Positions 1 through 53,464 of a stretch of DNA of 53,464 nucleotides are shown here, in pieces (position 1 is the stretch's first letter; each line of letters begins with the position of its first letter). Source of the DNA: Actinomycetota bacterium (lineage in GTDB: Bacteria; Actinomycetota; Acidimicrobiia; Acidimicrobiales; JAFATL01); contig JBEEFQ010000071.1 in NCBI GenBank assembly GCA_041166245.1, positions 1 to 53,464 on the forward strand, read 5' to 3'. The position numbers and the translations under genes are program-made. The notes beneath the pieces were generated by a model. The model was not told where the DNA came from. It did not search any database and saw only the letters and a list, made by a program, of their open reading frames with translations.

Positions 1-27
1 CGTAGCCCCGACATATTCGGGGCTACG
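1..27 (-). terminator. GC-rich stem-loop just downstream of msrB
   Basis: Perfect 10-bp inverted repeat CGTAGCCCCG / CGGGGCTACG with a 7-nt loop, about 25 nt past the msrB stop. The window edge hides any U-tract. Confidence 0.45.
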
Positions 28-51
28 CGCCAAAGAACGAGGTTCGGGGGG

Positions 52-456
52 TCAGGCGGGCTTGAAGTCGAGGGAGCAGGAGTTGATGCAGTAGCGCTGG
101 CCGCCGGCGCCGGGGCCGTCGGGGAAGACGTGGCCCAGATGGCCGCCGCAGGCCTTGCACGTCACCTCGGTGCGGACCATGCCGTGGCTGGTGTCGGTGT
201 GCAGCTCGACGTTCTCGGTGTTCATGGGGTCGGTGAAGCTGGGCCACCCCGTGCCCGACTCGAACTTGGTGCCGGAGCTGAACAGCTCGGCTCCGCAGCC
301 CGCACACACGTAAGTGCCGTCCGCCTTGTTGTCGACGTGTTCGCCGGTGAAGGGTCGCTCGGTGCCCTTCCTGCGCAACACCTCGTACTGCTCGGGCGTG
401 AGCTCGGCGCGCCATTCCTCGTCTGACTTCGTCACCTGGTCGGCCATGGGGCCCAA
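52..456 (-). CDS. msrB: peptide-methionine (R)-S-oxide reductase MsrB
   Basis: 134-aa ORF with SelR/MsrB hallmarks: two CxxC zinc pairs (CAGCG, CKACGGH), GWPSF, and the catalytic Cys in RYCINS. Confidence 0.95.
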
Positions 457-478
457 GGCTACGTTCGCCGACGGCGTA

Positions 479-730
479 TCAGTCGCGAAGGTGGTCGAGC
501 TGCTTGATGACCTCGGCGGGCAGGCCCCGCACCAGGTCGGTGAGCACGGCGCCCACGTGCAGCGCCTGTTCCTCGGCCTTGGCCAGGAGGGTCTCCCGCT
601 CGTCGGGATCGAAGTCCTCCCAGGCGTCGCGCAGCAGCCCGATGGACGCGGTGACGACGCTCATGGACGTGAGCAGCCCGTGGGCCATCACCGCCATGAG
701 GGTGTCGTCGAGGTCCACCTCGCTCGCCAT
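479..730 (-). CDS. hypothetical small helical acidic protein
   Basis: 83-aa ORF with strong GC3 codon bias, 22 nt upstream of msrB on the same strand. No family recognised and no clear SD. Confidence 0.5.
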
Positions 731-747
731 GCCGCAATGGTACGGCA

Positions 748-1605
748 GTGGGTAGCGTTCGACGCGTGCTCACGCGCATCGACCGGGTGGTCCTCGCCGT
801 GCCCGACCGCGGCCGGGTCGCCCAGGCGTGGGGTGACCTCCTTGGAGCCGAAGTCGACACCGAGGACAAGGTCGGCGGGTTGCGCGCGAGCCGCACCCGT
901 CTGCGGCTGGGCACGGGCAGAGTCGACCTCGTCGAGGCCGACGGCTCCGGAGCGGTGCAGGATGCGGTGAGCCGGCGGGGCGGCCATCTGTACGCGGCCG
1001 GCGCCGCCACGCCCGACCTGCAGGACGTGATCGTCGCCTTGCAGCAGCGCGGGGTCGACCACGTCGCCGAGGGCACCAACGTCGACGGCGAGGTCTGGGT
1101 GGACGCCGGGCACGGCCTGCGCATGGTCATCGACCTCGACAGCGCTCTCGATCCCGTCGGCCGCGTCGATGAGCTGTACGAGGTCACCAACCTCGTCGCC
1201 GACGCCGATGCGGCCGCTACGGCCTTCGCCGACCAGTTCGGCCTGCATCCCTCCGCCTTCGAGCCCATCGCATCGACCGAGTACGGCTACGCCGGCGCGC
1301 TGACGCTGTTCGACCCCGACCACCTGCACCGCATCGAGGTCATCCATCCCCACGACGGCACCAAGACCATGGGTCGTTACTACGCCAAGCACGGCGAGTC
1401 GCTGTACATGTGCTTCGCGGAGACGGGGGAGCTGCCGGCCATCACCGACACGCTTCGCGACCGGGACGCGCCCCACACCGCGGTCGGCGACCACACCACG
1501 TTCATCCATCCGCAGGCCCTCGGCGGCGCCATGGTCGGCCTCAGCCGTCGCACCTACGCGTGGACCTGGTCCGGCCATCCCGAGAGAGTGGAGCCCGTCG
1601 CATGA
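748..1605 (+). CDS. VOC (glyoxalase/bleomycin-resistance/dioxygenase) fold protein, two-domain
   Basis: Two VOC-like modules (RIDRVVLAVPDRGRVAQAWGDLLGAEV; LYEVTNLVADADAAATAFADQFGL). Start uncertain: GTG 748 or in-frame GTG 766. Confidence 0.7.
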   Translation: MGSVRRVLTRIDRVVLAVPDRGRVAQAWGDLLGAEVDTEDKVGGLRASRTRLRLGTGRVDLVEADGSGAVQDAVSRRGGHLYAAGAATPDLQDVIVALQQRGVDHVAEGTNVDGEVWVDAGHGLRMVIDLDSALDPVGRVDELYEVTNLVADADAAATAFADQFGLHPSAFEPIASTEYGYAGALTLFDPDHLHRIEVIHPHDGTKTMGRYYAKHGESLYMCFAETGELPAITDTLRDRDAPHTAVGDHTTFIHPQALGGAMVGLSRRTYAWTWSGHPERVEPVA

Positions 1606-2375
1606 GTGACGTCCTGCTGAGCGAGGACCGGGGCCGCATCCGGATCCTCACCTTCAACCGACCCCAGGCCAAGAACGCGTTCAACGACGACCTGTACGAC
1701 GCGGTCACCGAGGCGCTCCGCACCGCGGCCGACGACCCCGGCGTCGCGGTCGTCGTGCTCACCGGCGCCGAGGGCGCGTTCAGCGCCGGCCAGGACCTGT
1801 CGGAGATGACCAAGGCCCGCACGTCCGAAGAGGCGGAGACGAGCGGCTTCATGCCGTTCGTGGACACCATCCAGTCGTTCCCCAAGCCGCTGATCGCCGC
1901 GGTCAACGGCGTGGCCGTCGGCATCGGCGTGACCATGCTCTTGCACTGCGACCTGGTGTTCGTCGGCGAGCGGGCACGACTACGGGCGCCGTTCGCCAGC
2001 CTGGGCATCGTGGTGGAGGCGGGCAGCAGCGTGCTGTTCCCGCAGCGCATCGGCTGGCAGAACAGCGCCCACCTCCTCTTCACGAGCGCGTTCGTGAGCG
2101 CGGCCGAGGCGGTGCGGATGGGACTGGCGTGGCGCGAGTACTCCGACGAGCGGCTGCTGGTCGAGGTCCTCAACTACGCCGAGCAGATCGCGGCGATGCC
2201 GGTCGCGGCACTCGTCGAGAACAAGAAGCTCCTGCTCGAGTCGCGGGTGGCCGCCGTCGTCGAGGCCCGCCCCCGCGAGCAGGATGCATTGGCACGCACG
2301 GTCGGGAGCCCCGCCAACCTGGAGGCCATCAACGCCTTCATGGAAAAGCGCGCCCCCGACTTCACAAGTCTGTAG
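1602..2375 (+). CDS. enoyl-CoA hydratase/isomerase (crotonase) family protein
   Basis: Crotonase motifs (RILTFNRPQAKNAF, VVLTGAEGAFSAGQDL, PLIAAVNGVAVGIG). ATG 1602 overlaps the upstream TGA (ATGA). Confidence 0.9.
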   Translation: MSDVLLSEDRGRIRILTFNRPQAKNAFNDDLYDAVTEALRTAADDPGVAVVVLTGAEGAFSAGQDLSEMTKARTSEEAETSGFMPFVDTIQSFPKPLIAAVNGVAVGIGVTMLLHCDLVFVGERARLRAPFASLGIVVEAGSSVLFPQRIGWQNSAHLLFTSAFVSAAEAVRMGLAWREYSDERLLVEVLNYAEQIAAMPVAALVENKKLLLESRVAAVVEARPREQDALARTVGSPANLEAINAFMEKRAPDFTSL

Positions 2376-2385
2376 GACCTTCAAC

Positions 2386-3084
2386 GTGTGCGGTCGATAC
2401 GTCTCTTCGACGCCGGTGGGCGTGCTCGCCGAGCGCTTCGAGGTGGAGGACGTGCGGGCGCCCGACCTCGGCGCCCGGTTCAACGTGGCGCCGACCGACG
2501 AGGTCTACGCGGTGGCCGAGGGCAAGGACGGCACCCGTCGCCTCGGCACGTTCAAGTGGGGACTGGTGCCGTTCTGGGCCAAGGACCCCAAGGTCGGCAG
2601 CCGCATGATCAACGCGCGCGTCGAGACGCTGCAGTCGAAGTTCAAGCGCACCCTCGAGCGCCGGCGCTGCCTCATCCCCGCCGACGGCTTCTACGAATGG
2701 CAGGAGCGGCCCGCGGGCCAGAAGAACCAACCGTTCTTCATCCACCGCAGGGACGGCGAGCCCCTTGCCTTCGCCGGCCTGTGGGAGGTGTGGCACGACG
2801 ACGACGATCCGGACGCCGAGCCGCTGCGCACGTGCTCGATCATCACGACTGACGCCAACCAGGTCGTGGCGCGTACCCACGACCGCATGCCGGTGATGCT
2901 CGCCCCCGACGCTTGGAAGGCGTGGCTCGACGTCGACCAGCACGATCTCGACGTGATCCAAGGCCTGCTCGTCCCCGCCGCGCCCGCGGAGCTCGAGGTC
3001 TACCCCGTGTCGACCGACGTGAACAGCGTCAAGAACGACGGTGACCACCTCGTCGAACCCCTCGAGGGCCACGCGGCACGCTGA
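2386..3084 (+). CDS. SOS response-associated peptidase (SRAP/YedK/HMCES family)
   Basis: GTG at 2386 gives the family-defining N-terminus M-C-G-R (catalytic Cys2). Also FKWGLVPFWAKD, RCLIPADGFYEW and RMPVML motifs. Confidence 0.9.
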   Translation: MCGRYVSSTPVGVLAERFEVEDVRAPDLGARFNVAPTDEVYAVAEGKDGTRRLGTFKWGLVPFWAKDPKVGSRMINARVETLQSKFKRTLERRRCLIPADGFYEWQERPAGQKNQPFFIHRRDGEPLAFAGLWEVWHDDDDPDAEPLRTCSIITTDANQVVARTHDRMPVMLAPDAWKAWLDVDQHDLDVIQGLLVPAAPAELEVYPVSTDVNSVKNDGDHLVEPLEGHAAR

Positions 3085-3137
3085 CCCCTGGGCGTGCCAA
3101 ACCCGGTACTCTTCGTGACAGCGGAGGACAAGGGGGA

Positions 3138-3725
3138 ATGATGTCGACAGCCTGGAAGCCGGCCCCCGGCCAGGTTGCGTTGATCGAGCTGGCAGACGAT
3201 GCAGACCATTGCTTGACGGGCGTGGTGATGTCGGACAGCAATGGCACGGTGTCCATCGACCTGGGCGCGTCACCGACGGCGCCCGAGACGGAGACCGAGG
3301 TCGTCGCCAGCTTCTTCACGCCCGAGGCGCTTTACCGCGTCAAGGCGCACGCCGTTCCTCGCAAGGAGCAGAAGAAGGTCATCGACCTCACCGTCGATGA
3401 CGTCGAGCGCGTGCAGCGCCGCACCGCCCCACGCGCCCGCATCGAGCTGAAGGCCGCGCTCACCGCCTTCGAAGGCGACAGCGACTTTTCGTCGGTGGTG
3501 GGCAGCACCGTCGACATCGGCCCCGGCGGTTGCCGCGTCCGCACCGAGAAGCAGTTCCCCCCGGGCAACGACCCCACCGTCACCATCCAGCTCCCCGACG
3601 GCGACACGCTCGCGCTCCTGGCCCAGATCCTGCAGGTGCAGGCGGACGACGGGACCTTCGAGTACCGCCTCGCCTTCATGGACGTCCACGAAGACGAGGA
3701 GAAGAAGCTCGTCGCCCTGGGCTAG
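3138..3725 (+). CDS. PilZ domain protein (putative c-di-GMP receptor)
   Basis: RxxxR (RRTAPR) followed about 30 aa later by a D-x-x-x-G-G-type motif (VDIGPGGCRV), as in PilZ. SD-like AGGGGGA upstream. Confidence 0.75.
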   Translation: MMSTAWKPAPGQVALIELADDADHCLTGVVMSDSNGTVSIDLGASPTAPETETEVVASFFTPEALYRVKAHAVPRKEQKKVIDLTVDDVERVQRRTAPRARIELKAALTAFEGDSDFSSVVGSTVDIGPGGCRVRTEKQFPPGNDPTVTIQLPDGDTLALLAQILQVQADDGTFEYRLAFMDVHEDEEKKLVALG

Positions 3726-3729
3726 CCCC

Positions 3730-3778
3730 GTTCTCGAGGCAATACGTCGCGGAATCCGCCACGTATCGCCTCGAGAAC
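3730..3778 (+). terminator. long imperfect stem-loop after the PilZ gene
   Basis: 18-nt arms GTTCTCGAGGCAATACGT / ACGTATCGCCTCGAGAAC (17/18 complementary). They enclose a nested GCGG-AAT-CCGC mini-hairpin, 5 nt after the stop codon. Confidence 0.55.
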
Positions 3779-3810
3779 GCGTGCGGTCGACGTTGCCGTA
3801 GCGTCGGGGC

Positions 3811-4212
3811 GTGACCGATCTGACCGTCATGCTCTGCGACTACGCGGAGGCGGTGAACGGGAAGCTGTACATCTCCGGCGGAGGCTGGAGCGAGTTGCGC
3901 GGGAGCGGGCCGGCCGACCTGGCCTTGGCGGTGAAGATGGGCCTGCCGTGGACCGACGCCGACCGTCCCGTGCCGCTCGAGGCGTCGCTCCTCACCGAGG
4001 ACGGCCACGAGGTGGAGGCCGGTGGCGAGCCCGTGCGCTTCAGCGCCGAGGTGCAGGCGGCCCGGTCGCCCGACCTCCCGCCCGGGACGCCGCTGGACGT
4101 CGCTGTCGCCATCCGCTTCGGCAATCTGATGCTGACGCCGGGGGGCTACCGCTTCGAGGTGAGCCTCGACGGCGAGCTCTCAGCCACCGTGCCCTTCCGC
4201 GTCCGCGCCTGA
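3811..4212 (+). CDS. hypothetical protein
   Basis: 133-aa ORF with good GC3 bias, GTG start, 40 nt upstream of the dynamin-like pair. No family recognised by eye. Confidence 0.6.
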   Translation: MTDLTVMLCDYAEAVNGKLYISGGGWSELRGSGPADLALAVKMGLPWTDADRPVPLEASLLTEDGHEVEAGGEPVRFSAEVQAARSPDLPPGTPLDVAVAIRFGNLMLTPGGYRFEVSLDGELSATVPFRVRA

Positions 4213-4252
4213 CCCGCAAGCCGTCGGCGGCCTCCGGCGGTACCCTCCGCCC

Positions 4253-6055
4253 GTGCAGGACGCGCTGGCGCTCGTCGATCTGGTGGCCAAGGCTGCCTCT
4301 GCCTACCAGCGTCCCGACCTGGCCCGCCGCCTGGCAGCCACCCGCACTCGGCTGAGCGACCCCGCCGTTCACGTGCTGGTGGTGGGGGAGTTCAAGCAGG
4401 GAAAGAGCTCGCTCATCAACGCCCTCGTGGGCGCGCCCGTCTGCCCCGTCGACGACGACGTCGCCACCGCAGTGCCGACGGCAGTGCGCCACTCGGAGGT
4501 CCCCTACGCCCGCGTGCGCTACGAGAGCGAGACCGAAGGGGCCGAGGGCGACGTGGTGGAGATCGCGATCGAGGACGTGGCGAGCTACGTCACCGAGTCG
4601 GCCAACCCCGACAACCGCGAGAAGCTGCGCCTCGTCGAGGTCGGGCTGCCCCGCCGCGTGCTCGCCACAGGCGTGGTGCTCGTCGACACACCGGGGGTCG
4701 GCGGTCTGGGCTCGGCCCACGCGGCGACGACTCTGGCGGCGTTGCCCATGGCCGACGCGCTGCTGTTCGTGTCCGATGCGTCGCAGGAGTACAGCGGGCC
4801 TGAGCTCGACTTCTTGCGCCAGGCGCGGGAGCTGTGTCCCGAGGTGGCCTGCGTGCTGACCAAGACGGACTTCTACCCGTCGTGGCGCAAGGTCGCCGAG
4901 CTCAACCGGGGTCACCTCGACCGCGTCGGCGTCCGCGCTCCGATCCTCCCCGTGTCCTCCACCCTGCGGCACGACGCGTTGGACGCGGGCGACCAGGAGC
5001 TCAACCAGGAGTCGGGGTTCCCCGCCCTCGTCTCCCATCTGAGGGACGAGGTGGCGCGTCAGTCGTCGCTCGGCGTGGTCGGTGCGGCCGTCGCCGACAT
5101 GCGGTGGGCGGTGACGCAGCTGCGATCGCAGTTCGAAGGGGAGCTGGCCGCGCTCGCCGATCCGGCGCGCGCCCAGGCCGTGATGGTGCGGCTCGAGGAC
5201 GCCAAGGCCCAGGCCGAGCGGCTCCGCAGCCAGGCGTCGCGCTGGCAGCAGGTGCTGGTCGACGGCGTCGGCGACCTCACGAGCGACCTCGACCACGACC
5301 TCCGCGAGCGCATCCGCCAGGTCGTCAAAGAGGCGGAGAACGCCCTCGACATCAGCGACCCAGCCGAGACGTGGGACGAGTTCGAGCCGTGGCTCTACCG
5401 GCGCACCGCAGAGGACGTGGCCCATCACTACGCGCTCATGACCCGGCGAGGTCGTGAGCTGGCGGCCGAGGTGGCCGAGGTGTTCGCCCTCGACGGTCAG
5501 GAGATCAACCTGGTGGTGCAGACCGGCTCGCCGACCGACACCCTGGGTGGCTCGTCCACCCTGAGCGCGTTGGAGTTGAAGAGCGCGAGCGTCGTGACGC
5601 AGGCGTTGACGGTCATGCGCGGCACCTACGGCGGCGTGCTGATGTTCAGCATGATGCCGACGATGCTGCTCGGCCTGGCCCTACCCCTCGCGCCGATCGC
5701 CGCCATCGGCATGTTCCTCGGACGGCGCACGCTGAGCGACGAGCGGGAGCGCCACCTCGGCCAGCGCCAGGCCCAGGCCAAGACCGCGGTCCGCAAGTAC
5801 GTCGACGACGTCAGCTTCGCGGTGTCCAAGGAGTCACGCGACAACCTGCGCCTCGTGCACCGCCAGCTGCGCGACCACTTCACCAGCCAGGCCGAAGAGC
5901 TGCACCGGTCGGCGGCCGCCGCCCAGCTCGCGGCCCAGCAGGCGATGGCCGAGGACGGGGCCACCCAGGCCCGGCGCCAGCGCGACGTCGAAGCCGAGTT
6001 GCAGCGCCTGGCCGGCCTCTCCGCACGCGTGGAAGGGCTGGCTGGGTACCAATGA
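4253..6055 (+). CDS. dynamin-like GTPase (bacterial DLP, IniA-like) with membrane-paddle segment
   Basis: P-loop GEFKQGKSSLINAL, VLVDTPG switch, TKTD G4 motif, long coiled-coil stalk, and a hydrophobic hairpin VLMFSMMPTMLLGLALPLAPIAAIGMFLG. Confidence 0.85.
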   Translation: MQDALALVDLVAKAASAYQRPDLARRLAATRTRLSDPAVHVLVVGEFKQGKSSLINALVGAPVCPVDDDVATAVPTAVRHSEVPYARVRYESETEGAEGDVVEIAIEDVASYVTESANPDNREKLRLVEVGLPRRVLATGVVLVDTPGVGGLGSAHAATTLAALPMADALLFVSDASQEYSGPELDFLRQARELCPEVACVLTKTDFYPSWRKVAELNRGHLDRVGVRAPILPVSSTLRHDALDAGDQELNQESGFPALVSHLRDEVARQSSLGVVGAAVADMRWAVTQLRSQFEGELAALADPARAQAVMVRLEDAKAQAERLRSQASRWQQVLVDGVGDLTSDLDHDLRERIRQVVKEAENALDISDPAETWDEFEPWLYRRTAEDVAHHYALMTRRGRELAAEVAEVFALDGQEINLVVQTGSPTDTLGGSSTLSALELKSASVVTQALTVMRGTYGGVLMFSMMPTMLLGLALPLAPIAAIGMFLGRRTLSDERERHLGQRQAQAKTAVRKYVDDVSFAVSKESRDNLRLVHRQLRDHFTSQAEELHRSAAAAQLAAQQAMAEDGATQARRQRDVEAELQRLAGLSARVEGLAGYQ

Positions 6056-7521
6056 GCTTGCTCGGCGACGTCGAGGGGGTGCTGCAGACGGCGGCGACGG
6101 CCACCGCAGGTACGCCGCTCGCGGCCGAGGTGGCCGCCCTCGAGCGCCGACTGCACGAACCCCTGCGCCTGGCCCTGGCGGGACGGGTGAAGGCGGGCAA
6201 GTCCACGCTGGTGAACGCGCTCATCGGCGAGGAGCTGGCGCCGACGGACGCGGGCGAGTGCACACGCGTCGTCACCTGGTACGTCAACGGTCCGACCTAT
6301 CGGGTGACGCTCCAGCCGCGGAGCGGTGCGGGGCGCCAGGTGCGCTTCCACCGCGACCGTGGCGCCCTCGAGATCGACCTCGGATCGACGCCGCCCGAAG
6401 AGATCGAACGGCTCGTCGTGGAGTGGCCGTCCGGGTCACTGCGGTCGACGACGCTCGTTGACACGCCCGGCATCGCCAGCCTGTCCACCGACGTGTCGGA
6501 GCGAACTGTCCAGTTCCTCGCGCCCGGTGAGGACCAGGCCACCCCGGCCGACGCGGTGCTGTACCTGCTGCGCCATCTGCACACCACCGACCTGCGCTTC
6601 CTCGAGGCGTTCCACGACGACGAGGTGGCGCAGCCCACGCCGGTCAACACCATCGGTGTCCTCTCGCGGGCCGACGAGGTGGCGGCCGGCCGCCTCGACG
6701 CCATGGCCTCGGCGTCCCGCATCGCCGAGCGGTGGCGGGGCGACGCCAAGCTGCGGCGGCTGTGCCAGACGGTCGTGCCGGTGGCGGGCCTGCTGGCCCA
6801 GACTGGCCGCACGCTGCGCGAGGCCGAGTTCGACGCCCTGCGCCGGCTGGCGGGCGAGCCGGGCGAGACGACAGAGGCGATGCTGCGCTCGGCCGACCGC
6901 TTCCTCGCCGAGTGGGCGACGTGCCAGGTGACGGCGCCGGAGCGTCAGGTCCTGCTCGACCGGCTCGGCCTGTTCGGTGTTCGACTGTCGCTGGGGCTCA
7001 TACGCCAAGGGGGGAAGTCCACCGCGACCGACCTGGCGGCCGAGCTGCTGCATCGCAGCGGCCTGGACGAGCTGCGCAGCGCGCTGGCTGGCCAGTTCAC
7101 CGCCCGTCGGGACGTCCTCAAGGCCCGAGCGGTGCTGCTCGCCCTCGACGAGGTGATGGGCCGAGCCCCCGAGGGGCCCGGGGCGTCAGCCGTGGCCGGC
7201 CAGCTCGAGCGCATCGCGGCCGGGGCCCATGAGTTCGCCGAGCTCCGTCTCTTGAACGCGCTTCGGATCGGGGCGCTGGCCGTGAAGGACGCCGAGCTCG
7301 AGGACATGGAGCGGCTTCTCGGCGGGGCGGGCCCGAGCCTGGCGGCCCGGCTCGGGCTCGAGGCCGACGCCTCGCCCGACGCGGTGCGCCAGGCGCTGGA
7401 GGCGACCCTCACGCGGTGGCGGCGACGGGCCGAGAGCCCGCTGTCGACTCGGCCGGTCGGAGATGCGGCCCGCGTGCTCGTGCGTACGTGCGAGGGCCTG
7501 CTCGTCGCCACACCGGGCTAA
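6052..7521 (+). CDS. dynamin-like GTPase (bacterial DLP, IniC-like)
   Basis: P-loop AGRVKAGKSTLVNAL, LVDTPG, LSRAD (G4-like). The ATGA overlap with the upstream DLP indicates translational coupling. Confidence 0.85.
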   Translation: MSLLGDVEGVLQTAATATAGTPLAAEVAALERRLHEPLRLALAGRVKAGKSTLVNALIGEELAPTDAGECTRVVTWYVNGPTYRVTLQPRSGAGRQVRFHRDRGALEIDLGSTPPEEIERLVVEWPSGSLRSTTLVDTPGIASLSTDVSERTVQFLAPGEDQATPADAVLYLLRHLHTTDLRFLEAFHDDEVAQPTPVNTIGVLSRADEVAAGRLDAMASASRIAERWRGDAKLRRLCQTVVPVAGLLAQTGRTLREAEFDALRRLAGEPGETTEAMLRSADRFLAEWATCQVTAPERQVLLDRLGLFGVRLSLGLIRQGGKSTATDLAAELLHRSGLDELRSALAGQFTARRDVLKARAVLLALDEVMGRAPEGPGASAVAGQLERIAAGAHEFAELRLLNALRIGALAVKDAELEDMERLLGGAGPSLAARLGLEADASPDAVRQALEATLTRWRRRAESPLSTRPVGDAARVLVRTCEGLLVATPG

Positions 7522-7772
7522 AGGGATTTGAGGGACATATTCGTCCTTCACGCCCGCCGATCCGGTCGTTACGCTTACGAGCAAGGGGCGGAAATCAATC
7601 TGCAGAGACCGGGGGGCGATGTGGTCGATCTAGGCGCGATCCGACCTTCGCCGATCCCCTATGGGTCCCCTGCCGAAGGGGGGGTGTCCCCGATGTTGCG
7701 AGTGGGCGACCTCCGTACGGTCGAAATCAGCCCGAGAACACCTCTCGGGACCAGGATCAGGAGGGGACAGGG
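7522..7772 (+). promoter_or_regulatory. 251-nt lower-GC intergenic leader upstream of the IniB-like gene
   Basis: Longest non-coding gap in this gene block. Contains small perfect hairpins (CCCGAGA-ACACC-TCTCGGG at 7731-7749; CCCCT-GCCGA-AGGGG near 7667-7681) and the SD AGGAGGGG just before ATG 7773. Confidence 0.3.
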
Positions 7773-9989
7773 ATGAACTTCGTCGAGTACATCACCGAAC
7801 TACTGCGGGATGCGGGACGGCTCACGGGCTTCCTCGATTCCCCGAGGCAGGACATGGCCGCGCACGGCTTCGGCAACAAGTCGCTGGCCGACGCCCGAGA
7901 GGCGATGAGCCTGGCCCGGGTCGGAGCGGACGACGACAACGCGTTCCGCCGGCTCGACTCGGCCTTCGCCCGGTCGTTCGGCGCTTTCGCCGGCAGTGAT
8001 GCCGACGTCGCCAACATCAGCGACGGTTCGGCCAGCCTGCGCACCGGCGACGTCAACGTGCAGGGGGCCTCGGGTCCCAGCATCATCGAGCAGAGCCAGA
8101 ACATCGGCCGGGGCGGCATCAACACCGGTGACCAGGCCGCTCGCATCGACAACGACACCAACGTGCGGGCGAACACCGGTGGCAACACTGTGATCGGCAA
8201 CGCCTCCCGCAACACCAACATCGTCGACCAGGACGCAGCGGCCATCGGCGGCCGGGGCGGTCGCGGCGGCGCCGTCGCCAGCAACCAGGCCGACGTCTCC
8301 AACGTCAGCGACGGCACGGCCAGCCTGCGCACCGGCGACGTCAACGTCAGTGGCGCGTCCGGTCCGAATGTCATCGACCAGAGCTCCAACGTCGGTCGGG
8401 GCGGCATCAACACCGGTGACCAGACGGCCATCATCGACAACGACACCAACGTGAGCGCCAACACCGGTGGCAACACTGTGATCGGCAACGCCTCTCGCAA
8501 CACCAACATCGTCGACCAGGACGCGGTGGGCATCGGCGGCCGTGGCGGTCGCGGCGGCGCCGTCGCCAGCAACCAGGCCAACGTCTCCAACGTGAGCGAC
8601 GGCACGGCCACCCTGCGCACCGGCGACGTCAACGTCAGTGGCGCATCCGGTCCGAATGTCATCGACCAGAGCTCCAACGTGGGTCGGGGCGGCATCAACA
8701 CCGGTGACCAGACGGCCGTGATCGACAACGACACCAACGTGCGGGCCAACACCGGTGGCAACACCGTCATCGGCAACGCCTCCCGCAACACCAACATCGT
8801 CGACCAGGACGCGGTGGGCATCGGTGGCCGGGGCGGTCGGGGTGGCGCCATCGCCAGCAACCAGGCCGACGTCTCCAACGTGAGCGACGGCTCGGCCAGC
8901 CTGCGCACCGGCGACGTGAACGTCAGCGGTGCCTCCGGTCCGAACGTCATCGACCAGAGCTCCAATGTGGGCCGGGGCGGCATCAACACGGGCGACCAGA
9001 CGGCCCGCATCGACAACGACACCAACGTGCGTGCCAACACCGGCGGCAACACCGTGATCGGCAACGCCTCCCGGAACACCAACGTCGTCGACCAGGACGC
9101 GGTTTCCCTGGGCGGGCGGGCGGCACCCGCCGCCACGGCCGCGGCGGCGGTCTACGGAGTCGAAGGCGAGCTCGACGACGGCGGTCAGCCGACGGCCTAC
9201 TTCAACAAGATGGGCGACCAGGGTGCGATGGTCGACCCCGATGCCGACGTCCAGGACCACGGTCAGATGGAGGCCAACACCGGCGGCAACCCCTCGGGCC
9301 ACGCGACCGAGATGACGCCGGCGAACGCCCCGTTCGCGCCCGACGACAGCATCTCGGGCTCCCTGCCCGGCGCGGGGCAGACACCGCTGTGGGAACCCGG
9401 GATGGGAACGACGCCGACCCCGCCCGCAGATCCGTCACCGTCACCGAGCGGGCAGCCGTCGCCGTCACCGTCGCCGGTGGGCCAGCCCGACGACACCTTC
9501 CAGCACTCGCCGTTGAGCCCGGCGCCTGGGGGGCAGTCGATGATCGACAGCCACGTCGACGGCCTGCTGGCCCAGGTCGACGGGTACGTCGACGGGCTGG
9601 ACAACGACTACGGCGGCGGCGTGAACGCCCAGGTCCACATGGGCAACGCCATCGACGACCACGTCGACGTCCAACTGGCCCAAGCCGGCGTCGGCGACGA
9701 CGGCTACGGCACGGGGCACGTCGACGTGGGGTCCGACGCCGACATGGGTACGCCGCACGATTCGGCACCGTCGCCGGCGCCCTCGGCGTCCCCGTCGCCG
9801 ATGCCCGACCCGGATCCCGCGCCGTCGGCGTCACCGAATCCGTCGCCCATGCCCAGCCCGTCACCGGCCCCGGTGGACCCGGATGGGCTCGACGAATTCG
9901 ACTCGTTCGACAAGCGGAACGAGCACTCGTCGGCGGACGACCATGGCTCCGACCCCATGGACCACGACGACTTCGACGACATCGGCTGA
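7773..9989 (+). CDS. IniB N-terminal-domain protein with four 96-aa N/G/T/D/V-rich repeats and a Pro/Ser/Asp-rich acidic tail
   Basis: ATG 7773 is preceded by AGGAGGGG. The N-terminus MNFVEYITELLRDAGRLTGFLDSPRQDMAAHGF closely resembles the mycobacterial IniB N-terminus as I recall it. The track ORF start at 7416 is a spurious extension. Confidence 0.8.
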   Translation: MNFVEYITELLRDAGRLTGFLDSPRQDMAAHGFGNKSLADAREAMSLARVGADDDNAFRRLDSAFARSFGAFAGSDADVANISDGSASLRTGDVNVQGASGPSIIEQSQNIGRGGINTGDQAARIDNDTNVRANTGGNTVIGNASRNTNIVDQDAAAIGGRGGRGGAVASNQADVSNVSDGTASLRTGDVNVSGASGPNVIDQSSNVGRGGINTGDQTAIIDNDTNVSANTGGNTVIGNASRNTNIVDQDAVGIGGRGGRGGAVASNQANVSNVSDGTATLRTGDVNVSGASGPNVIDQSSNVGRGGINTGDQTAVIDNDTNVRANTGGNTVIGNASRNTNIVDQDAVGIGGRGGRGGAIASNQADVSNVSDGSASLRTGDVNVSGASGPNVIDQSSNVGRGGINTGDQTARIDNDTNVRANTGGNTVIGNASRNTNVVDQDAVSLGGRAAPAATAAAAVYGVEGELDDGGQPTAYFNKMGDQGAMVDPDADVQDHGQMEANTGGNPSGHATEMTPANAPFAPDDSISGSLPGAGQTPLWEPGMGTTPTPPADPSPSPSGQPSPSPSPVGQPDDTFQHSPLSPAPGGQSMIDSHVDGLLAQVDGYVDGLDNDYGGGVNAQVHMGNAIDDHVDVQLAQAGVGDDGYGTGHVDVGSDADMGTPHDSAPSPAPSASPSPMPDPDPAPSASPNPSPMPSPSPAPVDPDGLDEFDSFDKRNEHSSADDHGSDPMDHDDFDDIG
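8001..9110 (+). repeat. four in-frame tandem repeats of 288 bp inside the IniB-like CDS
   Basis: Unit starts at 8001, 8289, 8577 and 8865 (GCC-GAC/AAC-GTC...). Units differ at only a few percent of positions by eye. The last copy degenerates after about 240 bp. Confidence 0.9.
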
Positions 9990-10014
9990 CGCTGAGCGTT
10001 CGTGAAAGGAGGAA

Positions 10015-10041
10015 GCGGCCCCGGCACACTGCCGGGGCCGC
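10015..10041 (+). terminator. stem-loop after the IniB-like gene
   Basis: Perfect 11-bp stem GCGGCCCCGGC / GCCGGGGCCGC with the 5-nt loop ACACT, 26 nt after the stop. No U-tract, which is common in high-GC actinobacteria. Confidence 0.55.
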
Positions 10042-10117
10042 TCCGCGGTGGCAGGTCGGGGCCTCCTAGGGGGACATCCCCGATGGCGGGCCGTCGCTCT
10101 GACCGTACGGTGAACCC

Positions 10118-10588
10118 ATGAGCCGTTCGATCCTCGACGTGCTGGCGCAAGCGGTCGACGGCGACGCCGTCGACCTCGCCGATCACGCCCTCGGCGGCGT
10201 GGCCGGCACCGATGTCGCCTTCGCCCTCGAGCTGGGCTGGGCGTCACTGCCTCCCGATCTGGCCGCCCAGCTCACACCGCCGGTCGTCGCCGACCTCGAC
10301 GCGGGCCCGTCGGATGTCCTCGCCGCCGTGCTCGTGCACCCGCCCGAGCTGCCCGCCGACATCGTCGTCGACGAGCGGTGGGGGGCGGGCGGCGCCGAGG
10401 TGGAGCCGGCTCCCGTCGCCGACGATCTCGACTTCGAGGCCGATATCGCCGTCTCGTCGTGGGCCACCCACGACCTCGACGACCCCCTCGAGGCTCGGTC
10501 CGACGCCTCCGAGTCCATCGTCGCCCAAGACGACCACGACGACCTCGACGACGACCCCGACCCCTGGGACGACGACGCCCTGCTCTGA
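10118..10588 (+). CDS. hypothetical highly acidic protein
   Basis: 156-aa ORF with good GC3 bias, Asp/Glu/Pro/Ala-rich with a DDDPDPWDDDALL C-terminus. No family recognised. Confidence 0.5.
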   Translation: MSRSILDVLAQAVDGDAVDLADHALGGVAGTDVAFALELGWASLPPDLAAQLTPPVVADLDAGPSDVLAAVLVHPPELPADIVVDERWGAGGAEVEPAPVADDLDFEADIAVSSWATHDLDDPLEARSDASESIVAQDDHDDLDDDPDPWDDDALL

Positions 10589-10624
10589 GTCCGCAAACCC
10601 CAGCCGTCCTCGAGACGAGAGCTC

Positions 10625-12913
10625 TCAGGTCTCGCGGCGGAGGGCGGCGAGCATCTCGGCTCGGCTGGTGGCGCCGAGCTTCTGGCGGATGCGGGCCACG
10701 TGGTGCTCGACCGTCTTGGCCGAGATGTAGAGGCGGGCACCGATCTCCTTGTGGGTCAGGCCCTCCACGACGAGCGCGGCCACCGCCTGCTCGCGTTCGG
10801 AGAGGTCGCCGACCGCGGCATCGTCATCGACGGGGCCGTCGGCCGCCGCCAGCTCCCGGCCACACGCCAGCAGGGCGCGTGCCCGCTCGGCGTCTCCGGC
10901 CCGAAGTGCGGCGGCCCCGGCCAGGCTGGCGCCGTCCCAGCCCAGGCCCACCGCAGCCAGGCCGTGGGCCACACCGATGACGTCGTCCGCGTCGGCGGTG
11001 CCGGCGACGACTCCAGCCCAGGCCGCGGCCGCGTCGACGAGCACGACGAGCCGGGGGTGGGGGACGGGCCCGGCCGCCAACCCGTCCGCCATCGCCACCA
11101 CCCCGGCGGCGTCGCCGGCCGCCAATGCGTGCTGCAGACGCCACCAGCCCAGGTGCAGCGCCTGCAGCGGACCTGGTGCCGTGGTCAGGGGCACGGGCGG
11201 AACGATGCCCCGGCCGGGCATGCGGGCCACAGCCACTGCGATCTCGCCGCCGACCGCGACGCCGAGGTGGTCGGGGCCGACTGCAGCGAGGGCGTCGACC
11301 GCGGTGGTGGCTGCGGCCAGCAACCCGTTGGCGTCGGTGCCCCTTCGGGCGATGGCGGCCGCCACTGCCGCGCCGAGGGCGCGGTCCCGCGGCTGGGCCA
11401 GGCCGCCGATGCCGTCCAGCGCGTGGCGGGCGGCCGCGACCCGGCCCGCGGTCACCTCTACCAGCGCGCCGAGCAATCGCAGCCTGTGCTCGTGCAGCGG
11501 CCCGCCCGCTCCCGCGGCCAGGCCCCGCTCGACGAGACGCCGGGCCCGGTCCACGTCCACGAGCTGCAGGGCGACGGTGGCGGCGAGGGCGTGCGGCGTC
11601 TCGCCCGACAGCGGGCCGCCCCCGAGCTGTTCGAGCAGGGCGGCCGCCACCTCGAGCTCGGCCAGTCCTTCCGCCGGGTCGGGGCCCGTCACGGCGAGGG
11701 CGCCGGCCGCAGTGCGGTGGCTCATCTCCGCGTGCAGGGGCGGCGCTGCGCCCAGCGCGGTGGTCGCGCGCGCGTACGCGTCCTCGGCGGCGTCGCGGTC
11801 GCCGTTGAAGAGATGGGCGACGGCCGCCTCGTCCCATCGCTCCAGGCCCCGGGCCCACTCGGCCCACTGCCGCGGTAGGCCGGCCGCGGCCAGCACGGTG
11901 GCCGTTGCCGCTCCCGCGTCGGCGTCGCCGGGCGCGAGGTCGGCCCACCGGGCGGCGGCGAGCACGTCGCCGTTGCGGGTCGCCACCTCGGCTCGCAGCC
12001 CGGCGATCGACGCAGCTTCGGCACCGGCATCGACGGCGGCATCCAGCCAGACGGCCGCGGCGCGGGAGTCCGTCTCCCGGATGGCGCGCGCCGCGTCCAC
12101 GAGTGTCGTAACCGCTTCGGCGCCGACGGCTCCGGCCGCTTCGAGGTGGGGTGCGATCCGAACCGCGGGCGCGCCCGCGGCGGTCAGCACGTGTGCAGCG
12201 TCGGTGTGGGCCGCGACCCGCTCGGTCGCGCCGGCCAGCGACCGCACCGCGGCGGCGACCGCGGCCGGCAGGGTGCCGTCGGGAACCGCCAGCCCGGCCG
12301 CCACCAGGTCGTCAACGGCGGCTCCGTCCGGTGCGGGCAACCCGAGGGCCATGACGACCGCTGCCTGCCGGACCCCGGGTCCGAGCTGGTCCAGCTCGAC
12401 TCGCACCGCGTCGGCGTCGACGGGTGCGTCAGCCGGCGGCTCGAGCGCGACGACGGGCTGGGCGCGCGTGAGCACGCCGTCCAGCGCCGCCTGCTCGACT
12501 CCGAGCCTGCACGGCCGTCGGGCGAGGACGATCCCGCCCCCGAGTGACGGGGCCCGCTCGGCGAGGGCGGCCACGACGCGCGCCGAGAGCGGGTCGAGCC
12601 ATTGGCCGGCGTCGACGAGCAGCAGCCATGGCGCGGGCTCCAGTGCGGCCGCCAGCGCGCGCGCCAACGAGGGCGCGGAGCCGGTCAGGTCGGGGAGCAG
12701 CAGGTCGAGGACAGCACCGTCCTCGGACTGCTCCAAGCGCCGGCCCGCGACCGATGTGACGGTCGCGCCAGCGGCGGTCCACAGCCCTTCCAGCTTTGTC
12801 AGCACTGCCGACTTGCCCGAGCGACCCGGCCCCACGACGAGCGCGACCGGCGGACGGGGTCGCCCACCGCGCGGGATCAGGGCGTCAGGAAGGGGCGGCG
12901 CGTCATCCGCCAC
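10625..12913 (-). CDS. large ATP-binding LuxR-family (LAL/MalT-like) transcriptional regulator
   Basis: N-terminal P-loop VVGPGRSGKSAVL, a long Ala/Leu-rich helical repeat region, and a C-terminal LuxR HTH (LSEREQAVAALVVEGLTHKEIGARLYISAKTVEHHVARIRQKLG). Confidence 0.85.
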   Translation of the reverse strand: MADDAPPLPDALIPRGGRPRPPVALVVGPGRSGKSAVLTKLEGLWTAAGATVTSVAGRRLEQSEDGAVLDLLLPDLTGSAPSLARALAAALEPAPWLLLVDAGQWLDPLSARVVAALAERAPSLGGGIVLARRPCRLGVEQAALDGVLTRAQPVVALEPPADAPVDADAVRVELDQLGPGVRQAAVVMALGLPAPDGAAVDDLVAAGLAVPDGTLPAAVAAAVRSLAGATERVAAHTDAAHVLTAAGAPAVRIAPHLEAAGAVGAEAVTTLVDAARAIRETDSRAAAVWLDAAVDAGAEAASIAGLRAEVATRNGDVLAAARWADLAPGDADAGAATATVLAAAGLPRQWAEWARGLERWDEAAVAHLFNGDRDAAEDAYARATTALGAAPPLHAEMSHRTAAGALAVTGPDPAEGLAELEVAAALLEQLGGGPLSGETPHALAATVALQLVDVDRARRLVERGLAAGAGGPLHEHRLRLLGALVEVTAGRVAAARHALDGIGGLAQPRDRALGAAVAAAIARRGTDANGLLAAATTAVDALAAVGPDHLGVAVGGEIAVAVARMPGRGIVPPVPLTTAPGPLQALHLGWWRLQHALAAGDAAGVVAMADGLAAGPVPHPRLVVLVDAAAAWAGVVAGTADADDVIGVAHGLAAVGLGWDGASLAGAAALRAGDAERARALLACGRELAAADGPVDDDAAVGDLSEREQAVAALVVEGLTHKEIGARLYISAKTVEHHVARIRQKLGATSRAEMLAALRRET

Positions 12914-12917
12914 GGGC

Positions 12918-15437
12918 TCAGACGACAGCGAGGATCTGCAGCTCGGCGAAGCCGCCGCACGTCGGGTCCTCGTGTCCCGAGAAGTGAATGAGCATGCGGT
13001 TCCCCACGGCGTTGGGCTGGAAGGTGACGTCGGGGTCGGGTGTGCCGGGCAGCGCCGCGCTCTGTTCGAACACCAGCCGCTGTTGTGAGTCGTAGAGCTC
13101 GATGGTGACCTGCCCGAAGCCGAACCCGGTGCGGAAGTCGGGGCGGGCGTGGTTGCGGTTGGAGACGAGCTTGATCGACTGGATCATGGCCTCCGGTCCC
13201 TGCCACGCGAACGTGGAGTTGCCGTTCTCGGGCCCGGCTGAGAACCACGACGTGGCCGCGCTGCCGTCGATGGCCAGCCGGGCGGGGAACTCCCCACCGG
13301 GAAACACGGTCGACGCGTTCACGTTGCCCTGACGGGCGATGTCAGTGGCCTGCTTCGCCGCCGTGGTCGCGGGCACCGCGGTCGTGGTCGTCGCGCCCAC
13401 CACGCCCGGCAGCGAGGCGTCGACGTCCGGGCCCGCGTCGACACCTGCGGGCCGGCCGAACGGCGCACCGCTCTGGGTGTCGCGCAGGACGAACTGGGTC
13501 ACCGGCTGTTCGGCGCGCGTGACGACCTGCACGTCGGTCGGGCTGAAGCCCGTCCAGCGCGTGCCGACGTAGCGAGGAGACTCCCGCACCTCGATCGGCG
13601 CCAGCAGCGGGTTGCCGCACGCGCACTTCACGCGCGGCACGCCGAACTGGTCGAGCATGACTGCAGTGCCGGCCTGGATGACGGCCTGGAACGGGTCGGC
13701 GCGGCCGTTGCGGAAGCCGTGGTTGGTCACGCGGGTGTCGCGCAGCAGGACGACGGGAGTGAGCGACCGGATGTAGGCGGCGATGTCACCCGGCTGCACG
13801 TCCACCCCGCCGTCGCGCAGCGCGGCCCGCCACGACGACGCCTTGACCGCGTTCGTCGCGTCGGTCAGGAAGGTGATCAAGGCCTCGGCGTCACAGCTCT
13901 TGGCGTCGCGTGTGCCGCCGAAGAGGCCGGGCGTCGACCCACGACTGGTGGTGATGGCGCCGGAGTCGCCGCCGCTCGTAACAGGAGGAATTGCGACTGG
14001 AGCCACGGGCGTGGCGGCCTTGGCGACGGACGGGGTGAACGGCGCCGACCCTGTTGCGTCGGCCGACTCGAGGAAGATCTCCCCGGCGCCGGCCTTCTTG
14101 TCCCCGCCGAACACGGTTGCCGCCGCCGCGATCAACGCGATGGCCACGACCGCGGCCGCTCCAGACAGCCACTTGCGCCCCGGCTTGGCCTCGGTCGGGG
14201 GCCGGGCGGGGGGCGGCTTCCGTCCGCCCGGCGCGGCCGCAGGAGGCGGCGGCGGGGGCGGTGGGATGGGCCCGGGTGCGACCGGCAAGGGCTGGGTCGC
14301 ATCCGCGGGCGGCGCAGGCGGCGGGGGCGGCACCGTCGGGGCAGCTTCCGGTGTTCCCGCGGCTCGCGCCGCGGCCTCGGCGCCGTAGCGGGCGGCACCG
14401 AGGGCGACGGCGTGCTTGGGGTCGGCGTCGAGGGCGACGGGCCTTCCCAGCTCAGCCCCCAGCTGCTGGGCGACGATCGGGATGCGTGACGAGCCGCCGA
14501 CGAGGAGCACGGCCTTGACGCCGGCTGGCTCCACGCCCGCCGACCGCAGTGCTCGGCTCAGCGCCTGCACGGTTGGCGCGAGCGTCGGGGCGATCATGGC
14601 TTCGAACTCGGCGCGCGTCAGCCGCACCTCGGTCTGCACCGGCGGGAGGATCACGGGGATGGCGACGTCCGTGTCGGCCGAGAGTGCCTCCTTTGCATCG
14701 ATGCATTCCTCGCGCAACCGGTACACCGCGCTCAGCGCCGACGGGTCGTCGGGGTCGAGGGCTTCGAGCGCCTCCCGCACCGATCGGGCAACGTGGGTGT
14801 ACACGGCCTCGTCGAAGTCGATGCCGCCGAGGCGCTCGATGCCCTCCGGCTTGCCGAGCACCTCGAAGCCGTCCGCGGTCTTGCGCAACACGGCGGCGTC
14901 GAAGGTGCCGCCGCCGAGGTCGTAGACGGCGATGACGTCGCCCACGTCGACCCGCTCGTTGGCCGCATAGGAGATGGCAGCCGCTTCGGGCTCGGTGATG
15001 GTGGTGACCGGTATGTCGCCGAGGTCCGCCTGGGCCACGGCCTGGCCAAGCAGCTCCTGCTTGTACGGGCCCCAGTTGGCCGGGTAGCTGACGGTGACTC
15101 CGTCGGGCGGACCACCTTGGCGCTCGCGCACGGCGTCGACCACGAAGCGCAGGAGCTTGGCGGTCAACGCGTCGGCCGAGTACGGCGTTGAGCCGACCAC
15201 GATGGGCGTGGGGTCACCGAGCCGGCGCTTGAACTCGCGCACCACGCTGTCCGGTTCGAGCGACGCCCGCCGGGCTGCGGCCTCGCCCACGAGGCTCGTT
15301 CCGTCCTCTCGCAGGAACAGCACGGAGGGGATGGCGGCGGCGTGGGTCCCCAGCGTCACCACCTCGGCCCGGCCGTCGCGAACGATGGCCGCTGCCGTCC
15401 ACGTCGTGCCGAGATCCACCCCTACCCAGTAACCCAC
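12918..15437 (-). CDS. Hsp70-family ATPase domain protein with Pro-rich linker, single TM helix and extracytoplasmic C-terminal region ending in a discoidin (F5/8 type C)-like domain
   Basis: Motifs GVDLGTTWTAAA, VYDLGGGTFD and LLVGGSSRIP. Poly-Pro segment, then the TM helix AAAVVAIALIAAAATVF. The C-terminal LAIDGSAATSWFS...GFAELQI is discoidin-like. Start is GTG 15437 (preferred) or TTG 15485. Confidence 0.8.
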   Translation of the reverse strand: MGYWVGVDLGTTWTAAAIVRDGRAEVVTLGTHAAAIPSVLFLREDGTSLVGEAAARRASLEPDSVVREFKRRLGDPTPIVVGSTPYSADALTAKLLRFVVDAVRERQGGPPDGVTVSYPANWGPYKQELLGQAVAQADLGDIPVTTITEPEAAAISYAANERVDVGDVIAVYDLGGGTFDAAVLRKTADGFEVLGKPEGIERLGGIDFDEAVYTHVARSVREALEALDPDDPSALSAVYRLREECIDAKEALSADTDVAIPVILPPVQTEVRLTRAEFEAMIAPTLAPTVQALSRALRSAGVEPAGVKAVLLVGGSSRIPIVAQQLGAELGRPVALDADPKHAVALGAARYGAEAAARAAGTPEAAPTVPPPPPAPPADATQPLPVAPGPIPPPPPPPPAAAPGGRKPPPARPPTEAKPGRKWLSGAAAVVAIALIAAAATVFGGDKKAGAGEIFLESADATGSAPFTPSVAKAATPVAPVAIPPVTSGGDSGAITTSRGSTPGLFGGTRDAKSCDAEALITFLTDATNAVKASSWRAALRDGGVDVQPGDIAAYIRSLTPVVLLRDTRVTNHGFRNGRADPFQAVIQAGTAVMLDQFGVPRVKCACGNPLLAPIEVRESPRYVGTRWTGFSPTDVQVVTRAEQPVTQFVLRDTQSGAPFGRPAGVDAGPDVDASLPGVVGATTTTAVPATTAAKQATDIARQGNVNASTVFPGGEFPARLAIDGSAATSWFSAGPENGNSTFAWQGPEAMIQSIKLVSNRNHARPDFRTGFGFGQVTIELYDSQQRLVFEQSAALPGTPDPDVTFQPNAVGNRMLIHFSGHEDPTCGGFAELQILAVV

Positions 15438-15498
15438 GGGACGCGAGCGTAGGACGCGGGTGGGTAGCGTTGTCGGTGTCGGCAACGGGGGAGGGTCG

Positions 15499-17358
15499 TT
15501 GAGCTATCGGCTCGGCGTCGATTTGGGCACAACGTGGACCGCTGCGGCAGTGGCGCGCGGCGGGCGCGTCGAGATGGCGGCCCTCGGCAGCCGCGGCGCG
15601 GCGGTGCCGTCGGTCATCTTCGTGCGAGAGGACGAGACCATCCTTGTGGGCGAACCTGCCAGCCGACGGGGCCTGACCGAACCCGATCGGGTCGTGCGCG
15701 AGTTCAAGCGCCGCTTCGGCGACCCGACGCCGATCCTCGTGGGGGGCACGCCCTACGCGGCGGACGGGCTCATGGCCAAGATGCTGCGGTGGGTCGTCGA
15801 CACGGTCGCGGCACGAGAGGGAGGTCCGCCCGACGCCGTGGTGGTCACCCACCCGGCCAACTGGGGCCCCTACAAGCTCGACCTGCTGGCTCAGGCCGTT
15901 CGGCTGGCCGACGTCGGCGAGGCGGTGGTGATCTCCGAGCCCGAAGCGGCGGCCATCTCCTATGCAGGCAACGAGCGCATGCAGGTCGGTGAGACCATCG
16001 CCGTCTACGACCTCGGCGGCGGCACCTTCGACGCGGCCGTGTTGCGCAAGACGGCAGACGGCTTCGAGGTGCTGGGCCGCCCCGACGGCATCGAGCGCCT
16101 CGGCGGCATCGACTTCGACGAGGCGGTGTTCTCCCACGTAGCCCGCACCCTGGCCAGCAGCTTCGAGAGCCTCGATCCCGACGACCTGTCCGCCCGCAGC
16201 GCGGTGGCCCGGCTGCGCGATGACTGCATCGACGCCAAGGAGGCACTGTCCTCGGACACCGACGTGGTGATCCCAGTGATCCTGCCCGCGGTGCAGACCG
16301 AGGTGCGGTTGACGCGGTCGGAGTTCGAGGACCTGATCAGGCCCGCGCTGTCGCCGACGGCCGACGCGCTGTCGCGCGCCCTTGCGTCGGCTGGTGTCCT
16401 CATGGCCGACCTGCGCGCGATATTGCTCGTCGGGGGTTCCTCGCAGATCCCGCTGGTCGGCCAGCTCCTCGCCGAGCGCCTCGGCTGCCCGGTGGCCATC
16501 GACGCCCATCCCAAGCACACCGTCGCCATGGGCGCAGCCCGGGCTGGTCTCAGCGGCGCGGTCGCCGTGCCCGCCACACCGCTGCTGCCGCCTCCCCCGC
16601 CCCCCCCGCCCTCGGGACCCCCGCGTGCAGCACCTCCCGTTGCGTCGCCGTCAGCGTCGCCCCCGGCCGAGCCACCTCCGCCACCGCCGACAGCACCGCA
16701 GCCGCCACCACCGCCTCCGCCAGGCGCGTCCGCTCCACCTCCAGCCCCGACCGAACCGTCCGACACCCCCGAGCCGCCTCCCGTCGGTGCATCCACGGGG
16801 GATGATGACCGGCGGCGCAAGCGTCGGCGAGTGCTGAGGATCGTCGGCGTGGTGGTGCTCGTGTACCTGGTCCTCTCCGTCGCGGCCCGGGTGGTGGTCA
16901 GTGTGACTGACGGCAGCGGCGACGGCGGCGCCGCGTCGTCCCAGGCGTCGCTGGGGTTTGCGGCTCGGGAGTCCGACGCCGAGGTGCAACAGGCGATCGC
17001 CGCGGTTCTCGCCGCCGAGCAGGCCTACTACGAGGAGCACGGCGAGTACACGGAAGACCACGCCGAGGAAGACCCACAGAGCTCCGACGCGCCCGAGCGG
17101 CTGACGGGAGTCTCCGTCCCTGACGTGGCGACTGACTACGGCTTCTACCCCAGAGAGACCGGCGTGGTCATGTTCTGGATCGGTTACAAGAACGAGGGCA
17201 ATCAGATCGACGGCGCCTTGTACCTGGGCGTCCTGGCTGGGTCCGAGCGATGCTTCTATGCACGTGCGAACGGAGGGGAGGTCCTCACCGCCGTCAACCT
17301 CCTCTGTGACGACGCGACCGAGCTCGAATACTCCAAGGACGCGTGGGAGCTGCCGTGA
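15499..17358 (+). CDS. Hsp70-family ATPase domain protein with Pro-rich linker, single TM helix and extracytoplasmic C-terminal domain (divergent paralogue of 12918-15437)
   Basis: Shares the same Hsp70 NBD motifs, about 70% identical to the divergent neighbour by eye. TM helix VLRIVGVVVLVYLVLSVAARVVV. TTG 15499 is preceded by GGGGGAGGG; the longest-ORF start is GTG 15460. Confidence 0.8.
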   Translation: MSYRLGVDLGTTWTAAAVARGGRVEMAALGSRGAAVPSVIFVREDETILVGEPASRRGLTEPDRVVREFKRRFGDPTPILVGGTPYAADGLMAKMLRWVVDTVAAREGGPPDAVVVTHPANWGPYKLDLLAQAVRLADVGEAVVISEPEAAAISYAGNERMQVGETIAVYDLGGGTFDAAVLRKTADGFEVLGRPDGIERLGGIDFDEAVFSHVARTLASSFESLDPDDLSARSAVARLRDDCIDAKEALSSDTDVVIPVILPAVQTEVRLTRSEFEDLIRPALSPTADALSRALASAGVLMADLRAILLVGGSSQIPLVGQLLAERLGCPVAIDAHPKHTVAMGAARAGLSGAVAVPATPLLPPPPPPPPSGPPRAAPPVASPSASPPAEPPPPPPTAPQPPPPPPPGASAPPPAPTEPSDTPEPPPVGASTGDDDRRRKRRRVLRIVGVVVLVYLVLSVAARVVVSVTDGSGDGGAASSQASLGFAARESDAEVQQAIAAVLAAEQAYYEEHGEYTEDHAEEDPQSSDAPERLTGVSVPDVATDYGFYPRETGVVMFWIGYKNEGNQIDGALYLGVLAGSERCFYARANGGEVLTAVNLLCDDATELEYSKDAWELP

Positions 17359-17960
17359 GACGGCTGGCGATGGTCATGCTCTGCACCTTCGCCGCCTGCG
17401 GCGGCGGCTCGAGCGGCGACGGTGGTGGCGAGCAGTTCGGGACGCCCCCGACCGACGGGGCGCCGGCGGCGACGACGGCGTCAACGGCTCCGGCCGCGGC
17501 CGGTCGGCTCACGCCGGCGGCCGTGGAGGCATCCGCCACTGCCCCGCCGGGCACCGACGCACGGGGCGTGGTGGTCAGCTACGCGGCGACCAACCTCGTC
17601 GACGGCGATCCGTCGACGGCATGGCGGGTACCCGGCTCGGGCCAGGGTGTCGTGCTCACGCTGAAGTTCGCCAAGCCGGTCATCGTCACCCGCATCGGCA
17701 TCATCCCCGGCTACGCCAAGGTCGACCCGGCCGACGGCAGCAACCGCTTCTTCCAGAACCGCAGAGTGCACCGGGTCCGCTACGGGGCGGTGGGCATCAG
17801 CCGCGAGGCCAGCTTCGTCGACCAGCCCGAGCTACAGACGGTCGACGTGGTCTCGAAGCCGAGCACGTCGGTCACGGTGGAGATCCTCGAGTCGACGGCG
17901 CCAGGTGACCGGGACTTCACGGCGGTCTCCGAGATCGAAGTCAGCGGCTTGCCGGCGTGA
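17355..17960 (+). CDS. lipoprotein with discoidin (F5/8 type C)-like domain
   Basis: Lipobox LCTFAAC-GGG. ATNLVDGDPSTAWRV ... FTAVSEIEV resembles discoidin/NedA-type domains. GTG 17355 overlaps the upstream TGA (GTGA); the track start is 17343. Confidence 0.7.
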   Translation: MRRLAMVMLCTFAACGGGSSGDGGGEQFGTPPTDGAPAATTASTAPAAAGRLTPAAVEASATAPPGTDARGVVVSYAATNLVDGDPSTAWRVPGSGQGVVLTLKFAKPVIVTRIGIIPGYAKVDPADGSNRFFQNRRVHRVRYGAVGISREASFVDQPELQTVDVVSKPSTSVTVEILESTAPGDRDFTAVSEIEVSGLPA

Positions 17961-18610
17961 GGTCGTGGTTCGTCGCGATCGCGTGCATCCTCGGCGCGGC
18001 CGCGTGCAACGGATCGAGCGACGGCGCGACGACGGTGTCGACGACAACGGCCGTGACCGCCACGTCACCGAGCACATCCACAAGCACGACGACGCTGCCG
18101 ACGACCACGACGCCTTCGCCACCCCGCTACGCGTTTCCCATCTCGCCCGACCGCGGTGTGTCCTACGGCCGCACCCACGCCGGGTACAAGGCGACGGACG
18201 TGTTCGCTCCCTGCGGAGCCGCCTACGTGGCCGTCACCGACGGCCGCCTCGACGACGTGAACCGCGTCGACCGCTGGGACCCGAAGACCGACGACCCCGC
18301 GTTGCGAGGCGGGTTGTGGGTGAGCTTCGTGGGCACCGACGGGGTCAGGTACTACGGCAGCCACCTCTCGGCGATCACAGCGGGGCTCGAGACGGGTGGG
18401 CAGGTGACGGCGGGGCAGGAGGTCGGGCGGGTCGGCCGCACCGGGAACGCGGCGGACACGCCGTGCCACGTGCACTTCGGGCTGTCACCAGGAACGACTC
18501 CGGGCGCATGGGACGTGCGTCGCGGATTGGTGTGGCCCTGGCCGTATCTCGATTCGTGGCGGGAGGGTGGTCAGCGCTCACCCAGGGAAGAGGTTCTTAA
18601 CTCCGGTTAA
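17957..18610 (+). CDS. M23 family metallopeptidase lipoprotein
   Basis: Lipobox ILGAAAC, Thr/Ser/Pro linker, and LytM-type motifs HAGYKATD (HxxxD) and PCHVHFG (HxH). GTGA overlap with the upstream gene. Confidence 0.8.
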   Translation: MRSWFVAIACILGAAACNGSSDGATTVSTTTAVTATSPSTSTSTTTLPTTTTPSPPRYAFPISPDRGVSYGRTHAGYKATDVFAPCGAAYVAVTDGRLDDVNRVDRWDPKTDDPALRGGLWVSFVGTDGVRYYGSHLSAITAGLETGGQVTAGQEVGRVGRTGNAADTPCHVHFGLSPGTTPGAWDVRRGLVWPWPYLDSWREGGQRSPREEVLNSG

Positions 18611-18620
18611 CCTCCGACTC

Positions 18621-20015
18621 ATGGCCGGCATCACCGCGTACAACGCGTACATCCCCTTCTTCCGCCTGGAGCGCACCCGCATCGGTGAGGCCCTCGGGAG
18701 CCTGGGCGGGAAGGGCACCCGGGCGGTGGCGTCCTACGACGAAGACGCCACGTCGATGGCGGTGGAGGCGGCCCGGCCCATCGCAGGACAGGGCGGGTTC
18801 GACCAGCTCCTCTTCTCGACAGCAGCGCCGCCTTACCTCGACAAGACCAACGCCACCGCGGTGCACGCCGCCCTGGGGCTGCCCGAGGAGGTGGCGGCCT
18901 TCGACTTCGGCGGCGCGGTGCGGTCGGGCTCGGGCGCGATGCGCGCCGGTGTGCAGATGGGATCGACGCTCGTGGTCCTCTCCGACGTGCGGACGGGGTT
19001 GCCGGGCGGGGCGGACGAGCGGGACGGCGGCGACGGCGCGGTGGCGTTCCTGTTCGGCGACGAGAACGTGATCGCCGAGCGCATCGGTGGGGCGGCGGCC
19101 ACGGCCGAGTTCCTCGACCGGTGGCGGATCCCCGGAGACCCGGCCTCGCGCCAGTGGGAGGAGCGCTTCGGCGAGGTCGCCTACGTGCCCCTGGCTCAGG
19201 CCGCGCTCACGGACGCGCTGAAGAAGGCCGGGCTCACCGAGGTCGACCATCTCATCGTCACCGGGGTGCACCCGCGGGCCGCCCGCCGTCTGGGTGCGAC
19301 GGTCGACGACCTCTCGTCGGTCATCGGCAACACCGGCACCGCCCACCGCGGCATCGTGCTGGCCGACGTGCTCGACCGGGCCGAGCCCGGGCAGACCATC
19401 GCGGTGCTCACCCTTGCGGACGGCGCCGACTGCAGCATCCTGCGCACGACCGACGCCCTGGCGAGCTACCAGCGCAAGAGCACGGTGCGCGAGCAGATCG
19501 AGGCGGGGAACACCGGGCTCGACTACCCGACGTTCCTGACGTGGCGGGGCCAGCTGCACCGCGAGCCCCCGCGCCGGCCTGATCCCACCGCGCCGTCGGC
19601 GCCGCCGTCGTTCCGGCGCGAGCACTGGAAGTTCGGGTTCACAGGGTCGCGGTGCGAGAACTGCGGCACCCGTCATCTGCCGCCCGCGCGTGTGTGCGTG
19701 AAATGCCAGGCCACCGACCAGATGGCGCCCGAGCGCCTGGCCGACGTCCCCGGAACCATCGCCACCTTCACCATCGACAGGCTGGCGTTCTCGCTCAGCC
19801 CGCCCACCGTGGTGGCCGTCGTCGACTTCGACGGAGGCGGCCGGTTCCAGTGCGAGCTCACCGACGTCGATCCCGCCACGGTGAAGATCGGCAACCGGGT
19901 CGAGATGACGTTCCGCAAGATCTTCACCTCGGCGGGCGTGCACAATTACTTCTGGAAAGCACGCCCGCAAGGGCGGGCCAATGTGACAGAAAAGCCGAAC
20001 CAGGAGAACGTCTAA
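18621..20015 (+). CDS. HMG-CoA synthase-like (thiolase-fold) domain fused to a DUF35 OB-fold/zinc-ribbon domain
   Basis: The N-terminus MAGITAYNAYIPFFRL...ASYDEDATSMAVEAA is HMGCS-like. The C-terminus has the rubredoxin-like CENCG...CVKC plus an OB fold, typical of DUF35. Confidence 0.75.
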   Translation: MAGITAYNAYIPFFRLERTRIGEALGSLGGKGTRAVASYDEDATSMAVEAARPIAGQGGFDQLLFSTAAPPYLDKTNATAVHAALGLPEEVAAFDFGGAVRSGSGAMRAGVQMGSTLVVLSDVRTGLPGGADERDGGDGAVAFLFGDENVIAERIGGAAATAEFLDRWRIPGDPASRQWEERFGEVAYVPLAQAALTDALKKAGLTEVDHLIVTGVHPRAARRLGATVDDLSSVIGNTGTAHRGIVLADVLDRAEPGQTIAVLTLADGADCSILRTTDALASYQRKSTVREQIEAGNTGLDYPTFLTWRGQLHREPPRRPDPTAPSAPPSFRREHWKFGFTGSRCENCGTRHLPPARVCVKCQATDQMAPERLADVPGTIATFTIDRLAFSLSPPTVVAVVDFDGGGRFQCELTDVDPATVKIGNRVEMTFRKIFTSAGVHNYFWKARPQGRANVTEKPNQENV

Positions 20016-21220
20016 TGGCTTCGCATGGGATCCGTGACCGGGTGGCGATCGTCGGCATGGGGTGCACGCCCTTCGGCGAGCACTGGGACAAGAGTGTCGA
20101 CGATCTCCTCATCGACGCCGCGGGCGAGGCCACGGCCTCGGCCGGCGTGAAGATCGACGACATCGACGCCTTCTGGCTCGGCACCATGGCCTCGGGCGTG
20201 AGCGGGCTCACCCTGTCCCGCCCCCTCAAGATCGACTACAAGCCGGTGAGCCGGCTCGAGAACATGTGCGCGACGGGCTCCGAGTCGTTCCGCAACGCCT
20301 GTTACGCCGTCGCTTCCGGCGCCATCGACATGGCCATGGCCATTGGCGTGGAGAAGCTCAAGGACTCGGGCTTCTCCGGACTCACGATGGGCCCGCCGCC
20401 CAACGACGGCACGTCGGCGACGATGACGGCGCCCGCCATGTTCTCGCTGCTCGCTCCCGCGTACTCCCACAAGTACGGCGTGGACGAGAACGAGATGAAG
20501 GACGTGCTCACGCGCATCGCGTGGAAGAACCACTACAACGGGGCGCGCAACCCCCGGGCCCAGTTCCGCAAGGAGGTGGCCAAGGAGGTCATCTGCAACA
20601 GCCCGCTGATCGCGGGCCAGCTCGGAATCTTCGACTGCTCGGGCGTGTCGGACGGCTCGGCCGCCGCCATCCTCGTCCGGGCCGAGGACGCGCATCGCTA
20701 CTGCGAGAACCCGCTGTACGTGAAGGCCGTTTCCTTCGTCGCCGGTCCCGCGGCCGGGCCCATCTCGCCCGACTACGACTACACGACCTTCACCGAGGTC
20801 ACCCGCTCGGCCGAGGACGCCTACAAGCAGGCCGGCATCGACGACCCGCGCGCCGAGCTGGCCATGGCCGAGGTGCACGACTGCTTCACGCCCACCGAGC
20901 TCGTCCTCATGGAGGACCTCGGCTTCGCCGACCGGGGCACGGCGTGGAAAGAGGTGCTGGCCGGCACCTTCGACCTCGACGGTGAGCTGGCCGTCAATCC
21001 CGACGGCGGCCTCAAGTCCTTCGGGCACCCCATCGGCGCCAGCGGCCTCCGCATGCTGTTCGAGTGCTGGCTCCAGCTCCGCCAGGAGGCCCCGGCCGAC
21101 CGTCAGATCAAGTCGGTCACTGAGGGCGGGCGCAAGCTCGGCCTCACCCACAACCTGGGCGGCGCCCCCGGCGAGTGCGTCTCCTTCGTCAGCGTCGTCG
21201 GCAGCGAACCCAGCGCCTGA
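20015..21220 (+). CDS. thiolase (SCP-x / lipid-transfer-protein type acetyl-CoA acyltransferase)
   Basis: VAIVGMGCTPFG, nucleophile context LENMCATGSESF, GHPIGASG and NLGGAPGECV. AGGAGA SD and a TAATG stop/start overlap. Confidence 0.85.
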   Translation: MASHGIRDRVAIVGMGCTPFGEHWDKSVDDLLIDAAGEATASAGVKIDDIDAFWLGTMASGVSGLTLSRPLKIDYKPVSRLENMCATGSESFRNACYAVASGAIDMAMAIGVEKLKDSGFSGLTMGPPPNDGTSATMTAPAMFSLLAPAYSHKYGVDENEMKDVLTRIAWKNHYNGARNPRAQFRKEVAKEVICNSPLIAGQLGIFDCSGVSDGSAAAILVRAEDAHRYCENPLYVKAVSFVAGPAAGPISPDYDYTTFTEVTRSAEDAYKQAGIDDPRAELAMAEVHDCFTPTELVLMEDLGFADRGTAWKEVLAGTFDLDGELAVNPDGGLKSFGHPIGASGLRMLFECWLQLRQEAPADRQIKSVTEGGRKLGLTHNLGGAPGECVSFVSVVGSEPSA

Positions 21221-21235
21221 CCCGCCTACCCCCAC

Positions 21236-21287
21236 GCGAACTCGCCCGCTTTGTCGACACCACTGACGATAAAGCGGGCGAGTTCGC
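21236..21287. terminator. bidirectional stem-loop between convergent genes
   Basis: Perfect 17-bp arms GCGAACTCGCCCGCTTT / AAAGCGGGCGAGTTCGC with an 18-nt loop. Lies exactly between the thiolase stop (21220) and the IMPase-family stop (21288). Confidence 0.65.
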
Positions 21288-22043
21288 TCAGGCTTGGGAC
21301 AGAACGGACAGGGTCTCGGCGTGCAGCAGGCCGTTGGTCGCCACGCAGTGGCCGCCGGTAATCCGGGGGGCGCCGGCCATGTCGGTGAAGGTGCCGCCTG
21401 CTTCTTCGATGATGACGCCGAGGGGGGCGAGGTCCCACACGTAGCCGGGCTCGATGGCGATGTCGCACGCGCCCTCGGCCACGAGCACGACCGACCAGAA
21501 GTCGCCGAAGCCGCGTGTGCGCCAGCAGCGGCGTGACAGGGCTTCGTAGCCGGGGTTGAACATCACCTCGTCCCAGCCGCAGGAGAGCTGGGCGTCCTCC
21601 AGCTTGCTCACCTTGGAGACGTGGATCGGCTCGCCGCCGGTGACGAACGCACCCTGCCCACGAGCGGCCCACCAGCGCCGGCCCAGGGCAGGCGCGGAGA
21701 CCACGCCGACCTCGACGGTGCCGTCGCGCTCCACGGCGATGAGGGTTGCCCACACCGGGATGGACCGGACGTAGTTGTGGGTGCCGTCGATCGGGTCGAT
21801 GACCCAACGGGCCCCGCTGGTGCCCTCGATGGTGCCGTGCTCCTCGCCGAGGATGCCGTCGTCGGGGCGCACGTTCGTGAGGTGGTCGCGCAGGATCTGC
21901 TCGGCGTGGCGATCGGCCTCGCTCACGAACGTCATGTCCGGCTTGCTGTCGACGATCAGGTCGCGGCGGCGGAAGCTCTCCACCGTCACCACGTCGGCCA
22001 TGTCGGCCAGCTGCAGCGCGAGCTCGAGGTCGCCGAGGTTCAA
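21288..22043 (-). CDS. inositol monophosphatase family protein (possibly histidinol-phosphatase HisN type)
   Basis: IMPase motifs FVSEADRHAE, WVIDPIDGTHNY and WDLAPLGVIIEEAGG. TTG start at 22043 overlaps the dxs TGA stop. The 584-aa track ORF is an upstream artefact. Confidence 0.8.
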   Translation of the reverse strand: MNLGDLELALQLADMADVVTVESFRRRDLIVDSKPDMTFVSEADRHAEQILRDHLTNVRPDDGILGEEHGTIEGTSGARWVIDPIDGTHNYVRSIPVWATLIAVERDGTVEVGVVSAPALGRRWWAARGQGAFVTGGEPIHVSKVSKLEDAQLSCGWDEVMFNPGYEALSRRCWRTRGFGDFWSVVLVAEGACDIAIEPGYVWDLAPLGVIIEEAGGTFTDMAGAPRITGGHCVATNGLLHAETLSVLSQA

Positions 22044-23920
22044 GCGAGCGGGGCGCGCGAGCCGGACAGCGCGTCGAGCACCGTGCCGGCGATGCCGCCG
22101 CCGTCCAGCCCGAGGGCGGCGTGGATCTGGCCCGCTTCGCCGTGGGGGATGTACTCGACGGGCGTGCCCAGCACGACGACCGCCGGTGGCGTCCCGGGGA
22201 CGAGGCGACCCAGGGCGTCGGCGATGGCCGTGCCCGCCCCGCCGACCCGGATCCCGTCCTCGACGGTGACGACGAGCGCATGGCGGGCCGCGTCCTCGAG
22301 CATGGCGACGTCGAGGGGCTTGACCACCCGCACGTCCCACACCGTCGCGTGCACGCCCTCGGCGTCGAGCTTCTCGGCTGCCTCGAGCGCGGCCTCGACC
22401 ATCTTGCCGACGGCGAGGAGGCAGACGCCGTCGCCGTCGCGCAGCTTGCGGGCCGACAGACCCGAACCCACGTCGGTCGGGTCGACCTGCCGCGCTGCGC
22501 CGCGCGCATACCGGACGACGGCCGGGCCGTCGAGCTCGAGCGCGTCGTGCAGCATGACCTTGAGCTCCTGGGCCGACGACGGCGCGAGCACCGTCATGCC
22601 GGGGATGGCGAGCGACAGCGCCATGTCGAGCACGCCGTGATGGGAGGCGCCGTCGGGGCCAGTGATGCCCGCCCGGTCGAGGGCAAACACGACGGGCAGG
22701 CCGTGGAGCCCCACGTCGAGGTTGGCCTGGTCGAAGGCACGGCTGAAGAAGGTGGAGTAGACGGCGACGACGGGCCGCAGCCCGCCCATGGCCATGCCGG
22801 CGGCGGCGGTGACCGCGTGCTGCTCGGCGATGCCGACGTCGAAGAACCGGTCGGGAAAGCGCTCCTGGAACGGGATCAGGCCGGTGGGGCCGGGCATGGC
22901 CGCAGTGAGGGCGACGATCTGCGGATGGCGTTCGCCGAGCTCGAGCATCGCCGAAGAGAAGGCCTCCGTGTAGCCCTTGGGCGCGGCCCATCCGACGGGC
23001 GGCCCGGTGAGCGGGTCGAACACCGGCGCGTCGTGCAGGCACTTCTCGTCGTCGTCCTCGGCCGGCGGGTAGCCCCGCCCCTTCTGGGTGAGCAGGTGCA
23101 CCACGATGGGACCGTCGTGCTCGGCGGCATTGCGCAGCGCCGATTCGACACCGGCGATGTCATGGCCGTCGATGGGCCCGCTGTAGCGCACGCCGAGGCC
23201 CTCGAAGAAGGCGATGGGCTCGAGCACCTCGCGGAAGGCGGCCCTGATGCCCTTGATGCTCGATACCGCGATGGGGCCGAGCCCGGGAAGGTCCTTCAGC
23301 GCCGACTCGATCCGCCCCCGCACCGCCATGTACGACGGGTTGAGGCGCAGCCGGGCCACGCCCTCGGTGAGACGGGAGATGGTGGGCGCGTAGGAGCGGC
23401 CGTTGTCGTTGAGGATGATGACGGCGGGCCTGCCGCTGTGACCGAGGTTGTTGAGCGCCTCGAACGCCATGCCGCCCGTCATCGACCCGTCCCCGATGAC
23501 GGCAACGACCTTGCGGTCGGCGCCGCTGCTGTGGACGGCGGTGGCCAGGCCGTGGGCGTAGGAGAGGATCGTGGACGCGTGGCTGTTCTCCACCCAGTCG
23601 TGCTCGGACTCGCGCCGGCTCGGGTACCCCGACAGCCCGCCCGCCTGGCGCAGGGTGCCGAAGGCGTCGCGTCGCCCGGTGACGATCTTGTGCACGTAGG
23701 CCTGGTGGCCGGTGTCCCACAGCACGATGTCGCGCGGGGAGTCGAACACGCGGTGCACGGCGAGCGTCAGCTCGACCGCGCCCAGGTTCGAGCCAAGGTG
23801 ACCGCCCGTGACGGCGACAGCCCGCACGATGAAGTCACGGATCTCCGCGGCCAGCTCGTCGAGCTGCTCGTAGCTGAGCGAACGGAGGTCCGCGGGACTG
23901 GTGATCCGCTCCAGGAGCAT
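22040..23920 (-). CDS. dxs: 1-deoxy-D-xylulose-5-phosphate synthase
   Basis: MLLERITSPADLRSL N-terminus, GGHLGSNLG, TPP motif IGDGSMTGGMAFEALNN, transketolase-like pyrimidine and C-terminal domains. Confidence 0.95.
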   Translation of the reverse strand: MLLERITSPADLRSLSYEQLDELAAEIRDFIVRAVAVTGGHLGSNLGAVELTLAVHRVFDSPRDIVLWDTGHQAYVHKIVTGRRDAFGTLRQAGGLSGYPSRRESEHDWVENSHASTILSYAHGLATAVHSSGADRKVVAVIGDGSMTGGMAFEALNNLGHSGRPAVIILNDNGRSYAPTISRLTEGVARLRLNPSYMAVRGRIESALKDLPGLGPIAVSSIKGIRAAFREVLEPIAFFEGLGVRYSGPIDGHDIAGVESALRNAAEHDGPIVVHLLTQKGRGYPPAEDDDEKCLHDAPVFDPLTGPPVGWAAPKGYTEAFSSAMLELGERHPQIVALTAAMPGPTGLIPFQERFPDRFFDVGIAEQHAVTAAAGMAMGGLRPVVAVYSTFFSRAFDQANLDVGLHGLPVVFALDRAGITGPDGASHHGVLDMALSLAIPGMTVLAPSSAQELKVMLHDALELDGPAVVRYARGAARQVDPTDVGSGLSARKLRDGDGVCLLAVGKMVEAALEAAEKLDAEGVHATVWDVRVVKPLDVAMLEDAARHALVVTVEDGIRVGGAGTAIADALGRLVPGTPPAVVVLGTPVEYIPHGEAGQIHAALGLDGGGIAGTVLDALSGSRAPLA

Positions 23921-24048
23921 TGGAGCCACGCTACCGCCACCCACGGCGGGGTATGCAGTCGACCACACTGCCTGCTCCGCCCGGCGTGGCCAATGCCACA
24001 GCCGAGGCCGGGGTAGGGGTCGAGGGCGCCCGGGTACGGTGGGCTGAC

Positions 24049-24867
24049 GTGAGCGACAACGACGGCAACGGTGCGCTTCCGGCCAAGGAGGCGGGCCGCA
24101 AGGCGGTCGAGGGCTTCCGCCGAGGGATCGCCTCCAAGGTCGTGGGACTCCTGCGCCAGCGTGATCCCGAGCTGCTGTCGAGCCTCACCGAGGTCGGCGT
24201 CGTCAGCCGGGACTGGGTCGAGGGCGGCGAGGGCCCTGTGACCACCTCGGCGCCCATGGAGGTCATCGAGCGCCTGCTCGAGCGGTCGGTCGAACGCCGG
24301 CCGTCGCTGCTCGCCAATCTGGGACTCTCGGCCATCCAGGTGCTGTCGGCGCCGAGCGACGGCGACGACCAGCAGGGCACCGCCACCTGTCTCACCGTCG
24401 TGTTCACCGACCTCGAGGGCTTCACCCGCTTCACAGCCGAGAAGGGCGACGACGAAGCGAGCAAGCTGCTCACCCGCCACCACCGCACGGTGGGGCCTGT
24501 CGTGCGCAGTCGTGGTGGTCGGGTGGTCAAGCGCCTCGGCGACGGATTGCTACTCACGTTCCCGGAACCGGAGGCCGCCGTCCTCGCGTGCGTGGAGATG
24601 GTCGCGGCTCAGCCCGCGCCCCTGCGGCTGCGCGCCGGTGCCCATCGCGGTGACGTGGTCGTGACTCGCGACGACGTCATCGGTCACACCGTCAATGTGG
24701 CCGCTCGCGTCACTGAGTCGGCCAAGGGCGGCGAGATCCTCGTCACCACTGCGGTGCGCGACGCCGTCGAGGACGGCGTGCCTCAGGTGCGCTTCACCCG
24801 GCCGCGCACCAAGGCGTTCAAGGGCGTAGGGACGCAGGTGAGCGTGTGTCGCGTCCAACCCGTGTGA
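24049..24867 (+). CDS. class III adenylate/guanylate cyclase domain protein
   Basis: VVFTDLEGFTRF ... KRLGDGLLLTF ... GHTVNVAARV catalytic-domain motifs. The start is uncertain (GTG 24049 preferred; the ORF is open from 23920). Confidence 0.8.
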   Translation: MSDNDGNGALPAKEAGRKAVEGFRRGIASKVVGLLRQRDPELLSSLTEVGVVSRDWVEGGEGPVTTSAPMEVIERLLERSVERRPSLLANLGLSAIQVLSAPSDGDDQQGTATCLTVVFTDLEGFTRFTAEKGDDEASKLLTRHHRTVGPVVRSRGGRVVKRLGDGLLLTFPEPEAAVLACVEMVAAQPAPLRLRAGAHRGDVVVTRDDVIGHTVNVAARVTESAKGGEILVTTAVRDAVEDGVPQVRFTRPRTKAFKGVGTQVSVCRVQPV

Positions 24868-25558
24868 GGGCGCGCGCGATCAGGTAGCCGCAGCCGAGCA
24901 CGAGCGCCCCGCCGGCCGCGTCGAGCCAGAAGTGGTTGGCGGTCACGACGATGGCGAAGAGAGTCGTCACCGGGTACATCGCGATGAGTGCCTTGAGCCA
25001 CCGCCGCCCGGTCGTGGGGAAGAGCACCAACGCGCACCACGTCGACCAGCAGAAGTGCAGGCTGGGCATGGCCGCGTACTGGTTGGAGATCTTCTGCATG
25101 GTGCCGCTGTCGAAGGACCAGAGGCCGCCGATCTCCTTCAACGTGTCGACGAACCCGTAGCTGGCCGGCATCAGGCGGGGCGGCATGAGCGGGTAGAACG
25201 CGTAGCCGAACAGGGCGAGGGCGGTGGCGCAGGCCAGTGTGTTGCGCCAGAGCGGGTAGCGGTCGGGGTCGCGCCGGAAGAGCCAGACCAGGGCGAACAC
25301 GGTGACCGCGAAGTGGGCGGTGCCGTAGAAGACGTTCCACAACGAGATGAACCACTCGTGGGAGATGAACCAGTCCTGGATCGTCTCCTCGTGGTAGCTC
25401 CCGAGGGCCCGTTCCCATCCGACGATCTGCTTGGCGTGGCGGAACGCGACGTCCTTGGCGTCACCCGCGATGCCCCGGTTGCGAATCAGCGTGTAGACGC
25501 CGTAGAAGGCGAGCACGTAGATGACCTCGCGCCACCAACGCAGGCGGGACTGGGTCAA
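24818..25558 (-). CDS. PAP2-superfamily membrane protein (inositol-phosphorylceramide-synthase-like PAP2_C type)
   Basis: Multi-TM protein with MPSLHFCW and ANHFWLD (SxH / HxxxD) motifs. TTG 25558 overlaps the upstream TGA. The upstream part of the track ORF is Arg/Pro-rich junk. Confidence 0.75.
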   Translation of the reverse strand: MTQSRLRWWREVIYVLAFYGVYTLIRNRGIAGDAKDVAFRHAKQIVGWERALGSYHEETIQDWFISHEWFISLWNVFYGTAHFAVTVFALVWLFRRDPDRYPLWRNTLACATALALFGYAFYPLMPPRLMPASYGFVDTLKEIGGLWSFDSGTMQKISNQYAAMPSLHFCWSTWCALVLFPTTGRRWLKALIAMYPVTTLFAIVVTANHFWLDAAGGALVLGCGYLIARALTRVGRDTRSPASLRP

Positions 25559-26526
25559 GCCAGGATGCGCGACGGACGGGTACCGACGGCGAACGCCGGT
25601 GCGCCGAGCAGGCTCACGACGAGGTTGACGCCGTAGAAGAGCAGCCCGAGGGCGATGGCATCGGCGCTGGCCACGCCGAGGCTTCCGAGCAGCAGCACAA
25701 GCGCACCCTCGCGCGTCCCCAGCCCGCCGATGGTGACGGGGATCACCTGGATGATGGCGACGACGGGGAAGAAGGCAAGGACGGCGGTCCACCCGATGTC
25801 GATGCCCAGGGCCTGAGCCGCGAGGAAGGCGGCGAACATGACCGTCAGCTGGTAGGCGAAGCCCACCACCAGCACTTCGAGCGCGAGCGCGGGTCGGCGC
25901 CGGAAGCGGTCGAGGCCGAGGTGCACGGCGCCGGTGAAGCGGCGCCAGCCGTCGTTGGCGGTGAGGCGTCCGCCGAGGGCGGGATGGGCGGCGGCGATGA
26001 GCAGCAGCGCGAGGCCGGCGAGGGTGCCGAGGGCGATGAGGAGGCAGAGGCCCACCGCCTCGGGCGCCTCACGACGCAGGCCGGGGTTGGCGATCACCGC
26101 GCCGAGCGTCAGCACTGGGAGCACGAGCCAGCCGGTGAGGCGCTCGATGACCACGGACGCGAAGGTGCCGGGCGTCTCGCCGTTGGTGGCCGACAGGCGG
26201 GTGACACGCAGCACGTCGCCGCCCACGGTCGACGGCAGCACGTTCCCGACGAACAGGCTGGCCAGGTAGTGACGCAGCAGGGTGGGCAGCGGCGCCCGCA
26301 AGCCGACGGCCGCCAGCACCCGTTGCCAGCGCACGGCGGACAGGACGACACCGACGAAGGTCACGGCGACCGCGGCCACCAGCCACCAGAGGCGATGCAG
26401 TCGCACCACCGCGCCCAACTCCACGCGGGGCACGAGGATCGCGAGGATGATCGCGCTGGCAAGCAGCCGCAGCGCGCCGATCATCCGTGCTCGCCCTCTA
26501 CCTGCCAGCTCGCCCGACCCTTCCAC
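25555..26526 (-). CDS. flippase-like / lysylphosphatidylglycerol-synthase TM-region (UPF0104) family membrane protein
   Basis: About 8 TM helices, RWQRVL, NVLPSTVGGDVLRV and GGLGTREGAL motifs. The start is GTG 26526 or ATG 26484. Confidence 0.75.
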   Translation of the reverse strand: MEGSGELAGRGRARMIGALRLLASAIILAILVPRVELGAVVRLHRLWWLVAAVAVTFVGVVLSAVRWQRVLAAVGLRAPLPTLLRHYLASLFVGNVLPSTVGGDVLRVTRLSATNGETPGTFASVVIERLTGWLVLPVLTLGAVIANPGLRREAPEAVGLCLLIALGTLAGLALLLIAAAHPALGGRLTANDGWRRFTGAVHLGLDRFRRRPALALEVLVVGFAYQLTVMFAAFLAAQALGIDIGWTAVLAFFPVVAIIQVIPVTIGGLGTREGALVLLLGSLGVASADAIALGLLFYGVNLVVSLLGAPAFAVGTRPSRILA

Positions 26527-26567
26527 CGACTGCCCCTCCCGCGAAACCGCCCCCTAGGTTACCTGCC

Positions 26568-27149
26568 GTGCGTGTGCTGTTGATCACCGCGGCTCTCATG
26601 GCAATGCTGGGGGTGGCCTGTGGTTCTGAGGACGGCGCCGGGCCCCGCGGCAGCGCCGAGACCGTGGTCGGACGCGCCCCCGAGGTGACCGAGGCGGCAG
26701 GCCGGGCCAAGGTCGCGAGCTTCGCACCGAGCAGGCAGGCCGACGGCACCGTCGACCTGCGCACCGGAGCAGCCCGGGTGAAGGAGAAGGGTCCCGGGGC
26801 CGCCAACGCGTTCTTGAGCGATCCCGCGCTCGCCATCGACGTGGTGCGGGGCGCGGTTCGGATCGATACCTTCGGCGGGGTGGGGGTCCAGGGTGTGGGG
26901 ACGATGATGTACGAGATCGACGTGGACCCGGCCAAGGCGGTGGCCGCGGCACCGATCACGCGTCGCGACCGTCTCGCCGAGGTCCTGCCGGCCAAGTCGT
27001 TCTACGCCGACGTGTTCGTCGACACCCAGGGCCGCATCCGCCGGGTGCTGCTGCCCGTCGACCTCACCGTGCCCCGCCAGTACGGGGATTCCAAGATCAC
27101 CAACCAGGAGATGACGGTGGACTTCTACAGCTTCACCAACAGCCCATGA
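26568..27149 (+). CDS. hypothetical lipoprotein
   Basis: GTG 26568 gives VRVLLITAALMAMLGVAC-GS (lipobox). Good GC3 bias. The track start at 26487 is a Pro-rich extension. Confidence 0.6.
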   Translation: MRVLLITAALMAMLGVACGSEDGAGPRGSAETVVGRAPEVTEAAGRAKVASFAPSRQADGTVDLRTGAARVKEKGPGAANAFLSDPALAIDVVRGAVRIDTFGGVGVQGVGTMMYEIDVDPAKAVAAAPITRRDRLAEVLPAKSFYADVFVDTQGRIRRVLLPVDLTVPRQYGDSKITNQEMTVDFYSFTNSP

Positions 27150-28756
27150 ATGGTCACGGCGGCGAGCTGACCCTAGCCACGCTGGCGGGCTATGGCGTCC
27201 GTGAGATCTTCACCCTGTCGGGCGGGCACATCTTCCCGTTCCTCGACGCGTGCGTGAAGGCGGAGACGCGCATCTACGACGTGCGTCACGAGCAGACCGC
27301 GACCTTCGCAGCCGAGGGCATGGCCAAGCTCACGCGCCGGCCGGGCGTCGCCGTCCTCACCGCAGGCCCGGGAATCACCAACGGTGTGAGCGCGATGACG
27401 ACCGCTCACTTCAACGGCGCGCCGCTCGTCGTCCTCGGCGGCCGCGCCCCGCAGGCCCGATGGGGCGCGGGGTCGCTGCAGGAGCTCGACCACGTCCCCA
27501 TCGTCTCGTCCATCACCAAGCTGGCAGCGACGGTGACCGCGACGGCCGACATCCCCAAGCTGGTGAACGAGGCGGTCACGACCGCGCTCTCGTCCCACCG
27601 CGGCCCCGTCTTCCTCGACTTCCCCCTCGACGTGGTGTTCGCCAGCGCGGACGCCGACGTGCCGGCGGCCGTCGTGCCGCGTGGCGCCGACCCCGATCCC
27701 GACGAGGTGGCGCGCGCCGCCGCCCTCATCGCCGGCGCGGAGCGACCCGTGCTCTTCGCGGGCAGCGACGTGTGGTGGGACGGGGCGTGGGAGGCCCTGC
27801 GCCGCTGCGTCGAGGAGCTGCGTGTGCCGACGTTCGTCAACGGCCTGGGACGGGGCACCATCCCCGCCGACCACGAGCTCGTCTTTTCACGAACCCGCGG
27901 CACCATCAAGTCGGAGGCCGACGTGGTCGTCGTCGTCGGCACCCCGCTCGACTTCCGTCTGTCGTTCGGCTCCTTCGGCAGCGCGCAGGTGATCCATGTC
28001 TGCGACAGCCCCGAGAGCAGGGCGGCCCACGCCCAGGTGGCAGCCGCGCCGGCTGGCGACCTCACGACGATCCTCGACGCCTTCGCATCGTTCGCGGGTG
28101 ACCGCAAGGACCATGAGCCGTGGATCGCCAAGCTGCGCGACGAGGAGCAGGCCAAGCGGGCCGCCGAGCGGGCCGACCTGGACGCCGACACCGATCCCAT
28201 CCACCCGGCGCGGATCTACGGCGAGCTGAACCGCAGGCTCGACCGCGACGCGGTCGTCATCGGCGACGGCGGCGACTTCGTCTCCTACGCCGGCAAGTAC
28301 GTCGAGTCCTACCAGCCCGGGTGCTGGATGGATCCCGGCCCGTACGGGTGTCTCGGCACCGGCCTCGGCTACGCCATGGCCGCGCGCGCCGCCCACCCCG
28401 ACCGTCAGGTCGTGCTCCTCCTGGGTGACGGTGCCGTCGGCTTCAACGGCATGGACTTCGACTCCCTCGTGCGCCACGGCCTGCCCGTCGTCGCCGTCGT
28501 CGGCAACAACGGCATCTGGGGGCTCGAGAAGCACCCCATGCGCGCCATCTATGGCTACGACGTGGCCGCCGATCTGCAGCCCGGCTGCCGCTACGACGAC
28601 GTGGTCAAGGCCCTCGGCGGCGCGGGCGAGACCGTCGAGCACCCCGCCGACCTCGGCCCCGCCCTCGACCGCGCCTTCACCGCCGGCGTCCCCTACCTCG
28701 TCAACGTCCTGACCGACCCCGCCAACGCCTACCCCCGCTCCAGCAACCTCGCATAG
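27146..28756 (+). CDS. thiamine-pyrophosphate-dependent enzyme (acetolactate synthase / oxalyl-CoA decarboxylase-like family)
   Basis: N-terminal Pyr domain (VRHEQTATFAAEGMAK, TAGPGITN) and TPP-binding motif GDGAVGF...VVGNNGIWG. ATGA overlap with the upstream lipoprotein gene. Confidence 0.85.
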   Translation: MNGHGGELTLATLAGYGVREIFTLSGGHIFPFLDACVKAETRIYDVRHEQTATFAAEGMAKLTRRPGVAVLTAGPGITNGVSAMTTAHFNGAPLVVLGGRAPQARWGAGSLQELDHVPIVSSITKLAATVTATADIPKLVNEAVTTALSSHRGPVFLDFPLDVVFASADADVPAAVVPRGADPDPDEVARAAALIAGAERPVLFAGSDVWWDGAWEALRRCVEELRVPTFVNGLGRGTIPADHELVFSRTRGTIKSEADVVVVVGTPLDFRLSFGSFGSAQVIHVCDSPESRAAHAQVAAAPAGDLTTILDAFASFAGDRKDHEPWIAKLRDEEQAKRAAERADLDADTDPIHPARIYGELNRRLDRDAVVIGDGGDFVSYAGKYVESYQPGCWMDPGPYGCLGTGLGYAMAARAAHPDRQVVLLLGDGAVGFNGMDFDSLVRHGLPVVAVVGNNGIWGLEKHPMRAIYGYDVAADLQPGCRYDDVVKALGGAGETVEHPADLGPALDRAFTAGVPYLVNVLTDPANAYPRSSNLA

Positions 28757-28819
28757 ACGGGCAGGAGATCCGATATCCGTCTCGAAGTCTGATTCGGGTA
28801 GCGCACTGGGGGTGGGTGA

Positions 28820-29947
28820 GTGGCGTTGCAGGTTGGCGACGGGAGGGCTCGATCGGTGGTCGAGCCGACGCGCACGTCGGACCCTGCCCACGATGTGTTC
28901 GGCTCGCTCTATCAGGAGCATGCGTCCCGTGTCCGAGCACTTGTACGGCGCCGGATACGAGACAACGGGCTCGTCGAGGACATCGTGCAGGAAACGTTCG
29001 TTCGTGCCCACCGGGGCATCGCGCACTTCGACGATGACCGCTCACCGTGGCCATGGCTCGCGACAGTGGCGCGCAACCTCTGCATCGATGCTGCGCGGCA
29101 ACGGGCCCGGGTCAGAGAAGACCTCTGTGCCGAGCTTCCTCGGGCCGTCCTGGCTCGGTCGGATGCGCACTCCGACCCCCACGCCCGCCTCATGGATCGG
29201 AACCGGTTGCGCGGGCTGAAGGAGGCGATGTCGAGTCTCTCCGACAAGGAGCGGCGGGTGCTCCTGATGAGGGAGGTCGATGGGTTGTGCTACGACGACC
29301 TGGCCGAACTCGAGGGTCTGACGCTGGACGCGATCAAGTCGATGTTGAAGCGTGCCCGACGAACCGTACGCGCGTCATACGCCGCCCTGGCTGACTCGCG
29401 AGGCTTGGCGGGTATCGCCGGGCTGACGGCCAACGCCATGGCCCGTGCGCGCAACCGTCTGGGGCGTGTGCCCCACGCCGCCTCGGTGTGGAGCCGCGTC
29501 GGCTTGCCCCTCGAGGCCATGGCGTCAGCGGTTGCGGCCACGCTCATGGTGACGACGGCGGTCCTTGTCGGCCCCGGGGACGTGCACCCTGGTGGCGGAT
29601 CGATCGGCAACGCCACTCGTGTGGTGCGTCCAGGGGTCGAGCAGCGGTCGGTGGGCCCGACGGAATCGGCACCGCGCGGCGGCTCGAGGGCCACACCGAG
29701 CCCTGGCGGGTCCAAGGCGTCGCTCACCGCGGCCCGCGCCGCGGGGGCCGGGCCGATCGATGCTGGGGCCGACACCGCGTTTCGCCGTGGCGAGAACCTC
29801 ACGCTGAACGCCAAGGTCTTCGCCAAAACCCCCGCGAGGCGGGACCCGCTGGAGGGCGGCGGTTGGGCTGACATCGAATGCATGAAGAACGAAGTGCGAG
29901 AGACGGCGTGTGGCGCTGTCGATCTGATACCGGAACCCGGCGGCTGA
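28820..29947 (+). CDS. ECF-type sigma-70 factor with about 180-aa C-terminal extension containing a predicted TM segment
   Basis: Region 2 (DIVQETFVRAHRGIAHFD, WLATVARNLCIDAAR) and region 4 (LSDKERRVLLMREVDGLCYDDLAELEGLTLDAIKSMLKRARR). These are followed by the hydrophobic AMASAVAATLMVTTAVLVG and a Gly/Pro/Ala-rich tail. Confidence 0.8.
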   Translation: MALQVGDGRARSVVEPTRTSDPAHDVFGSLYQEHASRVRALVRRRIRDNGLVEDIVQETFVRAHRGIAHFDDDRSPWPWLATVARNLCIDAARQRARVREDLCAELPRAVLARSDAHSDPHARLMDRNRLRGLKEAMSSLSDKERRVLLMREVDGLCYDDLAELEGLTLDAIKSMLKRARRTVRASYAALADSRGLAGIAGLTANAMARARNRLGRVPHAASVWSRVGLPLEAMASAVAATLMVTTAVLVGPGDVHPGGGSIGNATRVVRPGVEQRSVGPTESAPRGGSRATPSPGGSKASLTAARAAGAGPIDAGADTAFRRGENLTLNAKVFAKTPARRDPLEGGGWADIECMKNEVRETACGAVDLIPEPGG

Positions 29948-29965
29948 AACCGAGGAGCCTCAGGC

Positions 29966-30289
29966 ATGGATGCTTTCGATCACAACCGCACGGGATGGTG
30001 GGTCCGCGCAGGTATCGGGTTGGCGGTTTCGGCCTGCGTCCTCCTCGTGTCGCTGGGCTTCTTCCCGGCGTCAGCGATCGCCCAGGCCTGCGCGGTGACG
30101 GGTGCGCCCGAGGCTGGATGTCCGGTGGAGTCGCCACCGGTCAGTCCGCCGCCGCAAACCAGAAACGATTGTTTTGGGGTCTACGTCGGCGGCGTGCGCT
30201 ACCAGAGCTGTCCGCCGCTGCCCATCGTCGTCTCGTTGCTGCCGACGGTGCTCGACGCGATAGACGATCTCATCCACAACCGATCCTGA
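29966..30289 (+). CDS. small secreted/membrane Cys-containing protein
   Basis: 107 aa, GAGGAG SD 8 nt upstream. Signal/anchor WWVRAGIGLAVSACVLLVSLGFFPASAIAQA followed by four Cys residues. No family recognised. Confidence 0.55.
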   Translation: MDAFDHNRTGWWVRAGIGLAVSACVLLVSLGFFPASAIAQACAVTGAPEAGCPVESPPVSPPPQTRNDCFGVYVGGVRYQSCPPLPIVVSLLPTVLDAIDDLIHNRS

Positions 30290-30355
30290 CTCCGAGCGTC
30301 GCGTAGAGGGGCCTCGCGCGGCTGACACTTTTTGGCCGGGCGGTCGTACTGACGG

Positions 30356-31342
30356 GTGATGCACGCGACGGTCCTCGACACCGAGATCAGCTGCCTCTCT
30401 TTCGCCGGCGTCAGCGTGTCGGTGGACGCGCCGCACGACGTGCTGGCGATGGTCCACAGGGAGTTCGGCCCGGCGCCGCCAGAGTCGTCGTTGGTAGCAG
30501 CCTGGCGTGTCGTCGTTCGCTACGAGCCGGACCCCGAGGCCTGTGCTCGCGGCGTCCTGCAAGCCGAGGAGCACCTCCTCATCGCCAACGACCTGGGTGC
30601 CAACCGGGTGCTCTGGGGTGGCCCGGGCGGAGCGGCTGTGCGTGTCTACGAGGGCGGGGTCGGGTTCTCCCAGAGCCGGGACGGATCCACCCTCGTCGTC
30701 GTCCGCGACCACGCCGCCGCGGTCTGGGTCGTTCGATCAGAGATCTGCGCAGCGGTCATGACCTCGCTGGCCGCAGCCTCGTGGACCGTGTTGCACGCCG
30801 GAGTGGTGGCTTCTGATTCGGGCCGTGGCGTCGTGATCGCTGGACCGAAGGGCGCCGGGAAGAGCACGACTTCGTTGTTGGCCTGGCACTTCGGGTACCG
30901 GTTGCTGACTGACGAGGCGTGCTTCTTCACGGAGCGGGACGTCCGCCGTGTGCACGGGCTGCACCGCCGACCCGCCGTGTCGGCGAGCACGGCCCGGGCC
31001 TACGGATTCGACGATCTGCGCCTGGGTCCTCAGCTGCTCGGAAAGCGCCTGGTCAACCTGGAGTGCGATCCGGTGGGTGACTGCTGGCTGGAGGCCGTCA
31101 TCTTCCCGCGCTTCGAGGAGGGTGGATCAGCAGCGTTCGACCTGATGTCCCCAGAAGCCTCCGACGACGCGCTGCAGACGGTGCTGACCAGTGCGCCCAG
31201 CGACGCGACCTCTGCCCTGGACGCCCTGATCGCTGCGGTGCCGTTCTACACCTGGCGATACGGCAGGGACCTACCTCAGAACGCAGAGGCGCTTCGAACC
31301 GAGCTCGGCGAGATCGTCGGTCCGCCGAAGGAGCCGCGCTGA
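30356..31342 (+). CDS. HPr-kinase-related (HprK C-terminal-like) P-loop kinase
   Basis: VLHAGVVASDSGRGVVIAGPKGAGKSTTSL: an HprK-like Walker A preceded by the H-[AG]-[SG] strand, as in RiPP-associated HprK-related kinases. Confidence 0.7.
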   Translation: MMHATVLDTEISCLSFAGVSVSVDAPHDVLAMVHREFGPAPPESSLVAAWRVVVRYEPDPEACARGVLQAEEHLLIANDLGANRVLWGGPGGAAVRVYEGGVGFSQSRDGSTLVVVRDHAAAVWVVRSEICAAVMTSLAAASWTVLHAGVVASDSGRGVVIAGPKGAGKSTTSLLAWHFGYRLLTDEACFFTERDVRRVHGLHRRPAVSASTARAYGFDDLRLGPQLLGKRLVNLECDPVGDCWLEAVIFPRFEEGGSAAFDLMSPEASDDALQTVLTSAPSDATSALDALIAAVPFYTWRYGRDLPQNAEALRTELGEIVGPPKEPR

Positions 31343-32073
31343 TGACGGCAACGGAGAACCTGTCGAGAGTCGAGCTGCCGGCCACCGAGTGGCTGCTCGG
31401 GCGGCTCGATGTTCCGGTCGTCGGATTGATCCATCACGGGTCCACTGCTCTCGGTCTGGGCAACGAGCGTTCCGACATCGACATCCTCGCGCTCAGCCAT
31501 GCCGCGGGTCGCCGGCCGCTCCAGGTCGTTGGGTGGGAGCGATCGGTCCATGTCGACTACCGCAGGCCCAGCGACCTTGATCCCGAGCAGTTGTCCGAGC
31601 TCCTGCTCTCGAGGATGTTCGACACCAACTCGATCGTGACTCGGATATCGACGGGCATCGTCGTCTTCGACACCGACGGCGTGGCCGCCGCGCTCGTCGG
31701 CCGGTTCCGCGACTGGCGCCTGCCTGAGCTGGTGGCCAAGAAGCTGGTGCTGGAGGTGCTCGGCTTTCTGAACGACGTCTCGGGGGCGTTGGGTGACGAC
31801 GAAACCGAGACAGCTGACGTCCTGCTGCGCCTAGTGGCCCACTCCCTGGCCAAGGCCGCGCTGATCGACGCCGGTGTCCACGTCGTGGCCCCGAAATGGC
31901 AGTACCGGCTCCTGGAGCGGCACGCCCCGGTGGCCGCACGTGGCTTCCTCGAAGTCGCCGGACTCGGCGCGGCGCCGTCGGCGCTGACCGCCAGGTACGC
32001 CGCGGCCCGGGCTTGGCTGCGAGAGATTCGTGACCGGTTCGCGCTGCGCGCCGCCACGGGGGACCTGGCGTGA
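31342..32073 (+). CDS. Pol-beta-superfamily nucleotidyltransferase domain protein
   Basis: hG[GS]-x10-DhDh signature HHGSTALGLGNERSDIDIL followed by a helical domain. The start ATG overlaps the upstream TGA by 1 nt. Confidence 0.7.
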   Translation: MTATENLSRVELPATEWLLGRLDVPVVGLIHHGSTALGLGNERSDIDILALSHAAGRRPLQVVGWERSVHVDYRRPSDLDPEQLSELLLSRMFDTNSIVTRISTGIVVFDTDGVAAALVGRFRDWRLPELVAKKLVLEVLGFLNDVSGALGDDETETADVLLRLVAHSLAKAALIDAGVHVVAPKWQYRLLERHAPVAARGFLEVAGLGAAPSALTARYAAARAWLREIRDRFALRAATGDLA

Positions 32074-33281
32074 ACCGGCTCCTCGTCAGGCGCCCCCAGA
32101 TCCTCGGAGTGAGGTCCGATGACGCTTTCCTTGTCTTTGACCCCCGGACAGGTGCGGCCATGCGGGCACCCGCGGAGCTGTCGGACCATTGGTCGGAGCT
32201 CGCCGCGGGCATCGACCCTGCGCTGCTGCCCGAAGCGGCGACGACATCGCTGTTGCGCCGGGGCGTTGTCCGGCTCGTAGAACAGCGCGGCGACCTGTCG
32301 CGGCCGGACCGCGGAGCGGCGCCGCCATTCCGCCGCTCGGCCCAGCCGAGGGTCGAGCTCGACTGTCCCGAGTCCGACCAGCTGCTCCTCCGGGGCCTGC
32401 TGGGGCACGACCACGCCGGTCCCGGACCTGCCCTCAGGATCGAGCTTCGTCGGCGACCGTGTCGTGTCCTGCCACAGGGCTTTGCGCGAGTCGGTGTCGG
32501 GCGGGACTTCGAGGTGTTCGAGCAGGACGCCGCCATGTTGCTCCGGGGCTCGGGCTGGACCGCCGGACTCGAGATCGGCGCGGATGGGGCCAGGTTGCGC
32601 GCTACGTACGAGGACGCGCTCGAGACTGTCCTCGAACCGCTCGTGAAGCTGACCGACGACGCGCTGGCGTGGCTCTACGAGCACCACCGGTTGGGAGTGA
32701 CGCTCCACGCGTCGGGCATCGCTCTCGGGACGGCAGGCGTGGCCCTGTGCGGCGACTCGGGGATGGGGAAGACCTCTCTCGCGGGAGCTCTCGTGCGATC
32801 GAGCGCCGCCTGCTGCTCGCTCGGCGACGACCTCGTGATCGTCACCACTGCGAACGCGGCAGCGCCGATGATGCGGCGGGCACCCTCGGCGCGGTTCACG
32901 CGCAACGGCACTGGTCCGCGGCGCCTCGAGCCGACCGCAGCCTTTTCGGGTCGCGTCGAGCTGCGCATGGTCTGCCTGCTGTCGAGGGTCTCCTCACTGC
33001 GAGTCGACGTGAGCGAGGTTCCCGCGCAGGCAGCGTGGGCGACCCTCATGCGTTCGCGGGCCGCCAGTCGGCGGTACGTCGCCACCGCGGTCCGGCGCCG
33101 GGATCGTGCGCTCGACGAGTGGGTCGCGACCGAGCTGTTGCGCCTCTGCCAAGACGTCGAGACGGCGACCGTCGTGATCGGGGAGGACCAAGTCGGCCGC
33201 GCCGCCCAAGCGGTCCTGGCGCGGGTCGCGCCCCCCGAATCCCGTAGGGAAGCACAACGTCCATCACCGGAAGGGAGGTGA
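32070..33281 (+). CDS. HprK-related P-loop kinase with N-terminal PqqD/RRE-like segment
   Basis: TLHASGIALGTAGVALCGDSGMGKTSLAGAL (HprK-like Walker A). N-terminal AFLVFDPRTGAAMRAPAELSDHWSEL...LLRRGVV resembles PqqD-type peptide-binding domains. GTGA overlap with the upstream gene. Confidence 0.65.
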   Translation: MNRLLVRRPQILGVRSDDAFLVFDPRTGAAMRAPAELSDHWSELAAGIDPALLPEAATTSLLRRGVVRLVEQRGDLSRPDRGAAPPFRRSAQPRVELDCPESDQLLLRGLLGHDHAGPGPALRIELRRRPCRVLPQGFARVGVGRDFEVFEQDAAMLLRGSGWTAGLEIGADGARLRATYEDALETVLEPLVKLTDDALAWLYEHHRLGVTLHASGIALGTAGVALCGDSGMGKTSLAGALVRSSAACCSLGDDLVIVTTANAAAPMMRRAPSARFTRNGTGPRRLEPTAAFSGRVELRMVCLLSRVSSLRVDVSEVPAQAAWATLMRSRAASRRYVATAVRRRDRALDEWVATELLRLCQDVETATVVIGEDQVGRAAQAVLARVAPPESRREAQRPSPEGR

Positions 33282-33286
33282 AGCGC

Positions 33287-33412
33287 ATGACCACGTCCGA
33301 TCGTTCCGAGCCGGGCCGGGAGATCCCGGCATGGGAGCTCGTGGACCTTGACGAGCGGCAGCTCCCGCAGCTGCTCAACGCCATCAAGGCCTGGATAGCC
33401 AGCATCAGCTAG
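33287..33412 (+). CDS. small ORF 1 (41 aa), candidate precursor peptide MTTSDRSEPGREIPAWELVDLDERQLPQLLNAIKAWIASIS
   Basis: ATG sits 5 nt after the kinase stop, with SD GGAAGGGAGG upstream. Paralogous to sORF2 and sORF3. Not in the ORF track because it is shorter than 60 aa. Confidence 0.65.
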   Translation: MTTSDRSEPGREIPAWELVDLDERQLPQLLNAIKAWIASIS

Positions 33413-33437
33413 CCCACTCACGAAGAAAGGAAGCGAC

Positions 33438-33572
33438 ATGGAGCAGGCGAGCTGTCGCACCGATGGGTGCATCGACTCGATGGCGACGTGGGACCTGGTC
33501 GATCTCGACGAACGGCAGTCCCCGATCGCGAAGCTGATCTTCGACGCCGTCCTCGAGTGGGTCATCAGCTGA
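33438..33572 (+). CDS. small ORF 2 (44 aa), candidate precursor peptide MEQASCRTDGCIDSMATWDLVDLDERQSPIAKLIFDAVLEWVIS
   Basis: ATG preceded by GAAAGGAAG. Shares W-x-L-V-D-L-D-E-R-Q and a C-terminal W-V-I-S. The last 15 nt (TGGGTCATCAGCTGA) are identical to sORF3. Confidence 0.65.
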   Translation: MEQASCRTDGCIDSMATWDLVDLDERQSPIAKLIFDAVLEWVIS

Positions 33573-33700
33573 GAAGCGGGCCACCGGTTCCAAGGACCGC
33601 AGCAGAACAGCACGACGGGAGCATCGGATCGGTCGCCCCGTTTCGAATTGCTCGACGGGCTGTCCCAAGAAGCTCATCAAACAACTGACTGGGAGGTCAC

Positions 33701-33814
33701 GTGAAGCCCATCAACTGCAGCGAGTCGGCCTGGAGGCTCGACGACCTGGACGAACGCCAAGCGGCGATCTGGAAGGAGATCGGCATCGCCGTCCTGGCGT
33801 GGGTCATCAGCTGA
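33701..33814 (+). CDS. small ORF 3 (37 aa), candidate precursor peptide MKPINCSESAWRLDDLDERQAAIWKEIGIAVLAWVIS
   Basis: GTG preceded by GGGAGG at 4-nt spacing. Has the same conserved core and the same C-terminal WVIS-stop as sORF2. Confidence 0.6.
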   Translation: MKPINCSESAWRLDDLDERQAAIWKEIGIAVLAWVIS

Positions 33815-33870
33815 CTCGGATCCTGGGGAGGGGCGTCGGCGGCGCCCCCTACCCGACACAGGGAGACCAC

Positions 33871-35085
33871 ATGACTTCCTCTATGACAACCGACCCCCCT
33901 GCTGGTGCCGCTGTGGTGCGGCACGAGCCGGGCGCAGCCGTTGGAGACGTGAAGGTCGATGGGCGGCCCGTCCTGGGCTTCGTCGGCCGCGAACGCTTCG
34001 TCCTGCTGACCGAGCAGCAGCAACGAGTGTGGAGCCTGATCCCGGCCCACGGCTGTTCGACCGCCGAGTTGCAGGAGCATTACGAGGCGGCTTCGGACGA
34101 CGCGGGCGACTGGATCCCCCGTTTCCTGAGCGAGCTCCGGAGCCGGGGCTTTCTCGCAACGCCGGATGGGCCGACCGAGGAGGTTCGAGGCGAGCCGGCC
34201 GTGATGGTGAGTGCGCAGCCGAGCCGGCTCCTGGCTGACGTATCGATTCGCCTGCCCGGCAGGCTCCGCGAGGCGCTGGAGCTGGTCGGTCGATCGGCCG
34301 CGTTGAGCCGTGGTGCGCTTGCGGCCCAGGCGGCCCTGGTGGTCGTCGCGGTCGTGGTGCACGGACGGGACGTTCTGCGAGGCCCCGGCACGGCCATGGC
34401 AGGGTTGGACCTCGTCCACGTCGTGGCGGTCTACGGACTGTTTGTCTTGACGGCGGTCGTGCACGAGCTGGGCCACGCCTTGGCGATGGCGCGTTATACC
34501 GACGCCCCGCGTCGAGGCGGCCTGATGGTGCGGTACGTGCTCTTCGTCGGCTTCTACGTGCGAACCACGGGCGCGTGGGCGCTGCCTCGGCGACAGCGCG
34601 TCATCGTTGGCCTCGCCGGACCGTGGCTCAACTTCGTATGTGGAGCGCTCCTGTTCTTCTCCGGCCATGCCGTCCAGGGCGACGAGGGGGCAACCCTCGT
34701 CGCGGCCGGGTCCCTCAGCGTGCTGGTGGGCGCGCTCAACCTCTTTCCGTTCTTCTTGAAAACGGACGGCTACTACGTCCTCAACGACCTGCTCGAGACG
34801 TCCAACTGGAGGCGCCGTGGTTCCAGCATTGCGCTCGCGATCGTCCGGCGCTCCCGCCCCATCGGCTCGTTGAGCCTCCGCGACCGCATCATCGTCTGGG
34901 CCTTTGTGCTGCAGGCCGGCTTCTGGCTGTTTCTGTTGCACCGGGTGAGCCATGGCCTCTCGCGGCTGACGGGGTTGTCGCCGGTCGCCGTCGTCCTTGT
35001 GTTGGTCGGTGTTCCTCGCCTGGGTCCACTCGGTCGCTACGTTCGAGCTCGGCTTGCGGTCCGGCGCCAGGGAAGGCCGACATGA
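33871..35085 (+). CDS. M50 (site-2-protease-like) membrane zinc metallopeptidase with N-terminal PqqD/RRE-like domain
   Basis: HELGHA in a TM helix plus NLFPFFLKTDGYYV (the NxxPxxxxDG motif of the S2P family). The N-terminal FVLLTEQQQRVWSLIPAHGCSTAELQEHY...FLSELRSRGFL is PqqD-like. ATG 33871 follows GGGAGA. Confidence 0.75.
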   Translation: MTSSMTTDPPAGAAVVRHEPGAAVGDVKVDGRPVLGFVGRERFVLLTEQQQRVWSLIPAHGCSTAELQEHYEAASDDAGDWIPRFLSELRSRGFLATPDGPTEEVRGEPAVMVSAQPSRLLADVSIRLPGRLREALELVGRSAALSRGALAAQAALVVVAVVVHGRDVLRGPGTAMAGLDLVHVVAVYGLFVLTAVVHELGHALAMARYTDAPRRGGLMVRYVLFVGFYVRTTGAWALPRRQRVIVGLAGPWLNFVCGALLFFSGHAVQGDEGATLVAAGSLSVLVGALNLFPFFLKTDGYYVLNDLLETSNWRRRGSSIALAIVRRSRPIGSLSLRDRIIVWAFVLQAGFWLFLLHRVSHGLSRLTGLSPVAVVLVLVGVPRLGPLGRYVRARLAVRRQGRPT

Positions 35086-36635
35086 CCCGTCGGGTCATCG
35101 CCGTTGCCGCCCTCATCGCCGCCTTCCTCGCTGGAGTGCCGATCACGTTCACGGCTGCGGCCGCTGCAGCGGCGGGTCCCCCCGTCCTCGCTGTCATCAG
35201 CACCGGTCTGGACGTCGGTCACGAGCAGTTCGCCTACGGCGGGCCGTTGGACACGACTGACCAGATCGTCGCATGGTGGGACTTCACAGCCACGGTCGCG
35301 CCTTTGCACGAGCCGGACGTCGGACAGATCTGGGACTCCGCGGTGCCGGACCCGTATGACACCGTCGGTGAAGGGACCGCGGCGACATCGCTCGCGGCCG
35401 GCGCGGGCCGGTACGGCGACGCTACGCCGGCGTTGGCGCCCGGCGGTCAGGTGGCGGTGGCCCGGGTGTGTCAGGAGACGGTGTGCGACGGCAAGCTGTC
35501 CGTCGCGATCCGATGGGCGGTCGACACCGTCCAGGCGGACGTCGTGTTGGTGACGCCGGGCTACAGCACGCCTTTCCCGGCGGAGCTCAACTACGTGGAC
35601 GAGGCCGTGCGCTATGCCCGGGAGCATGACGTGCTGGTCGTGGCCGGCCAGAGCTTGGGCTCCCGAGCGACGCCTGCCGAAGGCTCCGTCGGCGCGACGA
35701 ACTCGTTGGTGAACGCGTCGTCGGCGCTGCTTGTCGGGGCCGCGGACGATGCTGCGTGGTCGAGCGGTCGAGAGCTCGTGGTCCCGGCCGGATTGTCGGC
35801 TGCATCGACATCGTGCGCGGCTTGTTACGCGCCGGCGGCCGGACGGACGTACAACCCGCTGGCCGGCGGTTCCTCCGTGCCTGGGTACGTGGCGGGCATG
35901 GCCCTGCAAGCCCGTGCCGAAGCCCAGGCCGCCGGTAGGCCGGCCGACGCTGACCGCATCGAGACGCTTTTGAAATGGAGCGCACGCGACACTGACGCCA
36001 GCCCGGCGACCGAGGGCTACGGCATCCTCGACCGCCCTGCGTTCGACGACGACGTCGTGCCGCACGCGAGGGGAGGAACCCTTCCTGGTCGCCCGGCCCC
36101 CGATGTCAACGCCATATACGTCGAGCGGGTCGCTGGTCCGGCCCACGACGCGTGGACCGAGACGCTGGACGAGGAAGGGCTCAAGCTCCTTGTCCCGACC
36201 CCCCAGCCTGCGGGTTCGGGTGCTGGTCGCATCGCACCTGGCTCGGTGCCCGGGCGGACGGAGGTGGAGTCATACGCCGTGGCCCTGCAGCCGGGTGACG
36301 TCTTTGCGGTCGCCCTCTCCTTGGCCGCCGCCAGCGAGCCCGTGCCCGGCACCAACGACGTCGACCTCTTCGTCTTCGCTGGACGAGGTCCCACCTTCAC
36401 CGGCAGAGACATCCTCGCCAAGTCCGCGAACGGGCCCGGGGCGGACGAACACGTCGAGTACCGGGCCGTGGCCGCCGGGTGGGTGACGGTCGCGGTCGTG
36501 GGCTCGGTCGTGACAGGTGACCAGGACGTGGTTCTGGCCGGGCGGTCCTGGCCGGCGCCGAGCCTGCTCAGCTCCGCACCCGTCCAGATGCAGCTGCAGC
36601 TCAGCGACGAGCGATTCTACGTGGGCACTTCCTGA
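35082..36635 (+). CDS. secreted subtilisin (S8)-like protein with degenerate catalytic motifs and C-terminal PPC (pre-peptidase C-terminal)-like domain
   Basis: Signal peptide MTRRVIAVAALIAAFLAGVPITFTAAAAAAAG. S8-like blocks are AVISTGLDVGH, GEGTAATSLAAG and GGSSVPGYVAGMAL. The C-terminal DVDLFVF...GWVTVAVVG is PPC-like. ATGA overlap with the M50 gene. Confidence 0.7.
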   Translation: MTRRVIAVAALIAAFLAGVPITFTAAAAAAAGPPVLAVISTGLDVGHEQFAYGGPLDTTDQIVAWWDFTATVAPLHEPDVGQIWDSAVPDPYDTVGEGTAATSLAAGAGRYGDATPALAPGGQVAVARVCQETVCDGKLSVAIRWAVDTVQADVVLVTPGYSTPFPAELNYVDEAVRYAREHDVLVVAGQSLGSRATPAEGSVGATNSLVNASSALLVGAADDAAWSSGRELVVPAGLSAASTSCAACYAPAAGRTYNPLAGGSSVPGYVAGMALQARAEAQAAGRPADADRIETLLKWSARDTDASPATEGYGILDRPAFDDDVVPHARGGTLPGRPAPDVNAIYVERVAGPAHDAWTETLDEEGLKLLVPTPQPAGSGAGRIAPGSVPGRTEVESYAVALQPGDVFAVALSLAAASEPVPGTNDVDLFVFAGRGPTFTGRDILAKSANGPGADEHVEYRAVAAGWVTVAVVGSVVTGDQDVVLAGRSWPAPSLLSSAPVQMQLQLSDERFYVGTS

Positions 36636-36796
36636 GGGCGTGGGCAAGCGGGGTCATGAGCGAGTCTTCGTCCAACCTCTCCCAAAGCCGGCCAAATCGC
36701 CCGTAAGGAGCGGGGTTTCCTCGCCGTTAACTCACAGCTAGCGGCAGGAACTGGTGCCCAGACCGGAGAAAAGCCACTCCGAGGGACAAGGCGGGC

Positions 36797-38572
36797 GTGT
36801 TCGATGCCATCCCATGGCGCGGACGGGAAGGATGGGCAGTGACGTTGGAGCGACGGCGGGGGGGACGGAAATGGGTCCCGCTCGTTTCGGTGGCGGTGGC
36901 GTACGTGATGATCGCCACGCTGCTGCCCAACCCGCTGCGGATCCCGACCGACGAGGCGACCGCCACGGCGGAGTTCGCGCCCGTCGTCGGCAAGCGGACG
37001 AACCAGTCGGGCGGGAGTCTCTCCGAGACGGGCTTCGCCTCGAGCGAGGGGCTGGGCTCCGGCGGCGACGGACTCGGTGAGTTCGGCCTCGGCCTCGACA
37101 ACCCGCTGGCCCAGCTGCCCAGCCCTGTCAGCCGGCCCCGCCAGAAGACGTGTTACGGCGATCCCCCGCGCCAGGCAGAGGATCCGCTGTCCCCGCCATG
37201 TGTGGCGTTCTTCGAGGGTGACAACGGGGGCGCCACCTACCCGGGCGTCACCGGCGACAAGGTCACCGCGGTGATGTACGACGGCCTGTCGGACATCCCC
37301 GACGGCGAGGACATGTGCAAGCCCTACAGCGACGAGGACAGCCTCTCCACGCGCACGCTGAAGGCGATGCAGAACTACTTCCAGAAGCGCTACCAGACCT
37401 ACGGGCGTCGCGTCTGCATCGTCAAGCAGGCCGACTCGGGAGTCGAGGACGTCAATCGCAAGGGTGACGCCATCAAGACGGTGCAGGAGTACAACCCGTT
37501 CGCGGTCATGTCCTTCGCCGAGCCCAACGACGACGAGTACCTGAAGCAGATCTCGAAGCAGGGCGTCACCAGCTTCGGTCTGAACTTCTTCCAGCCCCAG
37601 TCGTACTACGAGCAGAACTCGCCCCTGGCCTTCTCCTTCTTCGACACGCGGGAGGAGCACGCGGAGATCACCGCTGCCTACATCTGCGAGAAGCTCATCA
37701 AGAACAAGGTCACCCACACCGACGACCCGACTCTCCGCGGCCAGACCCGCCGGGTCGGGCTCATCTACAACACTGGCGCGGAGTCGGCCGGCGGCGAGGA
37801 TATGGCCCCGGAGATCAAGCGGCGGGCCAAGCAGAAGTGCGGGTTCGAGTTCGCAGCCGAGTTCAAGTACCCCTACGACGCGACGACCTCCGGCGGCGCC
37901 GGCAACTCCCAGGCCATCGCCGACATGCGCAACAAGAACATCAACACCGTGTTCATGATGAGCTACGCCGACGCCATCCTCCTGGCCCAGCAGACGGCCA
38001 GCAACTCCGCCTACTTCCCCGAGTGGTTCGTCAACTCCACGTCGGTGCTCGACGTCGGCCCGGTGGCCCGCGTCTTCTCCGACCCCAGGCAGAAGACCTT
38101 CGGCGTGTCGCTCCGGTGGCGTACGCCGGGCATCAGGGAGACGTTCTGGTACCAGGCGTACCAGAGCGAGCAGCCCAACACGCTGGCCGAGGCCCGTTGG
38201 GGATTCAGCTGGTACTACCTGCTGCTCAACCTCTTCACCGCGGTGCAGGCCGCCGGGCCCAAGCTCACCCCGGACGCCATCGCCCGAGGCATGTTCACGT
38301 TCAAGACCGACCAGCTGGACAATCCCTACGTGCCGAGCGGGGAGTACGGCGAGCCCGCCGACTACGCGTTCGTGAGCTCGTACATGGAGTTCTTCTGGGA
38401 CCCGCGGGGAACGCCGCCGGACGGCAATCCCAGCGAAGGGTGCGTTCGCGTCACCAACGAAGGTCGCCGCTTCAGACCGGGCGGCGTCGGCAGTGACGAG
38501 AGCGGCTTGTTCAACCCGGCATCACCTTGTACCGCTGACATCCGCCTGCTCCAAGACGGAGTGGGCGCTTAA
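36797..38572 (+). CDS. membrane-anchored extracytoplasmic protein, possibly a type-I periplasmic-binding-protein (LivJ-like) fold
   Basis: N-terminal anchor KWVPLVSVAVAYVMIATLL. The about 500-aa ectodomain has alternating beta-alpha character. The start is GTG 36797 or GTG 36839 (after GGGAAGGA). The family call is tentative. Confidence 0.6.
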   Translation: MFDAIPWRGREGWAVTLERRRGGRKWVPLVSVAVAYVMIATLLPNPLRIPTDEATATAEFAPVVGKRTNQSGGSLSETGFASSEGLGSGGDGLGEFGLGLDNPLAQLPSPVSRPRQKTCYGDPPRQAEDPLSPPCVAFFEGDNGGATYPGVTGDKVTAVMYDGLSDIPDGEDMCKPYSDEDSLSTRTLKAMQNYFQKRYQTYGRRVCIVKQADSGVEDVNRKGDAIKTVQEYNPFAVMSFAEPNDDEYLKQISKQGVTSFGLNFFQPQSYYEQNSPLAFSFFDTREEHAEITAAYICEKLIKNKVTHTDDPTLRGQTRRVGLIYNTGAESAGGEDMAPEIKRRAKQKCGFEFAAEFKYPYDATTSGGAGNSQAIADMRNKNINTVFMMSYADAILLAQQTASNSAYFPEWFVNSTSVLDVGPVARVFSDPRQKTFGVSLRWRTPGIRETFWYQAYQSEQPNTLAEARWGFSWYYLLLNLFTAVQAAGPKLTPDAIARGMFTFKTDQLDNPYVPSGEYGEPADYAFVSSYMEFFWDPRGTPPDGNPSEGCVRVTNEGRRFRPGGVGSDESGLFNPASPCTADIRLLQDGVGA

Positions 38573-38586
38573 GCCCCGGAGGAATC

Positions 38587-39633
38587 GTGGCCACTCCTAC
38601 CAACAACCGTCTCAGGTCCAGAGGCCCGCGGCCGCCGCGCCGGGGGCCGAGCGGTATCGACCCGACCGAGTTCAGCCGCAACTTCGAAGCGGTCGTGAGC
38701 AACGTGATGGAGGTGATCCAGGGCAAGGAGGACGTCGTGCGCCTTGCCCTGGTGGCCATGCTGGCCGAGGGCCATGTGCTCTTCGAGGACGTGCCTGGCA
38801 CCGGCAAGACGGTCATGGCCCGGGCCCTGGCCCAGTCGATGAATGCCATCGCCCAGCGCATCCAGTGCACGCCCGACATGCTCCCCGGTGACATCACCGG
38901 TTCGTCGATCTACGACGCGAGCAAGGGCGAGTTCACCTACATGCCAGGGCCGGTGTTCGCCAATGTGCTCCTGTCCGACGAGATCAACCGAGCCACGCCG
39001 AAGACGCAGTCGGCCCTGCTCGAGGCCATGGCCGAGCGCAAGGTGACCGTGGACGGGACGACTCGTCTGCTGCCGCGCCCGTTCCTCGTGCTCGCCACCC
39101 AGAACCCGGTGGAGCAGGCGGGCACGTTCCCGCTTCCTGAAGCCCAGCTCGACCGCTTCCTGTTCAAGCTCTCGGTGGGCTACCCCGACCGCGACGCGGA
39201 GCAGCGGATCATGCTGAGCAACTCCCGCCAGCTCGCCATCGAGGACCTCGGCTCCGTGGTCGACACGCCGGTGATCTCGCAGATGATCGAGTTCGCGACC
39301 GACATCGAGGTCTCCGAGGCCGTCGGCTACTACATCGTCGACCTGGCCCAGGCGACGCGTGCCGACACCGCCCTCATCCTCGGTGCCTCGCCGCGGGCGC
39401 CCATCGCCCTGCTGCGCGCCGCCCGCGTGCTGGCTGCGAGTGACGGGCGCAACGACGTGTACCCCGACGACGTGCGTCACGTCCTCAAGCCGGTGATGGC
39501 CCACCGCCTGATCCTGGCGCCGGACGCCGTGCTGCGGGGCGAGACGGTGGACGCCGTCCTCGACCGCGTGCTCGGCCGCGTCAAGGCGCCGCTCATGGCC
39601 GACGTCACCGGCAAGTCACCCGCGGCCCGCTGA
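38587..39633 (+). CDS. MoxR-family AAA+ ATPase
   Basis: Walker A DVPGTGKTVMARAL, Walker B LLSDEINR, ATQNPVEQAGTFPLPEAQLDRF. GGAGGA SD. Confidence 0.92.
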   Translation: MATPTNNRLRSRGPRPPRRGPSGIDPTEFSRNFEAVVSNVMEVIQGKEDVVRLALVAMLAEGHVLFEDVPGTGKTVMARALAQSMNAIAQRIQCTPDMLPGDITGSSIYDASKGEFTYMPGPVFANVLLSDEINRATPKTQSALLEAMAERKVTVDGTTRLLPRPFLVLATQNPVEQAGTFPLPEAQLDRFLFKLSVGYPDRDAEQRIMLSNSRQLAIEDLGSVVDTPVISQMIEFATDIEVSEAVGYYIVDLAQATRADTALILGASPRAPIALLRAARVLAASDGRNDVYPDDVRHVLKPVMAHRLILAPDAVLRGETVDAVLDRVLGRVKAPLMADVTGKSPAAR

Positions 39634-39643
39634 ACCTCCACTG

Positions 39644-40930
39644 ATGCGCCGCCGTCTCCTCGAGCTCTCAGACCGGTTGCGGGCCAACCTGGCCCTGCGC
39701 CGGATCTCGTCCGTCATCCGGACGCTCGAGCGGCGTGCGGGCATCACCCGCACGGGCGAGGTCGGCATCGTGCTGGCGGTGCTGCTCTGGTTGATGGCGC
39801 GCGTGTTCGCCGGCGTCACGCTCTACCTCGTCGCCTACGGCGCGCTGCTGCTCATCGTCGTGTCGTGGCTCACCGTGCGCCGTCGCCTTCCGCTGGAAGG
39901 GGGGCGCACCGAGCTGCGGGCGCGCGCCCGAGTGGGCGAGGTGCTGACGGTCGGGCTGGAGCTCCGGGCCCGCCGCCGTCTGTCGACCATCGTCTTGGAG
40001 GAGGCGTTGCCGGAGAAGCTCGGGGATCCCGTGCGCCTGCCGATCGCCAGCATCGCGGGCGGTGAGGAGGTCACCCACGAGTACCGGTTGGCCTGCACGC
40101 GGCGCGGCGCCTACACGGTCGGTCCGCTCGTGGCGCGCTGGGGTGATCCGTTCGGGGTCTGCCAGCGGGAGATGGTGCTGGCCGAGCCCTTCGAGGTGCT
40201 GGTGCACCCGGCAATCGAGAACGTCAGCGACCGCCCGCTGACCCGGCAGTTCGAGGACCCGCCCATCCGCCCGCCCGTCTCGAAGCCCTGGCCTTCTGGG
40301 CTCGAGTTCTACGGCATGCGCGAGTACGTGCGGGGCGACGACCTGCGCCGCATCGTCTGGCGGGCGACGGCTCGCACCGGCAAGGTGATGGTGCGCGAGG
40401 CCGAACAGGGGATCACCGACCGCATCACCATCCTGGTCGACTCCGACCGCACGTACCACGGTCGGGAGACACCCTCAGAATCGTTCGAGGCCGCCATCAG
40501 GGCGGCGGCGTCGCTCGGCGTCAAGCATCTGGGCGAGGGCTACAGCGTCACGGTCGAGGCCAACGCGGGCCCGGTCACGCGGGCGCTGCGCGGCGCAGGC
40601 TCGCAGATCCGCATGCTCGACGCGCTCGCTCGGCTCGACATGGACCGTGAGCCGTTGACGTCGAACATCATGCGCCGCGTCTCCGACCCCCGGTCGGACG
40701 CCCACAACATCCTCATCACCCCCCGGCTCAAGCCGGCCGACGCCGCCCAGCTGCGCATGTTGTTGAACCGTGGCCTGTCGGTCCTCGTGATCGCCCTCAT
40801 GTGGGACGACGAGGCGAGCGAGACGCTGAACACGGCGGCCGCGCTGGGGTGCCAGGTCGTGGAGCTCCGGCCGGGCCAGAGCATCGCCGCCGCCATGTCG
40901 ATCGAAGTCGGAGCGGGACAGCGACTGTGA
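39644..40930 (+). CDS. DUF58 domain protein (vWA-like MoxR partner)
   Basis: Two N-terminal TM helices and the DUF58 signature YGMREYVRGDDLRRIVWRATARTGKVMVRE. Confidence 0.88.
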   Translation: MRRRLLELSDRLRANLALRRISSVIRTLERRAGITRTGEVGIVLAVLLWLMARVFAGVTLYLVAYGALLLIVVSWLTVRRRLPLEGGRTELRARARVGEVLTVGLELRARRRLSTIVLEEALPEKLGDPVRLPIASIAGGEEVTHEYRLACTRRGAYTVGPLVARWGDPFGVCQREMVLAEPFEVLVHPAIENVSDRPLTRQFEDPPIRPPVSKPWPSGLEFYGMREYVRGDDLRRIVWRATARTGKVMVREAEQGITDRITILVDSDRTYHGRETPSESFEAAIRAAASLGVKHLGEGYSVTVEANAGPVTRALRGAGSQIRMLDALARLDMDREPLTSNIMRRVSDPRSDAHNILITPRLKPADAAQLRMLLNRGLSVLVIALMWDDEASETLNTAAALGCQVVELRPGQSIAAAMSIEVGAGQRL

Positions 40931-40937
40931 GCCACCG

Positions 40938-43184
40938 GTGACGGCCACGCTCGATCCCACGACCGAAGAGGTCGTTGCCCCGCCTCGCGGGGTCGGCCCC
41001 GGTTCGGCGGGCGCGCCACCGCGAGGCACAACGGATGACGAAGACCTCGAGGAGATCGGGCCGGTCCTGCGGCCTGCCATCGCCGCCGCCCTGACCTCAG
41101 CGGCCGCGGGTGTGCTCGCGGGCGGCATGTTCGTCGGCGTCGCGCCGCGCGTGTGGGCCATCCTCGGCGCGGTCGTGGGCGTCGCCGCCGCGTGCTGGTT
41201 GGCCCGGCGGCGCGACATCACGCCGGTCAACCAGCTGGTCGCCGCGGGCATGGTGCTGGGTGCCGGCATCGTGGCCCTCGCCGTCTTCGACACGGGCAGC
41301 GTCGGCAGCCTGCCGAAGCTGGTCGGCGAGGCCGTCGCCAGCGGGAAGCTGCGCCAGCCCCCGGCCCCGTTCGAGCCGGGGTGGCGGCCGCTCATCGTCT
41401 GGGTGCTGGGCGCGGTGGGCTTCGGCGCGGCGTGGGTCGGCGTGGCCCTCCGCAAGCCAGGCCCGGCCATGCTCGTGCCCCTGCCCTTGGTGGCCTTCGC
41501 GGCAACGGGCCAGCCGGACTACGCGGCCGTGGCCAGCGGCGTGGTGGTGTTCGTGCTGTTCGCGGCCGCTCTGGCGGTGGTGTTCCGCGCCGACGGCGGC
41601 GACGGCGAGAAGATGCCGGTCAGCTTCGAGCTCAAGCGTGCGTTCCGGGCCGCGCCGCTGGCCGTCATCCTCATCGTGGGGCTCGTCGCCCTGAGCCAGA
41701 CCGACTTCTTGTTCCCGAAGCCGCTCTACGACCCGGCCGAGCAGGCGCAGAAGCCCAAGACAACGCCGCTGTCCGAGGTCGAGGACCGCATCCTGTTCAC
41801 CGTCGTCTCCAAGAACTACACGGGACCGTGGCGGCTGGGTGGCCTCGATGTCTACGACGGCAAGCAGTGGTTGCTGCCGCCCTTCGCAGAATCACGCCTT
41901 CTCGACCTCCCGCGCGACGGCATCATCGACAAGTCCCTGCCGCCGGGCGTGAAGACGTCGTTCACCGTCGAAGGCCTCGAAGGCACGGTGCTCCCGCTGC
42001 CGAACCGGACGCTGGGCCTGGTGTTCGTCGGACCCAAGCTGGTGGTCGACCCACGCACCGCCACCGTCAGGGTGTCGGCCGGACAGGTTCGGCGCTCGTT
42101 CAAGTACGACGTGGCCGCGGCCGCCCTTCCCACCATCGACCAGCTGCAGACCGCGTCGGTGACGCAGGACCCCAAGCTGCTCGAGTTCACCGACGCACCG
42201 CCGGTACCGGAGGCGGTCCGCAAGCTCTTCGCCGAGACGCCGGCGACGACCCCATGGGAGCGGCTCGACTTCGCGCGCAAGCGCCTCCTGGAGACGGTCA
42301 CGGCCGAGGGCGCTGGTCTTCCGTCTGAGGTCCCGCCCTCGAAGATCACGGACCTGCTCGAGGGATCGAAGAAGGGAACACCGTTCGAGATCGTGGCCGC
42401 CCAGGCCCTCATGGCCCGCTGGCTCGGTATCCCGTCGCGCATCGGGTTCGGCTTCGACGGCGGCGACCGCAAAGGCGACGTGCTGGAGGTCAGGCCGCTG
42501 CATGGCTCGTCGTGGCTCGAGGTGCACTTCGAGGGGCAGGGCTGGTTCCCCATCACCGGCGCGCCGAAGAAGGCCAAGCAGTCGCTCTCCAACAAGGACC
42601 CGCAGCGCCAGCAGGAGATCGTCCCGAGCGACGAGATCGGCGTGCTGGTCTTCGTGCCCCTGCGCACCGATCCGCCGAGCGTTCTGCGCGACGCGCTGCA
42701 GCGCTATGTCCTCATGGGCGTCATCGCCGTGCTGCTCGTCCTCCTGACGTACGCGCTCTGGCCGCTGCTGACCAAGGCGCGCCTGCGATCGAAGCGGCGA
42801 CGGTGGGCTGCGGATCATGGCCCACGAGCGCGTATCGCCAACGCCTACGCCGAGTTCCGGGACGCAGCGACCGACCTCGGTGTCGGTCATCCCGAGGACA
42901 CGCCGATGCGGTTCCTCAACCGTGTGGCCGAGGACGACGAGCACACCGAGCTGGCGTGGCTGGTGACCCGCACGATCTGGGGCGACATGCGGGAGAGCGC
43001 GGGCGAGGACGAGGTCCTCGTCGCCGAGGAGCTGAGCCGCAGCCTGCGGGCCCGTCTGGCCCGGGCCCAACCGGTGACGATCCGCATCCTCGCCGCGGTG
43101 TCGCGCCTGTCGCTGCGCTCGCCGTTCGCGCCCGAGTTGATCCGGGCCGCCCGAAGTCGAGGAGACCGCCGTGCCGCTGCATGA
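40938..43184 (+). CDS. transglutaminase-like domain membrane protein (TgpA-like)
   Basis: About 6 N-terminal TM helices, an extracytoplasmic region with a transglutaminase-core-like block (FEIVAAQALMARWLGIPSRIGFGF...HGSSWLEVHFEGQGWFP), and a C-terminal TM plus cytoplasmic tail. Confidence 0.8.
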   Translation: MTATLDPTTEEVVAPPRGVGPGSAGAPPRGTTDDEDLEEIGPVLRPAIAAALTSAAAGVLAGGMFVGVAPRVWAILGAVVGVAAACWLARRRDITPVNQLVAAGMVLGAGIVALAVFDTGSVGSLPKLVGEAVASGKLRQPPAPFEPGWRPLIVWVLGAVGFGAAWVGVALRKPGPAMLVPLPLVAFAATGQPDYAAVASGVVVFVLFAAALAVVFRADGGDGEKMPVSFELKRAFRAAPLAVILIVGLVALSQTDFLFPKPLYDPAEQAQKPKTTPLSEVEDRILFTVVSKNYTGPWRLGGLDVYDGKQWLLPPFAESRLLDLPRDGIIDKSLPPGVKTSFTVEGLEGTVLPLPNRTLGLVFVGPKLVVDPRTATVRVSAGQVRRSFKYDVAAAALPTIDQLQTASVTQDPKLLEFTDAPPVPEAVRKLFAETPATTPWERLDFARKRLLETVTAEGAGLPSEVPPSKITDLLEGSKKGTPFEIVAAQALMARWLGIPSRIGFGFDGGDRKGDVLEVRPLHGSSWLEVHFEGQGWFPITGAPKKAKQSLSNKDPQRQQEIVPSDEIGVLVFVPLRTDPPSVLRDALQRYVLMGVIAVLLVLLTYALWPLLTKARLRSKRRRWAADHGPRARIANAYAEFRDAATDLGVGHPEDTPMRFLNRVAEDDEHTELAWLVTRTIWGDMRESAGEDEVLVAEELSRSLRARLARAQPVTIRILAAVSRLSLRSPFAPELIRAARSRGDRRAAA

Positions 43185-44133
43185 CCGCCGCCGATCGGTG
43201 GTCGTGGCCGCCGTCCTCGTGGCTGCCGCGTCGCTCTCCGCGTGCGCCAAGCCCGAGAAGCCGGGCGTGGCGCTGAAGGAGGTCGGCGTCGACCTCGTCT
43301 ACGGCAAGAAGGTCGACGTCCAGCCGGGAGCAACGCAGGGTGGCGTCGTCGGTGGTGACGCCGTCGCCCCGGTGGGTGTCACCCCGGCCGAGACCGGGCT
43401 GGAGCCGACGCTGAGCCCTCGCTCGTCGGGCCGTCCCGGCGCGACGGCTGGCGCACCCGCGGCGGCGGCCGCCACAGGTCCGTGTCCCGACCCGGCTGAC
43501 GACGCCAGCGCGGGAGACCCCGCACCCCCGCGCATCGAGCGGCCGCCCGCCAACGGCGACTACTGGACGCGGTTCTCCGTGCCCGGAGGCGAGGCCCGCA
43601 CCGGCTACCGCAGGATCGACGCGGGGCGCGTCGCGCAGAACGGGACCTTCGAGTACAAGATCACCGAGCCCTTCAACGGCCAGAGTTACGCCTTCCGGGT
43701 GGACCCGAAGGACGGGATGTTCCTGACCCAGATCATCCTCGTGCGCAACGGCTCACCGGTCACCGTCCAGCCCCAGGTGCCGCTCGAGGTCGTGAACTTC
43801 CCGATCCTCGCCGGGGACCGCACAGGCGGCGAGGGGAACGTCGACTCGGTGAGCACCGACCCGTCACAGCGGACGTTGTTCGTCTATCACGGCAAGCCGC
43901 AGGGCAAGGAAGTGATCGCGGCGTGCAACCGGCTCGTCGAGACGTGGAAGTTCGCGTGGGACCTCGAGGTCACCATCGATGGCGCGACCCACCACGAGGT
44001 CGGCACCGTCAACCTCATGACGCAGTACGGGGGTTGGGCGGCGCGGTCCGAGCTGGAGGTCAGCGGCGCCTTCCGGCAGGCCAAGGAGACCATCAGCGCG
44101 TTGCGCCTCACACCCGGGAGAGTGCAGCAATGA
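43171..44133 (+). CDS. hypothetical lipoprotein
   Basis: GAGGAG SD 6 nt before GTG 43171. Lipobox AAASLSAC-AK. Overlaps the upstream gene by 14 nt. Confidence 0.65.
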   Translation: MPLHDRRRSVVVAAVLVAAASLSACAKPEKPGVALKEVGVDLVYGKKVDVQPGATQGGVVGGDAVAPVGVTPAETGLEPTLSPRSSGRPGATAGAPAAAAATGPCPDPADDASAGDPAPPRIERPPANGDYWTRFSVPGGEARTGYRRIDAGRVAQNGTFEYKITEPFNGQSYAFRVDPKDGMFLTQIILVRNGSPVTVQPQVPLEVVNFPILAGDRTGGEGNVDSVSTDPSQRTLFVYHGKPQGKEVIAACNRLVETWKFAWDLEVTIDGATHHEVGTVNLMTQYGGWAARSELEVSGAFRQAKETISALRLTPGRVQQ

Positions 44134-46286
44134 ACGCCACCGCCGAGCGTCGACGCGACCTCATTGGGGGCGCCGTCGCCACCGTTCTCGTGCTCGGGGC
44201 CGTGTTCCTCATGCCACGCGGGCTGGCGATCGGGGCCGTGTTCATCAACGGGCTGCTGGCCGGCCTGCTGTACGCCATCACGGCCGTCGGCATGATCCTG
44301 ATCTACCGCAGCTCCCGGGTGATCAACTTCGCCCAGATCTCCCTCGGCGGCGTCGGGTCCACCACCGCCTATTACCTCAACACGCGGTATGACGTCCCGT
44401 TCTTCCTCGCCGTGGCCGCGGGAATCGTCGTCGCCCCGGTGCTCGGTGGCCTGATCGACCTGCTGATCATGCAGCGGTTCACCAAGTCGCCCCGCCTCGT
44501 GGCCACCGTCGCCACCCTCGGGCTCGTGCCCCTGCTGGGCGAGCTCATCCGCCGGGTCATCGACTTCCTCGAGAAGGAGGATCTCGAGGGCCGCCAGAAT
44601 CTGCCGTTCAACTTCCCGTTCAAGGGCAGCAAGCTCGACATCAACGGCTTCGTGTTCGACGTGCGGCACCTGACGGTGCTGGTGCTGTGCAGTGTCGCCC
44701 TGATCGGACTGGCCGCGTTCCTGCGGCGCAGTCGACTCGGCATCGCCGTCCGAGGCGCGTCGGAGAACGCCGACCGGGCCGCGCTCCTCGGCGTGCCCGT
44801 GATGCTCGTCTCGGTCACCGTCTGGGCCATCGCCGCCACGCTCTCGACCATCGCGGCGACGACCGGCGGGGCCATCGGGCTGGTCGACCAACGGTCGATC
44901 TCGGTGGAGGCGCTCATGCCCGCCCTGGCCGCGGCCGTGCTGGCCCGCATGGTGAGCATGCCGTTGGCCGTGTTGGCCGGGCTCCTGATCGGCGTCCTCG
45001 ACCGCGGGCTGAGCTGGTCCTACGGCCAGAACCCCTACATCCAGCTCGTGCTCTTCGCGGTCATCATCGTGGGCCTCCTGCTGCAGCGAAAGCTCGTCAC
45101 GGGCGGCGAACAGGACGGCGCCAACACGTTCAGGGCGGCGCGCGAGGCCCGGCCCGTTCCGGCCGAGTTGCTGGCGATCTCCGGCGTGCGCCGGGCCCGA
45201 CAGGCGATGGTGGCGCTGACGGTGATCGCGGCCCTCGGGGTCCCGTGGCTCCTCGACGCTGGGCAGGTCAACCTCTCGTCGTTCACCGCCATCCTGGCCA
45301 TCATGACGGTCTCGCTGGTGATCCTCACCGGGTGGGCGGGACAGATCAGCCTCGGCCACTTCGCCATCGTGGCCGCCACCGGGTTCATCGGCGGGATCGC
45401 CACGACGACATGGGGTCTGTCGTTCTGGTTGGCCCTCCCGCTCGGGGCCGTCGCAGGGGCGCTCATCGCGTTCCTCATCGGTCTTCCTGCGCTGCGGGTC
45501 AAGGGCTTGTTCCTCGCTGTCTCCACGTTCGCCCTCTCCGTCGCCACCCCGCTGGTGCTCTTCGATGAGGATCTGCTCGGCCGTTACGCGCCGACCACTG
45601 TGGACCGGCCCAAGCTGCTGTTCATCGACTTCCAGCGCAGCGAGCGGGCGTACTACTACCTCACGCTCGCGTTCCTCGTCATGACCCTGCTCGTGGCTCA
45701 GGGGCTGCGCCGCAGCCGTACTGGCCGTGTGCTCATCGCCCTGCGCGACAACGAGTCCGGCACCCAGTCGTTCGGTGTCGACGTCATGCGGGCCCGCATC
45801 ACCGCCTTCATGATCTCAGGATTCTTCGCTGGCCTCGCCGGCGTGCTGTACGTCCACCACCAGTTCGGCGCGGTCGCCACGTCGTTCGAGCCGGAGCGCA
45901 GCGTGAACCTGTTCGTCGGCGTCGTGGTCGGCGGCATGGCGTCGCTCTCGGGCGGCGTGCTGGCGGCCATCTACTTCGGGGTGCTCATCGGGTATTTGCT
46001 GCCGCGCAACCTCGTCGGCCTGGCTCAGTCCATCAGCGTCATCGGGGTGCTCATCCTGTTCCCGGGTGGGCTCACCCAACTGCTGTACGGCGCGCGCGAT
46101 GCAGTGTTGCGCATCGTGGCGCTGCGCAACCGCGTGGTCGTCCCCAGCCTCTTCGGCGAGAGTGAGGTCGCGGACTGGGACGATCGCCGGGCACCCCTGG
46201 CTCCCACCGGCAGGGGCGGCCTGGCCACCCTCAGGCCCGGCCAGAAGTACAGACTCCCGTCGCGTTTGTGGGGGAGGCCGGTGTGA
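44130..46286 (+). CDS. fused LivH/LivM-type branched-chain-amino-acid-family ABC permease
   Basis: The N-terminal half is LivH-like (GLLYAITAVGMILIYRSSRVINFAQ). The C-terminal half is LivM-like (LTGWAGQISLGHFAIVA, GLPALRVKGLFLAVSTFAL). ATGA overlap with the upstream gene. Confidence 0.85.
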   Translation: MNATAERRRDLIGGAVATVLVLGAVFLMPRGLAIGAVFINGLLAGLLYAITAVGMILIYRSSRVINFAQISLGGVGSTTAYYLNTRYDVPFFLAVAAGIVVAPVLGGLIDLLIMQRFTKSPRLVATVATLGLVPLLGELIRRVIDFLEKEDLEGRQNLPFNFPFKGSKLDINGFVFDVRHLTVLVLCSVALIGLAAFLRRSRLGIAVRGASENADRAALLGVPVMLVSVTVWAIAATLSTIAATTGGAIGLVDQRSISVEALMPALAAAVLARMVSMPLAVLAGLLIGVLDRGLSWSYGQNPYIQLVLFAVIIVGLLLQRKLVTGGEQDGANTFRAAREARPVPAELLAISGVRRARQAMVALTVIAALGVPWLLDAGQVNLSSFTAILAIMTVSLVILTGWAGQISLGHFAIVAATGFIGGIATTTWGLSFWLALPLGAVAGALIAFLIGLPALRVKGLFLAVSTFALSVATPLVLFDEDLLGRYAPTTVDRPKLLFIDFQRSERAYYYLTLAFLVMTLLVAQGLRRSRTGRVLIALRDNESGTQSFGVDVMRARITAFMISGFFAGLAGVLYVHHQFGAVATSFEPERSVNLFVGVVVGGMASLSGGVLAAIYFGVLIGYLLPRNLVGLAQSISVIGVLILFPGGLTQLLYGARDAVLRIVALRNRVVVPSLFGESEVADWDDRRAPLAPTGRGGLATLRPGQKYRLPSRLWGRPV

Positions 46287-49234
46287 TCGAGATCACTCCC
46301 GACGTGACGCCTGAGGCCTCGTCTGTCCGCCGCTTCACCAAGAACCTCGACCTGCGAGGACTCGGCAAGTACGGCGCGGTGCCCATCCTCGTGCTGACCC
46401 TGTTCGCGGTCACCGACAACTTCGGCAACGCAGCCAGCAGCCTGCTGCTCAACGACGTGCAGCGCGAGTTCAAGATCAACCTGTCGTACCTGGTGCGCAT
46501 CAGCATCAACGTCGGTGCCGTCGCCGCGGTGCTGGCGGTGTTCTTCGGCTACATGGCCGACCGCTCCAATCGGGTGCGGCTGCTCGGCGTCGGCGTGGCG
46601 CTGACCGGCGTTTCCTACGTCCTCACCGCCGCCAGCCAGAGCAAAGGTCAATACGTCGGCGCCCAGCTGTTCAGCGCCCTGACCGTGATCCTCACCCCGG
46701 TGCTCTTCTCGCTCTTGGCCGACTGGTATCCACTCGAGCGACGAGGCCGCGTCTTCTCCTTCTACTTCATGGGCCAGGCCATCGGCGATCTGATCGCGCC
46801 GATCGCGGTCGGAGCCGCTGGGCTGAGCTTCGGATGGCGGGCACCCATGCTCTTCATGGTGGCGATCCCGACGCTGCTGCTGGTGCCCTTCACGTTGCTC
46901 CTGCGGAACCCGATCCGGGGCTACTGGGAGCGCATCGCGTCAACCGCCAACGAGGAGACGGCACTGAAGGAGGACGCCCCGCCGTCGCCCGGCGAGGCGT
47001 TCCGGACCTACTGGAGCACCCGCACATTGCGCCGCCTCTCCTACGCGCAGCCCTTCGCCCGCACGCGGTCGGCCCAGGGCGCGGCCTTGCTCCTCTTCTA
47101 CATCGTCGTGCACGGCCTCGACTCGTTCCGGCTCGGGATGCTCACGTCCCTCTACGCGGCGTTCTCCATCGTCGGCCTCTACGTCGGCGGTCGCATGGTC
47201 GACCGCTTCGCCCAGGTCAGCCCGGGCAAGATGATGATGCTCTCCGGCATCGGCAGCCTGATCAACGCCCTCTCGGTGCTCGTGATCGTCTTCGCTCCAC
47301 AGCTCTGGATGGTCGTCTTCTTCAACTGCGTTCTCGGCCTCGTGCTGGCGATCCCCGACGCCGCCGAGCAGGCCGTGGTGTCCTCCGTCATCCCACCCCG
47401 GGTGCGGGGCCTCGGGCTGTCGGCCTTCGGGCTGTGGGGCATCGGCGGGCTCTTCCTCATCCTCGCCACCCAGGCCGTCTCGGGCGACGTTGGCATCCGC
47501 GGCGCCGTCCTCTGCTTCGTGCCCATGCAGGCCATCGCCGCCATCATCCGCATGAGCGCGGCGTCATTCGTCGAGTTCGACCTGCGGGCGGCGCGTGCGA
47601 AGGCGATGGCGACCGCCGACTGGGCCGAGGCCAAGCGGCAGGGGCGGGACAAGCTGCTCGTGTGCCGCGACGTCGACGTGTACTACGGCAGCGTCCAGGT
47701 GCTGTTCGGTGTCGACTTCGAGGCCGAGGAGGGCGAGATCGTCGCCCTGCTCGGCACCAACGGCGCCGGCAAGTCGACGCTGCTGCGGGCCATCTCCGGC
47801 GTCACCGAGGCCACCAACGGCGCCATCCTCTTCGACGGCGACGACGTCACCCACATCCCCCCGCACGAGATCGCGGGCAAGGGTGTGGCCCAGACCCCCG
47901 GTGGGCGGGGCGTGTTCCCCGGGCTGACGGTGCGGGAGAACCTCGAGCTGGCCGGGTGGCTGCACCACGACATCGAGGACCGCCTCGAGGAGGTCTTCGG
48001 CCACTTCCCCGTGCTGCGCGAGCGACTCGACGAGACAGCGGGCAACCTCTCTGGCGGCCAGCAGCAGATGCTGACCCTGGCCCAGGCCTTCCTCACTCAG
48101 CCCAAGCTGCTCATGATCGACGAGCTGTCCCTGGGGCTGGCGCCCGCGGTCGTCGCCCAGCTGCTGGACATGCTGCGCGTCATCCACGCCGGTGGCACCA
48201 CGATCATCCTCGTGGAGCAGTCGGTCAACGTCGCCCTCTCCATCGCTCAGCGGGCCGTGTTCATGGAGAAGGGTGAGGTGCGCTTCACCGGGCCGACCGA
48301 GGAGCTCCTGGACCGCCCCGACATCCTGCGCTCGGTGTTCCTCAAAGGGGCTTCGGGCGGCGGGAGCGGCCGCGGCCGCGCCGTCGCGCCGCTGACGGCC
48401 AGCGCCGAGCGGGAGCGGGCCCGGCTCGCGGAGAGCGCCATCGTGCTCGAGGCGGTCGACCTCTCGAAGCGCTTCGGCGGGGTGTTGGCCGTCGACGACG
48501 TGAGCCTCGAGCTGCGCGAAGGCGAGGTGCTGGGCCTCATCGGGCCCAACGGCGCAGGGAAGTCGACGGTGCTCGGGCTCCTCTCCGGCTTCATCACCGC
48601 CGACGCCGGTCGCGTCGTGTTCGAGGGCCAGGACGTGTCCGACCTGAGCCCCGACGAGCGGGCCCGTCAGGGCCTGGTCCGCCGGTTCCAGGACGCGCTG
48701 CTGTTCCCGTCGCTCACCGTTTCCGAGACCCTGGCCGTGGCCCTCGAGCGCAGCATCGAGGTGCGCAGCCCCATCGCTCAGGCACTGCGGCTCCCGTCGG
48801 CGCGCATCTCCGAAGCCAAGGTGCTCCGGCGAGTCGAGACGCTGGTCGAACTGTTCGAGCTCGGCGGGTTCCGGGACAAGTTCGTCGGCGAGCTGTCCAC
48901 CGGCACGCGCCGCGTGCTCGACCTGGCGTGTGTCCTCGCCGTCGAGCCGCGCGTGCTGCTGCTCGACGAGCCGTCGTCCGGCCTGGCCCAGCGGGAGACC
49001 GAGGCCATGGGGCCGCTGATCCGACGCATCCGCTACGAGACGGGCGCGAGCATCGCCATCGTCGAGCACGACATGCCGCTCATCGCGTCGGTGTCCGACG
49101 AGCTGCTGGCCATGGACCTCGGACGGACGGTGCTGCGGGGCACGCCGGACGAGGTGTTGAACGACGAGCGGGTCGTCGCGTCGTACTTGGGAAGTTCAGG
49201 AGAGGCCATCGCCCGATCAGGAAGGGTCCGATGA
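46283..49234 (+). CDS. MFS-like 12-TM domain fused to two Liv-type ABC ATPase domains (LivF-like then LivG-like)
   Basis: About 440 aa of MFS-like TM helices (YMADRSNRVRLLGVG, ERRGRVFSFYFMGQAIG). NBD1 has GTNGAGKSTLL / LSGGQQQ / LLMIDE. NBD2 has GPNGAGKSTVL / LSTGTRR / LLLDEP. GTG 46283 makes a GTGA overlap; the track start is 46268. Confidence 0.85.
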   Translation: MIEITPDVTPEASSVRRFTKNLDLRGLGKYGAVPILVLTLFAVTDNFGNAASSLLLNDVQREFKINLSYLVRISINVGAVAAVLAVFFGYMADRSNRVRLLGVGVALTGVSYVLTAASQSKGQYVGAQLFSALTVILTPVLFSLLADWYPLERRGRVFSFYFMGQAIGDLIAPIAVGAAGLSFGWRAPMLFMVAIPTLLLVPFTLLLRNPIRGYWERIASTANEETALKEDAPPSPGEAFRTYWSTRTLRRLSYAQPFARTRSAQGAALLLFYIVVHGLDSFRLGMLTSLYAAFSIVGLYVGGRMVDRFAQVSPGKMMMLSGIGSLINALSVLVIVFAPQLWMVVFFNCVLGLVLAIPDAAEQAVVSSVIPPRVRGLGLSAFGLWGIGGLFLILATQAVSGDVGIRGAVLCFVPMQAIAAIIRMSAASFVEFDLRAARAKAMATADWAEAKRQGRDKLLVCRDVDVYYGSVQVLFGVDFEAEEGEIVALLGTNGAGKSTLLRAISGVTEATNGAILFDGDDVTHIPPHEIAGKGVAQTPGGRGVFPGLTVRENLELAGWLHHDIEDRLEEVFGHFPVLRERLDETAGNLSGGQQQMLTLAQAFLTQPKLLMIDELSLGLAPAVVAQLLDMLRVIHAGGTTIILVEQSVNVALSIAQRAVFMEKGEVRFTGPTEELLDRPDILRSVFLKGASGGGSGRGRAVAPLTASAERERARLAESAIVLEAVDLSKRFGGVLAVDDVSLELREGEVLGLIGPNGAGKSTVLGLLSGFITADAGRVVFEGQDVSDLSPDERARQGLVRRFQDALLFPSLTVSETLAVALERSIEVRSPIAQALRLPSARISEAKVLRRVETLVELFELGGFRDKFVGELSTGTRRVLDLACVLAVEPRVLLLDEPSSGLAQRETEAMGPLIRRIRYETGASIAIVEHDMPLIASVSDELLAMDLGRTVLRGTPDEVLNDERVVASYLGSSGEAIARSGRVR

Positions 49235-49725
49235 GACGAGCGTTGGTATTGCTGCTGGCGGCCGTTGCCCTGGTGGGCGCGGGCTGCAGTGAGGACAAGA
49301 AGGTGGGCAGCGACGAGCTGCTCCAATTCAACGAGTCGGCGACGACAACCGCGCCCGCGGCCGGTGCCGGCGGCCCGACAACCAGTGCGGTCGCGACGAC
49401 GGTCAAGGTGCAGGCAACGGCGCCGCCGACGACGAAGGCCAGCACGGCCCGCGCCGCGACGCCGGCAAGCACGGACTTCCAGCTGTCCATCACCGCCAAC
49501 GGCTTCGATCCCGACAACTTCGCGGTGAAGGTCGGGCAGCGGGTGGTCTTCACCAACAAGGACTCGGGCCGGGCCCACTCGTGGGTGGCGAACGACGGCA
49601 CGTGGGACTCCGGGCCGCTCCAGCCCGGGGAGCAGTTCGTCTACGTGGCCAACAAGCCGGGCGTGTTCGACTTCAAGGACGAAGAGGTGCCGTTCCTCAT
49701 CGGGCGCATGGAGGTGCGGGCGTGA
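49231..49725 (+). CDS. lipoprotein with cupredoxin-like domain
   Basis: Lipobox LVGAGC-SE, a Thr/Ala/Pro linker, then FDPDNFAVKVGQRVVFTNKDSGRAHSWV...PGVFDF (cupredoxin-like strands). ATGA overlap. Confidence 0.65.
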   Translation: MRRALVLLLAAVALVGAGCSEDKKVGSDELLQFNESATTTAPAAGAGGPTTSAVATTVKVQATAPPTTKASTARAATPASTDFQLSITANGFDPDNFAVKVGQRVVFTNKDSGRAHSWVANDGTWDSGPLQPGEQFVYVANKPGVFDFKDEEVPFLIGRMEVRA

Positions 49726-50261
49726 GGCCATGGCGTCGCGCCGTCCTGGCCGCCGCCGCCCTGGCCCTGCTCGTCGGCGCCTCCGGGTGCGGGAAGGAGG
49801 GGGGCGGCGGTGTGGACTTCGACGCGGCGACGCTGAACGTGCCGGCCGACCTCGGAGGGCTCTCCGTCCTGCTCGAGCCGAAGGCGACCGAGAAGCTCAA
49901 GACGTCGAACAAGTCCCAGTCCTACGTCGCCGACGGCGCGGTCTTCGCCCTCCGGCGTGGTGACGAGCTGAAGGCCGTGCTCCAGGTCGCCCTGTTCACG
50001 GCTGACGCCCGTCCCGACGACGACGAGTTCCGCCGCACCATCGTCAACCAGATCGGCGGCTTCAGCGGCCAGCCGACCAAGGTGGCCGGCGTCCCCGTGT
50101 ACGCGACGGAGCTCAACGAGCAGATCTTCTACGTGTGGTTCCGGGACCGGTTCTTCGAAACGCTCTCGGTCCGCAAGTCCGAGGCCTTCGCACCCGCGGC
50201 GGAGCGAGTCGACGTCAAGGCCCTCCTGCAGGAGGCCGTTTCCCTGAAGCCGGAGATCTAA
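49722..50261 (+). CDS. hypothetical lipoprotein
   Basis: GTG 49722 (GTGA overlap) gives VRPWRRAVLAAAALALLVGASGC-GK (lipobox). Good GC3 bias. Confidence 0.6.
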   Translation: MRPWRRAVLAAAALALLVGASGCGKEGGGGVDFDAATLNVPADLGGLSVLLEPKATEKLKTSNKSQSYVADGAVFALRRGDELKAVLQVALFTADARPDDDEFRRTIVNQIGGFSGQPTKVAGVPVYATELNEQIFYVWFRDRFFETLSVRKSEAFAPAAERVDVKALLQEAVSLKPEI

Positions 50262-50263
50262 CG

Positions 50264-51247
50264 ATGCGCCGCCGTTCCGTCATCATCTTCGTGGCTCTGC
50301 TGGCCACCGGCGCGGCCCTGGCCGGCGCGGTGGGGCCGGCCGGCGCCGCCAACCCGTCGCGCATCGAGCTGAAGCCCGACGAGAACGACAAGGCGCCCGG
50401 CCCCAAGGGGACGACCAAGACCACCGGCGGTCCCATGATCGGCCCTGGCGCGGCCGGGGGCGCAGCCCTGGGCGAGGACGCCGCCACCGCGACCTGTGCG
50501 AAGGAGGCCTCGACCCCGGCCTGCGACGTGACGACGGTCTTGTTCGCACCCAGCAACCTGCCGGCCGGTCGCAGCTTCTGGGACGAGCGCTCCGGCACGC
50601 TGCGGGTGCGCATCGACTGGCAGGACGCGTCGGGCAGCGCCGACCTCGACATGTACGTGTTCCGCAAGGCCTACCCGGGGGAGGTGGACGAGGAGGGCGC
50701 GCCGGTCGAGGGTGACGTGTTCGTCATCAGCAGCGCCAAGGACAACACCGAGCTGGGCCAGCCCGGGCCGGCCAAGTGGGAGGAGCTGAACGTCCCCGAG
50801 CCGGTGCCCAACGAGTACTACGTGTACGTCGTCTCCTTCAATGGCCAGGTCCCGCAGTTCACCGGTGTGGTCGAGCTGACCACCGGCGTGGTGCGCACCT
50901 TCGACCGGACGGCCATCACGGCCAGGACCCGAACGCCGACCAAGTCGGCCGACGGCAGCCCGGCCGCCAGCCCGCTCGGAGGCGCCAGCGAGCGCGACTT
51001 CATCACCGTCACGCCGACCGGGGTGGTCATCCGCACCGACATCGGCCGTGACGCGGCCCAGGCCAACCCCGATTCCATCTTCATCGGCAAGGCGGAGTCG
51101 CTCCGGCTGCGAGGGGCGAGCACCCGCCGGGCGCCCGAGCCGGACACGACGGTGTCCACCATCCTGGCCGTCGTGATCGCGTTGCTGCTCGTCGGCGGTG
51201 CCACCTTCTTCGGACTGCGCCGCTACCGGCGCCAGGCGACGGTATGA
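50264..51247 (+). CDS. secreted protein with PPC-like domain and C-terminal TM anchor
   Basis: Signal peptide MRRRSVIIFVALLATGAALAGAVGPAGA. DLDMYVF...EYYVYVVSF is PPC-like. C-terminal VSTILAVVIALLLVGGATFFGLRRYRRQ. Confidence 0.65.
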   Translation: MRRRSVIIFVALLATGAALAGAVGPAGAANPSRIELKPDENDKAPGPKGTTKTTGGPMIGPGAAGGAALGEDAATATCAKEASTPACDVTTVLFAPSNLPAGRSFWDERSGTLRVRIDWQDASGSADLDMYVFRKAYPGEVDEEGAPVEGDVFVISSAKDNTELGQPGPAKWEELNVPEPVPNEYYVYVVSFNGQVPQFTGVVELTTGVVRTFDRTAITARTRTPTKSADGSPAASPLGGASERDFITVTPTGVVIRTDIGRDAAQANPDSIFIGKAESLRLRGASTRRAPEPDTTVSTILAVVIALLLVGGATFFGLRRYRRQATV

Positions 51248-51735
51248 GGCGCCTCCTCGCCGTCGCCGCCGTCCTCGCAGTTGTTGTGGGGCTCTCGGGT
51301 TGCTCGTACCTGCGCCAAGACGATGAGCAGTTCGTCCTCGACATCACCATCGAGCAGATCGGCAACAAGGTGATCTTCTCGCCGTCGAAGTTCGTGGTGA
51401 ACCACCACTACGGCCGCGTCAACCTGCTCAACAACACGAGCCAGCGGCGGGGCTTCGCCATCGACGACCTGGCCGAGTACCAGGACGTGGCAAGGCGGAA
51501 GGTGAAGACCTTCGAGCTCTACGAGATGAAGAAAGGCCGGACCTACGTCTTCTACGAGTCGACGACCGAGGGCGGGGCCAAGGGCAGTATCAAGTTCGAC
51601 CCCGACGCCGAGCAGCGCCAGCGCGCCCTCGACCCGCCCCACCGACCGGGGCCGATACCGGCGGGGCCGGCTGGCGCGGAGGGTCCACCGGCAGGCGCGA
51701 ACTTGCCCGCGACGACGACCACGTCGACGCCCTGA
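51244..51735 (+). CDS. hypothetical lipoprotein (cupredoxin-like core, Pro-rich tail)
   Basis: ATGA overlap. Lipobox VVGLSGC-SY. The FSPSKFVVNHHYGRVNLLNN...GRTYVFY strand pattern is cupredoxin-like. Confidence 0.6.
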   Translation: MRRLLAVAAVLAVVVGLSGCSYLRQDDEQFVLDITIEQIGNKVIFSPSKFVVNHHYGRVNLLNNTSQRRGFAIDDLAEYQDVARRKVKTFELYEMKKGRTYVFYESTTEGGAKGSIKFDPDAEQRQRALDPPHRPGPIPAGPAGAEGPPAGANLPATTTTSTP

Positions 51736-51743
51736 GTCCTTCG

Positions 51744-52673
51744 TTGGATCTGCTCGACGAGGCGATTCAGGACCTTCGGGAGCCCCGCTTCGGCGTTGCG
51801 ATCGCGATGGTGCGCGACGGGGAGGTCGAGGTGCGTCTGTCCGAGGGCGCCGACGCCCTGTCGTCGCGATCGCGATTCGAGATCGGGTCCGTCACCAAGC
51901 CCCTCACCGCGTTGCTGCTCGCGGTGCTGGCCGAGGACGGCGTGGTTGCGCTCGAAACAACGGTGGGCGACGTCCTGGGCCCCGGTCCCAACGGCGCGGT
52001 CACGCTGGAACAGCTGGCGATTCATACGTCGGGCCTGCCTCGGCTGCCGCCCAATCTGATGGTCAACGCGTCGCTGACGCCGGACAACCCGTACTCGACG
52101 TACGGGTCCGAGGACCTGTGTGAGGCGGTGGGTCAGGAGGCGTATGGGTCGCCCGGCTCGGTGGCGTACTCGAACTTCGGTTTGATGTTGCTCGGACACC
52201 TGCTCGCCGTCGCTGCGGGCGAGCCCTTCGCGCCGCTGCTGACCCAGCGCGTGCTCGAGCCGCTGGGCATGTCCGGTGCGACGGTCGACGGCGGGGAGGA
52301 CGCCGACCGCCTGCCGGGGTACGCCGGCAACCAGCCCGTTCCTCATTGGGACCAGCCGCTGCCTGGCGCGGGCGGCGTCGAGGCCAGCATCGACGACATG
52401 GTCGCGTTCGTGCGCGCCCAGCTCGAACCCGACCGCACGCTGATCGGCGCGGCTATCCGGTCGACGCACGCGCTGCGGGCCGAGGACGCGGGCGGGACCG
52501 TGAGCCTGGGCTGGCACTGGCGAGGACCGGCGGCCTGGCACAACGGCGGCACCGGCGGGTTCTCGTCGTTCGCCGGCTTCCGCCCCGACACCGCCACCGC
52601 TGTCGTCATCCTCGCCAACCGCGCGCCCGAACCGCCGCCCGACCGCATCGGGTTCCGCCTCCTCGACGTCTGA
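51744..52673 (+). CDS. serine hydrolase, beta-lactamase (class C / PBP4-like) family
   Basis: SxxK nucleophile motif FEIGSVTKPLTALLL, YSNFG (YxN) and a late GGTGGF block. TTG start. Confidence 0.8.
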   Translation: MDLLDEAIQDLREPRFGVAIAMVRDGEVEVRLSEGADALSSRSRFEIGSVTKPLTALLLAVLAEDGVVALETTVGDVLGPGPNGAVTLEQLAIHTSGLPRLPPNLMVNASLTPDNPYSTYGSEDLCEAVGQEAYGSPGSVAYSNFGLMLLGHLLAVAAGEPFAPLLTQRVLEPLGMSGATVDGGEDADRLPGYAGNQPVPHWDQPLPGAGGVEASIDDMVAFVRAQLEPDRTLIGAAIRSTHALRAEDAGGTVSLGWHWRGPAAWHNGGTGGFSSFAGFRPDTATAVVILANRAPEPPPDRIGFRLLDV

Positions 52674-52674
52674 G

Positions 52675-53088
52675 CTAACGAGCCTTCTCGAGGAAGGGCT
52701 CGACCTTCACCACGGCGCGGTGGAGCTTGCCCGCAGCAACCAGTCCGGACTCGTCCGACACCGATGCGGTGAAGATGAGGCGGCGGCCCTCGACCTTCTC
52801 GAGGGTGACCTCGGCCTTCACGGTGGAACCGATGGCGATGGGGGCGACATGGCTGAGCTCGACCCTCGTGCCGACGGTGGTCTCGCCCGGCTCGAGGTGG
52901 CCGGCCACTGCCTTGACGGTCGCTTCTTCCATGAGGGCGAGGATCCTCGGGGTCCCCAGGACGTCGACGTCACCCGAGCACAGGGTGCGGGCGGTGTCGG
53001 CCTCCGCGACCTCGAGTTCGAGCTCTGCGCACAGGCCGGGGTCCAGGGGCACCTCGGTACGATGCCAGCGTGCCTGCCGCCCCGCCAA
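52675..53088 (-). CDS. hotdog-fold thioesterase family protein
   Basis: About 125-137 aa with VLGTPRILALMEEA...GTRVELSHVAPIAIGSTV...FTASVSDESGLVAAG, typical of FlK/PaaI-like hotdog proteins. An alternative GTG start at 53052 avoids overlap with the divergent gene. Confidence 0.7.
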   Translation of the reverse strand: MAGRQARWHRTEVPLDPGLCAELELEVAEADTARTLCSGDVDVLGTPRILALMEEATVKAVAGHLEPGETTVGTRVELSHVAPIAIGSTVKAEVTLEKVEGRRLIFTASVSDESGLVAAGKLHRAVVKVEPFLEKAR

Positions 53089-53132
53089 CCCCGCCGGTGG
53101 CTGCTGGGCGCCATCCCCATCTGGCCACGCCT

Positions 53133-53464
53133 GTGCCGGCGGGCCGGGTGCGGGTCGACATGCACCTGCACACCATGTGGTCAGGCGACGCCACGACGAC
53201 GCCCGAGGAGCTGGCCACGGCCGTGGCCGAGTCGCAGATCGACGTCCTGTGCATCACCGACCACGGCACGACCAACGGTGCGGTCGAGCTGGCCGACCGG
53301 CTCGGGTGCCGGGTGGTGGTCGGCCAAGAGGTGCGCACCGGGGTGGGCGAGATCATCGGGCTGTTCCTCACCGAGCGGGTGCCGTCGGGCCAGCGGCCCG
53401 AGGAGGTGTGCACGGCGATCACCGCCCCGGGCGGGGGCGTGTACAACCCGCAACCCTTCGATAC
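53133..53464 (+). CDS. PHP-domain metal-dependent phosphoesterase (5' fragment, runs off the window)
   Basis: The frame gives ...VRVDMHLHTMWSGDATTTPEELA...LCITDHGT..., the PHP N-terminal H-x-H motif. Absent from the ORF track because there is no in-window stop. The start is uncertain (GTG at 53070, 53097, 53133 or 53148). Confidence 0.7.
   Translation, partial: MPAGRVRVDMHLHTMWSGDATTTPEELATAVAESQIDVLCITDHGTTNGAVELADRLGCRVVVGQEVRTGVGEIIGLFLTERVPSGQRPEEVCTAITAPGGGVYNPQPFD

Follow-up and report, generated by a model that had tools for sequence, protein, structure and literature searches.

A single gene on the forward strand of the stretch of DNA analysed here (53,464 nucleotides, referred to as the window) encodes a 12-helix carrier domain of the MFS type followed by both ATPases of a Liv-type ABC importer (46283..49234). 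By the criteria of sequence comparison, this MFS-LivF-LivG fusion is a real and conserved gene and not an artefact. Its product would serve as the ATPase subunit of a binding-protein-dependent importer of the Liv type (HAAT-like), in which the MFS domain may provide a second, proton-coupled pathway that is held in the complex in a 1:1 ratio and is possibly coupled allosterically to the motors. For this reading as a whole, we see an even chance.

The fusion gene and its distribution

The reading frame of the fusion is open from 46268 to 49234 on the forward strand (988 aa) with no stop inside; residue numbers given below count from 46268. Translation likely begins at GTG 46283, which overlaps the TGA of the preceding permease gene (GTGA) and follows a GGAGG ribosome-binding site (46273-46277) at a distance of 5 nt. 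The 983 aa obtained from this start equal the length of the corresponding database protein. Along the chain, the 12-helix MFS domain is followed by a LivF-type and then by a LivG-type ATPase, and an AlphaFold2 model (pLDDT 88.8, pTM 0.76) likewise places 12 TM helices before two nucleotide-binding domains (NBDs). Neither an N nor a homopolymer run was seen upon inspection of the junction DNA (47500-47700). The first-pass annotation had described an MFS domain and two NBDs in one uninterrupted polypeptide, and this description is borne out by the frame without stop, by the Pfam and NCBIfam domains and by orthologues that keep the fusion. The comparison with orthologues that it had proposed as a check finds the fusion intact, with identical gene order, at 84% and 60% identity on two independent soil-metagenome contigs.

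The source genome itself contains four full-length fusion copies and one that is cut by a contig end, each located directly after a fused LivH-LivM (LivHM) permease gene; at least four copies exist beyond 46283-49234. In a search of the species genomes for related loci that was keyed on NBD motifs, the only full-length fusions were those at four loci (L005-L008), while 76 of the 80 loci carried ordinary LivF/LivG genes. Of 40 genomes from this order, 19 gave matches that span MFS and LivF, and as many as 7 copies were counted in one genome. At the level of the phylum, the MFS domain occurred in 30 of 401 sampled genomes, nearly always in frames of at least 990 aa. Three of 251 sampled Chloroflexota genomes gave matches and none of 251 sampled Pseudomonadota genomes did. 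Scoring covered roughly 164 proteins, some 150 of them representatives of 50%-identity clusters; 57 showed the architecture MFS-LivF-LivG and about 38 the architecture MFS-LivF. Paralogues share approximately 30-45% identity in the MFS domain, 24-29% in the associated binding protein and 55-65% in the NBDs.

The fusion had also been called rare, which applies to the searchable literature but not to nature, where it is frequent in this order and present in multiple copies. No paper on an MFS-ABC/Liv fusion was found in a full-text literature search, and a text search of a comparative genomics study showed other MFS fusions, e.g. of a sensor kinase with an MFS domain, with no MFS-ABC/Liv fusion among them (PMC3924187). 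The design of the fusion is hidden in automatic annotation, which calls such a protein 'MFS transporter' or else 'branched-chain amino acid ATP-binding protein'. Two still larger or different arrangements were considered and rejected. Very long open frames suggested a single LivHM-MFS-LivF-LivG chain of 1700-1850 aa, yet LivHM lies in a different, overlapping frame at three loci (L087-L089), and these frames are, judged from the sequence, an artefact of high G+C content. An apparent LivM-MFS fusion (database protein P0166) is a frameshift artefact with out-of-frame stretches in its sequence.

Carrier domain, connecting helix and ATPases

The N-terminal part of about 430 residues, which the first-pass annotation had regarded as MFS-like, is a true MFS domain (46358..47557, forward strand; aa 31-430). 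Pfam MFS_1 matches the fusion protein at E 6.7e-30 and 104.6 bits (cut-off 33.4) as well as all 16 family members scanned. In the AlphaFold2 model, the 12 TM helices form two halves of six (aa 38-210 and aa 266-430; pLDDT mostly >90) that are joined by a structured cytoplasmic loop (211-265), and a hydropathy scan concurs. Motif A (G-x-x-x-D-R-x-x-R) in the TM2-TM3 loop is represented by G94, D98, R99 and R102, with D98 and R99 present in 49 of 50 family sequences and R102 in all 50. Its counterpart in the second half is likewise kept. The loop between TM4 and TM5 has the sequence LLAD152-WYP...R159, and the family shows invariant cytoplasmic loops.

The DHA1/DHA2 drug:H+ antiporters carry motif C (G-x3-G-P-x2-G-G) in TM5, which is generally linked with antiport. 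A motif-C-like pattern, GxxxGPxx[A/G]G, is found in TM5 of the family (G173 in 38 of 50 sequences, G/A177 in 28 + 13, P178 in 36, A/G181 in 24 + 7 and G182 in 42), and the fusion protein matches it partially with GDLIAPIAVG. A PDB search with the family profile retrieved the Spinster homologue HnSpns (6e8j, E 5.6e-37) as the best match, followed by the D-galactonate:H+ symporter DgoT of the ACS family (6e9n, E 3e-28, over the full length) and human SPNS1 (E 3.7e-23), after which came VMAT, EmrB and NorA; SPNS2 was matched at E 1e-14. With the single sequence instead of the profile, the similarity falls to E 2.8e-4. The domain can be described as Spinster/DHA-like, its nearest solved relatives being apparently Spinster-like carriers at the family-profile level only. 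Together, the motifs and the closest solved relatives suggest a carrier of the exporter or antiporter type. The Spinster family is listed as TC 2.A.1.49 in a table of the comparative genomics study (PMC3924187).

Against the 84% orthologue, dN/dS amounts to 0.18 for the MFS domain and to 0.07 and 0.17 for the two NBDs, figures that are rough because dS values of 0.6-0.9 are partly saturated in a genome of 70% G+C. On this basis, the MFS domain is maintained by purifying selection. Residues of its membrane core are poorly conserved between paralogues, which fits divergent substrates and a purely structural role equally well.

The carrier is connected to the first ATPase by a continuous helix (47516..47638, forward strand; aa 417-457), in which TM12 projects into the cytoplasm and reaches NBD1 at its first strand (E462). 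According to the AlphaFold2 model, the link between TM12 and LivF is thus a rigid single helix. The linker proper (aa 431-462; 47558-47653) is identical to that of the 84% orthologue at 32 of 32 positions at a dS of 0.86 and to that of the 60% orthologue at 30 of 32. Between paralogues, its column identity is moderate (0.46), and it is absent from LivF-LivG relatives that have no MFS domain.

NBD1 (47654..48352, forward strand; aa 463-695) is LivF/UrtE-like and NBD2 (48440..49231, forward strand; aa 725-988) LivG/UrtD-like, in the order in which they had first been read in this frame (NCBIfam UrtE/LivF at aa 466-680, LivG/UrtD at aa 725-976). Pfam ABC_tran covers both as two stretches at E 1.8e-62. 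Between them lies a variable, disordered linker (48353..48439, forward strand; aa 696-724) with pLDDT <50 at aa 692-709, a dN/dS of 0.46 and a family column identity of 0.20. NBD1 has the Walker A motif GTNGAGKST, the signature LSGGQQQ, the Walker B motif LLMIDE and VEQS at the H-loop position (Gln651), and its best PDB sequence match is 1ji0. NBD2 has GPNGAGKST as Walker A, Q808 in the Q-loop, LLLLDE as Walker B and EH934D in the H-loop; it ends in a BCA_ABC_TP_C motif (26.9, cut-off 25.5) and matches 1g6h and 1g9x (MJ1267 LivG). In the pair as a whole, no Walker A, Walker B, Q-loop or signature motif is missing. The UrtE model scores 321 on the fusion protein (cut-off 286), which is no evidence for urea as a substrate since this value is the sum over two NBD stretches.

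Relative to LSGGQ, the signature of NBD2, LSTGTRR (aa 876-882; 48893-48913), retains Ser and the second Gly. The deviation that was first noticed is not peculiar to the fusion protein: LSTGxRR is near-invariant across the whole clade and is found equally in LivF-LivG and LivHM-LivF-LivG relatives without an MFS domain. As a trait of the clade, it is uninformative about the fusion, and the idea that it marks a degenerate ATP site linked to the MFS domain is rejected. Some asymmetry of the ATP sites is plausible, given the LivF-type NBDs in which Gln replaces the H-loop His, and would then apparently be a general trait of the Liv heterodimers considered here rather than specific to the fusion.

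The operon and the proposed working of the complex

Directly upstream of the fusion gene lies a fused LivH-LivM permease of 718 aa (44130..46286, forward strand), in which Pfam detects two BPD_transp_2 stretches (E 3.7e-61) and NCBIfam a LivH/UrtB-like and a LivM/UrtC-like half, as the first-pass annotation had proposed. Such a LivHM gene adjoins every fusion paralogue and every orthologue, and its product most likely represents the cognate transmembrane domains of the ATPase fusion. The head of the operon encodes a protein of 591 aa (36797..38572, forward strand). Its N-terminus anchors it in the membrane, and it also has a disordered region of some 75 aa and a type-1 binding fold that is LivJ-like but divergent. 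While a Pfam scan of this protein itself gave no match, its paralogues adjoin the paralogous operons and two of four match Peripla_BP_6 at E 3e-5, and a profile of 13 sequences reaches the Leu/Ile/Val-binding protein 4n0q at E 9.4e-5. Its AlphaFold2 model (pLDDT 69 overall; >80 for most residues of aa 150-410, lower after them) retrieves type-1 and Liv-type binding proteins with Foldseek (E ~1e-14, TM 0.62-0.73); Liv-type proteins of this fold are described as binding amino acids, aromatic acids or fatty acids. From its conserved operon membership, it is probably the cognate binding protein. The presence of a LivJ-like binding protein marks the ABC system as an importer. A lipoprotein of 320 aa without family match (43171..44133, forward strand), possibly an accessory component that is exported, is translationally coupled to LivHM, and both orthologous contigs have a gene of 314-315 aa at the same place. 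The operon also includes MoxR-DUF58-TgpA genes. An Rfam search for a riboswitch as a clue to the substrate gave no match in the whole window.

The MFS domain itself is an optional addition to this machinery. It always precedes LivF and is never attached to LivG, even where the modules are arranged differently, as in LivG | LivHM | MFS-LivF (contig C251) or MFS-LivF | LivHM-LivG (contig C270). LivHM | LivF-LivG and LivHM-LivF-LivG systems without MFS fall into the same LivF clade (support 94/81) in a tree that covers one genome and is only midpoint-rooted. Such sister systems in the source genome have the same fused LivHM, the LSTG signature and the same binding-protein family. Hence, the MFS domain is an add-on and, as the first-pass annotation had argued, an extra membrane module rather than the ABC transmembrane domain.

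Taken together, the LivF-like and LivG-like motors would dock in tandem on the LivHM permease, to which the membrane-anchored LivJ-like protein would deliver the substrate, while the complete Spinster/DHA-like carrier sits on the N-terminus of LivF via the rigid helix that continues TM12. ABC motors move their membrane domains via coupling helices docked in grooves of the NBDs. Since these grooves would be occupied by LivH and LivM, the MFS domain is probably not driven directly by ATP. Instead, it may act as a second, proton-coupled translocation pathway of the exporter or antiporter type, as a 1:1 constituent of the importer complex, and its conformational state could be passed to LivF, or from LivF, via the conserved helix. 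That this helix truly couples both machines, either by ATP gating or driving the rocker-switch of the carrier or by the carrier state gating the ATPase, we regard as unlikely.

Possible, though doubtful in our view, is that the MFS domain no longer transports and has become an accessory membrane domain (TMD0- or 'transceptor'-like) that anchors, assembles or regulates the importer, e.g. as a sensor of a ligand or of the membrane state that tunes the LivF ATPase through the rigid helix. Such a role would agree with the optional occurrence of the domain within the clade, with a conservation that sits in the cytoplasmic loops and the linker and not in the membrane core, and with the linker as the most constrained segment between orthologues. 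Yet motif A, which governs the conformational switch of MFS carriers, is invariant in 49-50 of 50 sequences with its second-half counterpart kept, the dN/dS of 0.18 applies to the whole domain, and for a plain anchor there would be no need to keep a complete carrier fold of 12 helices in hundreds of lineages.

It appears improbable that the fusion is a hybrid primary/secondary transporter, in which closure and opening of the LivF-LivG dimer would be transmitted through the TM12-linker helix so that ATP gates or drives the rocker-switch. The uninterrupted helix predicted from TM12 to the first strand of NBD1, the complete identity of the linker to that of the 84% orthologue and the exclusive attachment of the MFS domain to LivF, never LivG, would all suit such a machine. 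However, motors of this kind act via the coupling helices mentioned above, and with LivH and LivM provided for both grooves and no other NBD genes present at every locus, the motors are already engaged. In addition, a single tether to one NBD would be a weak lever, and the linker is just moderately conserved between paralogues.

We consider it quite improbable that the carrier belongs to the same import route, be it as a low-affinity bypass for the substrate of the importer or as a docking and hand-over partner of the binding protein. The low identity of both MFS domain and binding protein between paralogues, relative to the NBDs, fits a tracking of substrate specificity by both. On the other hand, the sister systems without MFS use the same binding-protein family, no such binding protein lies near the MFS-LivF loci of C251 and C270, and the carrier has short periplasmic loops without notable conservation. 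For a fragmented metagenome-assembled genome (339 contigs, 87% complete), a chimeric assembly, a frameshift artefact or a pseudogene in decay may come to mind, but these have a negligible chance in view of an uninterrupted fusion in two independent assemblies, at least four paralogues here and dozens of other genomes, of purifying selection on every domain and of a junction within a confidently modelled helix.

Comparison with known transporters

The two largest transporter superfamilies, ABC transporters and MFS carriers, are presented in textbooks as distinct machines that draw on different sources of energy. In the fusion, the motor of an ABC importer bears a full MFS carrier as a permanent part of its chain; this arrangement is under selection, reaches at least five copies per genome and occurs widely in a large group of soil actinobacteria. 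Communication between the two halves would amount to a new principle of coupling or regulating transport; without it, the fusion would still be a natural 1:1 complex of two transporters, for example one that ties import to export. The system may also offer a handle on Liv-type importers, as a PDB sequence search with the LivHM permease found no related structure at E up to 0.01.

With the LivJ/K-LivHMGF system of Escherichia coli and with UrtABCDE from the HAAT family of ABC importers (TC 3.A.1.4), the present system shares the pair of LivF and LivG NBDs, the BPD_transp_2 permeases LivH and LivM, the LivJ-like type-1 binding protein and the BCA_ABC_TP_C tail. It departs from them in its two fusions, LivH with LivM and LivF with LivG, and in the whole MFS domain placed ahead of LivF. 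Its binding protein exceeds theirs by about 200 aa, carries a membrane anchor and is so divergent that Pfam misses it, and MoxR-DUF58-TgpA genes are located inside the operon. The tandem-NBD chains of DppABCD and OppABCD from Mycobacterium tuberculosis also combine two NBDs per polypeptide in a binding-protein-dependent importer and are the best structural matches to the fusion model (8wdb_D and 8j5q_D, TMt 0.59-0.71), but come from another family of ABC importers and lack a membrane domain. The two NBDs of the model have the arrangement seen in these DppD/OppD chains (TMt 0.70). In this structural comparison, coverage of the model by any PDB chain stays within 40% (TMq at most 0.40).

The MFS domain has its 12-TM fold and motif A in common with the Spinster carriers (HnSpns, human SPNS1 and SPNS2) and DgoT, all of which are free-standing secondary carriers; none of them is joined to ABC ATPases or is known to cooperate with such motors. 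ABCC transporters such as MRP1 and SUR1 contain an extra N-terminal membrane domain with a conserved linker (TMD0 and L0), and related ABC proteins exist without TMD0. However, TMD0 is a bundle of five helices without transporter fold that is placed before the transmembrane domain, whereas in the fusion described here a full carrier fold sits directly on an NBD.

The fusion gene and its conservation

The forward-strand frame 46268..49234 comprises 988 codons without a stop. Since a GGAGG at 46273-46277 precedes a GTG at 46283 that shares bases with the TGA of the upstream gene, 46283 is likely the start codon. Counted from there, the protein has 983 aa, as in its database record; residue numbers used here start at 46268. 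Pfam detects MFS_1 in the N-terminal part (E 6.7e-30; 104.6 bits, cut-off 33.4) and ABC_tran in two further stretches (E 1.8e-62), which NCBIfam assigns to UrtE/LivF (aa 466-680, NBD1) and LivG/UrtD models (aa 725-976, NBD2). The catalytic motifs of both nucleotide-binding domains (NBDs) are complete and the DNA of the MFS/NBD1 junction is clean. The first-pass annotation, which had read an MFS-like domain, a LivF-like NBD and a LivG-like NBD in a single frame, is thus borne out, including the assignment of the N-terminal part to the MFS. It was likewise right about the permease: LivH and LivM are fused in the preceding gene (LivHM, 44130-46286, +), whose two BPD_transp_2 halves are LivH/UrtB-like and LivM/UrtC-like according to Pfam and NCBIfam.

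The fusion is also kept in orthologues. Proteins with 84% and 60% identity are encoded in two separate soil metagenomes, and on both contigs genes for a binding protein, MoxR, DUF58, a TgpA-like transglutaminase, a 314-315 aa protein, LivHM and MFS-LivF-LivG follow in this order, matching the window. The genome of the window itself (4.1 Mb, 339 contigs, 87% complete) harbors three additional full-length copies (C269, C142, C129) and a further one truncated at a contig end (C169); all of them have a fused LivHM directly 5' on the same strand. Other arrangements occur on C251 (LivG, LivHM, MFS-LivF) and C270 (MFS-LivF, LivHM-LivG), and in all arrangements seen in this genome LivF carries the MFS covalently at its N-terminus. 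With independent orthologous contigs and paralogues in the same genome carrying the fusion, an artefact is hardly conceivable, and these sequence comparisons indicate that the fusion did not arise from assembly.

Moreover, three open frames of this genome (C100:2601-6452(-), C243:9740-14605(-) and C69:12678-16589(-)) contain LivH, LivM, LivF and LivG in one frame, apparently representing candidates for a whole ABC importer in a single polypeptide of ~1250 aa.

A complete importer and its neighboring genes

The probable cognate binding protein is the 591 aa product of 36797-38572 (+). Pfam gives no match for this protein itself; two of four paralogues match Peripla_BP_6, and paralogues adjoin the paralogous operons. 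A 13-sequence profile retrieves a Leu/Ile/Val-binding protein (E 9.4e-5), and Foldseek pairs the structured part of the AlphaFold2 model with type-1 and Liv binding proteins (E ~1e-14, TM 0.62-0.73). The type-1 fold is ~100 aa larger than LivJ. In the model, an N-terminal membrane helix (aa 30-41) is followed by ~75 disordered Gly/Ser-rich residues as a tether; a Cys...PPC...NGG block is conserved. The genome encodes 14 homologues. Given this binding protein, the system is a binding-protein-dependent importer.

Between the binding-protein and permease genes lie co-directional genes for a MoxR AAA+ ATPase, DUF58 and a TgpA-like membrane transglutaminase (38587-43184) with tiny gaps, inserted in the same order in the loci of the 84% (L086) and 60% (L085) orthologues. 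They are followed by a 320 aa lipoprotein gene without family match (43171-44133), whose stop shares bases with the start of LivHM (ATGA) and which is kept on both orthologous contigs. Downstream of the fusion gene, translationally coupled genes encode small lipoproteins with weak Cupredoxin_1 matches (49231-49725, E 7.8e-6; 51244-51735, E 4e-3; both under the Pfam cut-off). These are unrelated to a family of ~300-330 aa secreted proteins, homologous to one another, that follow the ATPase gene at several other clade loci, with or without MFS (C142:10434-11417(+), C129:17721-18635(+), C169:4373-5644(-), also C69 and C243), and that carry an N-terminal WW...PPGGLY and a C-terminal membrane anchor. 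In the 4.1 Mb genome, the fusion protein matches 121 NBD-containing places. Many of these are Liv-type pairs, which suggests that Liv-like importers have expanded to an unusually large extent.

In a midpoint-rooted tree of LivF domains from this genome alone, all fused forms constitute one clade (support 94/81), in which MFS-less LivF-LivG and LivHM-LivF-LivG forms are nested among MFS forms. These MFS-less systems share the fused LivHM, the LSTGxRR signature and large binding proteins of the same family. Hence, the proposal that the MFS is an extra module rather than the ABC transmembrane domain holds, and the sequences mark it as an add-on to a complete importer. LSTGxRR is near-invariant across the clade; other LivG proteins of the genome contain LSYGT, LSFGT or LSTGM; at the H-loop position, LivF-type NBDs of this genome generally have Gln (VEQS or VEQN). 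Because of LSTGxRR in LivG and Gln in LivF, the site formed by the LivF Walker motifs and the LivG signature is non-canonical on both sides. The LSTGTRR motif noted earlier is real, but MFS-less relatives also carry LSTGxRR. Asymmetric ATP sites are plausible, yet they would characterize the Liv heterodimer rather than the fusion.

Possible roles of the MFS domain

Relative to the 84% orthologue, the MFS has a dN/dS of 0.18, NBD1 of 0.07 and NBD2 of 0.17, whereas the inter-NBD linker reaches 0.46 and the N-terminal 30 residues ~0.9; the MFS domain is thus maintained by selection. In a confident AlphaFold2 model derived from 50 members of the family (mean pLDDT 88.8, pTM 0.76), there are twelve transmembrane helices, and the central cytoplasmic loop is structured. 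TM12 extends as a single helix (aa 417-457) up to the first strand of NBD1, and disordered residues 692-709 separate NBD1 from NBD2. In the linker from TM12 to NBD1 (aa 431-462), the 84% orthologue has the same residue at 32/32 positions despite a dS of 0.86, and the 60% orthologue at 30/32; MFS-less relatives lack this segment. Across the 50 members, D98, R99 and R102 of motif A, D152 and R159 (TM4-5 loop), R217 and G218 after TM6, E243, R246, R255 and R256 (central loop), P376, R378 and R380 (TM10-11 loop) and D438 (linker) are invariant; the membrane core is variable.

Among solved structures, the MFS profile comes closest to 6e8j, a bacterial homologue of Spinster (E 5.6e-37), followed by DgoT (3e-28), SPNS1 (3.7e-23), then VMAT, EmrB and NorA. 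The TM5 pattern of the family resembles antiporter motif C, which is incomplete in the window protein. The most likely reading, an even bet in our view, is that the MFS works as a carrier held 1:1 in the importer complex: it would translocate by proton coupling, with an exporter or antiporter type suggested by its relatives and the TM5 pattern, and the conserved rigid helix could let MFS and LivF communicate allosterically. Alternatively, it might transport nothing and, much like TMD0, regulate the importer or act as a scaffold, which we regard as rather unlikely. With a single LivHM and a single LivF-LivG pair at each locus, the motors have to act on LivHM, which presumably takes the NBD coupling grooves, and gating or driving of the MFS by ATP is improbable. 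Participation of the MFS in the same import route, against which the shared binding-protein family of the MFS-less systems speaks, is slightly less probable still.

Distribution and comparison with known systems

With the MFS part alone as query, exhaustive searching yielded 2400 cluster representatives at E <= 0.001 (89 at E <= 1e-30). Among ~164 scored proteins, i. e. the best 150 of these 2400 and earlier matches, 57 are MFS-LivF-LivG, ~38 MFS-LivF and the remainder MFS only, many being fragments. Matches spanning MFS-LivF occur in 19 of 40 genomes of the same order (at most seven per genome). An even sample of the phylum gave matches in 30 of 401 genomes, clustered in few families (10/10 genomes in one, 7/21 in another) and nearly always in frames of at least 990 aa. 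Of the sampled Chloroflexota genomes, 3/251 match; the Pseudomonadota sample has none (0/251). Named records stem from Actinomycetota or Acidimicrobiales metagenome-assembled genomes; databases list the proteins either as 'MFS transporter' or as 'branched-chain amino acid transport ATP-binding protein'. An apparent LivM-MFS fusion (P0166, a 50%-cluster representative from a public collection) is probably a frameshifted gene call with out-of-frame Arg/Pro-rich stretches, and apparent 1700-aa single-chain forms were rejected.

A full-text literature search found no study of an MFS-ABC/Liv fusion, and in Foldseek no PDB chain covers >40% of the fusion model. Its top structural matches are the tandem-NBD chains of the mycobacterial Dpp/Opp importers.
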